From an uncultured delta proteobacterium (GTDB lineage Bacteria; Desulfobacterota; Binatia; Binatales; Binataceae): a stretch of 64,000 bases of DNA. Of the stretch, positions 1 through 64,000 are shown piece by piece. The notes under the pieces are model-generated. The model was not told the DNA's origin and did no database searches. It saw only the letters and a program-made list of their open reading frames with translations. The stretch covers positions 160,001 through 224,000 of the forward strand of contig CAVRVY010000004.1 of the NCBI GenBank assembly GCA_963724765.1. Direction: 5' to 3'. Every line of letters starts with the position of its first letter. Within the stretch, counting starts at the first letter, position 1. Both the position numbers and the translations under genes were made by a program.

Positions 1-660
1 TATCGGCAGACGTCGCAAGAGGAATTGCGCGACGCGCCGCTGATTGTCGCGCTCGACTATGGAATCAAGCGCAACATCCTACATCGTCTGGTCGCCAGCG
101 GCTTTCGCGTGCGAGTGATGCCGGCTGCGGCGACCGCCGCGGAGATCCTCGCACCCAATCCCGACGGCGTCTTTCTTTCTAACGGTCCTGCCGATCCGGC
201 TGCGCTGCCCTACGCGAGCGAAGCGGTGCGCGGCGTGCTCGGGCGCAAGCCGATTTTCGGAATCTGTCTCGGCCATCAGATTCTCGGCCTCGCGCTCGGC
301 GGGCGAACTTACAAACTCGGCTTCGGCCATCACGGCGCGAACCATCCGGTGATGGACCTGCGTACGCGGAAGGTCGAGATTACTTCGCAGAACCACGGCT
401 TCGCAGTGGACGCCGACTCGCTCGCGGGACGCGCGGAGCTATCGCATCTCAACCTCAACGACAAAACGGTCGAGGGCCTCTGCGGCGTCGGCGTGCCGTT
501 CTTCTCGGTGCAGTACCATCCCGAGGCCTCGCCCGGACCGCATGACGCGGGCTACCTGTTCGCGCGTTTTCGCCGCCTGGTCGAGGAATTTCCACGATCG
601 GGCGCGAACGCGCTCGACCGTATCGCCGCCGAAGAGCGCGGCGCCGGCCTGGACGTTTAA
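1..660 (+). CDS. carA: Carbamoyl-phosphate synthase small subunit, 3' part (5' end outside window)
   Basis: GATase motifs [32 protein letters not shown]; directly upstream of carB. Confidence 0.97.
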
Positions 661-3930
<3,270 letters not shown>

Positions 3931-3974
3931 TCTGCTGCCGCGCCCTGGCGTATCAATCTCCGTGCTCACGCGCG

Positions 3975-6077
3975 ATGCCGCTTGAGATGCAGACTGTGCT
4001 GAGCGCGCTGAGCGGCGTCGGCCCCAAGCGCGCCGCGGCGCTCGCCGACCGTGGTATTGCGACCATCGCCGACCTGCTGTTCAACCTGCCGCTGCACTAC
4101 CAGGACTGGCGCTCGCGCACGCCGCTTACGGAACTCAAGCCCGCGACCTTGGCCGTCGTCGAGGGGCGTCTCGTCGGATTCAAGGAGCGCCCGATGCGCG
4201 GGATGCGCTGGCGGCGGATGGCGACCGGATGGCTCGAAGGCCTAGGCGGCGCGCGACTGCGCGTTGTCTGGTTCAATCTGCCGGTCTACATGAAGGGACG
4301 CATGCCCAACGGCGAGCGCGTCGTGATGCATGGCCGCGTGAGCGAGGCGCCCGACCGCGGTTTGGAAATCATTCATCCCGAAGTTTATCCGCTGGATTCG
4401 GGCTCGCCGCCCGCGGTGCGTCCCGTGTATGGCCTGCCCGCTGAGATTGGTCAACGGGTCTATGCCGGGCTGGTCGCGCAGGCGCTGGCTGCCCTCGGCG
4501 CGCGAATCGAGGGCGCGATGCCAGCCGCGCTGCGCGCTGAGGCCGGCGTGATGACGCTCGGCGAGGCGCTGCGGATGCTCCATCAGCCGCCCGCCGACGC
4601 CGACCCGGCGAAGTTCGAGTCCGGTGACAGCGCCGCGCATTTCGCGCTCGCCTTCGATGAGATGTTCGCGTTTCAACTCGCGATGGGAATCGATCGGATG
4701 CGAGCGGAGCGGCGCATCGGCGCACGAATGGACGCTCCGGCCAGGTTGACCGCGCGCCTGCTCGAGACGCTGCCGTTTGCTCCGACGCGAGCGCAACTTC
4801 GCGCGATCGAGGAAATCGGCGCGGACCTTGCGCGAGCGCATCCGATGAATCGCCTGCTGATGGGCGACGTCGGCAGCGGCAAAACGCTGGTCGCGCTATG
4901 GGCGGCGCTGCGTGCGGCCGAGTCGGGATGGCAGGTCGCGATGATGGCGCCGACGGAGTTGCTCGCCGAGCAGCACTATCGCAGCTTCATGGCGCTGTGC
5001 GGTGCGCTCGGCGTGCCGGCCGCGCTGCTGCTCGGCAAGACTCCGCCCTCCGAGCGCGCACGGACGCTTCGGCTGCTCGCCTCGGGCACGATTCCCGTGG
5101 TTTTTGGCACCCACGCGCTCATCCAGGAGGGCGTCGCGCTCAGGAGCCTGGGCCTCGCGGTTATCGACGAGCAGCATCGCTTCGGCGTTTTCGATCGCGC
5201 GCGCCTGAAAGCACTGGGCCCCAGCGCTCACGTATTGCTGATGACGGCGACGCCGATACCGCGAAGCCTCGCGCTCACGCTGCTTGCCAACCTTGATATT
5301 TCGGCGCTCGACGAGATGCCGCCGGGACGGACGCCGGTTCTGACCGAAATTTTTACCGAAGGACGGATCGCCGAGGTCGACGCGATCGTGCTCAAGGAAC
5401 TCGAGGCCGGACGGCGCGCGTACTATATCGTTCCACTGATCGAGGGCGAGGAGGAAGGCGACGAACGGCTGTCCGTGGCGGCGACGGCCAAGCGGCTCGG
5501 CGCGGGGCCGCTCGGCGGTTTCAAAATTGGCACGCTGCACGCCAGGATGCGCCCGGCGGACAAGGAGCGCGCGATGCGTGCGTTTCGCGACGGCGCGCTC
5601 GACGTGCTGGTCTCGACCACGGTGGTCGAGGTCGGAATTGATGTGCCCGAAGCCAGCGTGATCGTGGTGATCGCGGCGGAGCGTTATGGACTCGCGCAGC
5701 TTCATCAATTGCGTGGCAGGGTGGGGCGGGGCGCGGCGGCCTCGCGATGCTGCCTGGTGGTCTCGCGCGAGAACGCCCGCGGCCGGCTCGATGTGCGGCT
5801 CGATGTGATGGTCCGCGCTACCAGCGGGACCGAGGTCGCCCGCGCCGACCTCGAGCTGCGCGGCCCCGGCGATTTGCTCGGCGCAAGACAAAGCGGCGCA
5901 CTGCCGCTGCGCTTTGCCGACTTCATCCATGACGGCCGGCTTATCGAGCAGGCCCGGGCGATGGCGGAGAGCTGGCTTAAGCGTGACCCCTCGCTCGAAC
6001 GGCCTGATTCCGCCGGGGCCCGCGCGGCGCTTCTGCGGATGCTGGATTTCGGCTTCAGCCTCGGAGATATAGGCTAG
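3975..6077 (+). CDS. recG: ATP-dependent DNA helicase RecG
   Basis: GDVGSGKT, MAPTELLAEQH, DEQH, MTATPIPRSL, QLHQLRGRVGRG motifs. Confidence 0.97.
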   Translation: MPLEMQTVLSALSGVGPKRAAALADRGIATIADLLFNLPLHYQDWRSRTPLTELKPATLAVVEGRLVGFKERPMRGMRWRRMATGWLEGLGGARLRVVWFNLPVYMKGRMPNGERVVMHGRVSEAPDRGLEIIHPEVYPLDSGSPPAVRPVYGLPAEIGQRVYAGLVAQALAALGARIEGAMPAALRAEAGVMTLGEALRMLHQPPADADPAKFESGDSAAHFALAFDEMFAFQLAMGIDRMRAERRIGARMDAPARLTARLLETLPFAPTRAQLRAIEEIGADLARAHPMNRLLMGDVGSGKTLVALWAALRAAESGWQVAMMAPTELLAEQHYRSFMALCGALGVPAALLLGKTPPSERARTLRLLASGTIPVVFGTHALIQEGVALRSLGLAVIDEQHRFGVFDRARLKALGPSAHVLLMTATPIPRSLALTLLANLDISALDEMPPGRTPVLTEIFTEGRIAEVDAIVLKELEAGRRAYYIVPLIEGEEEGDERLSVAATAKRLGAGPLGGFKIGTLHARMRPADKERAMRAFRDGALDVLVSTTVVEVGIDVPEASVIVVIAAERYGLAQLHQLRGRVGRGAAASRCCLVVSRENARGRLDVRLDVMVRATSGTEVARADLELRGPGDLLGARQSGALPLRFADFIHDGRLIEQARAMAESWLKRDPSLERPDSAGARAALLRMLDFGFSLGDIG
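5784..5807. repeat. 12-bp tandem duplication inside recG (CGGCTCGATGTG x2, encodes RLDVRLDV)
   Basis: Direct tandem repeat read from sequence; in frame. Confidence 0.8.
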
Positions 6078-6571
6078 TGGTGATGGCGCAGGCGAAATCC
6101 AGATCGAAAGGGCAGGGCTCAGAGCGAAACATAAAGCATCGGCGGGAAATCTCCGCCGGCGGGCTCATCTGGCGGCGCCGCGGCGACGGGTCGATAAGCG
6201 TGGTGCTGGTAAGGCCGGCTGGACGCAGCACCTGGGTGCTGCCCAAGGGGCATGTAGAGGCCGGCGAGACGGTCCCGCAGGCCGCGATGCGCGAGGTGCG
6301 TGAGGAGAGCGGCCTTACGGTGGGAGCGATCGAGCCGCTCGGCGAAATCTCCTACGTTTATTCGTCACGCGAGCGCAACGGCGCGACGCTCACCCGGATT
6401 TTCAAGCGCGTGCATTTCTTCCTGATGGAACATACGGGTGGCGATCCCTCGGCGCACGACTCGGAAACCGAGGAGGTCGCCTGGTTGACCTTGGATGAAG
6501 CTCTGGCCCGCGCGACTCATCCGAGCGAGCAGGAGCTGATCGCCAAAGCGCGCGTGATGCTCGGCGCGTAA
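6077..6571 (+). CDS. NUDIX hydrolase
   Basis: Nudix box GHVEAGETVPQAAMREVREESG. Confidence 0.92.
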   Translation: MVMAQAKSRSKGQGSERNIKHRREISAGGLIWRRRGDGSISVVLVRPAGRSTWVLPKGHVEAGETVPQAAMREVREESGLTVGAIEPLGEISYVYSSRERNGATLTRIFKRVHFFLMEHTGGDPSAHDSETEEVAWLTLDEALARATHPSEQELIAKARVMLGA

Positions 6572-6589
6572 CATCGCGCCGAAAACGGC

Positions 6590-7894
6590 CTATGAGCGGG
6601 GCGGAGCGGGCGCCGCGGGCATGGATGCGGCGGCGCCGATCACGCTCGCACGCCACACCGCCGGCGCGAGTTCGGCCGATTGCATCGCGCCCGGGCCGAT
6701 GATCGCGAGCACCGCCGCGCCGCGGCGCTCAACATGATGCGCCGCCGGCGCGGTTCGGTCGAGGATCCCCTCGTAGGCCTGGGTGAAGGCCGCGGCGCTC
6801 GTATAGTCGCTCAACACCACGATCCAAATGATAGTGGTCGCGCCGCCGTTTTGCAGCACGGTCATCCGATCTCCGCGCCACGCGCGCGCCAGCGCAGCCC
6901 CTGCCTGATCGCCCGGACTGCGCGTAAGAATGACGCGCAGGAGCAACTCGCCGTAGGTGTCTTCCGCGACCTCGCGCCATCCCATGAGCGCCCGCGTCCA
7001 TCCGCCGACGGTTATCGCCAGCGGCGAGGAATGGCTGAAGTAGAGCGCTGGCTCGAGGATCTCCCGCGTCGAGAGCGGCGGGTTGCGATAGAGCGCATTC
7101 ACCGCCTTCCAGCCGCCGCGCAGGTAGGCCTCGCCGACGAAGCGGGTCCCGTCGGTGTACTGGAAGATGAGCGAATCGCGCAGCGCTGCCGGCGTGCCAG
7201 GCGATTGGACGTCGAACAGCGTGGGCATTTTCTCGAGATGGGTCAGCAGCGTGTGAATAGTGTCGGCGTCGATGAGCCCGGTGGTATAGCCGTAGCCAAC
7301 AAGCGTCGCGTCGCCCTCGGCCACCGATTTCAGCGCGAGCCGGCGATCGTCATTGTCGGTGATTCGATCGAGCGCGGCATGGACGCCGAAATACTGGTCC
7401 TGCAGCGCGTGGGTCAACTCGTGCGCGACCAGCATCTCGCGCGTCGAATCCTTGTGGGTGAAAAAACCCTTGATTTCCGACCACAGGCTGGGCTGGGATT
7501 TGCCCTTGACCAGGATCATTTCCCGATCCTGGGGATCGTAAAAGCCCACCACCTGTCTGCTCAGCACGCGCATCGTCTGCGCCTTGAGGTCAGTTCCCTG
7601 ATCATAAAGTCCCGTAAGCTCGCCAACTATGGCGGCGCGCTGGAGCTCAGCCTCGTCGTGATGGCGCTCCACTTCGCGTTCCAGCACGAGATTGGCCTGG
7701 CCCTGGTCCATCAGCAGCAGCGGCACGTCGGTTTGGAAGTTGAGCTGGCGCAATTCCTGTACGTCGGAATAAATCTGCTCGGCCCGTCGAAGGTTGACCT
7801 GGCCACCGCTCACCACCGCCCAGGCGCATCCGGAGAACCCGAGCAGAACCAGCGCGGCGCTTCGATAAAGCCGCGATGGATGCCGCGAACGCAT
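6590..7894 (-). CDS. Exported putative zinc metallopeptidase (HExxH...E), paralog 2
   Basis: VAHELTHALQDQYF...VAEGDAT; hydrophobic N-terminus; start placed at ATG 7894 next to the upstream stop at 7896. Confidence 0.7.
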   Translation of the reverse strand: MRSRHPSRLYRSAALVLLGFSGCAWAVVSGGQVNLRRAEQIYSDVQELRQLNFQTDVPLLLMDQGQANLVLEREVERHHDEAELQRAAIVGELTGLYDQGTDLKAQTMRVLSRQVVGFYDPQDREMILVKGKSQPSLWSEIKGFFTHKDSTREMLVAHELTHALQDQYFGVHAALDRITDNDDRRLALKSVAEGDATLVGYGYTTGLIDADTIHTLLTHLEKMPTLFDVQSPGTPAALRDSLIFQYTDGTRFVGEAYLRGGWKAVNALYRNPPLSTREILEPALYFSHSSPLAITVGGWTRALMGWREVAEDTYGELLLRVILTRSPGDQAGAALARAWRGDRMTVLQNGGATTIIWIVVLSDYTSAAAFTQAYEGILDRTAPAAHHVERRGAAVLAIIGPGAMQSAELAPAVWRASVIGAAASMPAAPAPPRS

Positions 7895-7895
7895 C

Positions 7896-9299
7896 TCAGC
7901 GCGCGGCGGCGAGCCGGCGAAGCGGCGCGGAGGGGGCGAGCGGCGCGCCGGCATGAAGCGACGGACCGCCCGGCGTGATCGCTGGTGGCGGAGCCGTGAT
8001 CGTGCTCGCCTTCCACACCGCCGGCCCAAGCCGGTCGAAATGCGCGGCCGCCTCGCCGACCGCCAGGAGCACCGCGTCGCCCTTGACTTCGACGCGATGC
8101 GTCGCCGGATGACCGTGCATGTGATCGAGCACCTTACGATAAACAGCCGCGAAGCGAGAGGCCGCATCGGCGTCGCGAAACGCCAGCATCCAAATGACGC
8201 TCACCGACTCGCCCTTGCGCAGCATCACGATCCGGTCGCCCGCCCATTTGGCGGCGAGCGCCAGGTCCGGCGACGCCGCGCCGCGCGTGTTTTCCAGGAT
8301 GATGCGCAGGCCAAGCTCGCCCAGCGTGTCTTCGTCGGATTTATGCCAGCCGCTGATCCGCGACTGGTAACCCGCAACGGTGACCGTATCGGGAAGGGTG
8401 GGGTGGTCGAAGTAGAGCGACGGATCGATGATCTGCTGGGTGGACTGCGGGGGATCGCCGTAGAGCTTGTCGACCGCCTTCCAGCCTCCGCGCTGGTAGG
8501 CCTCGGCGACGAACTTGACGCCGTCGGTGTACTGAAAAATCAGCGGCTCGGCTACGCCTCGCGGCACGCCGGCGGCTGCGCCAGTGAAGGTTTGCGAAAA
8601 GCTCTGCAGATTGCCGATCAGCGTAGAAAGGATGACCGAGTCCATGCGGCCCAGCATGCAGGCGTAACCCGCGATGGTCGCGTCGCCCTCGGCTACCGAG
8701 TGCAGCGCGAGCGCGCGGTCGCCGTTGCTCTTGAGCGCTTCATCTTTCGCGCCGAAGTCGAAGTTCTGATCCTGCAGTGCGTGGGTGAACTCGTGAGCCA
8801 GGATCATGTCCTCCAGTTTGGTCTGGAGTTCGGGTGGCTGGCCGGGAAACTCGCGCTCCAGCGCGCCGCTCACGATCACCATGGTCTTTTTCTTGAAGTC
8901 GTAAAACGCGATCACCTGGCTTTCGAGCAGGTTCATGTTGGCGGCCTTGAGATTGACCGCCGGCGGATACAGTCCAATCAGCGCGCCGGCGCGACCGTCG
9001 GTGTCGATCGCCTCGGGCGTGTATTCGCTTTCCAGTTCCGTCTCCAGCAACTTGCCCGCCTCCTCGGTGCTGCGGACTTCGACCGGAACCTTGTGCTTGA
9101 GCTTGAGCAGGCGCACTTCCTGGATGGTCTGCTCGACCGCGGCCGCCTGCTGTTCGTTGACCTTGCCGTTTTCCGCCTGCGCCTGTACGCATCGCGCGCT
9201 GGACACCGCCAAAAGAATCGCGGCGATTATCGAAAACAACAGCGGATGGCGCGGGGAGAACAACAGACGGTGCGGGAAGGGGCGGATGAGGTATTTCAT
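7896..9299 (-). CDS. Exported putative zinc metallopeptidase (HExxH...E), paralog 1
   Basis: LAHEFTHALQDQNF...VAEGDAT; signal peptide; colinear with downstream paralog (shared FQYTDG..FV.EAY.RGGWKAV). Confidence 0.72.
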   Translation of the reverse strand: MKYLIRPFPHRLLFSPRHPLLFSIIAAILLAVSSARCVQAQAENGKVNEQQAAAVEQTIQEVRLLKLKHKVPVEVRSTEEAGKLLETELESEYTPEAIDTDGRAGALIGLYPPAVNLKAANMNLLESQVIAFYDFKKKTMVIVSGALEREFPGQPPELQTKLEDMILAHEFTHALQDQNFDFGAKDEALKSNGDRALALHSVAEGDATIAGYACMLGRMDSVILSTLIGNLQSFSQTFTGAAAGVPRGVAEPLIFQYTDGVKFVAEAYQRGGWKAVDKLYGDPPQSTQQIIDPSLYFDHPTLPDTVTVAGYQSRISGWHKSDEDTLGELGLRIILENTRGAASPDLALAAKWAGDRIVMLRKGESVSVIWMLAFRDADAASRFAAVYRKVLDHMHGHPATHRVEVKGDAVLLAVGEAAAHFDRLGPAVWKASTITAPPPAITPGGPSLHAGAPLAPSAPLRRLAAAR

Positions 9300-9970
9300 T
9301 CGCTGATGATTATAACCGGCAGTCCCAAGCGTGCGGTCTGGACCGCACGCGCCTGGGCCTGCTCGCGGGTTGCGAATCCACCCATCCGCACACGGTAATA
9401 GCGCCTGCCTCCGGTATCAAGCTCACTCAGCTTCACGTCGGCGTAGTATGCGGCGAGGCGAACACGGATATTCTCAGCGTTGCCCGGGTCGGCGTACGAT
9501 CCGGCTTGCACGAAGTATTGCGGCTCGCCCGCGGGATCGAACTCCGGCGTCGACACCAGGTCCATCCGCACCAGTGCGGTGCCGGGCCCGACCATCCCGA
9601 GCGCACGCGCCGCGCCATAGGAAAGATCGATCTTGCGTCCCTTGCGAAACGGTCCGCGATCGTTGATTCGCACCTCGACCGCGCGTCCGCTGCCGAGATC
9701 GGTCACGATCACACGCGAACCCAGCGGAAAGATACTCGAAGCGGCGGTCATCTGGTCCTGGTTGTAGATTTCGCCGGTCGCGGTCGGATGGCCGTTGAAG
9801 CCCGGCCCATACCATGACGCCTTGCCGACGACGGAACGGATTGAACCCGGCCCGGACGGAACGAGCGCCAGCCCCGCGCTCGGCGACGGCTGGCGCGAGG
9901 CGCATCCCGCCGCCATCGCACACGCAGCCAACGCGAGCCCCAGCCACCGCCGCCTCATCATCATCCGCAC
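9296..9970 (-). CDS. rlpA: Septal ring lytic transglycosylase RlpA with SPOR domain
   Basis: Lipobox AAGC; GKASWYG..F.G..TATGE, VRINDRGPF, IDLS; C-terminal SPOR-like VQAGSY...YRVRMG. Confidence 0.93.
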   Translation of the reverse strand: MRMMMRRRWLGLALAACAMAAGCASRQPSPSAGLALVPSGPGSIRSVVGKASWYGPGFNGHPTATGEIYNQDQMTAASSIFPLGSRVIVTDLGSGRAVEVRINDRGPFRKGRKIDLSYGAARALGMVGPGTALVRMDLVSTPEFDPAGEPQYFVQAGSYADPGNAENIRVRLAAYYADVKLSELDTGGRRYYRVRMGGFATREQAQARAVQTARLGLPVIIISE

Positions 9971-10207
9971 CTATCGCGCACCCTCTTCGGGCACCGCAGC
10001 CGGCTTCGGCGCCCGGACCACAGGCGCCATCCCGCGCCTTCACCGGACGATTATAAGCGGTGGTGCGCGGGTTGAGAAATACGCCCCGGCGCGGCTCAAG
10101 CGCATCTCAGCCATATCTGTTGACAGCCGATGGTTCCGGCGTGTCGGCGCGCCGCACTTCGCATGGTAGCATCAAACGAGCGTGGCCGGCCCTGGCTACG
10201 CACCAGC

Positions 10208-11368
10208 ATGCTGCGAAACCGGGAGGATCTCGAGGAGTTGGAGGCGCGCACGCTCGCGCCTTACGCGATGCTGTCGCGGATGAGCCGCGGGCGGCGTTTC
10301 CCCGAGCCGCCGCATCCGATGCGCACGGCGTTCCAGCGCGACCGCGACCGTATCATTCATTCCGCCGCCTTCCGCCGCCTCGAATACAAGACCCAGGTCT
10401 TCGTCGACCACGAAGGCGATTACTACCGCACCCGTCTGACGCATACGGTGGAGGCCGCACAAATCACCCGCACGGTGGCGCGGGCGCTGGGCCTCAACTC
10501 GGAACTGGCCGAGGCGGTCGCGCTCGCGCACGATCTCGGCCACACGCCGTTCGGCCATGCCGGCGAGCGGGCGCTGCGCGCGCTGATGGAGCCCCACGGC
10601 GGTTTCGATCACAACGCGCAGAGCCTGCGCACGGTCGACTGGATCGAAGTGCGTTACCCGAATTTCCGCGGGCTCAACCTGACTTTCGAAGTCCGCGAGG
10701 GAATCATCAAGCACTCCGAGTTCAAGCTGCGCCCGGCGGCGGCCGAGTTCGACCCCTTGTTATTCCCGTGCCTGGAGGCGCAAATCGTCGACCTCGCCGA
10801 CGAAATCGCCTACCTCGCGCATGACGTCGACGACGGGCTGAAGGCCGAGATGCTGACGGTGGAAGACCTCGACCGTACGCACCTGTTCCACCAGGCCGCC
10901 GCCGCCGCGCACGAGGCGAGCCCGCGCGCCGAACCAGGGGTCGTGCGTTACCAGACCGTGATTCGCATGATCGACGCGATGGTGACCGACCTGGTCATCA
11001 ACATCAGCGGTGAACTCGAGCGCGGCTCGATTCGCAGCGTCGACGACGTGCGGCGCGCCGGGCGGGCGCTCGCGAACTTCGGCGGGGCGATGGCGCCGAT
11101 GGTGGAAGAGCTCAAACAACTGATGCGCGAGCGGCTGTATCGCCATTATCGGGTCAGCCGGATGACCGGCAAGGCGGGCAGGGTGCTCGAGCGCCTGTTC
11201 GAAACCTACATGGGCGAACCGCGCCAGATGCCCGGCCATGTGCTTCACCGTATCGAGGTCGACGGCGAGGCGCTCGCGCGCGTGGTCGCCGATTATATCG
11301 CGGGAATGACCGACCGCTTCGCGCTGGATGAATACCGCAAACTCTTCGACCCCGATGAACGTGTCTGA
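10208..11368 (+). CDS. dgt: Deoxyguanosinetriphosphate triphosphohydrolase (HD family)
   Basis: FQRDRDRIIHSAAFRRLEYKTQVF, RTRLTH, HDLGHTPFGHAGE, DYIAGMTD. Confidence 0.95.
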   Translation: MLRNREDLEELEARTLAPYAMLSRMSRGRRFPEPPHPMRTAFQRDRDRIIHSAAFRRLEYKTQVFVDHEGDYYRTRLTHTVEAAQITRTVARALGLNSELAEAVALAHDLGHTPFGHAGERALRALMEPHGGFDHNAQSLRTVDWIEVRYPNFRGLNLTFEVREGIIKHSEFKLRPAAAEFDPLLFPCLEAQIVDLADEIAYLAHDVDDGLKAEMLTVEDLDRTHLFHQAAAAAHEASPRAEPGVVRYQTVIRMIDAMVTDLVINISGELERGSIRSVDDVRRAGRALANFGGAMAPMVEELKQLMRERLYRHYRVSRMTGKAGRVLERLFETYMGEPRQMPGHVLHRIEVDGEALARVVADYIAGMTDRFALDEYRKLFDPDERV

Positions 11369-12035
11369 CGCGCCGCCAAACGGATCCGAAAGAAAGGGAC
11401 GGGCGGCGCGCGCGCGCGGCTCCACGGCGAGCATCGTCATCCGGCGCGAGGATCATATCGGCGACTCATTGGGGTTTATCTTTCTGGAAGCCGACAACGA
11501 CCACGATGCGATAATCGAGCGGCTGCGCGAATACCTCGGCCCGCGCATCAGGATCCTCAAGGCCGAAATCGGCGTCGAACGGATCGAAGTCGAGGCCGGC
11601 GGGCGGCGCTTCGCCGAGGAGGCGGCGCGGCTGGCCGAAGCCGCCCAGGGGTTGCGGCGCAAGGGTGCGTCGCGCAACGCGATGGCGCATTTCAAGGAAG
11701 CGCTCGCGCTTGACCCGCTCAACGTGATGGCGCTCTGCGGGCTGAGTGCGCTGTTGGCGGCGCGCGATGATTACTCGGGGGCGTTCACTATGCTGTGCAA
11801 GGCACGCGAGGCTGGCGGCGACAGCGCCGCGGTGCTGCACGAGCTCGGCCGCGTGGCGGCCCGGATGGGGCGAATCGCGACGGCAATCGTGTACCTCGAA
11901 CGCGCTTGCGAACTGGCGCCGGACGACCTGGCAATCCGGCGAACGCTGGCGGATCTTGGGCGCAAGCCGCGCGCGACGGTGAAGCTCAAGGAACGGGCGG
12001 CTTTGAGCCAACGCGATCGCGAAAAAGGCCGGTGA
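11355..12035 (+). CDS. Tetratricopeptide-repeat protein
   Basis: TPR-like helices (FKEALALDP, LHELGR, YLERACELAP); start uncertain. Confidence 0.7.
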   Translation: MNVSDAPPNGSERKGRAARARGSTASIVIRREDHIGDSLGFIFLEADNDHDAIIERLREYLGPRIRILKAEIGVERIEVEAGGRRFAEEAARLAEAAQGLRRKGASRNAMAHFKEALALDPLNVMALCGLSALLAARDDYSGAFTMLCKAREAGGDSAAVLHELGRVAARMGRIATAIVYLERACELAPDDLAIRRTLADLGRKPRATVKLKERAALSQRDREKGR

Positions 12036-12044
12036 CATTCTTCC

Positions 12045-12163
12045 GTCATCCTGAGCGAGCGTCGCGCGAGTCGAAGGACCCCGAATCTTTCTGAGCGCAC
12101 ATCGCGAGAGTCTCGGCGCGAGACGATCGGGGTCCCTCGACTCGCAGACCCGCTCGGGATTAC
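12045..12163. repeat. REP-like palindromic intergenic repeat (GTCATCCTGAGCG...GAGTCGAAGGAC / GTCCCTCGACTCG...CGCTCGGGATTAC)
   Basis: Long imperfect inverted repeat; related copies at 27166-27197 and 53483-53564. Confidence 0.75.
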
Positions 12164-12252
12164 AGATAAGAAGGATCTCGCGCGGCATCCTCTGCCTGTG
12201 GCTTGCTCTGTGGTTTTCTCGTCCACGGCACGAACGCTACAATCGTCCCACT

Positions 12253-12582
12253 GTGAGGCCCATCGATCTGCGGCACGCGGCTGCGTTCGGCCTGCTCGCC
12301 GCCTGGTATCTGCTGACGCCGCCCTTCGCTCCTGGCGATCCGCCCGGGCCGCTGCAGATCAACGCGCCCCTCAGCCAGTGGAGCCAGGCGGATTCGTCCG
12401 ACACCGCGTCGGGATGCGACGAGCAGCGCGACAACATGCTGAGGATGTACCGCAGCGCCGACATGACTTCAGTGGCGATCCAGTTCAAGCTTTTGCTCTA
12501 CCACAATTCCGTATGCGTCTCCTCGGCCGACCCGCGTCTCAAGCAATCCGCCAAACAGACTGCTCGCCATCCGCTTAAATAG
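12253..12582 (+). CDS. Small secreted or membrane-anchored hypothetical protein with two Cys (WYLLTPP...APLSQW...CVSSADPRLK)
   Basis: Hydrophobic N-terminus; TACAAT -10-like box just upstream. Confidence 0.65.
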   Translation: MRPIDLRHAAAFGLLAAWYLLTPPFAPGDPPGPLQINAPLSQWSQADSSDTASGCDEQRDNMLRMYRSADMTSVAIQFKLLLYHNSVCVSSADPRLKQSAKQTARHPLK

Positions 12583-13738
12583 TACGGGCCTGCGGCCGCG
12601 ATGGCCGCGCGGCGTCCTCGACGGCCGTGAGTATCGCTTCGCCCAGCCGCTTCACCTGGCGCTCGACGTCGCAGCATTTCATGACCCGCGCGGGTCCCGC
12701 GGAGCCCATGCGCGCGCGCAAATCTGGATCGCCGGCGAGTTTCCGGATGGCGCCCGCAACCGCGTTGGAATCTCCGGGAGCAACGATTATCGCGCATTCG
12801 TCGTCAAGGATATCGATCACGCCTGACAAGGATGTTCCGATTACCGGCAGCCGCGCCCACAGGGCCTCGATGAAGGTCAGGCCAAAACCTTCGGACCCGG
12901 AGTTCGGCTGGCAATAGATATCGGCGGCGGCAAGCAGCCGCGGAAGATCATCATAGTAGCCGATGAACCTGACTCTATCCGCGATACCCAGTCCGGCGGC
13001 CTCGGCCTTGAGGGTATCGAGATATCGAAGCTGGTAGTCAAGTTCCGCACGTCCGGCAAACCAGCAGACTAGGTTGGGCAATTCGGTGAGCTTGTTGAGC
13101 GCCTGGAGATTGATCCGATGGCCCTTGTACGGCTCCATCCGGCCGACCTGGACAATGACGGTTGCGTCGGGAGCGGTTGAGAGGCCGGCGCGGACCGCGT
13201 CGCGTTCGGCGGTGGAAAAAATGCGCTGGTCGGGGAGCTCGGCCGGAACGTAAATAATCTCGCAGCGAACTTCGGGAAAAAGCTTAGGCAGGCTTTCCGC
13301 GGCTGCCTTGCTGATCGCGATCGCGAGGCTGGGCTTGCCCGGGCTCAGCAACCGCTCGTACCAGCGCCGGCTGTCGGCGGGGTCGTAGTGGATCAGAATA
13401 GCCGGGAGGTGTGCCGCACGAACCGCCGGCGCGAGCAGCGTATAGATCCAGGGGGCGTGTAGCACCGCGCCGTCGATTTCGCGCGCGCGCAAAATGTCGC
13501 GAAGATGGCGATGGGCGCGCCAGAAGGTTCTGATTCTCGGGTCTTGGATGAGATGGACGGGCGCGCCGGTTGCGCGCAGCGCGGACGCCTGGTGGCCGTC
13601 AAAGCAGAGCGCGAATTCCAGTTCCAGACCGGGGTAGAGATCGCGATGGCGGGCGAGGGTGGTCATCACCGTCTCGACCCCGCCATAAACGTTGCCTACG
13701 CCGATGTGCAGGATCCTCTTTCGACGGCTCGACGACAT
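12575..13738 (-). CDS. Glycosyltransferase family 4
   Basis: GGVE N-terminal motif, VGRMEPYKG, EGFGLTFIEAL. Confidence 0.92.
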   Translation of the reverse strand: MSSSRRKRILHIGVGNVYGGVETVMTTLARHRDLYPGLELEFALCFDGHQASALRATGAPVHLIQDPRIRTFWRAHRHLRDILRAREIDGAVLHAPWIYTLLAPAVRAAHLPAILIHYDPADSRRWYERLLSPGKPSLAIAISKAAAESLPKLFPEVRCEIIYVPAELPDQRIFSTAERDAVRAGLSTAPDATVIVQVGRMEPYKGHRINLQALNKLTELPNLVCWFAGRAELDYQLRYLDTLKAEAAGLGIADRVRFIGYYDDLPRLLAAADIYCQPNSGSEGFGLTFIEALWARLPVIGTSLSGVIDILDDECAIIVAPGDSNAVAGAIRKLAGDPDLRARMGSAGPARVMKCCDVERQVKRLGEAILTAVEDAARPSRPQARTI

Positions 13739-13873
13739 CGTGGCAGAGAAATCATGACAGGAAGCCGGTAGGAGTTCATCTGCTCAAGCGCTCGTCGGAG
13801 CGCGCAGGCTCGCCGCCGCGTTCAGAATTTCGCGTTGAGTTTCTTTGACGGCGATTTAGATGCGCAGCGAAAT

Positions 13874-14350
13874 TCAGGCTTTGGACCAGTGCTCCCAGTC
13901 CTTGGCAAAGTCCTGCACTGTTATCGCTCGGCGCAGGCTGAAATCGGGATTCAGCAAGTCGTAGATGTGATCGTCCTTGCCACGCATGCTGAAATACACC
14001 ACCACTCCGTCGTCACCCCCACCTTCTATGTGAATTTCGTTTTCGGCTCCGCTCGAGAAAGCACCCGCCCGCTTTATCTTCTCGACGACGCCATTGGCAG
14101 TTTGTTCGAAGATGTGGAGCGAGCCCTCGAGCACCAGAGTTGTGGTCGCCGCTACGTGGCGATGGAAAAGACAGCGGCTCCCGGGCTCGAATTTGACCAG
14201 CATGTCAGCGGTGTGAGCCGCGACGTTGACGTCCAGAATCCGGTAGTAACAGCCTTCGGTAAGGAAGTCCTTCCACTCGATATTCGTGGTATCAAAGCGG
14301 AAGTTTGCCGGGCTGGTCTGGTGTCGCTCAACAGGCGTGGAGTCGTTCAT
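13874..14350 (-). CDS. Cupin-fold protein (ChrR-like cupin)
   Basis: KFEPGSRCLFHRH...LVLEG...IHIEGGG metal-binding cupin pattern; start placed at ATG 14350. Confidence 0.65.
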   Translation of the reverse strand: MNDSTPVERHQTSPANFRFDTTNIEWKDFLTEGCYYRILDVNVAAHTADMLVKFEPGSRCLFHRHVAATTTLVLEGSLHIFEQTANGVVEKIKRAGAFSSGAENEIHIEGGGDDGVVVYFSMRGKDDHIYDLLNPDFSLRRAITVQDFAKDWEHWSKA

Positions 14351-14545
14351 TCTGCTTCCCTCGTAATGGATTATCCCGGAGACATCAGGGAAGTCCCACG
14401 GTTCCCGGCTATGTTTATAGCACAGCAGCCGGTGAGCCCGAAGTGTTTCGCGTTGACCCGATATCTCGTGGGCCATTTTCGAAATTAGTTGCGCATGAGT
14501 CTGCGACATGAGCCTGGTTGACTGTCGGCGCGACTCGGGGCCCGT

Positions 14546-15817
14546 TCACTGCGTGTACAAATCCGTGGTGTTGAGTGACCCGAAGATGCCTCCACCGCCG
14601 GCAATGAGGACCTTGCCGTTGGGTAGCAGCGTGGCAGTTGCATCAAGGCGCTGATAATTCATGCTGGGAGTTAAAGAAGCCGGAAAAAAGCTGTTGGTTG
14701 CGGGATCGTAGATATCAACGATGCTCGTATCAATGCTCCCAGTTATTCCGCCTGCGATCAGCACATTGGCATTGTTCAGCAACGTGGCTGTGGCTTCCAC
14801 ACGAGCCTTGTTCATCAGCGGAGTCGAAGACGCCGGGGCGAAGGTATTGCTCGCTGGGTCATACAAATCCACGTCGTTAAGTATCGGGTTCAAGGTGCCC
14901 CCACTCAGACCCAGGCCGCCAGCGATGAGCACTTTGCCGTTGGCCAGCAAAGTCGCCGTGGCTTGTTCGCGCGCTTCGTTCATTAACGGGGTCGAGGTGG
15001 CGAAGCTATTGGTAGCTGGATCGTACAAGTCCACGCTATTGGTCGGGGACTCTGTGGCTAACGATTTGCCATCATCGCCGCCGGCAATCAGCACCTTGCC
15101 ATTCGGTAACAGTGTCGCTGTGGCGTCACCCCGCGCGTCGCTCATCGCAGGAAGTGACGCGGCGGCGGCGAAGCTGTTGGTCGCCGGATCGTACAACTCC
15201 ACGCTGTTTAGCTGTATCCCGGGAGGATAAGGAAGCGCCGCGAAGCCACCCCCCCTGCGATCAGCACCTTGCCGTTGGGCAACAATACGGCGGTGGCCTG
15301 AGTGCGCGCAGTGTTCATGACCGGAACTGACGCGGCTGTAGCAAAGCTGTTGGTCGCCGGGTCATACAACTCGATGCTGTTTAGCGGTCCTGGAACGCCC
15401 CCCCCCAAGGGCCTCACCGCCCGCTATCAGCACCTTGCCGTTCGGCAGCAACACGGCGGCGGCCTGATAGCGCGCCGTGTTCATCGTGGGAGTCGAAGCG
15501 GGCGGAGCAAAACTGTTGCTCGCGGAACCATACAACTCCACGCTGTCGAGATACGTTCCAAAAAAGGGAGAGAGCGAGGTGCGGCCAAAGCCGCCTGCGA
15601 TAAGCACGTTACCGTTGGGCAACAACGTGGCGGTGGCGCCTTGACGTTCCTGATTCATGGAGGGGGTGGTACCTAGCGCAGCAAAGCTGCCACCTGAGGC
15701 AGGCTGCGCCTGCGGCGAAGACCCTGCCGAAGGCGAGGCGGACGAACCGCCGCCACATCCGGCAAGCATCAGGATGACGCTGAAGATGAGACCGCACCAG
15801 CTGCGTCCACTGGTCAT
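14546..15817 (-). pseudogene. Kelch-repeat (7-blade beta-propeller) lipoprotein broken by two poly-G frameshifts
   Basis: Lipobox LAGC; seven ATxxLLxNGKVLIAGG...ELYDP repeats over three ORFs; frame changes at G9 (15398-15406) and G7 (15249-15255); G8 at both restores one 423-aa ORF. Confidence 0.85.
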
Positions 15818-15953
15818 GTTGTTCCTCTCTGAGATCTTCAAACCTTCGGGATTCGACCGCAGATGCTCGGGCGTCCGGACGCGCTGCGAGGCGGCGAGCG
15901 CGGCGCCAGCGCGCCATGCCGACAATGAAAGCAGCGCGCAGGTCGAATCGGCT

Positions 15954-15981
15954 AGCTGACATAATATTTCAAGCGCCTGTT
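15954..15981 (-). other. dif-like Xer site A
   Basis: + strand AGCTGACATAA-TATTTC-AAGCGCCTGTT; XerD arm 10/11 and spacer 6/6 identical to dif; XerC arm degenerate. Confidence 0.75.
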
Positions 15982-16057
15982 ACGAACTCTGCGTTCGCGC
16001 CACGCTTGCAATAGGAGTAAAGCCGGATGTGCGTGCTAGACGCGAAGGAGCCAAGCA

Positions 16058-16426
16058 ATGGCAGTTAAAGCGATAGGGGAATTTTCGTTCAAGGCCATCA
16101 CCAGCACCTACAGTCCCGGGCCGGCGGGAAGCGTTCTCGACCAAGTGAATTGGGAAGGGACGGCGGCGGGGTTCGGAACAGTCTTCGGCACGGCTACCTA
16201 CGTCGGTGGTTCCAAGAACGGGACCTTCAGTGCGTGTTGGGTCGCTTACCTGGACAACGGCGAGCAACTTTCGGGTATCGGTTCTGGCACCTATGAGAGC
16301 AGCGGCAAACACCACTGGCGCACGCAGCACGTAATTCACATATCCGACGGCACTAGTATCGTCAACGAAGGTGAGATCGACCTGGCCACTCGGTCGTGGA
16401 CGGGTAAAAATTTCGAGAATAGCTGA
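16058..16426 (+). CDS. Hypothetical beta-rich protein, sole gene between dif-like sites A and B
   Basis: 122-aa ORF with AAGGAG RBS. Confidence 0.75.
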   Translation: MAVKAIGEFSFKAITSTYSPGPAGSVLDQVNWEGTAAGFGTVFGTATYVGGSKNGTFSACWVAYLDNGEQLSGIGSGTYESSGKHHWRTQHVIHISDGTSIVNEGEIDLATRSWTGKNFENS

Positions 16427-16557
16427 ACGCGGGAGTCTCGCCTCCGCCGGCCCGGCGCGCATAAAGGAGGACTTTCGTCCAAAAATTCCTCTGCTGAAGG
16501 GTTGGTAAGCGCGGCGAGCCGGAATCGGTCGCCGCGCTTTTCATTCGCGGATAAGCA

Positions 16558-16585
16558 AGCAGACATAATATTTCTCACGCAACTG
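16558..16585 (-). other. dif-like Xer site B
   Basis: + strand AGCAGACATAA-TATTTC-TCACGCAACTG; same spacer as dif. Confidence 0.75.
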
Positions 16586-16587
16586 GA

Positions 16588-16615
16588 CCGAAGCGCTGGC
16601 GACGTTACGTCAACT
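16588..16615 (+). other. Inverted dif-like Xer site F
   Basis: CCGAAGCGCTG-GCGACG-TTACGTCAACT; XerD arm 10/11 to dif; lies 2 bp from site B. Confidence 0.65.
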
Positions 16616-17447
16616 ACGTTGGCGATTTTGTTGCAATCGACAGTCATTTCAAATAGGCTTGTCGAATGGCTCAGAATCTGGTCAGAGCGGCCAAGGCGAT
16701 AGCGCGAGCGACGGCGAGCCGAGTAGTAGTCCCGCTACTCGTCCACGGCGAGGTGCGCTGTGAGCCTCGCGAACCCGGATCTAGGAGAACTTGAAGTGAG
16801 GCCCTTTAACCTCCAGTACAAAGGCCCGCTTCATTCAATGCAATCGGATAAAGCTGATCGAAAAAAAGAAGTCCATGATATTCGGCGAGCGTTTCACGAC
16901 CAATTAAAGCGACCGTGGAAATCGACCGAATTGCTCCGCTTTAAGTCGCAACACGATTATCACGGGTTCCCTTATCGCGGACAGCGTTATCAATCCGGAG
17001 ATGGACGGTGGCTACCTCTTGATCTAGATTGGGCTGTTACAAAACGAACAAAAGCCGGGCGAGACATAAATTTCATTCCTTTAGTAATACGCGCTACAGG
17101 GATGGCCCTTACTTGTGAACTTGAAATGCGGATTGCCTGGCGCGAAAAGACTCAAGGTGGGATCGTTCGAGCGACCGCAGAAGGCTTCGATTTAGACAAT
17201 CGGCTTAAACACATTCTCGATGCATTGGCGATCCCACAAGACAATCAATTGCCTGACGACGTTGCGGCTGACCCGTCGCCATATTTTCTAACCTTGCTCG
17301 AAGACGACGGCTTGATAACTCGCATCGATGTAAAGGCACATCCGATTGGCTTGCCAAAGCAACCAACGGAGCTAGACGCTTATCTTGAGTGGAGTTGACC
17401 CGGTTTCGTGGACAGTGGCGGAGTGGGGAAAGTGAAGGAGAGCCACG

Positions 17448-17762
17448 ATGCCCAAGAGTCATGCACGGTATGCGCTGGAATACCGGCGCCGAATGGTGGA
17501 GCTGGCGCGGGCAGGGCGTAGTCCCGACGATCTCGCGAAGGAGTTCGAGCCGACCGCCCAGTCGATTCGCAACTGGGTGGCGCAGGCGGAGCGCGATGCG
17601 GGCCGTCGTCTTGATGGGCTGACCAGCGACGAGCGGCAGGAGCTTACCCGGCTGCGGCGTGAGAACCGGGTGCTGCGCGAAGAGCGCGAGATACTATCAA
17701 AAGCCGCGGCCTGGTTCGCGACGGAGACCGGTTCGGTGCCGTCACGGCGTTCGAATTCGTGA
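17448..17762 (+). CDS. IS3 transposase OrfA (HTH plus leucine zipper)
   Basis: YALEYRRRMVEL...SIRNWV...ELTRLRRENRVLREEREILSKAAAWF; AAAAG possible -1 slip site near 17699. Confidence 0.92.
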   Translation: MPKSHARYALEYRRRMVELARAGRSPDDLAKEFEPTAQSIRNWVAQAERDAGRRLDGLTSDERQELTRLRRENRVLREEREILSKAAAWFATETGSVPSRRSNS

Positions 17763-18643
17763 GCGCGAATCAGGCCATGTACCAGATTGCGACGATGTGC
17801 CGGGTGCTGGAGGTCTCCACCAGCGGATACTACGCGTGGTGCCAACGCTCGCCGTCCGCGCGCGCCCAGGCGGACGCGGAACTCACTTCACGGATGAACG
17901 CGATTCATGAGAGATCGTACGGGACCTACGGCGCACCGCGCATTCACGCCGAACTTGAGGCTGAAGGCATTCAAGTGGGGCGCAAGCGGGTGGCGCGGCT
18001 AATGCGCGCGGCAGGCTTGGCCGGCGTGAGCCGGCGCAAGTGGATAACCACCACGATGCGTGACCGCAATGCGCGTCCGGCGCCGGACCTGGTCGAGCGC
18101 AACTTCATGGCGCCAGGACCGAATCGGTTGTGGGTGGCTGACATCACCTATATCCCGACCTGGGCTGGTTTCCTGTATCTCGCGGTAGTGTTGGACGCCT
18201 TCAGCCGCCGGATCGTGGGCTGGGCGATGGCGACTCATCTGCGCACCGAGCTGGTGCTCGAAGCACTGAACATGGCGCTGGCGCAGCGGCGGCCCGCCGG
18301 GGTGATCCATCATTCCGACCAAGGCACACAGTACACGTCGATCGCCTTCGGGATACGTTGCCGGGAGGCCGGCGCGCGACCCTCGATGGGCTCGGTCGGT
18401 GATTGCTTCGACAATGCCATGTGCGAGAGCTTTTTCGCTACGCTCGAATGCGAGCTGCTCGACCGCCGCCGTTTCCACACCCAAGCCGAGGCGCGCATGG
18501 CGGTCTTCGAGTTCATCGAGGGCTGGTACAATCCCCATCGCCGCCACTCCGCCCTCGACTATCTGTCGCCAATCAACTACGAAAGGAGCCACGACCCAGA
18601 GGAGTCAACCGCAAGCCCTCCGCCGTCCACTGAACCGGGGTAA
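17759..18643 (+). CDS. IS3 transposase OrfB (DDE integrase core)
   Basis: WVADITY, HHSDQGTQY, DNAMCESFF motifs. Confidence 0.95.
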   Translation: MSANQAMYQIATMCRVLEVSTSGYYAWCQRSPSARAQADAELTSRMNAIHERSYGTYGAPRIHAELEAEGIQVGRKRVARLMRAAGLAGVSRRKWITTTMRDRNARPAPDLVERNFMAPGPNRLWVADITYIPTWAGFLYLAVVLDAFSRRIVGWAMATHLRTELVLEALNMALAQRRPAGVIHHSDQGTQYTSIAFGIRCREAGARPSMGSVGDCFDNAMCESFFATLECELLDRRRFHTQAEARMAVFEFIEGWYNPHRRHSALDYLSPINYERSHDPEESTASPPPSTEPG

Positions 18644-18764
18644 CTCCAGAGATCGACATTGATGTGACGGTCCAGAGCGATGCGCTCGATGATTTTTAAG
18701 CCTTTCTGAGACTCGTTGGCGCCTGTTGAGTCGCGCTTTAGTATGCTGCGCGGATGTTCGCGCC

Positions 18765-19217
18765 CTACTCCAATAAGTCCACCATTGAAGACCCTAATTG
18801 TTGGTGGATCTGCTCCCAACGTGCCGTCGCCGCAAGGAGTTTGTCGTGGGCCTTGTCGCGCTCTTTCTCAAGGTCTGTGATTTGCGTTTTCAATTCCCGC
18901 ACCGCGCTCTCGACTGATTGAACATTTTGGACGGCCGTATGGCGCGCTTGTGCTAGGCGCGCCAGTTCTGGCTCAAGTGAGGGTCTCACATTTGAAGTAG
19001 CAGTGTCACGATATTCTCGAAACTTCTGATAATTCAGTTCTGCTTTTTCTCGCAATTCGTTGACATATGGCAACGTGCCTTTCGTATTGTTCGCCTTTGT
19101 TCTTATGAGCATGAGCTGGTCGTCATATTTTTGGACGCGCTCGCTCGCTTGGATACGTTTGGCATTTTCCACTTCCAGAGCATGTTGAAGATTTTCTCTA
19201 ATGCCCACCTCGTTCAC
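18765..19217 (-). CDS. Coiled-coil passenger protein of IS1595 #1
   Basis: 150-aa heptad-rich ORF, coupled (GTGA overlap) to the upstream small ORF. Confidence 0.6.
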   Translation of the reverse strand: MNEVGIRENLQHALEVENAKRIQASERVQKYDDQLMLIRTKANNTKGTLPYVNELREKAELNYQKFREYRDTATSNVRPSLEPELARLAQARHTAVQNVQSVESAVRELKTQITDLEKERDKAHDKLLAATARWEQIHQQLGSSMVDLLE

Positions 19218-19381
19218 CTCTGCCCGATCCTTGTCTTTGGATCTGAATGAATTGCTTTTCCTAACAACTTGTCAAACTTTCCTAAGTCAATATGGCGGAT
19301 CTGCTCCCGCAGCTTGTCATCCTCTGCGCGCTGCTTTTCGCTGATCGGCTTGTGCTTTTGCCTACGCTTTTTTGTGGCCAC
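19214..19381 (-). CDS. Small basic protein downstream of transposase #1 (55 aa, not in ORF track)
   Basis: MATKKRRQKHKPISEKQRAEDDKLREQIRHIDLGKFDKLLGKAI…; homologous to 24699-24854; TAAAGT -10 box 6 nt before GTG. Confidence 0.72.
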   Translation of the reverse strand: MATKKRRQKHKPISEKQRAEDDKLREQIRHIDLGKFDKLLGKAIHSDPKTRIGQR

Positions 19382-19431
19382 GCTTGTACTTTAGCGCGGC
19401 CACGGAGCCTAGGCCATATGGTGCTTGCAAA

Positions 19432-20364
19432 CTATCCACTGCACGTTTCGACCATCGCAGCAAAGGCGTCTGCGCTGTGGCGATTGTTGTGGCGAAAGCT
19501 GAACTCATTTAGATACAGCGGCAGATAATCCTTGCTCACGTGGTGATAGGTGCCCACCACGCCACGCTTGAGCAATGCCCAGAACGATTCGATATTGTTT
19601 GTGTGAACCTCGCCGCGCACATATTCGCCGCGACCGTGATTCACAGCCTGATGCGGGATGCTTCTGTTCAGATAGCGATAGGCTTGATTTTCATCGGTCG
19701 CAACCAGTGAAACCTTGTCGCTCACAGTGCGATTAACGAAACCAGTCAGAGTTTGGGCGCCCATATCGCCAATGACCTTGGCGACGATGTTGCCCTTGCG
19801 CTCGATAGCGCCAATCACGCCGACTTTGCCGTAGCCGATGGCTTCGCCTAGAGGCTGTCGGCCTTTGGCCTTGCGTACCTGGGCGCTTTTCTTGCCGTAG
19901 TGGCGATTCCGATCCTTTCCACCGATGTAAGTTTCATCGACTTCGACTTGGCCAGTCAGCGAAAACGCATCGCCTTTCATCGCAGCACGCCAGCGATGGC
20001 AGATATACCAAGCTGTGCGCCAGTCTGTACCTGAATCCTCGCCAAACATAACGCGCCGAACCTGAAGCGAGCTAATGCCTTTCTTCGCGGTCAGCATCAT
20101 GTAGCCAATGCGAAACCAGATAACCAGTGAGACTTTGGTGTCTTGAAAAATCGTGGCTGTGGTGACGCTAAAGCGATAGCCCGCGCGCTTGCCGCAATCG
20201 GCGTTGCAGCAAGTCCAGCTAAAGGGTTTCTTTAACTTGTAGATTTTCTCCGCACGATTACAGCGAGGGCAGCGCACGCCGTTCGGCCAGCGCTTGGCGA
20301 CGATGTATTCTTTGCAGGCTTCATCGGTCGGAAACTGTTTCTCGAATAGCGCCAGTGTTTCCAT
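19432..20364 (-). CDS. IS1595-family transposase #1
   Basis: Zn ribbon (RWPNGVRCPRC), EVDETYIGG, VATDE, HTNNIESFW, YLNEFSFRHN. Confidence 0.95.
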   Translation of the reverse strand: METLALFEKQFPTDEACKEYIVAKRWPNGVRCPRCNRAEKIYKLKKPFSWTCCNADCGKRAGYRFSVTTATIFQDTKVSLVIWFRIGYMMLTAKKGISSLQVRRVMFGEDSGTDWRTAWYICHRWRAAMKGDAFSLTGQVEVDETYIGGKDRNRHYGKKSAQVRKAKGRQPLGEAIGYGKVGVIGAIERKGNIVAKVIGDMGAQTLTGFVNRTVSDKVSLVATDENQAYRYLNRSIPHQAVNHGRGEYVRGEVHTNNIESFWALLKRGVVGTYHHVSKDYLPLYLNEFSFRHNNRHSADAFAAMVETCSG

Positions 20365-20371
20365 GCTTCAG

Positions 20372-20400
20372 ATATTAGCGCTCTTTGCGTTGACTGTCAA
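20372..20400 (-). promoter_or_regulatory. sigma70-type promoter of transposase #1 (TTGACA-17-TAATAT), likely leaderless
   Basis: -35 box at TIR positions 17-22; -10 box ends 7 nt before ATG. Confidence 0.7.
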
Positions 20401-20420
20401 TACCAACAAAATAGCCACTA

Positions 20421-20449
20421 CGTAGACATAAATACTTGGAGTGCAAGTT
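20421..20449 (-). other. dif-like Xer site C (degenerate)
   Basis: + strand CGTAGACATAA-ATACTTG-GAGTGCAAGTT; XerC-side GTGCAA matches site D only with a 7-bp spacer. Confidence 0.55.
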
Positions 20450-20955
20450 CACCCTCTCAGGTCCGGAGTCGGCCTCGAAGCGGAAACCAGCAGGGAGATA
20501 AAGGCGATTACAGTTACACCAAGGATCCAAAGGGTCGCCAGCATGAATATGACCGCTTCCTCGCGGATGAGATAACCGGCAGCTGCCGCAAAGCTCGCGG
20601 CAGCGATTCCTAAGCCCATCACACTCGTAGTGGAAGAGCGAAGTATTTCAGTCCGATGTCGGGAGGTTTCGAGCACGAGACGACCGCCGCCGATGAGATG
20701 TATTAGACCAGACACTGCGTTGCAGATCTGCCATGCAATGTGCTCTTCGGATGCCAGATACACCAGCAGAAGCGCAGCGAAAAGGGACAGAAATAGAGCG
20801 CTCAGCGAGGAGTACATGAAATGAAACAGCGCCGAGGTTTGGCCCCTACCTAGACGGTGAGATCGCTCACCAAAAACAAAGACCACGCCGATGAATCCGG
20901 TCAGAGTCGCGGCCACTTGCGCGTAGGCGAGGAGAATAACCGCGTAACTACTCAT
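20449..20955 (-). CDS. Multi-pass membrane hypothetical protein, sole gene between dif-like sites C and D
   Basis: About 5 hydrophobic segments; stop codon abuts site C. Confidence 0.75.
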   Translation of the reverse strand: MSSYAVILLAYAQVAATLTGFIGVVFVFGERSHRLGRGQTSALFHFMYSSLSALFLSLFAALLLVYLASEEHIAWQICNAVSGLIHLIGGGRLVLETSRHRTEILRSSTTSVMGLGIAAASFAAAAGYLIREEAVIFMLATLWILGVTVIAFISLLVSASRPTPDLRG

Positions 20956-21000
20956 GTTGGGGTGCTAGGCTCTCTCGAAATCACGATAATTTTCGAGTCT

Positions 21001-21028
21001 GGTGAACATAATATTTCTCGTGCAACTG
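21001..21028 (-). other. dif-like Xer site D
   Basis: + strand GGTGAACATAA-TATTTC-TCGTGCAACTG; same spacer as dif; XerC arm 9/11 to site B. Confidence 0.75.
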
Positions 21029-21030
21029 CA

Positions 21031-21058
21031 AAGAAGCGGTCGCAAGATTATGTCAACT
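21031..21058 (+). other. Inverted dif-like Xer site E
   Basis: AAGAAGCGGTC-GCAAGA-TTATGTCAACT; XerD arm identical to dif; lies 2 bp from site D. Confidence 0.7.
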
Positions 21059-21084
21059 TGAATCAAGTGGCGATTATCCGGCGC

Positions 21085-21113
21085 TTGACACCGACCCAAT
21101 AAAGCGCTATTCT
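21085..21113 (+). promoter_or_regulatory. sigma70-type promoter of transposase #2 (TTGACA-17-TATTCT), likely leaderless
   Basis: -35 box at TIR positions 17-22; -10 box ends 7 nt before ATG 21121. Confidence 0.72.
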
Positions 21114-21120
21114 TTTCATC

Positions 21121-22101
21121 ATGAATACGAAGAGAAAGCCCGTTGTTCGGCAGATGCAATTGCGCGAGCTTCTGGCCCGTTTCTCGACTGAGGATGCTTG
21201 CAAAGAACACCTTGACCGAAGGCGCTGGCCGGATGGTGTGGTCAAGTGCCCGCGTTGCGGCGGCAAAGCATACCGGCTCAAGGCGCGCCCCTTCCACTAC
21301 CTGTGCAAGAGCGGCAAGCAATCGACCGATAAAGAGACCGGCGATGTCGTTACCTGCCACAAACAAAACGGCTATCGCTTCTCCGTCATCACGCGAACTG
21401 TGTTCGAGAATACGAACTACCCTCTTCGAGAATGGTTCCGGGTAATCTTCTTCATGCTGCACTCGAAGAAAGGAATGTCTGCCCATCAGATACACCGCAT
21501 GATCGGAACCGGCTCGTATGAAACCGCTTGGTATATGTGCATACGAATTCGCGCCGCAATGCGCGGCGATATGCTTTCGCTGAGCGGCATTGTAGAAGCG
21601 GACGAGACTTACATCGGCGGGAAGGATCGCAATCGACACTGGAACAAAAAGAGCCGTCAGCAACGTGAATTGGCTGGGCCACAACCGCTTGGCGAGGCCG
21701 TTGGATACGGGAAAAGCGGAGTCATCGGCGCAATCGCTCGCAAGGGTAACGTCGTCTGCCGCGTGATCGGCGATCAGGATGCTCGCACGCTTGCGGGTTT
21801 CGTTCGCAACGTCGTTGACGACAAGGTAACCCTCGTCGCGACGGACGAGAACCAAGCCTACAATTATTTGGACCGCGACATTCGCCATGAGGCGGTCAAG
21901 CACAGCGCTGGCGAATACGTGCGCGGCGAGGTCCATACGAACAACATCGAGAGTTTCTGGAGCCTTCTGAAGCGTGGCGTTGTGGGCACCTATCACAACG
22001 TGAGCAAGAAATATCTGCCGCTGTATCTGAATGAATTTTCCTTCCGATTCAACAATCGCGAGAACCCTGATATCTTCGACGCCATCCTTCGAGGATGCTG
22101 A
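21121..22101 (+). CDS. IS1595-family transposase #2
   Basis: RWPDGVVKCPRC, EADETYIGG, VATDE, HTNNIESFW, YLNEFSFRFNNR. Confidence 0.95.
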   Translation: MNTKRKPVVRQMQLRELLARFSTEDACKEHLDRRRWPDGVVKCPRCGGKAYRLKARPFHYLCKSGKQSTDKETGDVVTCHKQNGYRFSVITRTVFENTNYPLREWFRVIFFMLHSKKGMSAHQIHRMIGTGSYETAWYMCIRIRAAMRGDMLSLSGIVEADETYIGGKDRNRHWNKKSRQQRELAGPQPLGEAVGYGKSGVIGAIARKGNVVCRVIGDQDARTLAGFVRNVVDDKVTLVATDENQAYNYLDRDIRHEAVKHSAGEYVRGEVHTNNIESFWSLLKRGVVGTYHNVSKKYLPLYLNEFSFRFNNRENPDIFDAILRGC

Positions 22102-22177
22102 GTTCGCCACGCTGGCGGCGCCCTCAGCAACCGTCAAAGCCAGCGCAATTGCGGTTACCGTTTGCTGCGAGGGTGGG

Positions 22178-22453
22178 ATGGCACGGAAGAAAGCAAAACG
22201 ATCGGTTGGATCAGCTCGCGTTCCAATTTCCGATGAAAAATTGATCGCGCGCCTCCAAGAGAAAGCGCCGGAGCTATTGACTGCCAAGGTTTCGGAAGCG
22301 GCCTTTGATTCGGTCATAGACAATCTGCTTGCGGAATCGCCATCCGATGATCGTCCGCATTTCTATTGCCGCAAATGCGGGGAATATCACCTGAAAAGTC
22401 ATTTGCACTATCAACCTAGCGCCACTACGAAAACCACCCCAAAACAAGCTTGA
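22178..22453 (+). CDS. Small basic protein downstream of transposase #2, with C-terminal CxxC/His motif
   Basis: MARKKAKRS…AAFDSVIDNLL…YCRKCGEYHLKSH; GAGGG RBS before ATG 22178. Confidence 0.65.
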   Translation: MARKKAKRSVGSARVPISDEKLIARLQEKAPELLTAKVSEAAFDSVIDNLLAESPSDDRPHFYCRKCGEYHLKSHLHYQPSATTKTTPKQA

Positions 22454-23075
22454 GCGATCAAGAGAAGAAAGATTCCCCCGAACCCGCAGAGCGCGGAACG
22501 AAGGGGAGTCACCTGACGGGGCACTTCGAACTCGATCTCCCAAATCCCAACGAGGATACAACCGCAGGCGAAAGAATCAGAAATCCTTCAAGCGCCGCCT
22601 TTTTAACGACCTGCGAAACCCGCGCTTTTATATCGAAGGATTCGCTCTCATCGTTGTTGCCATCTATACCGGCTTCGCTGGATATCAATCGTGTCAGTTG
22701 GAACGCTCTACCATTGCGACCAAAGAAAGCGCTGATGCTGCGGTTGCGGCGACGCGTGCCTTGATCTTTCTCGAAGAGAAACCATTTTTCGGCAGTTATG
22801 GACCTGTATGCACTATGGGCTTGCAAAATGTCGGCAAGATTCCCGCTACTCAGATAATCGAAACGCACGAATTCAAGATCACCGCCAACGATAATGCCGT
22901 TCCGAGTTTTTCCCGATGTCCTGAAGGGAAGAAACTCCGCTTCCCGTATATCAGGCCTGATCATCCGAGAATCTTCGCAATCGCTCCACCGGTCGGAGCT
23001 TCCCAGACTCCGCCCACAGTCTGGATTCACGGCTGTATTCGCTATCGCGACTTCTTGAGCGCGCGTCTAGTTTAG
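22450..23075 (+). pseudogene. Membrane-anchored passenger protein, probably frameshifted
   Basis: The frame of the 22698-23075 ORF stays open upstream through a TM segment (FALIVVAIYTGFAGYQ) but has no start; the likely TTG start at 22450 is in another frame. Confidence 0.45.
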
Positions 23076-23240
23076 ACCCACGATCTGGTCGGTGTCGAGT
23101 ATCGGATAATCGCCCCTCAAGTGGGGACTAGGTGAATGTTGACACCCACTGAAAGTTGGCATAAAAAGAGTCGAGGACGGCTATGCAGGGAGGTTCTGCG
23201 GGCGGGGTTCCCGCCCGGTTACAAGGGCCGCGAGTGGTTT

Positions 23241-23979
23241 ATGATTCTCCACGCTTACTTTGACGAACACGGGCACGATGGATCGTCCGTATACGCCATC
23301 GCTGGTTACGTCGGGACCGATGAGCAATGGAGCACGTTCACTGAAAAGTGGAGCTCTACCCTAGAGCGTCATTATGCATTCGGCCCGTTCCACATGGTCG
23401 AGTTCGAGGCTTCAGACATAGACAAAAAGAGCCAGTTCCACGGCTGGAGCAAGGATCAAAAGGACGCGCTGGCGAAAGAGCTTTTTCCGCTCATCCCTGA
23501 CAGCGGTGTGCGCGGATTAGGCCAAGCGATACTGATGGACGCCTTTAATGGCCTTTCGGAGAATGCACAGCAACGGTTACGCGATCCTTATTGGGGTCTG
23601 CTTCCACAACTGTATCGAACGACTACTGAAGGACATTCCAGAGGACGACAAGGTTGATTTGGTTTTTGATCGCAAAGACAAATACACTGGCGAAGCGCTG
23701 GATCGCTATAGATTTCTCAAGGATGACTGGCTGCCGCCTGCACAGGCGAAAAAGCTAGTGGGTTGTGCATTCAGAGACGACGATATCATTATTCCGCTAC
23801 AAGCAGCGGACGTTCTCGTTTATGAAACCGGCAAATTATTTGAGAACGCCTTTCGTAGGCCAGATTTATCGGAGAGAAAGTCACTGCAAGTTCTCCGTGC
23901 GCGACAAAACGTACAAATCGGAGTCTGGGACAGGGATAATCTTGCCGCAGAGTTTAAAAAATACAACTCCCTACTCTAG
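23241..23979 (+). pseudogene. DUF3800-like protein with a +1 frameshift at a G4 run (23593-23596)
   Basis: AYFDEHG N-terminal and PLQAADVLVY C-terminal motifs in different frames; removing one G joins DPYW|VCFHNC; start may lie further upstream. Confidence 0.7.
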
Positions 23980-24179
23980 CCACTGCTGGTAAGACACGCC
24001 CAAAAAATAGCGGCGACCACCGCGACGGCGCCTAAAACCAGCGGAATCGCACAGCCGATAAGGCCGAGCGCATCGCCCACTCCCATCGGGCCGGGATGGC
24101 TTTGGCCGCAATGTGGGCAGACCTTCGCTTTCTCTGAAACAGGCGCGTGGCAGGTTTTGCAGTTGACCAGAGCGGCCAC
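23976..24179 (-). CDS. Small zinc-ribbon plus TM passenger protein
   Basis: CKTC...CPHCG followed by a hydrophobic helix. Confidence 0.65.
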   Translation of the reverse strand: MAALVNCKTCHAPVSEKAKVCPHCGQSHPGPMGVGDALGLIGCAIPLVLGAVAVVAAIFWACLTSSG

Positions 24180-24185
24180 GAACGT

Positions 24186-24674
24186 TCAACGGCCGAAGCG
24201 GCATACATTAGAAATCAGGCGCTGAGAGATGTCCTCGCACGACGTGTAGGTTGAGCCATCATCACAATCAAATCGTAGTTCATCGTTCTCAGCGACCTTG
24301 ATAGCGAGATATCTGGCATCAACGCGCCTATAAGACGCGAGGGGACCGTACAGCCGAGATTCGACAATACTGATGTATCGCCCAGCATTGCTGAATTCTA
24401 CTTCAATTTTTACATAAGGCAGTCGAGCGGTTGCGGTTAATACAAACTTCGTATCGCTGAGCTCTAGAAATGCGCAATGGCATTCTGGGTTCGCCTTAAG
24501 TTCTCGGCGAAGCTTTTCTGAATCGATAGAGATTCGATGCTTCAACGAATCCCAAAAAAGCGGCGCCTTGGCGGCAATAATAGCGGCGTTGTGTAGGCGC
24601 AGCCTGTCTCGAATGATCGCCCGTTCGTCTTGCTCGCGTTGCTGGCTCTTTAGTGTCTCTATCCAGTCGCTCAT
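24186..24674 (-). CDS. Hypothetical passenger protein of IS1595 #3
   Basis: Open frame co-oriented with transposase operon; no recognised motif. Confidence 0.55.
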   Translation of the reverse strand: MSDWIETLKSQQREQDERAIIRDRLRLHNAAIIAAKAPLFWDSLKHRISIDSEKLRRELKANPECHCAFLELSDTKFVLTATARLPYVKIEVEFSNAGRYISIVESRLYGPLASYRRVDARYLAIKVAENDELRFDCDDGSTYTSCEDISQRLISNVCRFGR

Positions 24675-24698
24675 AGTTCCATCCGCCACCACGTCTTT

Positions 24699-24854
24699 TC
24701 ATTTAGCCCCTTCCCGAGAACGGAAAAGTGGCTTGATGGCCCGCTTGAATTTCTCAGGGTCGGCGTACGCGAGTTCCTGTCTTAGGCGCTCGTCTTCGGC
24801 GCGCGTTTTCTCTTTCAACCTGCTTGGCTGCTTCGATTTGGTCTTGCGAGGCAC
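24699..24854 (-). CDS. Small basic protein downstream of transposase #3 (51 aa, not in ORF track)
   Basis: MPRKTKSKQPSRLKEKTRAEDERLRQELAYADPEKFKRAIKPLF…; shares EKxRAEDxxLR……DxxKF with 19214-19381; TATGCT -10 box 6 nt before GTG. Confidence 0.72.
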   Translation of the reverse strand: MPRKTKSKQPSRLKEKTRAEDERLRQELAYADPEKFKRAIKPLFRSREGAK

Positions 24855-24886
24855 GCTGAAAGCATAGCGCTTTCAAATCGCGCCGG

Positions 24887-25825
24887 CTACTGAGCGCACG
24901 TCGTAATCAAGTCGGCAAACATGTTCTCGTTCTTTCGATTGTTAAAGCGATAGCTGAATTCGTTCAAATAGAAGGGCAGATACTTCTTGCTGACGTTATG
25001 GTAGTTGCCGACGATTCCGCGCTTCAGCAACGCCCAGAACGATTCGATTGAGTTTGTGTGAACGTTGCCGCGCACGTATTCGCCGCGCGCGTGGCTCACG
25101 GCCTGATGCGGCATGCCTGCGCGAACAAACTTATAAGCTGGATTCTCGTCAGTCGCGACGAGCGTAACTTTCTCGTCTGTGGCGCGGCGCACGAATGAAC
25201 CGAGAGTAGGAGCATCCATCGAGCCGATAACGCGGGCCACGACGTTGCCCTTGCGCTCGATAGCCCCGATCACGCCGACCTTCCCGAATCCAACGGCCTC
25301 GCCAAGCCGTTGCGCGCCCTTGGCCTTGCGTACCTGGGCGCTCTTTTTGTTCTTGTGACGATTGCGGTCTTTCCCGCCGATATAAGTCTCGTCAACCTCG
25401 ACTTCGCCGCTCAGTGGACGGTACATATCGCCAGCCATCGCAGCGCGCCAGCGCATGCACATGAACCAGCTTGTGTGATAGTCGTGCGTGGAATTCTCGC
25501 CAAACATCACGCGATGAATCTGAAGCGCACTCATGCCTTTCTTTGAAGTCAGCATCAGATAGCCGACCTTAAACCAAAGATCGAGCGGCTTCTTTGTATT
25601 CTCGAAGATCGTTCCGCTGATGACCGAGAACCGAAAGCCCTGACGCTTGCCGCAATCCTCGTTCTTGCAGACCCAATGAAAGGGCCGCGCCTTGAGCGCG
25701 TAGACCTTTTCCTTGCGATCGCAGCGGGGGCAGCGCACGCCGTCCGGCCAGCGCATTTGAACCAGAAAGCGACGGCATTGCTCGTCGGTTCCAAACTCTC
25801 TATCGAAGTCGCCGATGGTCTGCAT
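24887..25825 (-). CDS. IS1595-family transposase #3
   Basis: RWPDGVRCPRC, EVDETYIGG, VATDE, HTNSIESFW, YLNEFSYRFNNR; start placed at ATG 25825. Confidence 0.95.
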   Translation of the reverse strand: MQTIGDFDREFGTDEQCRRFLVQMRWPDGVRCPRCDRKEKVYALKARPFHWVCKNEDCGKRQGFRFSVISGTIFENTKKPLDLWFKVGYLMLTSKKGMSALQIHRVMFGENSTHDYHTSWFMCMRWRAAMAGDMYRPLSGEVEVDETYIGGKDRNRHKNKKSAQVRKAKGAQRLGEAVGFGKVGVIGAIERKGNVVARVIGSMDAPTLGSFVRRATDEKVTLVATDENPAYKFVRAGMPHQAVSHARGEYVRGNVHTNSIESFWALLKRGIVGNYHNVSKKYLPFYLNEFSYRFNNRKNENMFADLITTCAQ

Positions 25826-25831
25826 GCTCAA

Positions 25832-25860
25832 AGAATAGCGCTAAACGAGACGAGTGTCAA
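25832..25860 (-). promoter_or_regulatory. sigma70-type promoter of transposase #3 (TTGACA-17-TATTCT), likely leaderless
   Basis: -35 box at TIR positions 17-22; -10 box ends 6 nt before ATG. Confidence 0.72.
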
Positions 25861-25881
25861 CATTCACCTAGTCCCCCCTCA

Positions 25882-25909
25882 AGTTGACATAATATTTCTT
25901 ATGCGAAGC
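25882..25909 (-). other. dif: Chromosomal dif site (XerC/XerD recombination site)
   Basis: GCTTCGCATAA-GAAATA-TTATGTCAACT versus E. coli GGTGCGCATAA-TGTATA-TTATGTTAAAT (9/11 in each arm); intergenic; KOPS-like motifs converge on it. Confidence 0.9.
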
Positions 25910-26058
25910 CGTACTAATGCAAACCAAAATAAACCGCAGTTAGGCTGGGTGTCAATGCCGCGGCCGCCGACAGACTCCTTCCGGATGCGCTCGTCCGATG
26001 TGCGTCGGTGCGACCTGCTGGCGCGCGCGCTCGCGCGTCTCTATGATTGGGAGCCGTT

Positions 26059-27117
26059 ATGACTTCAAAGCTTCAATTGCGATCGATCATCGTTGCTTTC
26101 GCCGCGCTGCTGGCGCTCACACCTTATGGCAGTGCGGCGCGGGCCGCCTCGGCGAGCGACACTCATGCCAGCTCCAGCGACGGCGCTTCCCAGAGCGTGC
26201 AGGTGCAGATCTTTCTCCAGCGTCATTTCCGCCTGCCCAGCGCCGCCGACGTCGATGTTGGTCCGCCGCAAGCTTCATCGATTCCCGGATTTTCCGTCAG
26301 GATCGTCAAGCTGCATAACGACGCCGGTCAGTCGGCCACCTTCGTCCTGTACACCGACGCCGCCGGCAAGACCGCGATTTTGAGCGACGTCGAAGTCGGC
26401 GCGGCCTCGCCCGGCCCGGCGCACGGCCTGTGGAGCCGCCCACTGCGCCCGGCCAACGAGCCGCCAGGCGCCCCGGCCAAGTCGGTATTGATCACTGACT
26501 CACCCGGCAAAGCGATCGTTGGCACCGAAATGGATTTGACCAAGGATCCATGGGGACGTGTCAACCTTGAGAAGCTGCATCTCGACGACCGCGCCACGCT
26601 TGGGCCCGACGACGCGCCGGTGACGATCCTCGAGTTCGGCGATCTCGAATGCCCCTTCTGCGCGCGCGCCTTCAGTGAGATCGAGACCGTGGTAAACACG
26701 ACCTACAAGGGCAAGGTGCGGCTCATCTTCAAGCACTTTCCCCTGAACATCCATCCGTGGGCGATGCAGGCCGCGATCGCGGCCGAGTGCGTGCGCCGCC
26801 AGAATCCCAAGGCCTTCTGGTCCTTCGTCGGCGACGTCTATCGCGACCAGGGCGCGATCAACCCGCAGAATTTGCGCCAGCACGTCAGCACTTACGTCGA
26901 GAAGCTCGGATTGGATCAGCAGGTGCTCAATGCCTGCATCATGGCGCCGGCGGCCGAAGCCCAGGTTACGCAGGACCGCGACGACGGCACCGCAATCGCG
27001 ATCAATTCCACGCCGACCTTTCTGGTCAACGGAATCGAGTTGGTAGGGTTGCCCTCGGACAAGACCTTCGATTACGTGGTCAACTCCGAAGTGAAGCAGC
27101 ATCAGGCGAGCAAATAG
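26059..27117 (+). CDS. DsbA-family thioredoxin-fold protein, exported
   Basis: Signal peptide; EFGDLECPFC, FKHFPL, STPTFLVNG. Confidence 0.9.
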   Translation: MTSKLQLRSIIVAFAALLALTPYGSAARAASASDTHASSSDGASQSVQVQIFLQRHFRLPSAADVDVGPPQASSIPGFSVRIVKLHNDAGQSATFVLYTDAAGKTAILSDVEVGAASPGPAHGLWSRPLRPANEPPGAPAKSVLITDSPGKAIVGTEMDLTKDPWGRVNLEKLHLDDRATLGPDDAPVTILEFGDLECPFCARAFSEIETVVNTTYKGKVRLIFKHFPLNIHPWAMQAAIAAECVRRQNPKAFWSFVGDVYRDQGAINPQNLRQHVSTYVEKLGLDQQVLNACIMAPAAEAQVTQDRDDGTAIAINSTPTFLVNGIELVGLPSDKTFDYVVNSEVKQHQASK

Positions 27118-27165
27118 CAGCTTGAGTCACAAACCCATTGCAGGCTCAGCATGCAACAAGCCGAA

Positions 27166-27197
27166 GTCCCTCGACTCGCGGGCTCGCTCAGGATGAC
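27166..27197. repeat. REP-like half repeat (GTCCCTCGACTCG...GCTCAGGATGAC)
   Basis: Matches the right arm of the 12045-12163 repeat. Confidence 0.7.
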
Positions 27198-27211
27198 AGG
27201 CAGGAGTAAAC

Positions 27212-27245
27212 CGGCAGAGGGTCGCTCGCGAGCGGCCCTCTGCCG
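27212..27245. terminator. GC-rich hairpin between convergent genes, probable terminator
   Basis: CGGCAGAGGGTCGCT-CGCG-AGCGGCCCTCTGCCG. Confidence 0.65.
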
Positions 27246-27253
27246 AAAGCTCT

Positions 27254-27988
27254 CTAGTGTTTCGCCGGTGCGCTTGCCGGCTTGATGATCTTGACTAATG
27301 GCGGCGAAGGCACGGCCGCAGGCGCAACCCCGAGTTGGGCCAGCGTTTCCATCACGACCGTGCGCTCGGGAGCGTACGGATGCTGCGCCAGGAAATCGCG
27401 GTAGACCGCGATCGCTTCGGCGCGTTTGCCCTGCTTTTGCAGCATCCGCGCCACCCCCATCTCTGCCCTCGCCTGCTCAGGCCCTTCGATCTGTGAGGCC
27501 TGGCGATACGCGTCTTCCGCCTGCTTGTAGTCACCCAGTTCTTCGTAAGTTACCGCAAGGTCGTCGAGCGCCGCGCCGCGGAAGACCGAGGCATCGTCCT
27601 GGGACAGGTAACGCAGTAGCGTGTCGCGCGCCTTGGCGGGCTCTTTTTGCGCCAGGTAAGCGGTGGCCAGGTAAAGGTTTGCCAGCCGTCCGACCGCACG
27701 ATGCGGTTCGGCGGCGGCGAGGCTCGATAGTTCCTTCTCCGCAGTTTCGTACTTGCCACCCTGGAGCTCGCTCAGCGCCTGATCGAAGCGTGCGGAGGCG
27801 GCGCGTCCGCGCCGGACCTGGTAGTAGTAAAGGCCGAGCGCGATTGCGACGATCACGATCAGCGCGGCAGCACCGAGCAGGACCTCGGTCATGTGGAGCT
27901 CGAAGAAGAGCGCGGCGGTTTCAAAGATACTTTGAAACTCGTCGGGCTGCTTGAGCTCTTTGCGGCTTATCTTGTGGCGGGTCGCCAA
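27254..27988 (-). CDS. Membrane-anchored TPR protein (YfgM-like)
   Basis: RKELKQPDEF N-terminus, one TM helix, TPR helices. Confidence 0.78.
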   Translation of the reverse strand: MATRHKISRKELKQPDEFQSIFETAALFFELHMTEVLLGAAALIVIVAIALGLYYYQVRRGRAASARFDQALSELQGGKYETAEKELSSLAAAEPHRAVGRLANLYLATAYLAQKEPAKARDTLLRYLSQDDASVFRGAALDDLAVTYEELGDYKQAEDAYRQASQIEGPEQARAEMGVARMLQKQGKRAEAIAVYRDFLAQHPYAPERTVVMETLAQLGVAPAAVPSPPLVKIIKPASAPAKH

Positions 27989-28039
27989 TTGAGTCTGCGG
28001 ACGCGCCCGGTGCGGGGCGCGAGAGTCGTCGCAGCCAAG

Positions 28040-28573
28040 CTACATTTTGTACTTGAAGTCGTCGGGCGACATCCGCTCGAGAATCTCGGACCATTTGTCG
28101 CGCGAGACGCTGGCCAGGTTCTGATCGGCGCCGGACGGCTCGGCAGCCTGTTCATGCAGCTCGCTCGACATCTCGAGCACTTTCTTGGCCACATAGATCG
28201 GCGACTTGGTGCGCAGCGCAATCGCGATCGCGTCCGAGGGTCTCGAGTCGACCTCCATGTCGCGGCCCTCGCGGGTGCGTACCAGGATGCGCGCGAAGTA
28301 GGTGTTCTCGCGCAACTCCGTGACCTCGACCGCCTCGACCGTCGCGCCCAGGTCGCCGAGCACGTTGCGGATGAGATCGTGCGTCATCGGGCGCTGGGGC
28401 CGGATACCCTCGAGCTCGGTCGCCATCGAGGCGGCCTCCAGCGGACCGATCCAGATCGGCAAATTGAGCTTGTTGTCGGGATCCTTGAGCACCACGATAG
28501 GCATCTTGGTGGTGGGGTCGAGCGTCAACCCGCCCACTATCATCAGAATGAAATCTTCTCTGCGCGCAGCCAT
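28040..28573 (-). CDS. Bifunctional nuclease family protein (DUF151)
   Basis: LPIWIGPLEA, RPMTHDL, DSRPSDAIAIALR; start placed at ATG 28573. Confidence 0.9.
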   Translation of the reverse strand: MAARREDFILMIVGGLTLDPTTKMPIVVLKDPDNKLNLPIWIGPLEAASMATELEGIRPQRPMTHDLIRNVLGDLGATVEAVEVTELRENTYFARILVRTREGRDMEVDSRPSDAIAIALRTKSPIYVAKKVLEMSSELHEQAAEPSGADQNLASVSRDKWSEILERMSPDDFKYKM

Positions 28574-28782
28574 GATGAATATTTTTGCCCTGCCGCCCCG
28601 CTCTCCGGCAATTCCGCCTTCGCTCTCACGGCGGACGGAATCACCCCCGGCGCGAGCGCCCAAACGCCAGTAATGGCGGTCGTCGCGTCTTGAAATAATT
28701 TTGGACCAAACCCGCGCCGCGGTCAACCTGAGGTTGCGCCACAGCGCGCTGAGATTGCGACACAGCACGCCGAGCGCGGCGT

Positions 28783-30195
28783 TCAGCGCGTAACGAGATG
28801 ATCCACGACGCGGTAAAGCTGGTTGAGATTGCGGCACTCCTCGACCAAATCGCAATGCGGCGCGTAGCGTTCCATCTCGCTATCGCCGAAGCCCCAGGTG
28901 TTGCGGCTCTCTGGGTTGAGCCAGATGATACGGCGGGCACGCTGGCGGATTTCGCGCAGGCACCAGTCGTGCGGCAGATTGTAGTTGTTGCGCGCGTCGC
29001 CCAGCACGATCACCGTGGTGCGCTTGTTGACCGCTCCGATATGGTCGCCCACGAAATTACGAAAGGCGCGGCCGAAATCGGAATGCGCGTAAACGTTGAT
29101 GATATCGCCCTTGAGCGCGATGTCGAGCGCTTCCTTGATGCCGTTGGAGCGGAAGTGCTCGGTAACCTCGCCGATGTCGGAGACGAAGACGAAGCTGCGC
29201 ACCCGCGAATAAAGGTCCTGCAGCGAATAGACGAATTGCAGCATGAAGCGCGAGGCGTTGCGCACCGAGTCCGAAACGTCGCACAGGATGACCACCTGCG
29301 GCTTCTCGCGCCGGCGCTTCTCGAAGCGCAGCTTGAACGGCACTCCGCCATACTCCAGGTTCTGACGCAGCGTGCGCTTGATGTCGAAGCGGCCCTTCTT
29401 GGCATGCTTGCGGCGCACCGCCAGCACGTTCTTGAGGCGCTGCGCCAGGCGCGCCACCGCCTCCTTCATGCGGTCCAGCTCTTCGTCGCTCAGGTAGTAG
29501 AAGCTCTTGTCGGATAGCTGGTTAAGGCGCTGCTCCTCGCGCGCGCGCAGATCGCGCTTCTCGCGCTCCATCCGCACGTAGCGCCGGATGATGTCCTCGA
29601 GCGCCTTCAGCCGGCGGTCGAGATATTTCTCGAGCTGGGCCTTGAGCGCCGCGCCGTAGTCGAGCTTCTGAAGCTGCTCGCGCAGCTCGCGGATCTCCTG
29701 CTCCAGCTTGTCCAGCCCGAGCGCGCGCGCAAGGGCGCGGGCGAAATAGTTCTCTTCGATCGTGCGTTCGACGCCCTGCAGGCGCACGGCGCGGGCGGCC
29801 TCGCGCAGGCGCTTCTCAAGTTGGCCCGAGCGATCCTGCAGCAGCTCACGCGCCAGTTCCGAGAGCTTATCGCCCTGCTCCCTGAGCATCTCCTCGACCT
29901 GGTCGAGGAATTTCTGGAACTCCTGGTCGGACATCGAGAGCGCGTCCTGCACGCCCTGCCCGGCCTGCTTGATTATTTCGCCAAGGCCCGAGAAATAGAC
30001 GTCGAACAGCTCCTCGAAGAGCGGCAGCTCGCTCGCGCGCTTGATCATCGTGGCGCGCAATGCTCCGCGAAACGCGTCGCGCTCGCCCAGGCCGACCATC
30101 CCCGAGGCGGCGAGCGCGTCGAGCGTCTCGGCCAGCGATACGCGGACGCCGTTTTGCCGCAGCAGGTTGGCGAATTCGACCAGCTTGTCTTCCAT
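28783..30195 (-). CDS. VWA-domain CoxE-like protein
   Basis: MIDAS DVSDSV, VLGDARNN, WLNPE; follows a MoxR ATPase. Confidence 0.88.
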   Translation of the reverse strand: MEDKLVEFANLLRQNGVRVSLAETLDALAASGMVGLGERDAFRGALRATMIKRASELPLFEELFDVYFSGLGEIIKQAGQGVQDALSMSDQEFQKFLDQVEEMLREQGDKLSELARELLQDRSGQLEKRLREAARAVRLQGVERTIEENYFARALARALGLDKLEQEIRELREQLQKLDYGAALKAQLEKYLDRRLKALEDIIRRYVRMEREKRDLRAREEQRLNQLSDKSFYYLSDEELDRMKEAVARLAQRLKNVLAVRRKHAKKGRFDIKRTLRQNLEYGGVPFKLRFEKRRREKPQVVILCDVSDSVRNASRFMLQFVYSLQDLYSRVRSFVFVSDIGEVTEHFRSNGIKEALDIALKGDIINVYAHSDFGRAFRNFVGDHIGAVNKRTTVIVLGDARNNYNLPHDWCLREIRQRARRIIWLNPESRNTWGFGDSEMERYAPHCDLVEECRNLNQLYRVVDHLVTR

Positions 30196-30263
30196 GATAA
30201 TCCGCGGCTAACGCGCGATACGCGCGTGCGCCGCCAGTTCAGTCAGATCCCAGTTAGCAGGCC

Positions 30264-31241
30264 CTAGTTGAGTAAATCCTTGTCGCTCGCCGGGCCACCG
30301 GCCGGGCCCGCGTCGGCGCCGCGGCGCGCGCGCGCGCGGCGCACGTATTCTTTGAGTTCCTCCTGCGCCTTGCGCACGTCGCCCTCGTACTTGACGATCG
30401 TGTCGAGCGTCTCGGTGACCAGCTCTTGGTCGAGATTCTGCACGTTGAGCAGAGTAAGCGCTTTGACCCAATCGATGGTCTCGCTGATGCCCGGGCTCTT
30501 CTTCAGATCGAGCTTGCGCAGCGACTGCACCACCGTCACCACTTCGGCGGCAAGCTTGTCGGCGGCCTCGGGCGCCTTGAGCTTGATGATCGCGAGTTCC
30601 TGGTCGCGCTCGGGAAAATCAATATACAGGTGCAGGCAACGGCGCTTGAGCGCGTCGGACATCTCGCGCGCGTTGTTCGAGGTCAGAACCACGAGCGGAA
30701 TCTGGCGCGCCTTGAAGGTCCCGATCTCGGGCACCGTGACCTGGAAATCCGAGAGCAGTTCGAGCAGGAAGGCTTCGAACTCGGCGTCGGCCTTGTCGAT
30801 CTCGTCGATCAAGAGCACCACTGGCTTCTCCGAAGTGATCGCCTTGAGCAGCGGGCGCGGCAGCACGAAGCGCTCGGAGAAGAAAACCTCGTCCTCCTTG
30901 GCGATCCGATCGACGGCGGCGGCCAGGCCCTGCGCACCCGTCAGCACCTCGCTTATCTTGTCCTTTAGAATCTGCGTGTAGAGCAGTTGCTTGGCGTACT
31001 CCCACTCGTACAGCGCCTTGCCCTCGTCGAGCCCCTCATAGCACTGCAAGCGGATGAGTTCGTGGCCGAGCGCGAGCGCCAGTACCTTGGCGAGATCGGT
31101 TTTGCCGACGCCGGCCGGCCCCTCGACCAGGATCGGCTTCTTAAGCGCGGCGGCCAGATACACCACGGTCGCGATCCGGCGGCTGGCGATGTACCTTTGG
31201 CCGGCAAACCGCTCGATTACCTCTTCGATCGACGCAAACAT
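30264..31241 (-). CDS. MoxR-family AAA+ ATPase (CoxD-like)
   Basis: EGPAGVGKT, RLQCYEGLD, LLIDEIDK, DALKRRC. Confidence 0.92.
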   Translation of the reverse strand: MFASIEEVIERFAGQRYIASRRIATVVYLAAALKKPILVEGPAGVGKTDLAKVLALALGHELIRLQCYEGLDEGKALYEWEYAKQLLYTQILKDKISEVLTGAQGLAAAVDRIAKEDEVFFSERFVLPRPLLKAITSEKPVVLLIDEIDKADAEFEAFLLELLSDFQVTVPEIGTFKARQIPLVVLTSNNAREMSDALKRRCLHLYIDFPERDQELAIIKLKAPEAADKLAAEVVTVVQSLRKLDLKKSPGISETIDWVKALTLLNVQNLDQELVTETLDTIVKYEGDVRKAQEELKEYVRRARARRGADAGPAGGPASDKDLLN

Positions 31242-31336
31242 TCATCCTCCTGGGCGCTGCGGATACCCGCAAAGGCTGCCGCGCAATCCCTCTTCAATAT
31301 CATGAGCCGCTTGGGCATTAAAACCGTCCGCGGCGC

Positions 31337-32566
31337 TCAAATGTGCAGCTCTTCGAGCACCAGCGCGCCGCGCTCGAAACGGTCGCGCCCAAGCGCGCTC
31401 GCGTCGAAGCGATCGTAGCGTCCGTGCGCGATCAAATCCGCCAGCGCCTGGCCGGCGCCCCAGGATTGCATCACGCCGCGCCCGCTGAATGAATGCGCCT
31501 CGAACACGCGCGGCGCCGCGCGCCCCACGATCGCGCTGCGGTCGGGCGATACTTCGTAGAGCCCGGCCCATCCGCGGACGTGGCGCAGGCGTTCGAAGGC
31601 GCTCATCCGCACATAGAGCCGCGGCCAGATTTCGTCCATGAAGAAGCGCTCGCCGTCGTAGTTGAAATGGTAGCCCGCCGGCTCCTCGGGCGGCGAGTAG
31701 CCGGCCAGGATGTAAGTGCCGTCGTTATGGAAATAAACGCCCGAGGTATCGACGATCATCCCGTAGGCCTCGAGGTTGGTCGCGCGATTGTCGACCAGGC
31801 AAATCTGGCGGCGAATCGGCTCGCTTAGGTTCTTCAGCCCCACCAGCTTTAGCGCGCTCGGCGACCATGCGCCGCCGGTTATCGCGATCGCTCCGGCGTT
31901 GAGCTCGACCAGATGCCCTGCGGCAGCCTCGCCGACGCCGCCTACCGGAATGTCTTGAGACATCATGCGCATCAATGTCTCGTCGGAGAGCGTCTCGTCC
32001 GCCCGCCAGCATCCGATTCGCACTTCGCTCTCGCCTGCTTCGATCGCGTGCACGTAGAGGCGGTCGAGGTATTCGGCGCCGAGCGCGCGCGAGCGCGAGC
32101 GGTAGTGCTCCTTGAGCAGGTTGGAATTGATGAGCCCGTCCTCGGGCGAAAAGGTTGCGCCGGCAATTCCGTCGAGCCGATCGATTTCGGGAACGCGGCG
32201 ATGCACCGTGGCGGCGTCCAGTTCCTCGATCGGATGGCCGAGTTCGCGCTGCAAAGCGAGATGTTGTTCGGCCTTGGCCCAGGTCGCGGCGTCGTAGAGC
32301 CAGAGGTAGCCCTTCTGACGGAAGCCCACCTCTTCGCGCACGCTTTCGTAATATTCGATCGAAGCGCGGCACAGCGTAATATTGACCGGTTGCCACCAGG
32401 TCGCGCGCACGCCGCCGGCATTCTTTTCGCTCGAGCTAAGCCGCCCGCTAAGATCGATATCCGCCACGGCGGTTTTGAGCCCGCGCTCGGCGAGCGCCAT
32501 CGCGACCGAGCTTCCGATAACCCCGCCGCCAATCAGTACCACGTCATAGTGCCGCCCGCCCGCCAT
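31337..32566 (-). CDS. FAD-dependent oxidoreductase (DAO/sarcosine oxidase beta-like)
   Basis: GGGVIG FAD motif, WAGLYEVSPD, FSGRGVMQS; TAGAAT -10 box 6 nt before ATG. Confidence 0.88.
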   Translation of the reverse strand: MAGGRHYDVVLIGGGVIGSSVAMALAERGLKTAVADIDLSGRLSSSEKNAGGVRATWWQPVNITLCRASIEYYESVREEVGFRQKGYLWLYDAATWAKAEQHLALQRELGHPIEELDAATVHRRVPEIDRLDGIAGATFSPEDGLINSNLLKEHYRSRSRALGAEYLDRLYVHAIEAGESEVRIGCWRADETLSDETLMRMMSQDIPVGGVGEAAAGHLVELNAGAIAITGGAWSPSALKLVGLKNLSEPIRRQICLVDNRATNLEAYGMIVDTSGVYFHNDGTYILAGYSPPEEPAGYHFNYDGERFFMDEIWPRLYVRMSAFERLRHVRGWAGLYEVSPDRSAIVGRAAPRVFEAHSFSGRGVMQSWGAGQALADLIAHGRYDRFDASALGRDRFERGALVLEELHI

Positions 32567-32707
32567 GCGTTGATTCTATCGCAAAGTCCTCCGCTGCGCG
32601 CTCACCTGCGGCAGGCGCGAGGAAGAATTTGGGACGGTTGTTCAAGCTTTCAGAAGGGGTTATCCTAAAGAGCGTAGACAATCTGCTACGCGACCACAAA
32701 CAGGGAC

Positions 32708-32956
32708 ATGAAAACCATACCCCAACGCGAGCTGCGCAATCGTGTAAGCCGCGTCCTGCGCCAAGTCGAAGCGGGCGAACGCATGCGAATCACCGTCGAC
32801 GGCCGCCCGGTTGCCGACCTGGTTCCGATCGGCGGCATACGCCGTACGTTCGTACCTCAGGATGAACTGTTGGACCTCCTCGCGCGCGCATCGCTTGACC
32901 GGAAATTTACCCGCGATATCGAAGGCGCGGCGGGCGCGACGATTGAGGAACTCTGA
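32708..32956 (+). CDS. Phd/YefM-family antitoxin
   Basis: QRELRN...VLRQVEAGE...ITVDGRPVADLVP; overlaps toxin start. Confidence 0.88.
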   Translation: MKTIPQRELRNRVSRVLRQVEAGERMRITVDGRPVADLVPIGGIRRTFVPQDELLDLLARASLDRKFTRDIEGAAGATIEEL

Positions 32957-33360
32957 TGCCGCCTGCTCCGGCCGCCCCGGATCGCGGGCTGCTCGACACT
33001 TCCATCTTCATCGCACGCGAAAGCAGCCGACCGTTGGGAAGTTTACCCGCCGCGGCGGCCATTTCTGTGGTGACGGTCGCTGAACTGCACCTGGGAGTAC
33101 TGATGGCGGATCGGCCTGCGGTGAGGATACGACGGTTGCGCACGCTAACGTCAGCGCAGAATCTGTTCGAGCCGCTGCCGGTTGATTCCGAAGTGGCTCG
33201 CGCATTTGCCGAGTTGGTCGCTGAGGCTCGGCGCACCGGCAAGCGACCAAAAATAATGGATACATGGATCGCGGCAACCGCATTAGCCCACGATCTTCCG
33301 ATTTATACGCAGGACGACGACTTTCTGGCGATTCCTCAAGTCAAAGTATTTCGGGTTTAA
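32956..33360 (+). CDS. vapC: VapC-family PIN-domain toxin
   Basis: LLDTSIFI, TVAEL, DTWIAATA, TQDDDF. Confidence 0.9.
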   Translation: MPPAPAAPDRGLLDTSIFIARESSRPLGSLPAAAAISVVTVAELHLGVLMADRPAVRIRRLRTLTSAQNLFEPLPVDSEVARAFAELVAEARRTGKRPKIMDTWIAATALAHDLPIYTQDDDFLAIPQVKVFRV

Positions 33361-33469
33361 TCTCACACCAATTGTCCATTTCGGGATTGCGCGAGAAGCG
33401 GAGAACGCTGCGCGCGCCGCGATGCCCCTCTTGTTTCGGCCCGGCGACTTTTGCCAAGTTTGAAAGACG

Positions 33470-34234
33470 ATGTGCACGCTCGCCATCTACTTCAAGGTCT
33501 TTCCCGACTATCCGGTCGTGATCGCGGCCAATCGCGACGAATATCTCGCGCGCCCTGCCCTGCCACCGACCACTCTGCTGGAGCTTCCGCACGTCGTCGG
33601 CGGCAAGGACCTCCAGGCGAGCGGCACCTGGCTCGGAATTAACGAGTACGGACTGGTGGCGGGCCTGCTCAACCGCCGGCGCGCCGACTATGGTGATCCC
33701 AATCCGGCGCTGCGCTCGCGGGGCCTGCTATGCCTCGACGCGCTGCGGCATCGGACGACGGCCGAGGCAGCGGCGTTCGTGCACGGCCAGCGGGGCGCGG
33801 ACTACAACGCGTTTAACCTGCTGGTCGCCTCGCGCGAGGCGGCCTTCGTCGCCTACAACCGCGGCGGCGGGCTCGAACTCGTGAATCTCACGCCCGGGAT
33901 GCATCTGCTGACCAATGTCGACCTGAACGATTTCGAGTGCCCGCGAATAAGCCGCGCGCACGACCGTTTCGCCTCGCTATGCGCGCCGGCGGAGTTCGCG
34001 CGCGACCCGCTGGCCCATCGCGAGCAACTCGCACATCTTCTGGCCGATCACTCCACGCAGCTCGACGCGCGCGAGGGACGGCCCAACGCGCTCTGCCAGC
34101 ACATGGGCGACTACGGCACGCGCTCGGCGAGCCTGATTTTCGAAGGGCGCGACGGGAGCGTCAGGCATTTCTTCGCACCGGGGCCGCCTTGTACGGCCCG
34201 CTTCGCGCCCGCGCCGGTTCCCGTGGCTGCGTGA
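33470..34234 (+). CDS. NRDE/TANGO2 family protein
   Basis: MCTL…ANRDE, GTWLG, YGTRS. Confidence 0.9.
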   Translation: MCTLAIYFKVFPDYPVVIAANRDEYLARPALPPTTLLELPHVVGGKDLQASGTWLGINEYGLVAGLLNRRRADYGDPNPALRSRGLLCLDALRHRTTAEAAAFVHGQRGADYNAFNLLVASREAAFVAYNRGGGLELVNLTPGMHLLTNVDLNDFECPRISRAHDRFASLCAPAEFARDPLAHREQLAHLLADHSTQLDAREGRPNALCQHMGDYGTRSASLIFEGRDGSVRHFFAPGPPCTARFAPAPVPVAA

Positions 34235-34237
34235 GAT

Positions 34238-34963
34238 TCAGGCGCGCCGCGGCGGCCGGCGCGCGTATTCGGTGGGGTCTGGAACTCCGGCTTCGCGAAA
34301 GCCCTCGATCCGCTCCGCGCATTTGGTACATCGCCCGCAATGCACGATGCCTTTGGGCCGCGCGCACGTCACGGTGAAACGCAACGGCAGATTCGCGCCG
34401 CGCCGGATCACTTCGCCCTTGGTCATCCCGACAAACGGGCTCAGAATTTTCAGCCTCAGCCCGACGCCGAGATCGATGGCGCGCTCGAGCGCGCGAAAAA
34501 ACTCCGGCCGCGCGTCGGGGAACGGATTACTCTCCAGCGGCGCCATCGCAATCTCGCCAATCCGGTTGTAGGCGCAGAAAATTGCGGCCTTTGCGAGCAA
34601 GCTCAAGTTGCGCCCCAGGATGTAGTTCGACGACACCGCCGCGCGATAGCCCGGCACTTTGCGCCCGGTCATGCTCCAATGGCCGCCGGCCACGTCGCCC
34701 ATCGGCAATTGCAGCACGCTTACCGCGTGGATGCCGGGCATTTTGAGCCGTCGGATGTAGCTTCTAAGCGCGCCGAGTTCGTGCCGCTCCCACATCAGGC
34801 CCGCGCGCATGTAGACCGGAAAAATTTCGCGTCCGCCGCGCGCCAGCTCGGCGAGCATCACCGAGCTGTCCAGTCCGCCGCTCGCCAGCACGGCGAGCCG
34901 CCGCTTGATGGGCACGATCCGGTAGTCGCGATTCACTGATGTTAGCGGGAGCCCGAGTTTCAT
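34238..34963 (-). CDS. queC: 7-cyano-7-deazaguanine synthase QueC-like
   Basis: SGGLDS PP-loop, GRNL, CGRCTKCAER zinc site; start uncertain. Confidence 0.85.
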   Translation of the reverse strand: MKLGLPLTSVNRDYRIVPIKRRLAVLASGGLDSSVMLAELARGGREIFPVYMRAGLMWERHELGALRSYIRRLKMPGIHAVSVLQLPMGDVAGGHWSMTGRKVPGYRAAVSSNYILGRNLSLLAKAAIFCAYNRIGEIAMAPLESNPFPDARPEFFRALERAIDLGVGLRLKILSPFVGMTKGEVIRRGANLPLRFTVTCARPKGIVHCGRCTKCAERIEGFREAGVPDPTEYARRPPRRA

Positions 34964-34964
34964 C

Positions 34965-36524
34965 TCAGCGCGACGAGCTTGCGCTCAGGGCGACGAGCTT
35001 GCGCGCATCAAGATAGGAAGTGATCAGCGCTGCGCCGCGCTCCGAAGCCGCTGTCGCCACGTAGCCGTCGGGTCGCACGAGATACACGGCATCGCGCCGC
35101 AGTCCGGACCGATCCATCTCTGGACGCCAGGGAAAAACGTGTAGCGGCAATTTTCGCTCCTCACACAACGTCCGGATTTCCTCCGGGGCGCCGCCGTATA
35201 CATGAACCTGCCAATCAAGCGAGGTCAGCGGAATGAAGTTGTCCTTGACGCCTTCGTCCGTCTTCGCCCACGGCAGACGGTCGCCACCGTGAACCGCGCC
35301 GACACGCCCCTCACTCAAGCTGCTTGCGCGGTAGTTCACCGCCGTCTGTGAGACCGTACGAAACATGAGGAGCCGCACCGACTTGAGCCTGGACAGGAGC
35401 GGGAGCAGAAGCGGCACGATTTGCATTCGCACCCGGCGAGCGACCGCGCCGGGGCTGGTAACGCCGGTAAACGCCCGATCGGTGGTTGCGACCAGGCGCC
35501 GCGCGAAAGCGATTCGCTCCGGCTCGTAGCTCTCCAGCAGCGACCCGTCCGCACGGCCCTTGACGACGGCAGCCAGTTTCCACGCGAGATTGACCGCGTC
35601 GCCGATGCCGGTGTTCATGCCCTGTCCACCCACGGGACTATGAATGTGCGCAGCGTCGCCGAGCACGAACGCGCGGCCCTTACGAAAATGATCGGCGACT
35701 CGATGATACACATGGTAAGTCGAGAACCAGTTCACGCGTTCAACGGCGATGCCCATCCAATCGATTACGCGCTTGCTGACGTCGTTCCAGGAAAGGTTTT
35801 CATGTCGTGGTTGGGTTTCGCGCACTGTGCCGACGAGCCGGGCGCGCCCCTCGCCCTTCAGCGGGAATACGGCCAGGAAGTCCGTCGTTTCCAGATCGAC
35901 GTGCACCTCGCCATTCATCGTCGATCCTTTCGCTTCAACGTCGGCGACGTAAAAAACGTGATCGTACGCTCCGCCCGGGAACCCGATCTCCAGTGCCTCG
36001 CGGACCCTGGAATGTGCGCCGTCGCATCCGGCTATATAGGCCGCCTCGCATTCCTGCGCGGCTCCGTCGGACCGTTTAAGGCGCGCGCGTACCCGACCGG
36101 CCGAATCTTCGAAGCCCAGTAGCTCCGTCCGGCGCTCGACCTCGACGCCGGCCTGGATCAGGCGATCAATCAACAGACGCTCGTGCTCGTCCTGAGGAAA
36201 AATCAGCGCGTAGGGGAACGGGCTTAGTTCGGCGCCCACATCGCCAAAGGCAAGACGTCCGACCTTTTTGCCGGACACCCATAAATTCACGGCGGCGGTT
36301 TTCCGTCCACGCTCGACCAGCGCGTCAGCCAGACCGATTTGGCTGTACAGCTCCAGCGTGCGTGCCTGCACGGCCAGCGCGCGCGACGTCGTCTCCGGCT
36401 CCGCCGCCTTGTCGATGATCCTCACGCGCACGCCCAGCCGCGTCAGCCACAGCGCCAACACCAAACCTGTCGGCCCTGCGCCGACGATGAGGACGTCCGT
36501 GTCGTGCATCGGTGATGTACTCAT
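34965..36524 (-). CDS. FAD-dependent monooxygenase (PheA/TfdB-like)
   Basis: GAGPTG, GCDGAHS, GDAAHIHSPVGGQGMNTGIGDA, VRPDGYV. Confidence 0.92.
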   Translation of the reverse strand: MSTSPMHDTDVLIVGAGPTGLVLALWLTRLGVRVRIIDKAAEPETTSRALAVQARTLELYSQIGLADALVERGRKTAAVNLWVSGKKVGRLAFGDVGAELSPFPYALIFPQDEHERLLIDRLIQAGVEVERRTELLGFEDSAGRVRARLKRSDGAAQECEAAYIAGCDGAHSRVREALEIGFPGGAYDHVFYVADVEAKGSTMNGEVHVDLETTDFLAVFPLKGEGRARLVGTVRETQPRHENLSWNDVSKRVIDWMGIAVERVNWFSTYHVYHRVADHFRKGRAFVLGDAAHIHSPVGGQGMNTGIGDAVNLAWKLAAVVKGRADGSLLESYEPERIAFARRLVATTDRAFTGVTSPGAVARRVRMQIVPLLLPLLSRLKSVRLLMFRTVSQTAVNYRASSLSEGRVGAVHGGDRLPWAKTDEGVKDNFIPLTSLDWQVHVYGGAPEEIRTLCEERKLPLHVFPWRPEMDRSGLRRDAVYLVRPDGYVATAASERGAALITSYLDARKLVALSASSSR

Positions 36525-36532
36525 CGTCTAAG

Positions 36533-36572
36533 TCAGTTCGGGTAAAATCAGTTCGGGTAAAATCAGTCAGGG
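36533..36572. repeat. 15-bp tandem repeat TCAGTTCGGGTAAAA (2 full copies plus 1 partial)
   Basis: Intergenic direct repeat. Confidence 0.85.
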
Positions 36573-36583
36573 CGCCAAAGCTG

Positions 36584-37318
36584 TCAGTTGAGCAGGCGGC
36601 CGCCGTCGAGCACCAGCGTCGCGCCGGTGGCGAAGTCGGTGCCCTCGCACAAGAACATCACCGCGCGCGCAACATCTTCCGGAGAGCCCAGCCGCTTGAC
36701 CAGCGTTCCCGCAACCATGCGAGCGGTTTCCTCGTCGCTGGAGTCCTCGGGCGGCATCACGGGCCCCAGCGCGACGCAGTTGACCTGGACCTCGGGCGCC
36801 AGCGCTTTGGCCAGCGCGCGCGTCAATCCGATGAGCCCGCTCTTGGAGACCGTGTACGGCAGGTAATTGTTGTAGGGGCGAATCCCGGCCCAGTCGCCGA
36901 TGTTGACGATTTTGCCCGCGCCCTGACGACGCATCGCCGCGCCCGCGAACTTGGAAAGAAAAAACGGAGCTTTCAGATTCGTGTCGAGGTTGACGTCCCA
37001 GTCGTGCTCGGTGACCTCCTCGAGCGGCTTGCGATAGAAGACCGACGCGCAGTTGACCAGCACGTCGATACGGCTAAACACGCTTAGCACTTCGCTGACC
37101 ATCCGCTCGATCTCGGCCACGCTTTCGAGATTCGCGCCGAAGGCGCGCGCGGCGCCGCCCGTGCGCGCGATCTCAGCGACAAACGATTCGGCCTCGGCGC
37201 GCGAGCGGTTGTAGTGCACCGCAACCGCGGCTCCGCGCTCGGCGAAGTGCTCCGCAATCGTACGGCCCACGCGGCGCGCGGCGCCGGTCACCAGTGCGAC
37301 CTTGCCCTTGAGTTCCAT
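36584..37318 (-). CDS. Short-chain dehydrogenase, pteridine reductase/FolM-like
   Basis: TGAARRVG, VHYNRS, YTVSK. Confidence 0.85.
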   Translation of the reverse strand: MELKGKVALVTGAARRVGRTIAEHFAERGAAVAVHYNRSRAEAESFVAEIARTGGAARAFGANLESVAEIERMVSEVLSVFSRIDVLVNCASVFYRKPLEEVTEHDWDVNLDTNLKAPFFLSKFAGAAMRRQGAGKIVNIGDWAGIRPYNNYLPYTVSKSGLIGLTRALAKALAPEVQVNCVALGPVMPPEDSSDEETARMVAGTLVKRLGSPEDVARAVMFLCEGTDFATGATLVLDGGRLLN

Positions 37319-37399
37319 CCGTTAGTGCAGGCTTCCGGCGTGCAAGCGCGATCCGCCGGATGGCTGCGGGGATATTGTTGCGAAGACCGCGGCGGCGGT

Positions 37400-38662
37400 C
37401 TATAGCGCAGCCTTCACCGCGCGCACTAGCGCGAGGTTGTCCGAATGGCCGGTCTTGTGCGCGATGACGTGGCCCAGGATCGGCCGTCCCAGCAGGTAGA
37501 GGTCGCCGATCAGGTCGAGCACCTTGTGGCGCGCGAATTCGTCAGCGAAGCGCAGCGTCGTGTTAACCACCTTCTCGTCGTCGATTAGGATCAGGTTGTC
37601 GAGCCGCCCGCCGCTGGCGAGACCCATCTCGGCCAGCTTGTGGAATTCATGCACGAAGCCGAAGGTCCGCGCGGGAGCGATCTCGCGTATGTAGGCCGCG
37701 GGTGAGGTCAACTCGAAATGCACGCTCTGGCGTCCGATCGGCCGCGGATATTCCAGGGTGTAGTCGACTATGAGGTGATCGGCGGGCTCGACGCGGATCG
37801 ACTCGCCGTTGTTGCCGACCACGATCGGACGCTCGACTTTGACCGGCTCGACCGCGGCTTCCTGCTCTTCCACACCCACTTCGGATATCTGCCGGCAGAA
37901 TTCGATCGCCGAACCGTCGAGCGCCGGCACTTCGTCGTCGGTCTTGATCAGCAGGTTGCTGATTCCCATCCCGTGCAGCGCGGACATCAGGTGCTCGACC
38001 GTGCGTACGGAACGTCCGCCCGCCGTAAGCGTGGTGTTGTAGCCCGTATCGGTGACGTTCTCCAGCCGCGCCGCGATCGCGGTCTCGTCGGCGACCGAGG
38101 AAAAGACGATTCCGAAGCCGGCCGGCGCGGGATGCAGGATCACCCCGGTCTTGAGCCCCGAATGGAGTCCCTGCCCTGCCGCGACCACCGAGCGCACCAG
38201 CGTGCGCTGTTTGAGTCCGGAAATCCCTGCGAGCGGCGTCGGTCGCGGCACCGCCCCGGCGTCAATTGCCGTCGCGCCTGGCATGCGCACGCCGCCTGCC
38301 TCGCGTTCGAGCACGCGTTCGATCGAAGTCAGCAGACCACTGACCGAAAACGGCTTCTCGATGAAGTCGGCGGCGCCAAGCCGGGTCGCGGCGACCGCGT
38401 TCTGGATGTTGCCGTGGCCCGAGATCATGATCACGCGGACCTCGGGCCGCTCGGCCTTGATCCGGCGGAGTAACTCGATGCCGTCGATGTTGGGCATCCA
38501 GATGTCGAGCAATACGAGCGCCGGGTTCTCGCGCGCGATAAGCGCCATCACGCCGGCGGGATCGCCGGTGTCGAGTACGCGAAAGCCCTCGTCGCCCAAA
38601 ATTCCACGGAGCGATGACCGAATCCGCTCCTCATCATCCACCACCAATACGGTCTCGTTCAC
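37400..38662 (-). CDS. lpxC: Response-regulator receiver domain fused to UDP-3-O-acyl-GlcNAc deacetylase LpxC
   Basis: N-terminal REC (VVDDEE, LLDIWMP, ISGHG, EKPF); LpxC from KQRTL (~38212): GLHSG, TVEHLMSAL, ARTFGF, HKVLDLIGDL, GH. Confidence 0.92.
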   Translation of the reverse strand: MNETVLVVDDEERIRSSLRGILGDEGFRVLDTGDPAGVMALIARENPALVLLDIWMPNIDGIELLRRIKAERPEVRVIMISGHGNIQNAVAATRLGAADFIEKPFSVSGLLTSIERVLEREAGGVRMPGATAIDAGAVPRPTPLAGISGLKQRTLVRSVVAAGQGLHSGLKTGVILHPAPAGFGIVFSSVADETAIAARLENVTDTGYNTTLTAGGRSVRTVEHLMSALHGMGISNLLIKTDDEVPALDGSAIEFCRQISEVGVEEQEAAVEPVKVERPIVVGNNGESIRVEPADHLIVDYTLEYPRPIGRQSVHFELTSPAAYIREIAPARTFGFVHEFHKLAEMGLASGGRLDNLILIDDEKVVNTTLRFADEFARHKVLDLIGDLYLLGRPILGHVIAHKTGHSDNLALVRAVKAAL

Positions 38663-38731
38663 TATTGTCCTTTGGATAGAATGGTTCGCGCCGATTGAAT
38701 AGAAGGCTGGCGCGCCGGGATGCCCGCGCGC

Positions 38732-40966
38732 CTAGCCGAGAACCTTGGCTGATAGCTGGTCTTTTATCGGAAACTCGAGCACGAATCTACTTCCCCTGGG
38801 CGGGTTGTCGCGCACCCGCACGAAGCCGTGATGGTCACCGACGATCGCAGAGACGATCGCCAGGCCGAGACCGGTGCCGCCCTTGCGGGTGGAAAAGTAG
38901 GGCTCGAAAATTCGCGACCGCAGCGCCAGTGGGATGCCGGGGCCGTTGTCGCCTACCTCCAGCGTGACCACGCCGCTTTGCGCGTCGAGCGCGGTGCGAA
39001 CTTCGATTCGCGGCCGTGCGCCGTTGGGGTTGGCCGTGACGGCGGCGTTGACCGCGTTCTCGAGCAGGTTGACCAGTGCACGCTTGAGCGCGTCGCGGTC
39101 GATCGCGATTTGTGGCAGCGCGGGCGCCAGCGCGACCCCGAAGTCGACGCCCGGGTTGGCGTCGCGAAAGGTCGCCACTGTCTCCTCCGTCAGCGGGTTG
39201 AGATCGCCCGGCGTGGGATTGAGATGCGGCATCCGGGCGAACGCTGAGAATTCGCTCACCAGGCGCTTTAGGTCCTCAACCTCACCGATAATAATGCGCG
39301 TGCATTCGTCGACCAGCTTGGCGTCGCCGCCGGAGCGCGTGGCGAGCTGGCGGCGTAGCCGCTCGGCCGAGAGCTGGATCGGAGTGAGCGGATTTTTAAT
39401 CTCGTGCGCGATCCTGCGGGCGACCTCGCGCCACGCTTCCATCCGCTCGACCTTGGCCAGCTGGCTCACGTCCTCCAGGAACAGTACCGTGCCCAACTCG
39501 CCGTCGCTGTCCTCGCCGAGCGCGCTCGCCGTGACCATCAGCTCGATTTCGCCGCCGCCCAGCGGCTGCAGCTTAATCGAGGAGCGGGCTTCATGGGGAC
39601 GGCGATGCTCGGCGAAAATTTCCTCCAGCGAGTGCGCCAATGCGGGCTGGAACACGGCGCGCCATCCGCGCCCCAGCACCTCTCCCGCCTTGAGCCCGAG
39701 TATCCTCTCCGCATACGGATTGATCGCGGTCACGATACCGTGAGGGTCCAGGCCGACCACGCCCGCGCTGACGTTACGCAGCAGCGTCTCGGTATACGCA
39801 CGGCGGCGCTCAAGCTCGGTCTGTGAAGCACGCAGGTCGGTCGTCATCCGGTTGAACGAGTTCACCAGTTGACCGATTTCGTCGTCGCCGACCGAGGGGA
39901 TTTCGTAATCGAGGTCGCCATGGGCGATCGCTTGCGTGCCTTCGGCCAACAACTTAATCGGAACCGTCACGCTGCGCGCGAGATACATACCAAACCAGCT
40001 CGCCAGCAGCACCACCACCAGCCCAATCAGCATCAGGGCGAGAAAGTAGCTGCGCATGATGGGCTGACGCAGCGTACGCAATTGAAAGTAATCCTCGAAA
40101 GTCTGCGAGATACCGGCCGCGCGCTGCGCCAGGCTGCGTGGCAGGTAATAGTCGACCACCACCGCGCCGGTCACCACGTCGGACTCCGGCGACGAATAGA
40201 TCGGCGCGGTGCCGCGAATCACGTCCGACTTTCCGAAGCGGTCGGTGCGCGTGACCGCGTGGCCGCCGAGTGTTTGCGCCAGCAATGGCGAGTCTGGCGC
40301 CACGCCGATCCCGGTCGGAGTCCTGGGGCTGAGTGCGATCAGCAGAAGACGGCGAGTGTTATCGAAGACCTCGATCGTACCGAGGTTGTAGTCCTGCTGA
40401 CGCTGCGCGACGAAACTTTTCAACTCGGCGCGCCGTTCGGGCCGCAGCAAGTCCTTGGCCGCGACCTCGCCAGCTATTTCGCGCGCGAAGTGGGCTGCGT
40501 TGTTGGCCGCGCTCAGGTAATAGACTTTCGCGATATCGAGCGAGTCGTCGAGTACGCGTTCATATTCGGGATTAAACCAGCTCGCGACGTCGGCGCGCAA
40601 AAACGCTCCCGCGACGATCAGCAGAAACAGACTTGGCACCAGGGCCACCGCGATGAAGCCGAGCACCAGGCGCACCTGGAACTTGGAGCCGATGAGGCCG
40701 CGGCGATGCTCGAAGATGACCTTGGCCAGGTTGCGTCCGACCAGTAGCAGGAGCAGGCCCAGCAGCAGGAAGCTGATGTCGAACAGCAGGATTACGACCA
40801 GGTTGGAGACCAGTGAAGTATGGCGGGTAAGCGGCGGCAGCTCGGTCTGCGCGAGCACGAAGGCAACCAGCACCGTGGCCGCCACACCCACCGCGATAAG
40901 CTCGCGGCGGCGCCGCTTGAGGTCGGCCTGGCGCGTGGAGTCGCGAGCGCTATGGTCACCGGTCAC
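38732..40966 (-). CDS. NtrY-like sensor histidine kinase (TM, HAMP, PAS, HisKA, HATPase)
   Basis: AWREVARRIAHEIKNPLTPIQLSAERL, NLLENA, DNGPG, GTGLGLAIV. Confidence 0.92.
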   Translation of the reverse strand: MTGDHSARDSTRQADLKRRRRELIAVGVAATVLVAFVLAQTELPPLTRHTSLVSNLVVILLFDISFLLLGLLLLLVGRNLAKVIFEHRRGLIGSKFQVRLVLGFIAVALVPSLFLLIVAGAFLRADVASWFNPEYERVLDDSLDIAKVYYLSAANNAAHFAREIAGEVAAKDLLRPERRAELKSFVAQRQQDYNLGTIEVFDNTRRLLLIALSPRTPTGIGVAPDSPLLAQTLGGHAVTRTDRFGKSDVIRGTAPIYSSPESDVVTGAVVVDYYLPRSLAQRAAGISQTFEDYFQLRTLRQPIMRSYFLALMLIGLVVVLLASWFGMYLARSVTVPIKLLAEGTQAIAHGDLDYEIPSVGDDEIGQLVNSFNRMTTDLRASQTELERRRAYTETLLRNVSAGVVGLDPHGIVTAINPYAERILGLKAGEVLGRGWRAVFQPALAHSLEEIFAEHRRPHEARSSIKLQPLGGGEIELMVTASALGEDSDGELGTVLFLEDVSQLAKVERMEAWREVARRIAHEIKNPLTPIQLSAERLRRQLATRSGGDAKLVDECTRIIIGEVEDLKRLVSEFSAFARMPHLNPTPGDLNPLTEETVATFRDANPGVDFGVALAPALPQIAIDRDALKRALVNLLENAVNAAVTANPNGARPRIEVRTALDAQSGVVTLEVGDNGPGIPLALRSRIFEPYFSTRKGGTGLGLAIVSAIVGDHHGFVRVRDNPPRGSRFVLEFPIKDQLSAKVLG

Positions 40967-40969
40967 GGC

Positions 40970-41182
40970 TCAGCGCCTCAGCCAAGCCACGATCAGGCTC
41001 AGCACGATGCTGACTACGATCGAAGTGGTGATCGGAAAGTAGAAGCTGAAGTTGCCGCCCCGTACGTAAATATCGCCGGGCAGCCGCGTCGGTATTGACC
41101 CCGATCCGAAGCCCCATACCGCCGCTCCCAGCACGACCAGTATCAGCCCCGTCACGATCAGTGCCTTCCCTAACGGCGCCAT
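40970..41182 (-). CDS. DUF2905-like small membrane protein
   Basis: RLPGDI...FYFPITTSIVVSIVLS. Confidence 0.85.
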   Translation of the reverse strand: MAPLGKALIVTGLILVVLGAAVWGFGSGSIPTRLPGDIYVRGGNFSFYFPITTSIVVSIVLSLIVAWLRR

Positions 41183-41230
41183 CGTCACGTATTCCGCGCG
41201 CATCCGCGCGCGGCCCAGGCGCTGCGTGCG

Positions 41231-43336
41231 CTAGGCGTGCGCGCGCTCCCTTTGCGCGGCCTCACGCGCCTCGCGCGCCTCCTTGACGATCTTTTCGGTG
41301 ACTGGCGGGGGCGCTTCCTCGTAGTGCGAGAAATGCGCCTCGAACGATCCGCGCCCCGAGGTCTTCGAGCGCAGGTCGGGCGCATACTTCAGGATCTCCG
41401 ACATCGGCACCAGCGCCTTGATGACCTGGCTCTGGCCCTTGCGATCCATCCCGAGCACCTTGCCGCGCCGCGCGTTGAGATCGCCGATCACGTCGCCCAT
41501 GCATTCGTCGGGGCAACTCACATCCAGCGCCATCACTGGCTCCAGGATGATCGGCCGGGCTTTTTCGAACGCCGCCTTAAGCCCCATCGAGGCCGCAATC
41601 TGGAAGGCCATGTCGGAGGAATCGACGTCGTGATAGCTGCCTTCGAAAACCGAGACTTTGATGTCCACCACCGGAAAGCCGGCCAGATAGCCCTCGACCA
41701 GCGTGTTGCGCACGCCCTTTTCGACCGACGGGATGAACTGGCGCGGGATCGCGCCGCCGACGATCTCGTCCTTGAACTCGAAACCGCCGCCGCGCGGGAG
41801 CGGCTCTACCTTGAGCCAGCAGTCGCCATACTGTCCGCGGCCGCCTGATTGGCGCTTGTACTTGCCCTGGGCTTCGGCGCGGCCCTTGATGGTTTCCTTG
41901 TAGGGCACCTTGGGCGGCTGAAGTTCAACTTCTACATTAAATTTTCGCTTGAGCTTCTCGACCGTGACCTCGATATGCATCTGCCCCGTGCCCGAGAGGA
42001 TGATCTCGTGGGTTTGCGGATCGCGATGAGTTTCCAGCGCCCGGTCCTCTTCGACCAGGTGCTGCAGCGCCTGTGAGGCTTTCTGCTCGTCGCCCTTGGT
42101 CTTCGGGCGAATCGCAAAGGAGATGACCGTGGCCGGCCGCTCGGGCGCCGGGAAGATGACCGGGGATTTTTCGTCGCACAGCGTGTCGCAGGTCGTGGTG
42201 TCTTTGAGCTTGGCGACCGCAACGATCTCACCCGGCAGCGCGGTTGCGATTGGCGACTGCTTCTTGCCCTCCAGCCGCAGGAGCTGGCCGAAGCGCTCGC
42301 GCACGCCGCGGGTCGAGTTGAGCACCGTAGCGTCGCTTAGGGCGCGGCCCGAGACCACGCGAAAAATCGACAGCTTGCCGGCAAACGGATCGATGACGGT
42401 TTTGAAGACGAAGGCTGAAAACGGCGCCGCCGGGTCGGGCGCGCGCTCGACCGGCTCGCTGTTTGTGCCGCTGAAGCCCTGGCGCGCCGGCCGCACGTTG
42501 GGCGCTGGGAGCAGCGTGTCGATCGCGTCGAGCAACGGCCCGATGCCGATATTCTTAAGCCCCGAGCCGCATAGTACCGGCGTGAGCTTGCCCGCGGCGG
42601 TGGCCGCGCGCAGCGCCGCGCGCAACTCATCGTCCTCCAGCACGCCCTTGTCGAGGTACTTCTCGAGCAGCGCGTCGTCGGTCTCCGCCACGGCCTCGCA
42701 CAGGCGCGTGCGCGCGGTTTCCGCGCGCTCCTTCTGCTCGGCGCTCAGCACTTCCTCCCTGGGTTTGCCACTGGCGTCGGCGTAAATCAGCGCCTTCATC
42801 GCGAGCACGTCGATCACGCCGTTGAACGTGAGTTCAGCACCGATCGGGAGCGTCAGCGCGACTGGATGCGCGTCGAGCGATTTCTCCAGGTCCGTCATCG
42901 CATGGTCAAAGCTGTTGCGTTCACGGTCCAGGCGCGAGACGAAAGCGATTCGCGGAAGGCCAAGCTCGTTCATCTCGGCCCAAATCTTTTCCGATTCGAC
43001 CTTGAGGTCGCCGCCGGCCGTGGCCACGAACACCAGGCTGTCGACCGCGCGCATGGTCGCAAACGAGTCGGGCAGGAACGCCTGGTAGCCGGGAGTGTCG
43101 GCGAGGATGACCTCGTCTTTTTTCCAGTTGTAGTGATGAAACGCCGAGCTGATCGAGATTTTCCGATGCAACTCCTCGGGCTCGAAGTCCATCGCGGCCG
43201 TGCCGTCGTCGGGCCGCCCCTGCCGGGTCAGCATGCCAGCCGTAAACAGCATCGCCTCGGCCAACTCGGTTTTGCCGGTCGCGCCCTGACCGACGATCGC
43301 GATGCTCCTCAGACGTCCGATTTCCTCCACAGCCAT
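41231..43336 (-). CDS. Elongation factor G paralog (EF-G2 type)
   Basis: Full five-domain EF-G (KRQSGGRGQYG, GSYHDVDSS, EPVM) with divergent G motifs; not in the str operon. Confidence 0.9.
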   Translation of the reverse strand: MAVEEIGRLRSIAIVGQGATGKTELAEAMLFTAGMLTRQGRPDDGTAAMDFEPEELHRKISISSAFHHYNWKKDEVILADTPGYQAFLPDSFATMRAVDSLVFVATAGGDLKVESEKIWAEMNELGLPRIAFVSRLDRERNSFDHAMTDLEKSLDAHPVALTLPIGAELTFNGVIDVLAMKALIYADASGKPREEVLSAEQKERAETARTRLCEAVAETDDALLEKYLDKGVLEDDELRAALRAATAAGKLTPVLCGSGLKNIGIGPLLDAIDTLLPAPNVRPARQGFSGTNSEPVERAPDPAAPFSAFVFKTVIDPFAGKLSIFRVVSGRALSDATVLNSTRGVRERFGQLLRLEGKKQSPIATALPGEIVAVAKLKDTTTCDTLCDEKSPVIFPAPERPATVISFAIRPKTKGDEQKASQALQHLVEEDRALETHRDPQTHEIILSGTGQMHIEVTVEKLKRKFNVEVELQPPKVPYKETIKGRAEAQGKYKRQSGGRGQYGDCWLKVEPLPRGGGFEFKDEIVGGAIPRQFIPSVEKGVRNTLVEGYLAGFPVVDIKVSVFEGSYHDVDSSDMAFQIAASMGLKAAFEKARPIILEPVMALDVSCPDECMGDVIGDLNARRGKVLGMDRKGQSQVIKALVPMSEILKYAPDLRSKTSGRGSFEAHFSHYEEAPPPVTEKIVKEAREAREAAQRERAHA

Positions 43337-43477
43337 AGCGTTTGCTCCTGGAGATGTTTTCTAGTTGCGCCTGGCCCCCTCGCGCGACGTCCTGCGCGAT
43401 GCTCTGCGACGCCCTGGACGACCCGCGACGGCTGCGATAGCCGCGGTGCCGATGCTCGCCATACTTTGCACCCTACG

Positions 43478-44278
43478 TCAATCGTACGCGCCCTCGATAC
43501 TTACGTCACCCGCCAGTATCCGTACGATTCGTCCCTCGGCCTCCAGCAACAGCGCGCCGTCCGGGCCGATTCCCCGGACCGTCCCGCCGATGCGGCTTTG
43601 ACCGTCGAGCACCGTGACCTGCCGGCCGGTCAGCGCCGAATAGCGCTCCCAGACGGGTCGCATGGCGGCGAACCCGCCGTCCATAGCCTCCATATAGCGG
43701 GAGTCAAGTCTGGAAAAAAGCTGGCCGGCGAGCTCCACCCGGTCACATGGCCTGCCCGTCGCCGCCATCAGCGAGGTCGCTCGCTCCCGCAGATCAGCCG
43801 GGATATCTTCGGGGGCGAGGTTGAGATTGAGGCCGATTCCCAGCAGGACGCAGACCAGGCGATGGCGCGAGTCGGTCACCGCCTCGGCGATCAGCCCGCC
43901 GGCCTTGCGCCCGCCAAGCCATATGTCGTTAGGCCACTTGAGCGCGACGATTCGCGGCGCGACCATCTCCATCGTTTCGGCCACCGCGACGCCGGCGACC
44001 AGGCTGAGCAGCGGGGCCTCGGCTACCGGCATCTCGGGGCGCAAGATGAAGGTGCCGTAAAAGTTGACGCCCGGCGGCGAATGCCAGGTCCGGCCCATCC
44101 GCCCCCGCCCCGCCGTCTGCCGCTCGGCGATCACGACCTCGCCATGAAGCGCGCTGCGGGAGGCCATCTCCGCCGCAGTCTGCTGCGTGGATTCCAAATC
44201 CTCAAAATAATGCACGCGCCATCCGATCGACCCGCTGCGGCGGCCGGCTTCGGCTGGGCGATAGGGGTTGTCAGTCAC
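43478..44278 (-). CDS. birA: Biotin-protein ligase (no HTH domain)
   Basis: QTAGRGRMGRTWHSP, KWPND, KAGG, GIGLN. Confidence 0.93.
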   Translation of the reverse strand: MTDNPYRPAEAGRRSGSIGWRVHYFEDLESTQQTAAEMASRSALHGEVVIAERQTAGRGRMGRTWHSPPGVNFYGTFILRPEMPVAEAPLLSLVAGVAVAETMEMVAPRIVALKWPNDIWLGGRKAGGLIAEAVTDSRHRLVCVLLGIGLNLNLAPEDIPADLRERATSLMAATGRPCDRVELAGQLFSRLDSRYMEAMDGGFAAMRPVWERYSALTGRQVTVLDGQSRIGGTVRGIGPDGALLLEAEGRIVRILAGDVSIEGAYD

Positions 44279-44315
44279 TTTGCAGCCGCTCTAATTGATC
44301 CGCGACGTTACTGCG

Positions 44316-44353
44316 GATCGATTCGCATGCTCAGCGATCGATTCGCATGCTCA
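44316..44353. repeat. 18-bp duplication (period 20) of the nadC 3' end
   Basis: GATCGATTCGCATGCTCA at 44316-44333 and 44336-44353. Confidence 0.8.
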
Positions 44354-45191
44354 AATCGATGGCGGGCGCCGAATGGGTCAGCGCACCGACGGAAATCAGA
44401 TCGACACCGGTCTCCGCGATCGCGCGCACGCCCTCGAGCGTCACCCCGCCGGAAACCTCGAGCAGCACGCGCCCGGCCGGAGCGAGCGCGCGCGCCCGGC
44501 GCACGTCGTCGAGCGTCATGTTGTCGAGCAGGATCGAATCGGCCCCGGCGGTCAGCGCCTCCTCGACCTGGGCCAGCGTCTCGCATTCAATTTCGAGCCG
44601 TAGCGTGTGCGGCGCGAGCTGGCGCGCGCGCTCCAGCGCATGGCGCACCGAGCCGGCCGCCGCGATATGGTTCTCCTTGATCAGGACGCCGCTATCGAGG
44701 CCGAAGCGATGGTTGAAGCCGCCGCCGGCGCGCACCGCGTATTTCTCGATCATGCGGAGCCCTGGATGGGTCTTGCGGGTGTCGATGATGCGCGCGCCAG
44801 TGCCGGCCACGGCGTCGACGTAGCGCCGGGTCATGGTCGCAATCCCCGACATCAATTGTGCGAAGTTGAGCGCAGTTCGCTCGCCGATCAGTAGCCCGGC
44901 AAGCTGGCCCCGTATCTCAGCCGCGCGCTCGCCCTGCGCGAGAATCTTGCCCTCCGGCGCGAGCGACTCGATCTCGGGCGCGGCGCCCGCCAGGTGAAAA
45001 ATCTCCGCCAGCAACACGCCGCCGCAAAACACGATGTGCGGCGACTCCTTCACCACGATCTGTGCCCGTCCGGGCTGTCCCGCAGCGACAGTCGCCGCCG
45101 TGGTGATGTCGCCCTGCCCCAGGTCTTCCTGCAAAGTAGCACGCAGCAGCGCGTTCAAATTAAGCCGTTCCACTTGATTGAACAGTTTCAT
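44331..45191 (-). CDS. nadC: Quinolinate phosphoribosyltransferase
   Basis: EDLGQGDITT, DTRKTHPG, HRFGLD, LLDNM, SGG, SVGALTHS; start placed at ATG 45191. Confidence 0.96.
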   Translation of the reverse strand: MKLFNQVERLNLNALLRATLQEDLGQGDITTAATVAAGQPGRAQIVVKESPHIVFCGGVLLAEIFHLAGAAPEIESLAPEGKILAQGERAAEIRGQLAGLLIGERTALNFAQLMSGIATMTRRYVDAVAGTGARIIDTRKTHPGLRMIEKYAVRAGGGFNHRFGLDSGVLIKENHIAAAGSVRHALERARQLAPHTLRLEIECETLAQVEEALTAGADSILLDNMTLDDVRRARALAPAGRVLLEVSGGVTLEGVRAIAETGVDLISVGALTHSAPAIDLSMRIDR

Positions 45192-45199
45192 GTCCGCCC

Positions 45200-47878
45200 T
45201 CAGTTCGCCTCCAGGAGCCGTAACTGCTTGCGCAGAAGCTCCTGCTGGCTCGCCAGTTCCTGGGCGCGTTGCTGCATCTGCTCCTGCATCTCGGGCGCCG
45301 CCTTGGCCACGAAATCGGGATTGTCCAGGCGCGCCTGATGCTGTTTGTGATGGGCGGTCACTTCGTCGAGTTTCTTGCGAATGGCGGCGCGCGCCCGCTC
45401 GAAATCGAATCCCTCGGGCGCCATCACGGCGACCTCGCCCCATCCCAGCACCGCCGTCACCATCCCGCCCGGCGTGTTGTCGGATGGTCCTGCCAATCCG
45501 AGGCTCGCCGCTTTGGCCATCGTCGCAGCGTAGGGTTTCCATCGCTCGAATTCCGCGCGGAACTCCGCAGCCGCACCGTCGGCGCCGAGAAACTTGATCC
45601 GCGCCTCGACTCGTTGTCCCGGATGATAGCCGAGCAGCGAGCGCAATGAATTGATCGCCTCGGTCGCCGCGATACACCGCTCCATCGCCGCCGCTTCGTT
45701 GGGGCCGAGCGCGTCCGCGGCCTGCGCCGAGGGAAACTTCGCGACCGCGAGATGCGGCGCGAGACCGGGCTCGTCAATATACGGCCGCAGCGCCTGCCAG
45801 ATTTCCTCGGTGATGAAAGGCATGAAGGGATGGAGCAGCCGGAGCAACCCGTCGAAGCATCGCACCAGCACCCAACGCACAGCGGTCTGCCGCTCGCCGT
45901 CCTGCTTGAGCGGCTCCTTGGCCAGTTCGATATACCAGTCACAGAACTCGTGCCAGATGAAGCTGTAGGCGCGCAACGCGGCGACGTTGAACTCATAACG
46001 ATCGATCGCGCCGCTGACCGCCGCGATCGCGCTGTCGAGCGAGGCCAGGATCCATCGCTCGGCCAGCGGGAGATCGACAACTTTGGCCGGCGGCAGCGGC
46101 TGCGGCGCGTCCGCGAGGTTCATCAGCACGAAACGCGCCGCGTTCCACACCTTGTTGGCGAAGGCGCGTGAGGCGGCCAGGCGATCGTCGGACAAGATCA
46201 GGTCGCGCCCCTGCACGCTTAGCTGCGCCAGCGTAAAACGAACCGCGTCGGTGCCGTAGCGCTCCATGATTTGCAGCGGATCGACCACGTTGCCGCGCGA
46301 CTTCGTCATCTTCTTGCCGAACTGATCGCGCACCAGCGGCGTGATATAAACGTCGCGAAACGGCACCTCGCCCGTGCACTTCAAGCCCATCATCATCATC
46401 CGCGCGACCCAGAAAAAAATGATGTCGAAGCCGGTGATGAGCAGGCTGGTTGGGTAGTAGCGCGCGAGCTCGGGTGTCTGCTCGGGCCATCCAAGGGTCG
46501 AAAAGGGCCACAGCGCCGAGCTGAACCAGGTGTCGAGCACGTCTTCTTCCTGGCGCAGATCGCCGCTGCCACACTTGGTGCACGCCGGCGGGCGCTCGGC
46601 CGCGACCATCATCTCGCCGCATCGCTCGCACCAATAAGCGGGGATACGATGGCCCCACCAGAGTTGGCGCGAGATGCACCAGTCGTAAACGTTCTCCATC
46701 CAGCTGAAATAGGTGTTCTCCCAGCGCTTCGGATGGAATGTCGTGCGGCCGTCGCGCACCGCCGCAAGCGCCTCGTCGGCGAGCGGCTTGACCCGCACGA
46801 ACCATTGGTTCGAGAGCATCGGCTCGACCACCGTCTCGCAGCGCGAGCAGACGCCGATCGCATGCTGATGCGGCTCCATCTTCTCGAGCAGGCCCAGCAC
46901 CGTGAGGTCGTCGACCACCTTGCTCCGGCAATCTTCGCGTGTCATCCCGCGATACGGGCCGGCCTCGTCGTTCATCCGCCCATGCGTATCCATCACGGAA
47001 ATCTGCGGAAGGTTGTGCCGCCGCCCCATCTGGAAGTCGTTGAAGTCGTGCCCCGGCGTGATCTTGACCGCGCCGGAGCCGAAAGCGGGATCGACGCTGG
47101 GGTCGGAGATTATCGGGATTTCGCGCTCGATGAGCGGCAGGATGATCTTCTTGCCGAACATCGCCTTGTAGCGCGCGTCATCCGGATGCACCGCCACGGC
47201 GGTGTCACCCAGCATCGTCTCCGGCCGCGTCGTCGCCACGGTCACCGCGCCCGAGCCGTCGGCCAGCGGATAGCGGATGTACCAGAGATGGCCGGGCGTA
47301 TCCTTGTGGTCGACTTCTAAATCGCTAAGTGCCGTTTCGCATCGCGGACACCAGTTGATGAGACTGAGCGCGCGGTAAATCAGTCCCTCGCGATAGAGCC
47401 TGACGAAAATTTCAGTCACTGCGCGCGAGAGCCCCGGGTCGAGCGTGAAACGCTCGCGGCTCCAGTCGCATGAGGCGCCCAGCCGGCGCAACTGGTTGAG
47501 AATCCGGCCGCCATAGGTCTCACGCCACTGCCATACGCGGGCGACGAACGCCTCGCGGCCGAGATCGTGGCGGTTCTTGCCCTCTTTTGCCAGTTCGCGC
47601 TCGACCACGTTTTGCGTGGCGATCCCGGCGTGGTCGGTGCCCGGCTGCCACAGCGTGTTGTAGCCCTGCATCCGGCGCGTGCGCACGATAACGTCGTGCA
47701 GGGTGACGTTGAGCGCGTGGCCGAGATGGAGCTGGCCGGTAACGTTGGGCGGCGGAATTACGATCGAGAAGACCGGGCCGGGGCGGGACGGGTCGGCCTT
47801 GAAGTAGCCGAGGTCAATCCAGCGGTGATACCAGTGATCTTCCGCGCTTTTCGGGTCGAAAGTCTTGCCTAATTCCAA
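45200..47878 (-). CDS. valS: Valine-tRNA ligase
   Basis: PPPNVTGQLHLGH, DWCISRQLWWGH, KMTKS, C-terminal coiled coil. Confidence 0.98.
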   Translation of the reverse strand: MELGKTFDPKSAEDHWYHRWIDLGYFKADPSRPGPVFSIVIPPPNVTGQLHLGHALNVTLHDVIVRTRRMQGYNTLWQPGTDHAGIATQNVVERELAKEGKNRHDLGREAFVARVWQWRETYGGRILNQLRRLGASCDWSRERFTLDPGLSRAVTEIFVRLYREGLIYRALSLINWCPRCETALSDLEVDHKDTPGHLWYIRYPLADGSGAVTVATTRPETMLGDTAVAVHPDDARYKAMFGKKIILPLIEREIPIISDPSVDPAFGSGAVKITPGHDFNDFQMGRRHNLPQISVMDTHGRMNDEAGPYRGMTREDCRSKVVDDLTVLGLLEKMEPHQHAIGVCSRCETVVEPMLSNQWFVRVKPLADEALAAVRDGRTTFHPKRWENTYFSWMENVYDWCISRQLWWGHRIPAYWCERCGEMMVAAERPPACTKCGSGDLRQEEDVLDTWFSSALWPFSTLGWPEQTPELARYYPTSLLITGFDIIFFWVARMMMMGLKCTGEVPFRDVYITPLVRDQFGKKMTKSRGNVVDPLQIMERYGTDAVRFTLAQLSVQGRDLILSDDRLAASRAFANKVWNAARFVLMNLADAPQPLPPAKVVDLPLAERWILASLDSAIAAVSGAIDRYEFNVAALRAYSFIWHEFCDWYIELAKEPLKQDGERQTAVRWVLVRCFDGLLRLLHPFMPFITEEIWQALRPYIDEPGLAPHLAVAKFPSAQAADALGPNEAAAMERCIAATEAINSLRSLLGYHPGQRVEARIKFLGADGAAAEFRAEFERWKPYAATMAKAASLGLAGPSDNTPGGMVTAVLGWGEVAVMAPEGFDFERARAAIRKKLDEVTAHHKQHQARLDNPDFVAKAAPEMQEQMQQRAQELASQQELLRKQLRLLEAN

Positions 47879-47925
47879 GAGGTGTCCATCTTACGGATAA
47901 TCGCGTCGCGCTCGACGGTCGAAAC

Positions 47926-48011
47926 TGGTGCGAGAGGGGGGACTTGAACCCCCACGAGCTTGCGCTCACAAGGTCCTGAGCCTTGCGCGTCTGCCGTTCC
48001 GCCACTCTCGC
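47926..48011 (-). tRNA. tRNA-Leu(CAG)
   Basis: GCGAGAG acceptor stem, anticodon arm CAAGG-CTCAGGA-CCTTG, long variable arm, GGTTCAAG T-loop, encoded CCA. Confidence 0.96.
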
Positions 48012-48109
48012 ACACCGGTAAGTGAAAGGGTTTAATCGGCTGGGGGAGCGAATTCAAGCTGCCGATCCTCAGCGCAGCATTGGCAGGCTGTTTTTGAGCG
48101 AAAATATTT

Positions 48110-49012
48110 TTGAAACTCTCGATCATAATCGCGACTCACGCGCGTCCCGACGCGCTCGAACGCCTGCTCGGTAGCCTGGCGCCCCAACTCGGCGGCACTG
48201 CCAGCGAAGCTTCGCACGAAATCCTCGTGGCGGAAAACGGCACGCCCGCGCCTTCGATGCTGTCCACGACAGCGCCGCCGCTCGAGCATCTGCACGACCC
48301 GCGCCCGGGCAAATGCCGAATCCAGAACGTCGCCATCCGCCACGCCGCAGGCGATATCATCGTATGCCTTGACGATGACCTCGTCGCCGCGCCGAACTAC
48401 CTCGCCGAGGTCGAGCGCTTTTTTACCGAGCATCCGGGATTCGCCGCGATGAAGGGGCGCATCCTGCCGGCCGAGGACCCAACGGCCAAGGTTGGCCCCG
48501 AGGCCGCGGCATGGCTCGACCTTCCGATCGTTGACCATGGCGAGGAAGTTATCGAGGTGCGCGGCGTGCTGGGCGCGAACATGGCGTTTCGCGCCACTGC
48601 TCTCGCGCGCGTCGGGCTCTTCGACGAACGCCTGGGGCCGGGAGCGGCCGGCCATGAAGAGGAGACCGAAATGTCGGCGCGCCTTGCACGCGCCGGATTC
48701 AGGATCGGTTACGCGCCGCGCGCGCTGGTCTACCACGACGTGGACCCGAGCCGGGCCGATCGCGCCCGCTTTCTGCGCATCGCGCGCGAGCGCGGACGAT
48801 GCCGGATGATCCACGAATCGCATCGCGCGTTTCCAGTGATCGCGGACAACGCGATAGCGGCTCTACGAGTATGGACCGCGCGGCTCGCGGGCGCCGGACC
48901 GCAGCGCCTCGCACGCGAGGAGCGGCGTCTGGCGGTCGCGCGAGGGATGCTCGACGGACTGCGGTCTAATGGATTTCGTTCCTGCGGATTGCGCTCTTGC
49001 GGCCGCGGCTAG
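48110..49012 (+). CDS. Glycosyltransferase family 2
   Basis: LSIIIATHAR, CLDDD, GANMAFR, GLFDERLG. Confidence 0.9.
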   Translation: MKLSIIIATHARPDALERLLGSLAPQLGGTASEASHEILVAENGTPAPSMLSTTAPPLEHLHDPRPGKCRIQNVAIRHAAGDIIVCLDDDLVAAPNYLAEVERFFTEHPGFAAMKGRILPAEDPTAKVGPEAAAWLDLPIVDHGEEVIEVRGVLGANMAFRATALARVGLFDERLGPGAAGHEEETEMSARLARAGFRIGYAPRALVYHDVDPSRADRARFLRIARERGRCRMIHESHRAFPVIADNAIAALRVWTARLAGAGPQRLAREERRLAVARGMLDGLRSNGFRSCGLRSCGRG

Positions 49013-50130
49013 TTTTTTAGCGAATCGACTATCTCGAGCAGCCTGGCGCAATAGCCACTCCACGGATGGGCCTCGGCCGCGGCGCGCACGATATCCTCGC
49101 ACTGATGCTCGGTCTGCAACAATGCCGTGAGGCGCTCGGCAATCTCGGCGGAGTTGGCCGGATCTTTCACGACGAACGGACGCATCGTGGCCGGCAGCAG
49201 TTCTGCGACTCCCGATTGCGCGCTGACCAGCACGCCGAGTCCGCCGGCCATCGCTTCCATCACGACATTCCCGAAGGGCTCAAAGAACGAGGGCAGCGCG
49301 AACGCGTCGGCGGCATGCAGCAGTTGCTCGATTTGGCCCATCGCGCCCAGAAAGCGCACCCGCGAGCCGACTCCAAGCCGATGGGCGAGGCGGATATAGC
49401 GGAGCGCCGAGCGGTCGGTGCCGGCGACCAGCAGATACGGATGCGATTTGAGCGCAGGCCACGCTTCGAGCAGCGGCCCGAGTCCTTTGCGCGCGAAACC
49501 GTTGCCCACGAACGCGACCACCGGAGTACCGGTTTCGACTTCGAACATCTGCCGAAAGCGCGCGCGCTCGGCCAGGCTGGAGGGATGGAAGCGTTCGAGG
49601 TCGACTCCATTATACAGCGTCACCGCTTTGTCCGAGTCGAGGGCGAACTCCTCGATTAGCTGGGCGCGAACCAGTTGCGAAACCGCGATCGCCCGGCGCA
49701 TGGTGGGAGATTTGAAGGCCGCCCGTTCGACTATAATTTGCGCGCGATGGTACGGCCGCAGGCGCATCGCAGCCGCCGCCCAGTTCCCGCGCCATCGCTG
49801 TGCCGCCCGCAGATAGGCGATGTGTGCGCCGCCGCCCGAGCGCAGGATGTCTGCGCCCACCGCCCGCGCAAAACTCAGCACCAGTTCGGCACCGTCGCGC
49901 CGCGCCTGCGCCGGCGCCTCCCAGGCAAAACGCATCAATCGGAACGGACCGCTCGGCCATCGCGAGCCAACCTGTACCACGCGCCATCGCTGCGAGGGTC
50001 CGCGCGCTTCAGCGGTATAGACGGTTATGTCGTGTCCCGCTTCGGCAAGACATTGCGCGGTGACGATCAAATCGCGCTCGGTGCCGCCGCCGCCCGGGTC
50101 GAAGCGCCGCGCGATCAATGCTACGCGCAT
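49009..50130 (-). CDS. Glycosyltransferase family 4 (WaaG/RfaG-like)
   Basis: GGGTER, FVGNGFARKG, EPFGNVVMEAMA; start placed at ATG 50130. Confidence 0.88.
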   Translation of the reverse strand: MRVALIARRFDPGGGGTERDLIVTAQCLAEAGHDITVYTAEARGPSQRWRVVQVGSRWPSGPFRLMRFAWEAPAQARRDGAELVLSFARAVGADILRSGGGAHIAYLRAAQRWRGNWAAAAMRLRPYHRAQIIVERAAFKSPTMRRAIAVSQLVRAQLIEEFALDSDKAVTLYNGVDLERFHPSSLAERARFRQMFEVETGTPVVAFVGNGFARKGLGPLLEAWPALKSHPYLLVAGTDRSALRYIRLAHRLGVGSRVRFLGAMGQIEQLLHAADAFALPSFFEPFGNVVMEAMAGGLGVLVSAQSGVAELLPATMRPFVVKDPANSAEIAERLTALLQTEHQCEDIVRAAAEAHPWSGYCARLLEIVDSLKN

Positions 50131-50139
50131 AGCGGTCCA

Positions 50140-50202
50140 GCCAGCGCGCTTCGCGCTTGTGCCAGCGCGCATCGCGCTTGTGCCAACGCGCTTCGCGCTT
50201 GC
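50140..50202. repeat. 21-bp tandem repeat x3 (GCCAGCGCGCTTCGCGCTTGT)
   Basis: Three near-identical copies in the 5' region of the GT4 gene. Confidence 0.85.
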
Positions 50203-50289
50203 GGCCAGTATCGTCGCGAACTCAAGAGATGCCTGACGCGTGGCCTTGTGTTAGCGTAATTGACCAGTGGAGAAAGGGGTGCGGATGCG

Positions 50290-51750
50290 ATGATCGAGAT
50301 CCAGTGCACAAGTTGTCAGACCCGCTATCGAATCGACGAACGGATTCTGCCTGAGGACACGCCTACGTTCAAATGCTCGCGTTGTGGGCATGTCTTTAGC
50401 GCCGAGCCGCGCCAGAAGGCGCCACGGCGCGCGAGCGCCGAGGCGCCGGTGAAATCCGCGCCGTCCTCCGTCGCCCCGGCGACGGAGGAGTCCCCACCAG
50501 CGGGCGGCGCGGCCGCGGGCGCCTCAGCGCCCGCAGCCGCACCGCCCGCGCAAGAGCCAGCCCCGCGACAGCGGGAGGAGGAGCCGCCGCCCGCCGCTGA
50601 CGCGGCGGTGGCGGCTCCTCCTCCTGCTACGCAGGGACCAGCGTCGCGGCCGCGCCAGGCGGGCGTAGCCGGCCGCCGCGCGGCCGCGACGCCGCCGCCT
50701 CCGGCAGCGGCGTCGCGCGCGGCAGAGCCGTCGCGCTCCGCGCCAGCGATGCAACGCGAGGAGCCCGCGGCGGTCCGTCCTGACATATATGACACCAAAG
50801 AACTGCTCCAGCGCCGCTTCGGTCTCATCCCTGACGATGGGGCCGACAAGCCAGGAGACAATCTCGCCTTCGATTTCAACGACGAATCCCAGTCGCCCGA
50901 TTCGACCGCTGATTCAACCTCGCGTACCTATGCGGAGGAAAAATGGGAGGTCGGCGATACTGACATTCCCCCACCGCCGCCCCCTCGTTCAAAGCGCCGC
51001 ATCCGCATCTCCGACATCGACGACGACCCGGAGGGAGAGCCCGGACTGGACCAGAGTTTCGGCCGCAATGAGGCCCGCGATCAGCGTTTGGATCGTGAGG
51101 CGGAGCAGGACTTCGAGCGCATACGTCCCGAGGAAGTCAGCGCGCAGGCGCACAGGCTGGAGACGGAACTGCGCGGCCGCTCGTACAAGCTTCATTCGGC
51201 CGGCTATTTCATCGGACTGTTCGCGATGGTGATCTTCGGCTTCGGGATCGTGACGATAGTGATCCAGAGCGCGCCGATCGCGAGCGCCGGACTGCTGAGC
51301 GCCCTGCCGATCGTCGGCGAGGGTCTCGAGCCACCGATCACGGCCGCCGAGCGCGTGGCGCTGGACCAGGTCCAGGCGCAGTACGCAAAGCTCAAGGGCG
51401 ACCAGACCGCATTGGTCATCAGCGGGACGGCCGAGAACCTGACCTCGGCGCCGCTCGGCGCGGTGCAGATCGAGGCGGCGCTGACCGCGTCCGGGCTGGA
51501 GCCGCTACGCAGCCAGGCGGTATACTGCGGCAACAGCCTGTCGTCGAAGATGATCGGCGAGATGACGCCGCACGAGATCGAGTTTTTCGAGAAGCTGGAC
51601 GCACCCAGGAACTTCACTCTTGCGCCGCAGGCGAGCGCGCCGTTCGTGATTGTCTTCATCGCGCCGCCCGCGGGCGCTGGCCACTTCCAACTGCGAATCG
51701 TGCGCGCCGACCCTGCTGCGGCGCCTCCGCCGTCTGCCGAGGGTGGCTAA
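50290..51750 (+). CDS. Zinc-ribbon / low-complexity linker / TM / DUF3426-like protein
   Basis: IQCTSCQTRY...KCSRCGHVF, Pro/Ala-rich linker, one TM, C-terminal beta domain. Confidence 0.78.
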   Translation: MIEIQCTSCQTRYRIDERILPEDTPTFKCSRCGHVFSAEPRQKAPRRASAEAPVKSAPSSVAPATEESPPAGGAAAGASAPAAAPPAQEPAPRQREEEPPPAADAAVAAPPPATQGPASRPRQAGVAGRRAAATPPPPAAASRAAEPSRSAPAMQREEPAAVRPDIYDTKELLQRRFGLIPDDGADKPGDNLAFDFNDESQSPDSTADSTSRTYAEEKWEVGDTDIPPPPPPRSKRRIRISDIDDDPEGEPGLDQSFGRNEARDQRLDREAEQDFERIRPEEVSAQAHRLETELRGRSYKLHSAGYFIGLFAMVIFGFGIVTIVIQSAPIASAGLLSALPIVGEGLEPPITAAERVALDQVQAQYAKLKGDQTALVISGTAENLTSAPLGAVQIEAALTASGLEPLRSQAVYCGNSLSSKMIGEMTPHEIEFFEKLDAPRNFTLAPQASAPFVIVFIAPPAGAGHFQLRIVRADPAAAPPPSAEGG

Positions 51751-51754
51751 CGCG

Positions 51755-52144
51755 CTACTCCTTGTCCTTGGCGACCATCTCCTCGTACTCTTCGCCGTCC
51801 ATCAGATCTTCCAGTTCGCTGAGGTCGCTTACCCTAACCTTGATCAGCCAGCCGTCGCCGTAGGGGTCTTCATTGATCACCTCCGGGCTTTCGGGCAAGC
51901 CTTCGTTGACCTCGACCACGGTGCCGCTTACCGGCGCATAGATGTCGGAAACGGCCTTGACCGATTCGACCACTCCGAAGGGATCGTCCTTGCTGATCTT
52001 TTCGCCGACCGACGGCAGTTCGAGGTAAACGATCTCCCCGAGTTGGTCCTGCGCATGGTCGGTGATACCAATCGTCGCAACCGATTCTTCGGCGGCGACC
52101 CATTCATGCTCCTTCGAGTATTTGAGCCCCGGCGGAACTTCCAT
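51755..52144 (-). CDS. gcvH: Glycine cleavage system H protein
   Basis: [23 protein letters not shown] lipoyl lysine, PYGDGWL. Confidence 0.96.
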
Positions 52145-52340
52145 ATCCTCCCCCTGAAACCCGCCTTCGGCGAGCCGGCGCCGCGATGGTGCGGTGTGGC
52201 TCTTACGTCCACGTACTTAATCACGCCCGGCGGAAATCCGCTTGTCAAGTTCCGGCGGGATACTATCCGAAGTTTTATGTTATGCGCACGCCCGCGGCGG
52301 TAAAGACGCGGCTAAACTCGCCCGAAAGGATTGGTTCAAG

Positions 52341-53447
52341 ATGATCGTCGGAGTACCCACCGAGATAAAGCCTGACGAGCGCCGCGTCGCGCTGACGCCG
52401 GCCGGCGCCGCCGCCTTTCGCAGCCACGGCCATCGCGTGCTCGTGCAAAGCGGAGCCGGCGCGGGCAGCGGCTTCAGCGACCGCGACTATAGCTCCGCTG
52501 GCGCGCAGATTGTGCGATCGGCCGCCGCGGTCTGGAAACGCGCGCGGATGGTGCTGAAGGTCAAGGAGCCGCAGCGCTCCGAATTCCGCTTCCTGCGCAG
52601 CGACCTCGTGCTCTTCACTTATCTTCATCTCGCGGCCGAGCCCGCGCTCACCCGCGAACTCGTGCGCTGCGGCACGGCGGCGCTTGGCTATGAGACCGTA
52701 CAGCTCGAAGACCAGAGTCTGCCGCTGCTCGCCCCGATGAGCGAAGTGGCCGGGCGGCTCGCGGTGCAGGTTGGCGGATGGTGTCTGGAGGCGCAGAACG
52801 GCGGATGCGGCGTGTTGCTGAGCGGAGCCTCGGGCGTGCGGCCTGCCCGCGTGGCGGTGCTGGGCGGCGGAATCGCGGGCGCCAACGCTGCGCGGGTTGC
52901 CGCCGGAGTCGGCGCCGAAGTGACGATCCTCGACGTCAATCCGACCCGCCTGCGCTACCTTGGCGATTTGCTGGACGGGCGTGTAACGACGTTGATGTCG
53001 AACCGGGCGACGCTGGAGGAGGAGGTGGTCAACGCCGACCTCGTGGTCGGGACGATATTGGTGGCCGGCGCGCGCACGCCGCGGCTGGTGACGCGTGCGA
53101 TGGTCTCACGGATGAAGCGCGGGGCGGCGCTGGTGGACCTGTCGATTGACCAGGGCGGATTGTCCGAGACCTCACGCCCGACCAGCCATCGGCGGCCGAT
53201 CTATGTTGCCCACGGCGTGGTCCACTACTGCGTGACCAACATGCCGGCAATCGTGCCGCACACCTCGACCTACGCACTAACCAATGCGACGCTGACCTAC
53301 GCGCTGGAACTCGCGGACCGCGGCGTACTCGAAGCGGGCGCGCGCAACGCGGCGCTGCGCAATGGAGTCAACACCTATGGCGGCCACGTTGTTCATCCAG
53401 CGGTGGCCGCGGCGCTGCACATGAAGCCGCACTCGCCGTGGGACTGA
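52341..53447 (+). CDS. ald: Alanine dehydrogenase
   Basis: GVPTEIKPDERRVALTP, KVKEP, FTYLHLAA, PMSEVAGR, HYCVTNMP. Confidence 0.95.
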   Translation: MIVGVPTEIKPDERRVALTPAGAAAFRSHGHRVLVQSGAGAGSGFSDRDYSSAGAQIVRSAAAVWKRARMVLKVKEPQRSEFRFLRSDLVLFTYLHLAAEPALTRELVRCGTAALGYETVQLEDQSLPLLAPMSEVAGRLAVQVGGWCLEAQNGGCGVLLSGASGVRPARVAVLGGGIAGANAARVAAGVGAEVTILDVNPTRLRYLGDLLDGRVTTLMSNRATLEEEVVNADLVVGTILVAGARTPRLVTRAMVSRMKRGAALVDLSIDQGGLSETSRPTSHRRPIYVAHGVVHYCVTNMPAIVPHTSTYALTNATLTYALELADRGVLEAGARNAALRNGVNTYGGHVVHPAVAAALHMKPHSPWD

Positions 53448-53482
53448 TTAAATACGGGGAGAAAGATTCATCGCTTCGCGGA

Positions 53483-53564
53483 GATCCTTTCGCTGATGCT
53501 CAGGATGACAGAGAGGGAGCTTTTTCGCTGTCATCCCGAACGAAGGTTGACGAAGTGAAGGATC
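53483..53564. repeat. REP-like repeat pair (GATCCTT…CTCAGGATGACA / TGTCATCCCGAA…GAAGGATC)
   Basis: Same GTCATCC core as 12045 and 27166; between convergent genes. Confidence 0.7.
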
Positions 53565-53646
53565 GACGCGGAGCGATTCTCGTGTCTATCGATATCCTGG
53601 CGCCGCGTGTAGCGAGCAAAATTGTTACCAGAGTCGATGCCCCCCC

Positions 53647-54414
53647 CTAATCCGCGTTCATCGTCGGCGGCATCGCCTGCGGCGACGCTGGAAGCGTGTA
53701 ACCGAGCTTTGATTTCAGATCGTCGAGCGCTTCATCGATGCCGCGCGAGGCGAGGTCCTGGGCGCGCACCCAGCGTCCGCGGTTGGCCAGGAAGTTGCCC
53801 ACGTTGAAGATGTTCTGAGTCAGCGCCTCCTGCTGGCGGGCGTAGCGCGCGGTCCACAGCACAACGCCGTTATGGACATCGATCAGGTGGAGCGCGAAGG
53901 CGACCGCCGCCGGACTCTTGGCGGCATAGTCGCTGCCCACGCGTTCCTGGTAACGGGTGACGGTGCCGAAGAGCACGGCGTCGGCGGAGAGCTGGCGACC
54001 GAGCTTCATCGCATTGTCCTGCATGTTGGCCAGCGTGGTCGGGGGCAGCTGCTGCATCACGCCGCGCACGTCGGATTCGGGCACCACTTCCCATCCCGAG
54101 ACCAGGGTAATTTGGCCCCAGACATCGGCGGTGATCGATTCGGCCGCGCCCTCCTCGATCGGCTCGCCGGTGGCGTTGGGATGATCGATGATCGGCATCA
54201 CGGCGACGCGATGCACTTTGATCGTACGGATGGCGCGCACCGAATGCAGCTCGAGCGACGAATCCTTTCCAACCAGCGGCAGCGACTCGACCGTGCCGGA
54301 CCACATCTGGCTGGCCGAAATACCACTGCCGCTGCTGCCGTTGCTGCTGCATCCGGGCGCCATCAGCGCCAGGCCGAGCGCCAGCACGTACGCGGCCGGC
54401 AAGCGAATTCTCAC
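53647..54414 (-). CDS. Putative lipoprotein (CsgG/GNA1162-like alpha/beta fold)
   Basis: Lipobox APGC; RVAVMP, ADAVLFGTVTRY. Confidence 0.65.
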   Translation of the reverse strand: MRIRLPAAYVLALGLALMAPGCSSNGSSGSGISASQMWSGTVESLPLVGKDSSLELHSVRAIRTIKVHRVAVMPIIDHPNATGEPIEEGAAESITADVWGQITLVSGWEVVPESDVRGVMQQLPPTTLANMQDNAMKLGRQLSADAVLFGTVTRYQERVGSDYAAKSPAAVAFALHLIDVHNGVVLWTARYARQQEALTQNIFNVGNFLANRGRWVRAQDLASRGIDEALDDLKSKLGYTLPASPQAMPPTMNAD

Positions 54415-56204
54415 GATGTCACCTTGATTGAAAGTTCGCGCAGCTGGCGCGCGTCGACCTCGGAGGGCGCCCCGCTCATCGGGTCGACCGCCTTCTGTGT
54501 CTTAGGAAAAGCCATCACGTCGCGCAACGAGTCGGTGCCGCAGAGCAGCATCGAAATTCGCTCCACGCCGAATGCGATTCCCCCGTGTGGCGGCGCACCA
54601 TAGCCCAGCGCCTCGATTAGAAAACCGAACTTGCGCATTGCTTCGTCACGCGAAAAACCCAGGTGCTCGAACACCTTGAGCTGGAGCTCGGGATGGTGAA
54701 TACGAATCGAACCGCCGCCCAACTCTTCGCCATTAAGTACCATATCGTAGGCGAGCGCGCGCGCCTTGAGCGGAGCGGAGTCCAGCAGGTCGAGGTCGTC
54801 GGGATGCGGCGCGGTGAACGGATGGTTGACCGCAACCATCCGCTTTTCCTCTTCGTTGTACTCGAGCAGCGGGAATTCGACCACCCACAGAAACTTCAGC
54901 TCGCCGGTCTCGCGCAGCTTGAACTTGCCGCCGAGCTGAAGGCGCAAGTCGCCCAGGATCGGACGCACGCGCTCGGGCGCGCCCGCCACCATCAGCAACG
55001 TGTCGCCCGCCACCAGGCCGGCCGCCTCTGCGGCGCGCGTCCGCTCGGCGGCGCCCAGATGGCGCGCGAGCGGCCCCTGCCATCCGTCGCTTGCGACTTT
55101 GGCGTATGCGAGGCCAAGCCCATAGCGTGCGCGCACGCCCTCGGTCATCTCGTCAAGCTCGCGGCGGCTCAACTGATGCGCCGCGGGGAGCACGATTCCG
55201 TAGATACTCTCGCCGCGGCCGAGCACTTCGGCGAAAACCTTGAACTGCGTGCCGACAAACGCGGCGCTGAGGTTCTTAAGCTCCATCGCGAAGCGCATGT
55301 CGGGTTTGTCGACGCCAAAGCGTTCCATCGCCTCCGCGTAAGGCAGGCGCAAAAACGGCAAGTTCAGCTCGACCCCGAGCACACGCCGGTAAATCTCCGC
55401 CATCATGCCCTCGCCCGTCGCCACCACGTCGTCCACGCGCGGACAGGTCAGCTCGATATCGATCTGGCTGAACTCGGGCTGGCGATTGGCGCGCAGGTCC
55501 TCGTCGCGAAAGCATCGCGCGATCTGATAATAGCGGTCGAAGCCGCTCACCATCAGGAGCTGCTTCAAAAGCTGCGGCGATTGCGGCAGCGCATAGAAGC
55601 GGCCCGGGTTGACGCGGCTCGGCACCAGGTAGTCGCGCGCGCCCTCGGGAGTGGCGCGCCACAGGATCGGAGTTTCGATTTCGACGAAGCCGTTCGCGTC
55701 GAGAAACGAGCGCGTGGCCTGCACGGCTAGCGCGCGCCGGCGCAGGTTGCGCTGCATCGAGGGCCGTCGCAGATCGATATAGCGATAGCGCAGGCGCAGG
55801 TCCTCGGCGGTGATGTTGGCGTCGACCGGAAACGGCGGCGGTTGCGAGCTATTGAGGATGTGCGCCTCGCTCACCGCGATTTCCACTTCGCCGGTCGGAA
55901 GCTCCGCGTTGACCGTACCCTCGGAGCGCATCACCACCTTGCCGCGCGCGGCAAGGTAATACTCCGAGCGGGCGCGCCCGGCTACCTCATGGGCCTCGGG
56001 AGCCTGCGCGGGGTTGAAGACGAGCTGAAGGAGGCCCTCGCGGTCGCGCAGATCGATAAAGATGAGTCCGCCGTGGTCGCGGCGCGAGGCGACCCATCCC
56101 CACAGTGCGACTTCGCGCCCGGCATCGGCGGCGCGCAGTGCGCCGCAATAGTCCGTGCGCTGCCAGGGCGGCAGCGGTGAATATTCGTGCGGGCTGGCCA
56201 TCAA
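54411..56204 (-). CDS. aspS: Aspartate-tRNA ligase, probably non-discriminating Asp/Asn type
   Basis: RRDHGG, EGARDYLVPSR, LPQSPQ, FRDED, GGGSIRIH, PPHGG. Confidence 0.97.
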   Translation of the reverse strand: MMASPHEYSPLPPWQRTDYCGALRAADAGREVALWGWVASRRDHGGLIFIDLRDREGLLQLVFNPAQAPEAHEVAGRARSEYYLAARGKVVMRSEGTVNAELPTGEVEIAVSEAHILNSSQPPPFPVDANITAEDLRLRYRYIDLRRPSMQRNLRRRALAVQATRSFLDANGFVEIETPILWRATPEGARDYLVPSRVNPGRFYALPQSPQLLKQLLMVSGFDRYYQIARCFRDEDLRANRQPEFSQIDIELTCPRVDDVVATGEGMMAEIYRRVLGVELNLPFLRLPYAEAMERFGVDKPDMRFAMELKNLSAAFVGTQFKVFAEVLGRGESIYGIVLPAAHQLSRRELDEMTEGVRARYGLGLAYAKVASDGWQGPLARHLGAAERTRAAEAAGLVAGDTLLMVAGAPERVRPILGDLRLQLGGKFKLRETGELKFLWVVEFPLLEYNEEEKRMVAVNHPFTAPHPDDLDLLDSAPLKARALAYDMVLNGEELGGGSIRIHHPELQLKVFEHLGFSRDEAMRKFGFLIEALGYGAPPHGGIAFGVERISMLLCGTDSLRDVMAFPKTQKAVDPMSGAPSEVDARQLRELSIKVTS

Positions 56205-56239
56205 ATTACGTCGCTGGAAGAATACCTGCGCCGGGCGGG

Positions 56240-57502
56240 CTACGGAATAGCGGGTTCGCCGCGAAGGTGGCCGAGTTCCGCGACGATCTGATGCTGAGCT
56301 ATTTCGCGTTGCACGCTCTGTTTAAGATCGCGCAACATGACGGCGCTGCGCTTAAGTTCCTCATCGCCGATAATCACCGCGTAGCGCGCGCCGATCTTGT
56401 CCGCGCGGCGCAGCAGCGCCTTGAGCCCGCGCCCGGGCGAGAGCAGCTCGACCCGCAGTCCCGCCGCGCGCATTTCGGCCGCCAGCGTCATCCCGCGGCG
56501 CATCGCGGCGTCGCCCAGGGCGGCCAGCGCCACGTCGGCGCGCGAATCAAACCGGGCCGCATCCAGCGCCAGGGCGAGTCGATCGATGCCGATTGCGAAG
56601 CCGGTCCCCGCGACCGCCGCACCGCCCAGCGACTCGACCAAGCCGTCGTAACGGCCGCCTGCCGCCACCGCGCTCTGTGCGCCGACCGCGGTCGAGGTGA
56701 CCTCGAAGGTAGTGCGCGTGTAGTAATCCAGCCCGCGCACCAGGCGCGAATTGACGGCGTGCGGCACGCCGGCGTCCGTCAGCAACTCGCGTACGGTTGC
56801 GAAATGCGCGCGGCAGTTGTCGCACAGGTAGTCCTGGCTCCTGGGCGCGGCCTCGGCCAGCTTGACGTCGATCTTGCAGTCGAGCAGGCGCAGCGGATTG
56901 CGCTCGAGGCGATGACGGCAATCCTCGCACAGCTCGGAGAGATGGGCGCGGCCGTATTCCAGCACCGCCTGGCGAAAGCGCGGACGGCATTCGCCGTCGC
57001 CCAGCGAATTGATCTCGAAATTCAGCTCCAGCCCGAGCTCGCGGCGCAACTCGTCTATCATCACCATCAGCTCGGCATCAGTGGCGGCGTCGGCGCGGCC
57101 GAAAATCTCCACTCCGAACTGCGAGAACTGGCGAAAGCGGCCCTTCTGCGGACGCTCGCGCCGGAACATCGGGCCAACGTAGTAGAAGCGCTGCTCGGGA
57201 TCGCTGCGGTCCATCCCGGTCTCGATATACGCGCGCACCACGCCCGGCGTACCCTCGGGCCGCAGCGCCAGCGTGGTCTCGGCCTCATCGCGGTCGACGA
57301 ACGCGTACATTTGCTTTTCAACGATATCCGAGGTCTCGCCGCTGGAGTGCTGGAACAGCTCCAGCCGCTCGAGCACCGGGATGCGGATTTCGCCGACGTT
57401 GTGGCGCTCGACCACCTTGCGCGCGCAGTCCTCGATCGTGGCGAGGGTGCGCGCCTGCACACCGAGCGTATCCTGGAATCCTCTAAGCCGTGTCAGTTGC
57501 AC
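56240..57502 (-). CDS. hisS: Histidine-tRNA ligase
   Basis: LRPEGT, RERPQKGRFRQF, LVRGLDYY, GGRYD. Confidence 0.97.
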   Translation of the reverse strand: MQLTRLRGFQDTLGVQARTLATIEDCARKVVERHNVGEIRIPVLERLELFQHSSGETSDIVEKQMYAFVDRDEAETTLALRPEGTPGVVRAYIETGMDRSDPEQRFYYVGPMFRRERPQKGRFRQFSQFGVEIFGRADAATDAELMVMIDELRRELGLELNFEINSLGDGECRPRFRQAVLEYGRAHLSELCEDCRHRLERNPLRLLDCKIDVKLAEAAPRSQDYLCDNCRAHFATVRELLTDAGVPHAVNSRLVRGLDYYTRTTFEVTSTAVGAQSAVAAGGRYDGLVESLGGAAVAGTGFAIGIDRLALALDAARFDSRADVALAALGDAAMRRGMTLAAEMRAAGLRVELLSPGRGLKALLRRADKIGARYAVIIGDEELKRSAVMLRDLKQSVQREIAQHQIVAELGHLRGEPAIP

Positions 57503-57595
57503 AGTGAGCCGAGCAGTTGATCAGTTAAACAGTTAAATCGGCGTTCTCGATGGCGGCGTCACGTCCCAGAGAATTTATCCGCGCAAGCGGACGAG

Positions 57596-57621
57596 AAAAA
57601 GGGCCGCCTCGCGGGCGGCCC
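57596..57621 (-). terminator. Rho-independent terminator of the thiolase operon
   Basis: GGGCCGCC-loop-GGCGGCCC hairpin followed by a U-tract on the minus strand. Confidence 0.75.
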
Positions 57622-57697
57622 TCCATCCTATCAGCGAAAAATCGCGGCCGCTCGAACGACGGCCCATCCTGGACGAAGCAGAATCAGCGAGCCAGCA

Positions 57698-58861
57698 TCA
57701 AATCGTCAGGACATGAATCGTGCAGGCCGAGCCGAGCCCGATAACGTGGGCCTGTCCGACCTTGGCGTTAGGCACCAGACGATCCTTGGCGCGATCGTCT
57801 TCGGTGAGATGCCACACGACCTCGCAGATGTTGGCGACGCCGGTCGCGCCCAGCGGATGGCCCTTGCTGAGCAAGCCTCCCGAGACATTGACCGGGTCGT
57901 GGCCGCCGAGGCTCGGATGCTTGCCGCCGCCCGAGTCGATAAACACGCCGGCCTCGCCGTCGCCGCACAAGCCGAGGTTCTCGTAATGCACCAGTTCCGC
58001 CGTGGCGAAGCAATCATGCAGCTCGGTCAGCGCGATATCCTTGGGGCCGACGCCCGCCTTTTCGTAGGCCTGCTTGGAGGCGCGCCGCGTGAGCGTGCTC
58101 ACGTCGGGAAGCGCCGCGGTGCGGTCGGTCCACGGGTCGGAGGTCAACACGGAGGCCGCCACGCGCGGACGCTTGCGGCCGGCGGCGAGCTGCTTGAGCT
58201 TGCTCTCGGAGACCAGGATCGCGGCCGCCGCGCCGTCGCCGGTGGGGCAGCACATGTAGAGCGTGTTGGGATACGAAATCATGCGCGCGTTGAGCACGTC
58301 CTCGAGCGTGACCTCGTTGCGATACTGCGAGTACGGATTCTTGGTGGCGTGCTGATGGGACTTCACCGAGATCTTGGCGAAGTGCTCCATCTTGGTGCCG
58401 TACTTGCGCATGTGCTCGATCCCGGCCTGTCCGAACACCGCCGGCATCAGGCCCGAGCCCAGCCTGCCCTCCGCGCTGTAGGCCGGATCGCTGCCGCCGC
58501 CGCCACCGCCAAGCAATCCCTGCTTGCCCATCTGCTCGACGCCAACCGCCATCGCGACGTCGTACATCCCCGACGCGACCGCCATGAAGGCCTCGCGAAA
58601 CGCGGTCGAGCCGGTGGCGCAGGCGTTGGCGACATTGACCACCGGGATACCGGTCTGGCCGATTTGCTGCAGGATGCGCTGGCCCACCATAGCGTTGGAC
58701 TGGTAGAGGTTGCCGCAGGCGAACATCTCGACGTCCTTGATTGTGACGCCGGCGTCCTTGAGCGCGAGGATAGCAGCCTCGCCGCCGAGCTCGGGCACCG
58801 TCTTGGTGGGATAGCGGCCGAACTTGATCATTCCGGTTCCCAGTACGTAGACGTTTTGCAT
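57698..58861 (-). CDS. Thiolase family protein (SCP2/lipid-transfer-protein type)
   Basis: NACATGS, CPTGDGAAA, ELHDCF, SKGHPLGATG. Confidence 0.92.
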   Translation of the reverse strand: MQNVYVLGTGMIKFGRYPTKTVPELGGEAAILALKDAGVTIKDVEMFACGNLYQSNAMVGQRILQQIGQTGIPVVNVANACATGSTAFREAFMAVASGMYDVAMAVGVEQMGKQGLLGGGGGGSDPAYSAEGRLGSGLMPAVFGQAGIEHMRKYGTKMEHFAKISVKSHQHATKNPYSQYRNEVTLEDVLNARMISYPNTLYMCCPTGDGAAAAILVSESKLKQLAAGRKRPRVAASVLTSDPWTDRTAALPDVSTLTRRASKQAYEKAGVGPKDIALTELHDCFATAELVHYENLGLCGDGEAGVFIDSGGGKHPSLGGHDPVNVSGGLLSKGHPLGATGVANICEVVWHLTEDDRAKDRLVPNAKVGQAHVIGLGSACTIHVLTI

Positions 58862-58960
58862 TTCGGATTCTCCTGCCGGGCGACCCGGCGATGGGGCGCG
58901 CTTAGCTCCGCCCCCGATCCCAATATCGCGTAATCTTTAAACTATAGCTCTATTTCAGGC

Positions 58961-59404
58961 TTATTTCCTGCTCGGCTTGAAGGCGAACGCCACCACGTCG
59001 TGGCCCTCGCGATCCTTGGCCACGACGTTGGTGACCATCTCGACCGGCATATCGAACATCTGCTTGGGATTCTTCTGCGCGTCCTCGGGATCGACGTCGA
59101 TTATGTTGCTGCGCACGCTGACACCCTCGGGCAGGTCGACGATCGCCGTGATGTAGGGCGTCTTGATTCCGGGGAACGACTGGTGCACGACCGAGAAGAC
59201 GTAGACCTTGCCCTTGTCGGAAAGCTGGATCGGCTTGAAGCCCTCGGTCGCGCCGCACTTGGAGCAGGCAATCCGCGTGGTATCGATAAAAACCGAGCCG
59301 CAGGTCCCGCATTTCGAGCCCATCAGATGCGGTTTGGGTTGAAGCTTGAGAAAGGGAACGATCGGACGCGGACCGCTATCGATTGCTTGAGCCTGCTCAG
59401 CCAT
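58961..59404 (-). CDS. Zn-ribbon/OB-fold DUF35 protein (thiolase partner)
   Basis: CGTCG...CSKCG followed by OB fold; adjacent to thiolase. Confidence 0.9.
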   Translation of the reverse strand: MAEQAQAIDSGPRPIVPFLKLQPKPHLMGSKCGTCGSVFIDTTRIACSKCGATEGFKPIQLSDKGKVYVFSVVHQSFPGIKTPYITAIVDLPEGVSVRSNIIDVDPEDAQKNPKQMFDMPVEMVTNVVAKDREGHDVVAFAFKPSRK

Positions 59405-59682
59405 TACGATGCCTCCAGAACTTCGAGATCCATGCCACGTCGGCCAGCGCGACTAGGGCGCCAACGACGAGGGGACGGCGACGACAAAAAACGTAAAAAC
59501 GCCCGGGAGGCGGTCAATTCGCCACTTCCCGGCCGCACAGTGAAGTTTCCCACAGCCGCCAGCGAAGCGTCAACCCTGAGAATTCTACCGCGAAGTCGGA
59601 TAGCCCTGAAATCTTCGGCATTTGGGCACGTCGAGCGACGTTCGGGCGAATCTTGTCAGGCTCGCTTCCACGAAACGAGACT

Positions 59683-60651
59683 TCACATCGAGTCCCAGAA
59701 CTCGGCCATGCGGCGGCGAGCGGCAGCGTCGGGCATCGGTGCGTACCCCGTTTTGAGATCGTCGGCCAGATGCGCCAGGTCGGCGGTCGCCGGAATCACG
59801 CAGGTCACCGCAGGATGCGACACGATATATTTTAGGAAGAACTGTGCCCAGCTCGCGCATCTGAGTTCCGCCGCCCACGGCGGCAGAGTTTTTCCGCGCA
59901 CCTGGCGGAACAGGCCGCCGCCGCCGAACGGACGATTCACCATCACCGCGACGCGGCGCTCGGCCGCCAGCGGCAGCATCCGCTTTTCCGCGTCCCGCAC
60001 GTCAATTGAACAGGGCAACTGCACGAAGTCGATTTCCTCGCGCTCGATTATGCCGGCGAGGTCGGCGAACGCCGACGGCGTATAGTGGGTAATCCCGACG
60101 TATCTCACCTGCCCCGCTTCTTTCATCTTGCGGAGCGTCGCGAGTTGCGTGCGCCAGTCGACCAGGTTGTGAATCTGCATCAGGTCGATGACGCGCGTCT
60201 TCAAAAGCTCGGCCGAGCGCCGCATCTCGGCGATTCCTTCCTCGCGCCCGGAGGTCCATACCTTAGTCGCGAGAAACGCGCGCTCGCGGTCGTGCATTTT
60301 CGCGAGCAGCTCACCGACGACGGCCTCGGCCCGCCCATACATCGGCGAGCTGTCGATCACCTTGCCGCCGCCGTCGAAGAAGAGCCGCAGGACCGCGCTC
60401 AGGTTCTCCAAAGCGGCCGGATTGTTGCTGACGTCAAACGTCTGCCAGGTGCCAAGCCCGATCACCGGCAGCATCTCGCCGCTTTTGGGTATTGGCCGCG
60501 AAATCATCTGGCCATTGGGGCCGTTGGTTTTGTCCATTGCGATAGTCTCCGAAGCGCCCGCGAGGCCGCCGAGCGCCACGGCACCCAGCGCGCCCGCAAT
60601 GACACGCAAGAACTCGGCCCGCGACAGCGTCACGGAAATCGCTTTTACCAT
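59683..60651 (-). CDS. Aldo/keto reductase
   Basis: GLGTWQTF, DSSPMYG, ATKVW, IDLMQIHN; Tat-like SRAEFL N-terminus. Confidence 0.9.
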   Translation of the reverse strand: MVKAISVTLSRAEFLRVIAGALGAVALGGLAGASETIAMDKTNGPNGQMISRPIPKSGEMLPVIGLGTWQTFDVSNNPAALENLSAVLRLFFDGGGKVIDSSPMYGRAEAVVGELLAKMHDRERAFLATKVWTSGREEGIAEMRRSAELLKTRVIDLMQIHNLVDWRTQLATLRKMKEAGQVRYVGITHYTPSAFADLAGIIEREEIDFVQLPCSIDVRDAEKRMLPLAAERRVAVMVNRPFGGGGLFRQVRGKTLPPWAAELRCASWAQFFLKYIVSHPAVTCVIPATADLAHLADDLKTGYAPMPDAAARRRMAEFWDSM

Positions 60652-60721
60652 ATCGGCCGCAGTTACCCCGAATTATCCGCGATGCGCTAGACTTCGATCA
60701 GTTTGCAGGGGAGGTAGCGCT

Positions 60722-61267
60722 ATGGCCACGCCATCGGTCGCAAGGCTCGGACACGTCGGTCTGCACGTCGAGGATCTCGAGAAGGAAAAAGCTTTCTACC
60801 GCGACATCATCGGCTTGACCGTAACCGACGAGGACCCGGAGATGGGGATGGTGTTCATGAGCGCCCGCCCCGAGGAAGAGCATCACGAACTGTTGCTTTG
60901 CCGCGGGCGCAACGTCGGCACCGAGGCCCGGGTGGTGCAGCAGGTTTCGTTTCGATGCAACTCGCTCGACGACGTGCTCGGATTTTATCAGCGCTTCAAG
61001 GAGCATGGCGTAAAGTTCGACGTCATCCTCTCCCACGGCAATGCCATTGGCATTTACGTTTACGATCCAGAAGGCAACCGCTGCGAGACCTATTGGAATA
61101 CCGGTCTCAAGGCGAAGCAGCCGTATGGGCAGGTCCTGGATCTGGAAAAGCCGGCGGCCGAGTTGATGAAGGAGGTCGAGGAGTCGGTCCGCAAGTACGG
61201 CAAGACCGGATTCCTCGACCGCGAACGGCTGGCGCTCCAGAACATCGGACCGGCGCCGAAAAAGTAG
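60722..61267 (+). CDS. VOC/glyoxalase family protein
   Basis: LGHVGLHV...FYRDIIGL, HHEL, YVYDPEGN; GGAGG RBS. Confidence 0.88.
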   Translation: MATPSVARLGHVGLHVEDLEKEKAFYRDIIGLTVTDEDPEMGMVFMSARPEEEHHELLLCRGRNVGTEARVVQQVSFRCNSLDDVLGFYQRFKEHGVKFDVILSHGNAIGIYVYDPEGNRCETYWNTGLKAKQPYGQVLDLEKPAAELMKEVEESVRKYGKTGFLDRERLALQNIGPAPKK

Positions 61268-61276
61268 GCGCCTCGG

Positions 61277-63967
61277 CTACTGCGATTCGGCGTTGTACGC
61301 GCGCACCAATATCGGACGTGCCGCGCGACCTTCGCTGAAGTCCACGCTGACCGCGCCACTGCGATCGGTCCTGAACACGCGCGCTCCCGCCGCGAGGTAA
61401 CGATCGACGACCTCGGTGGCCGGAAATCCAAAACGGTTGCGATAGCCGAGCGAAAGCACGACCACCTGCGGACGCACTGCCGCGACAAACGCGCTGGAGG
61501 ACGACGTGCGGCTGCCGTGATGCGGCGCCTTGAGCACGGTCGCCGCGAGCATCGCAGCCGGCGTGCGCGCAAGCAGCGCTCGCTCGCCCACGGCCTCGAT
61601 ATCGCCGGTGAAAAGCATGCTTTGCGAGGTCGCGTTTTGAGAACCCTGGGCAATCCGCAGCACCATCGAGAGATTATTGTCCCTGGTCGCGGCCTCGTCC
61701 GGCGCGGGACCGAGGCATCGCACCGACGCGCCGCCCAGCCTCAGCGGACGCATCGACGAGTCGACAATCCGCAGCGGAATTTTTTCCGCGGCAACCTCGG
61801 CCATCAGCGCCGTGTACATCGGCTCGCGCTTGACCGCGCTGGTGATCCAGCACTCGCGGGGCGAGAAATTGCGCGCCACGAAAAACATCCCGCCGAAATG
61901 GTCAAGGTCGGGATGGCTCACCACCAGGTAATCGACGCGCATGATCTTCTCGGCCCAGAGATAACGCGCGACCACGCGCTCGCCGAAGTCGAAACCGCCG
62001 GGCCATGCGCTGCCCGCGTCGATCAACATCACGCGCCCGCCCGCAAAACGCACCACCGCGGCGTCGCCCTCACCCACCGAGAGGAACGTGACGCGCAAGC
62101 CAGGTGTGAACCATCGATCGTACGTCCACCATCCCGCGTCCGCGGCCAGTATCACGCCCAGAATTAGGAAGCACGCTAGGCGCCATCGGACAGCGGATCG
62201 CGCGGAAGGTTGCGGCAGCGGGCTCATCGCGGCGCGCTCGATTGGCCTCGTCAGCCACAGGAGCAGGAATCCATAAACGATCGCGATTTCGAGCGGAGTC
62301 GGGGTGAAAATTCCGAAATACGCCGCCGGCCATCGCACGAACCATCCGGCAAGCCACGTGCCCGCCGCAAGCGACCATCCGGCGACGATCAGCAGCGGCG
62401 CGCCGAACGCCGGTGCGATCATCCCGATCGCGCACGCTATCAATCCAAGGATTACCCCGCCGACAGCCATGATCGGCACGACTATCGAGTTGGCGATCAC
62501 GCCAACCGCCGAGAACTGGTTGAAGTGATGGGCAGTGAGCGGCGCAACGCCGATTAGCGCCCAGAACGAGACGGCGACGTAGCCCGCAATCGCAGCGCCG
62601 GCGCGCGGAATCCATTGCCGCGTACGCGCCGCGCCCGGCGGATGCTTCGCCACGTCGTGTATTACAATCCGCCGCCGCCACCACGGCACGAAACGGCGCA
62701 TTCCGAGCACGATCGCCAGCACCGAGGCGAACGATAGCTGGAAACCGATGTCCGCGGTCGAGCCCGGCAGCGCCAGGCAAATCACGATCGCCGCCAGCGC
62801 GAGGCTCGCCAGCAATGCGCGCGCGCGGTCGGCTATCACCGCCAGCGCGTACGCGAGCACCATCACCAGCGCCCGCGCGGTCGAGACGTGAGGCATCGCA
62901 ATCGCGGCATAGGCGCTCGCGGCGAGCGCCGCGGCGAGCGCCGCCGCCTTGTTGGCGTAACCGCGCGCCGTCAGCGCCGGCAACAGCATCATCAGCAGCC
63001 GCACGAAGCTGAACGCGGCGGCGGCGACGAATCCCAGATGCAGTCCGGAGATAACCAGCATGTGCGCCAGTCCGGCCAGCGCGAACCGCTGGCGCAGGGC
63101 TTCGCCGATACCGCCGCGGTCGCCGATTATCAGCGCTCGCATCTCGGCGCGCTCTTCGCCGGCGAGGTTGGCGTCGATAAAGCCGCCGATTCGCGCGCGA
63201 ATCGCGGCGATTTGCGAAGCCGGAAACTCGCGGCGGTAACCGATTACCGCAAGCCGCGTGCGGGCGCCCGCGTTCAGCACCATCGTTGCGGCGATTCCCT
63301 GGCGCGCCAGGTATGTCGCGTAATCGAACTCGCCCGGATCGCCGAAGTTGCGCACAAAGCGCAGCGCACCTTCGACCCGCACCTCGTCGCCGACGCGAAC
63401 GGGCGCGGGCGCGCCCACAACCGTCAAGCGAATAGTGCCCCCTGAAGCCCGAAGCCTGGAGGCGGACGCGCCGGCGCGCTCGACGTCGACGAATACGTAC
63501 TCGCGATCCGGGTATTGTTGCGAGGCGCGGTTGATTCGTCCCTCGAGCGTGAGCGCCGCGCCGTCGGAAAAATTGCGGATGCTGTGCGCTGAGTAATGCG
63601 GCGCGACGGATTCGCGCGCCGGCATCGAAGCGGCCGCGGCGATCGCAAGCATCGCGACGGCGATCGCCGCCGGCGCCGCACGCCGCATGAAGAGTGCGGC
63701 CGATGCTATCGCGAGCGTCGCGGCCAGCCATAGCGGCACGCTAAAGAGGCTCACGCCTATCGCGTCGCCCGCCAGGATCGCGACGGCGACGAGATAGATC
63801 GGCGCAATTTCAAGCAGCAAGCCGAACGATATAAACGCATACGCCGGCGGAGCGCGCGAAGGGGTGAGCGTTGCGGACGGGAGCGCGCGCACTCGCGCTG
63901 GCGTTGGCGCGTTCGCGGCTGCGGCGGCCGCAAGCGGAGCGTTGCTACCGGCCGCCATTGCGCGCAC
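61277..63967 (-). CDS. comEC: DNA internalization competence protein ComEC/Rec2
   Basis: AHMLVISGLH, GFQLSF, VGEGDA, SHPDLDHFGG, HHGS; start uncertain. Confidence 0.93.
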   Translation of the reverse strand: MRAMAAGSNAPLAAAAAANAPTPARVRALPSATLTPSRAPPAYAFISFGLLLEIAPIYLVAVAILAGDAIGVSLFSVPLWLAATLAIASAALFMRRAAPAAIAVAMLAIAAAASMPARESVAPHYSAHSIRNFSDGAALTLEGRINRASQQYPDREYVFVDVERAGASASRLRASGGTIRLTVVGAPAPVRVGDEVRVEGALRFVRNFGDPGEFDYATYLARQGIAATMVLNAGARTRLAVIGYRREFPASQIAAIRARIGGFIDANLAGEERAEMRALIIGDRGGIGEALRQRFALAGLAHMLVISGLHLGFVAAAAFSFVRLLMMLLPALTARGYANKAAALAAALAASAYAAIAMPHVSTARALVMVLAYALAVIADRARALLASLALAAIVICLALPGSTADIGFQLSFASVLAIVLGMRRFVPWWRRRIVIHDVAKHPPGAARTRQWIPRAGAAIAGYVAVSFWALIGVAPLTAHHFNQFSAVGVIANSIVVPIMAVGGVILGLIACAIGMIAPAFGAPLLIVAGWSLAAGTWLAGWFVRWPAAYFGIFTPTPLEIAIVYGFLLLWLTRPIERAAMSPLPQPSARSAVRWRLACFLILGVILAADAGWWTYDRWFTPGLRVTFLSVGEGDAAVVRFAGGRVMLIDAGSAWPGGFDFGERVVARYLWAEKIMRVDYLVVSHPDLDHFGGMFFVARNFSPRECWITSAVKREPMYTALMAEVAAEKIPLRIVDSSMRPLRLGGASVRCLGPAPDEAATRDNNLSMVLRIAQGSQNATSQSMLFTGDIEAVGERALLARTPAAMLAATVLKAPHHGSRTSSSSAFVAAVRPQVVVLSLGYRNRFGFPATEVVDRYLAAGARVFRTDRSGAVSVDFSEGRAARPILVRAYNAESQ

Positions 63968-64000
63968 CGGAGCCAGCTCTAAATCGGGATGGCCCGAATC

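Follow-up and report, generated by a model that had tools for sequence, protein, structure and literature searches.

An NtrX-like receiver domain fused to the sole LpxC of an uncultured deltaproteobacterium suggests direct two-component control of lipid A synthesis

We propose that a 420-residue protein of an uncultured soil delta proteobacterium, in which a receiver (REC) domain is joined to LpxC, works as a response regulator with the cell's only LpxC as its output, set post-translationally through Asp53, and that its family derives from a sigma-54 activator, a reading to which we assign a probability of about 0.6. LpxC, a zinc deacetylase, takes UDP-3-O-acyl-GlcNAc into the lipid A pathway at the committed step, and here it is fused to a receiver and encoded directly behind an NtrY-type histidine kinase, which suggests that a signalling system acts directly on the enzyme. 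The protein is the most reduced form within a larger, undescribed REC/LpxC family, and literature searches found no published description of the REC-LpxC architecture. The genes lie in the window, by which we mean the whole stretch of 64,000 nucleotides that was analysed.

Architecture of the fusion protein and its locus

Pfam, NCBIfam and structure prediction agree on the layout of the protein, in which a REC domain is followed by a disordered linker of 28 aa and then by a complete LpxC (Table 1). The first-pass annotation had read the same DNA as one uninterrupted frame with a linker of about 30 aa between the two domains, and on both points it was right. A Pfam search found neither an AAA+ nor an HTH domain in the 420-aa protein.

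Table 1. Features of the fusion locus, in coordinates of the window
Feature	Position	Strand	Basis
REC-LpxC fusion gene	37400..38662	(-)	420 aa + stop, GTG start, single uninterrupted ORF
Receiver (REC) domain, residues 1-120	38303..38662	(-)	Pfam Response_reg 5-114
Linker, residues 121-148	38219..38302	(-)	predicted disordered, pLDDT about 30
LpxC domain, residues 149-420	37403..38218	(-)	Pfam 152-416, TIGR00325 above cut-off
Asp53 codon, predicted phospho-acceptor	38504..38506	(-)	Asp in 62/64 fused proteins
Spacer, kinase stop to fusion start, 69 nt	38663..38731	(-)	sequence
NtrY-type sensor histidine kinase, 744 aa	38732..40966	(-)	Pfam domains

The receiver matches Response_reg (PF00072) at 102.5 bits against a cut-off of 30.2 (E 1.9e-29), and its best NCBIfam match is NtrX (NF051870; residues 4-121). 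That match covers the receiver part alone and reaches 121.6 bits against an equivalog cut-off of 600, and judged by these searches the fusion protein is NtrX-like in its receiver only. The closest solved structures are 4d6x and 5m7n, the best one being of the NtrX type, and the receiver is modelled with (beta-alpha)5 secondary structure at a pLDDT of 85-95. The residues of the phospho-acceptor pocket are all in place (D9, D10, D53 in LLDIWMP, S81, F100 and K103-P104) and are conserved across 64 fused proteins, with D9 in 61, D10 in 62, D53 in 62, Ser or Thr at position 81 in 64 and K103 in 63; each residue of the set, F100 included, is kept in 61-64 of the 64. The NtrX-like character and the intact pocket that had been noticed at first sight are both upheld by these comparisons.

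The LpxC part is complete, as the first-pass annotation had also held. Pfam LpxC (PF03331) covers profile positions 1-266 of 268 (E 5.4e-89), and the lpxC equivalog TIGR00325 scores 249.4 bits against a cut-off of 187.25 (NCBIfam). Residues E223-H224, T333, H379-K380, D383, D387 and H406 align with identical motifs in solved LpxC chains, and we take them to include the zinc ligands (His, His, Asp) and the catalytic Glu, His, Thr, Lys and Asp; the catalytic and zinc residues are kept in 63-64 of the 64 fused proteins. The fusion is the sole LpxC of its genome, which is 97% complete and gives one PF03331 match; the suggested search for a second, stand-alone lpxC found none. LpxB and LpxK are encoded in the same genome, and the fused enzyme, as the sole copy beside them, would act in the lipid A pathway. 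The LpxC domain of the window has no C-terminal tail, the median tail being 3 aa in fused proteins vs 28 aa in stand-alone relatives. FtsH is present in the genome, and neither the LapB zinc ribbon (PF18073) nor the YejM N-domain was found there, although the absence of LapB is weak evidence because PF18073 matches 10 of 14 control genomes, Gram-positives included.

Upstream of the fusion lies a kinase with, in the Pfam scheme, an N-terminal membrane region (NtrY_N; 33.9 bits against a cut-off of 23.2), HAMP, PAS, HisKA and HATPase_c domains, and the translation shows its H-box (AHEIKNPL), N box and G boxes. No other NtrY_N match occurs in the genome, and the fusion sits behind this kinase in the response-regulator slot, the place of NtrX after NtrY, as had been claimed. 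The NtrY label applies at the domain level only, because no NtrY equivalog model is among the 25 NCBIfam rows listed. From this linkage the 744-aa kinase is presumed to be the cognate kinase of the fusion, and it probably passes its phosphoryl group to the fused receiver. The spacer between the two genes carries a GC-rich hairpin just past the kinase stop and an AGGA 7 nt ahead of the GTG. The hairpin (-22.8 kcal/mol, z -1.1) is unexceptional, since 27 of 200 shuffled sequences fold as well or better, and no terminator-like site was called within the 69 nt; the two genes are probably co-transcribed.

Two structure predictions, judged from their pTM and pLDDT values, disagree on whether the receiver docks onto LpxC. 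The model of the window protein has a pTM of 0.85, which by arithmetic implies a fixed packing of receiver and enzyme in that model, whereas a 47%-identical homologue predicted from its own alignment gave a pTM of 0.66, about the value for two undocked domains, with five models that range in pLDDT from 58 to 83. A complex prediction of the receiver (1-120) against LpxC (149-420), run without controls, gave a score of 0.01 and a mark of 0.32, which carry no weight on binding in either direction. With a disordered linker that varies in length among relatives from 16 to 344 aa, a single conserved rigid coupling is unlikely.

Distribution of the fusion

The search for the architecture and its kinase synteny across taxa, proposed in the first-pass annotation, showed both to be the rule in the class. 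Among 60 other genomes of the same class, drawn from 17 families, 59 have exactly one LpxC match, and 57 of these matches are full-length fusions; in 57 of the 59 the gene immediately upstream, on the same strand, encodes an orthologous kinase. Among 120 other genomes of the phylum, a fused LpxC was found in 26 (18 short forms and 8 with an AAA+ module), in frame in every case, and one of the 26 (G034) also has a stand-alone lpxC. Outside the class the short fusion has no adjacent kinase at 15 of 18 loci, and the kinase occurs within about 7 kb at 0 of 15; all five of the genomes with such orphan fusions that were tested still have, elsewhere, one NtrY-type kinase that stands out, and no regulator lies within 1.5 kb of it.

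In the sequence databases, both domains are present in 119 of 120 listed clusters (72-100% identity), the exception being a 341-aa protein (P0075) with LpxC only, and a further listing gave an in-frame fusion in 120 of 120 clusters. Ten diverse fusions were looked up, and the organism labels obtained, for members of the P0251 and P0255 clusters, are Nitrospinota and Candidatus Entotheonellia MAGs. The matches listed in a scan of named genomes are mostly stand-alone lpxC genes; among them are a clear short fusion in a deltaproteobacterial MAG (CP070817.1) and a match to query residues 141-416 at 50% identity (L070) that may be a long-form fusion, and none of the matches listed is a cultured carrier. 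Two long open frames (G110 and G076; 1378 and 1007 aa) were considered as kinase-receiver-LpxC triple fusions and rejected: the kinase lies in another frame, so that the long frames are stop-free upstream extensions in GC-rich DNA.

The fusion is thus not confined to this assembly, a doubt raised with the first description, and is widespread in clusters and genomes. That two neighbouring genes were falsely joined by assembly or gene calling has a negligible probability and is refuted by the recurrence of the same in-frame architecture in hundreds of independent records, including 57 of the 60 class genomes and the 26 verified loci of the phylum sample; nothing was found in its favour.

Long forms and the origin of the family

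The relatives of the window protein include REC-AAA+-(HTH)-LpxC proteins of about 730 aa, a form present in 119 of the 120 clusters of one database listing, and REC-AAA+-lid-LpxC intermediates. The spacing from REC to LpxC is 16-110 aa in short forms and 254-344 aa in forms with the AAA+ module. An HTH_8 match is retained ahead of LpxC in P0251 and weakly in P0253, and P0255 appears as REC, an HTH_8 remnant (a weak match) and LpxC. The GAFTGA motif and the Walker B Glu have been lost from the long forms, each being present in 0 of 23, while Walker A is kept in 21 of 23. The window protein is itself not a sigma-54 enhancer-binding protein by the criterion of an AAA+ domain with GAFTGA and Walker B DE. 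The 64 sampled fused LpxC domains form one clade (SH-aLRT 99) in which short and long forms are interleaved, while the LpxC domains of bifunctional LpxC-FabZ proteins branch outside it; by this tree, the fused LpxC domains have a single origin.

Where lpxC stands alone, a related arrangement occurs. At 11 of 11 loci, which were chosen for proximity of lpxC to a receiver and come in many cases from related genomes, lpxC is followed by an NtrY-type kinase and then by an activator that has both GAFTGA and Walker B DE. Stand-alone lpxC is preceded by a sigma-54-like -24/-12 element at 9 of 14 loci, compared with 2 of 26 fused genes and 116 of 3286 background windows. The same lpxC-kinase-activator arrangement is described for S. 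fumaroxidans (PMC3333781), and in D. vulgaris the single target of DVU2934 is given as lpxC (PMC3333781), while in D. alaskensis the kinase Dde_3000 is reported to signal to the sigma-54 regulator Dde_3003, with lpxC as its only target (PMC4045070). The kinase and receiver may be orthologous to DVU2931 and DVU2934, on the basis of the lpxC-kinase-activator synteny.

The receiver of the window is 51-56% identical to the receivers of lpxC-linked activators and at most 39% identical to any paralogue within its own genome, and in helix alpha-1 the figures are 60-73% for the lpxC-linked activators vs 7-40% for the own-genome paralogues. A REC tree is poorly resolved, its 121 columns being too few to decide where the receiver came from, and it places the lpxC-linked activators within the fused receivers with weak support (forks 80-83).

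From the gene order around stand-alone lpxC, the sigma-54-like promoters and the lpxC-only system of Desulfovibrio, the fusion appears to descend from a kinase/activator pair linked to lpxC, whose regulator joined the enzyme under its control and afterwards shed the parts that served transcription. The ancestor would have been an enhancer-binding response regulator of the sigma-54 type that was devoted to the transcription of lpxC, and fusion to LpxC would have been the first step; the loop that contacts sigma-54 and the glutamate of the ATPase would have been lost next, then the DNA-binding helix, and last, in several lineages, the whole AAA+ module. This order of steps is the one that we infer, and the graded forms make the family an unusually clear case of rewiring from transcriptional to post-translational control.

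Discussion

According to our proposal, the membrane-bound NtrY-type kinase would sense a signal and set the phosphorylation state of Asp53, and the state of the receiver would set LpxC output post-translationally, without a transcription step. The effect of phosphorylation may fall on the activity, assembly or stability of LpxC, and its likeliest route would be a phosphorylation-dependent change in self-association, or in the way receiver and enzyme pack together, by which the enzyme is opened or closed, in a manner resembling CheB or the assembly switch of NtrC-type activators.

Known systems share parts of this design. CheB runs, as the fusion does, from an N-terminal receiver through a flexible linker to a C-terminal hydrolase, and it is among the matches of the fused receiver. 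The output of the fusion, unlike that of CheB, is an envelope biosynthetic enzyme and the cell's only copy of it, and while the CheB receiver blocks the active site, the two models disagree on docking in the fusion. The NtrY/NtrX pair of alphaproteobacteria resembles the pair of the window, whose kinase shares the NtrY N-terminal region along with HAMP, PAS and the kinase core, and whose receiver best matches NtrX; however, alphaproteobacterial NtrX is a transcription factor that governs a broad regulon and affects lpxC only indirectly, whereas the window protein lacks both AAA+ and HTH. The natural LpxC fusion already known is the bifunctional LpxC-FabZ (NF009667 is among the matches, and P0328 is an LpxC + FabA protein), in which the partner is a second enzyme at the C-terminus rather than a signalling domain at the N-terminus. 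The Desulfovibrio systems (DVU2931/DVU2934 and Dde_3000/Dde_3003) likewise combine a histidine kinase with an NtrC-family receiver protein, and their only known target, in the published accounts, is lpxC (PMC3333781, PMC4045070, PMC4641369), but the Desulfovibrio regulator acts via sigma-54 on the lpxC promoter, whereas the receiver of the window is covalently joined to the enzyme and its DNA-binding and AAA+ parts are gone. In E. coli, control by FtsH, LapB and YejM is, like the control proposed for the fusion, post-translational and exerted on the same committed step, as reviewed recently (PMC12444477). The E. coli route works by proteolysis through the C-terminal tail, while the fused proteins have no such tail and the signature domains of LapB and YejM were not found in the genome.

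The receiver could instead control the amount of LpxC rather than its catalysis, phosphorylation exposing or hiding a degradation signal or recruiting FtsH, Lon or ClpXP, and so replacing the C-terminal degron route of E. coli. RssB and CpdR, which are receiver-dependent proteolysis adaptors, are among the matches of the receiver, and the near-tailless enzymes (median 3 aa vs 28 aa), a genome with FtsH in which LapB and YejM domains were not found, and the predominance of proteolysis in the control of LpxC in known systems described in the same review (PMC12444477) all point the same way. We nevertheless regard this alternative as unlikely, since the sequence indicates no degron or adaptor surface and the ancestors of the family were assembly-switch activators, not adaptors. 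A passenger receiver, whether it serves structure or solubility, drains phosphate from the kinase or is a CheY-like signalling module that travels with LpxC, would fit a disordered linker of variable length, the second structure model without confident packing and the 15 of 18 short-fusion loci outside the class that have no adjacent kinase. It is quite improbable, given that 61-64 of 64 proteins retain the residues of the phospho-acceptor pocket, that the kinase-fusion gene pair is maintained across 17 families, that a matching kinase is retained in all five orphan cases tested, and that 57 of 60 class genomes keep the receiver on an essential enzyme present in one copy, which is not expected of a passenger.

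A reversal of roles, with the LpxC part as a sensor of a lipid A precursor that reports to the receiver or a partner and with catalysis supplied otherwise, would give a transcription factor its conventional ligand-binding C-terminal domain, as the long forms with an HTH_8 match might be read. We consider it very improbable, because each zinc or catalytic residue is conserved in 63-64 of 64 proteins, the fusion scores above the lpxC equivalog cut-off, and another LpxC was found neither in this genome, which also encodes LpxB and LpxK, nor in 25 of the 26 phylum-sample genomes with a fused LpxC.

Returning to the fusion as a response regulator with LpxC as its output, we put at even odds the fuller picture in which a dedicated envelope-sensing kinase would phosphorylate LpxC's own receiver and so gate lipid A flux within seconds, and in which the family would record the absorption of a transcription factor by the one enzyme that it regulated. 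The main text of a 2025 review of lipid A regulation does not contain the words "response regulator", "receiver" or "fusion", and it says of the two-component systems with a known effect on lpxC that their action is not a specific modulation of LpxC (PMC12444477). If our reading is true, this would be the first case of a signalling domain controlling the committed step in LPS synthesis, and a single polypeptide would carry the connection between signal and enzyme. The fusion has become fixed throughout a class of bacteria that are widespread in soil and sediment, and several other uncultured lineages carry it too; it is therefore a major natural solution rather than a curiosity, in which the ligand of the kinase would reveal what the cell monitors to set its LPS output.

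Architecture of the REC-LpxC Protein and Its Gene Neighborhood

We propose that the LpxC enzyme encoded in the window is controlled directly by a two-component signal, as its gene encodes in one frame both a receiver domain (REC) and the enzyme itself. The first-pass annotation had described a single 420-residue protein in which an NtrX-like receiver with an intact pocket is joined by a linker of about 30 residues to a complete LpxC with its catalytic motifs, behind an NtrY-like kinase, and all of these features are borne out. Pfam places the receiver at residues 5-114 (E = 1.9e-29) and LpxC at residues 152-416 (profile positions 1-266 of 268, E = 5.4e-89), and the protein lies above the NCBIfam lpxC equivalog cut-off (249.4 vs. 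187.25 bits). The LpxC part aligns over its full length with solved LpxC chains, with identical catalytic motifs, and its functional residues are E223, H224, T333, H379, K380, D383, D387, and H406. NtrX is the top NCBIfam receiver match at 121.6 bits, far under its membership cut-off of 600, and the solved structures closest to the receiver are 4d6x and 5m7n (labeled 'Fis family protein' and 'Nitrogen assimilation regulatory protein'), which we take to be Brucella NtrX. The functional residues of the receiver are D9, D10, D53, S81, F100, and K103. The AlphaFold2 model has high confidence for both domains and a disordered linker at residues 121-148.

The kinase and fusion genes are separated by 69 nt, with AGGA located 7 nt ahead of the GTG start of the fusion, and no terminator-like site was called in this spacer. 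It does contain a GC-rich hairpin with a 10-bp stem directly after the kinase stop codon, in which a U tract is not clear and which is not exceptional compared with shuffled sequences; it could reduce kinase expression, or uncouple it, relative to the LpxC enzyme. The short-chain dehydrogenase gene on the other side of the fusion is not a consistent neighbor, since among the 26 other fused loci that were inspected only L016 and L027 have one nearby (34-36% identical to that of the window). The EF-G-like GTPase upstream of the kinase contains all five EF-G domains and is probably a second EF-G paralog.

Features of the REC-LpxC region of the window and loci of the long form
Feature	Location	Strand	Basis or remark
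Short-chain dehydrogenase (adh_short_C2)	window 36584-37318	minus	81 nt downstream of fusion
REC-LpxC fusion ORF, 420 aa	window 37400-38662	minus	ORF listing; GTG start, no interruption
Spacer hairpin	window 38700-38731	minus	
NtrY-type kinase ORF, 744 aa	window 38732-40966	minus	ORF listing; Pfam NtrY_N, HAMP, PAS, HisKA, HATPase_c
EF-G-like GTPase, 701 aa	window 41231-43336	minus	directly upstream of kinase
Long-form loci, ~730 aa	L029-L033, L045, L046, L053; e.g., L032:3151-5331		often behind NtrY-type kinase

The Fusion Is the Sole LpxC of the Genome and Is Fixed in the Class

The genome containing the window (4 contigs, 5.4 Mb, 97% complete) has both LpxB and LpxK and a single LpxC match, so that a search for a second, stand-alone lpxC returned the fusion itself, and the gene looks essential. 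The window kinase is likewise the only NtrY_N kinase of this genome. Among 60 other genomes of the class Binatia, representing 17 families, 59 have exactly one LpxC match (E ≤ 1e-40), and 57 of these matches extend from query residue 5 or less to 416 or beyond; one of the remaining two runs off the end of its contig (G162) and the other covers residues 129-417 only (G136). The genome with no LpxC match at this threshold (G154) is 78% complete. In 57 of the 59 genomes the kinase gene immediately precedes the fusion on the same strand, and in the other two, G168 and G172, kinase and fusion are on separate contigs of fragmented assemblies. The kinase therefore stays with the fusion across the whole class. 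In three genomes of family f74 (G144, G153, and G171) the kinase matches as two pieces within one open frame (approximately residues 14-439 and 466-739), which may reflect inserted or divergent sequence between the PAS and phospho-acceptor domains. In a large protein collection, REC and LpxC occur together in 119 of the 120 clusters listed (72-100% identity), the exception being a 341-aa protein. Those with an organism name come from MAGs of Candidatus Binataceae or Binatus and carry the plain annotation LpxC.

Short and Long Forms in the Wider Phylum

A fusion present in this assembly only would have spoken against the first-pass interpretation, but it is carried by 57 of the 60 Binatia genomes and by 26 of 120 other Desulfobacterota genomes (69 families), and the receiver and LpxC were verified to share one open frame in all 26. 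Eighteen of these are of the short REC-LpxC form (11 families), while eight are of about 730 residues (5 families), in which Pfam finds, between REC and LpxC, a sigma-54-type AAA+ domain with its lid. A search with one long form found the latter architecture in 119 of the 120 clusters listed. Of the 150 highest-scoring representatives (50% identity), 61 were picked and scanned with Pfam, and they comprise 22 complete REC-LpxC proteins, 14 REC-AAA+-LpxC proteins, 19 fragments of one or the other, five with LpxC alone, and one LpxC-FabA. The REC-to-LpxC spacing is graded, from 16-110 residues in 41 short forms to 254-344 in 23 long forms, and an HTH_8 match persists between lid and LpxC in the representative P0251 and weakly in P0253, with a weak match between REC and LpxC in P0255. 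All organism labels obtained for the fusions belong to MAGs; one match listing gives Binataceae, a second gives Deltaproteobacteria, Desulfobacterota, and Syntrophaceae, the long-form listing gives Deltaproteobacteria, Desulfobacterota, Thermodesulfobacteriota, and unclassified 'bacterium', and further labels are Nitrospinota and Candidatus Entotheonellia.

Only one of the 26 phylum genomes with a fusion, G034, also has a stand-alone lpxC (loci L028 and L052, the fusion being an orphan). A perfect sigma-54-like element stands 54 nt ahead of this stand-alone gene, and after the gene comes an NtrY-type kinase, beside which no regulator was found in the stretch examined. G034 may represent a transitional or duplicated state.

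Proposed Origin From a Dedicated lpxC Regulator

Under LG+G4, without bootstraps and with the root on the FabZ fusions, a rapid phylogeny was built for 106 LpxC domains, of which 64 are fused, 39 are stand-alone, and three belong to LpxC-FabZ; its non-fused members are from the examined loci and from the closest stand-alone matches among the best representatives listed. All 64 fused domains fall into one clade (SH-aLRT 99), together with three short 'stand-alone' records that are possibly truncated. The two size forms intermingle within the clade, with at least seven changes of the 'short' label from the starred branches alone, and the tree indicates one origin of the fusion with repeated reduction. 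Of the 23 long forms, 21 retain Walker A, but none has the GAFTGA loop or the Walker B glutamate, hence the AAA+ module has lost the means to contact sigma-54 or to hydrolyze ATP in the usual way; nucleotide binding or assembly may persist. Within the fused clade, eight LpxC residues (173, 232, 240, 256, 292, 359, 389, and 404 in window numbering) reach at least 80% conservation, and stand-alone LpxC shares them in no more than 15%; Lys240, for instance, is Glu in most stand-alone enzymes. These positions are candidates for a clade-specific surface.

In 11 genomes with stand-alone lpxC, whose loci were selected for a receiver match within about 4 kb of that gene, the order is lpxC, an NtrY-type kinase (33-41% identical to the window kinase over nearly its full length), and then a regulator of about 455 residues. 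All 11 regulators contain G[AS]FTGA and the Walker B DE and thus qualify as genuine sigma-54 activators. A sigma-54-like -24/-12 element (TGGCAC-N5-TTGC, up to two mismatches, GG and GC fixed) is present within 300 nt upstream of stand-alone lpxC at 9 of 14 loci, upstream of fused genes at 2 of 26, and in 116 of 3286 background windows, and in eight kinase-linked loci from five families it lies 37-63 nt ahead of the start codon. The window receiver is 51-56% identical to the receivers of the lpxC-linked activators and at most 39% identical to any paralog in its own genome. For helix alpha-1, a main determinant of kinase specificity, the values are 60-73% and 7-40%, respectively; the receiver tree is weakly informative.

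By description and synteny, these loci match the lpxC-dedicated two-component system of Desulfovibrio. In published work, lpxC is the single target of D. vulgaris DVU2934 and is directly upstream of the orthologous operon in S. fumaroxidans (PMC3333781), and PMC4641369 includes DVU2934 as a GAFTGA regulator controlling lipid A synthesis. In D. alaskensis the signal passes from the kinase Dde_3000 to the sigma-54 activator Dde_3003, which has lpxC, with its sigma-54 site, as the only target (PMC4045070). We infer that the fusion arose when such a dedicated lpxC regulator was joined to its own target, possibly after tandem duplication of the lpxC-kinase-activator unit had placed an activator beside lpxC.

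How the Receiver May Control LpxC

Among 64 fused proteins, D53 is conserved in 62, S/T81 in 64, K103 in 63, and the LpxC residues in 63-64, and from this conservation the phospho-acceptor pocket and the catalytic center are both evidently under selection. A kinase is beside the short fusion at none of 15 loci outside the class, and the five genomes with orphan fusions that were tested each encode, away from the fusion, a single NtrY-type kinase that stands out (289-598 bits against at most 121 for the next best) and has no regulator within 1.5 kb. The kinase would set the phosphorylation state of D53, which in turn would set LpxC output. As the route we favor altered self-association or altered packing of the receiver against the enzyme; the family ancestors are assembly-switch activators, and a CheB-like arrangement is also compatible with the flexible linker. 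The structural evidence on packing is equivocal, with a pTM of 0.85 for the window protein and of 0.66 for a 47%-identical homolog modeled from an independent alignment, where about 0.66 is by our own arithmetic the value expected for two undocked domains of these sizes.

The main alternative is that the receiver controls the stability of LpxC rather than its activity. The C-terminal tail is absent from fused LpxC (median 3 vs. 28 residues in stand-alone relatives), and the title of a reference cited in PMC3333781 places the FtsH degron of E. coli LpxC in this tail. FtsH is present in the genome of the window, in which the signature domains of LapB and YejM were not found. Within the reach of sequence comparison, the proposed direct two-component control of LpxC finds support.

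Significance

Response regulators with enzymatic outputs are already known as a kind. No description of a receiver-LpxC protein was found in searches of open-access papers, and the main text of a 2025 review of lipid A regulation (PMC12444477) does not contain 'response regulator', 'receiver', or 'fusion'; according to this review, the two-component systems that affect lpxC are not specific modulators of LpxC. As far as we can tell, LpxC as the output domain is new, and so is the proposed descent of the fusion from a regulator of that very gene; the proposed control of LpxC by its fused receiver would be directly testable by ordinary biochemistry.
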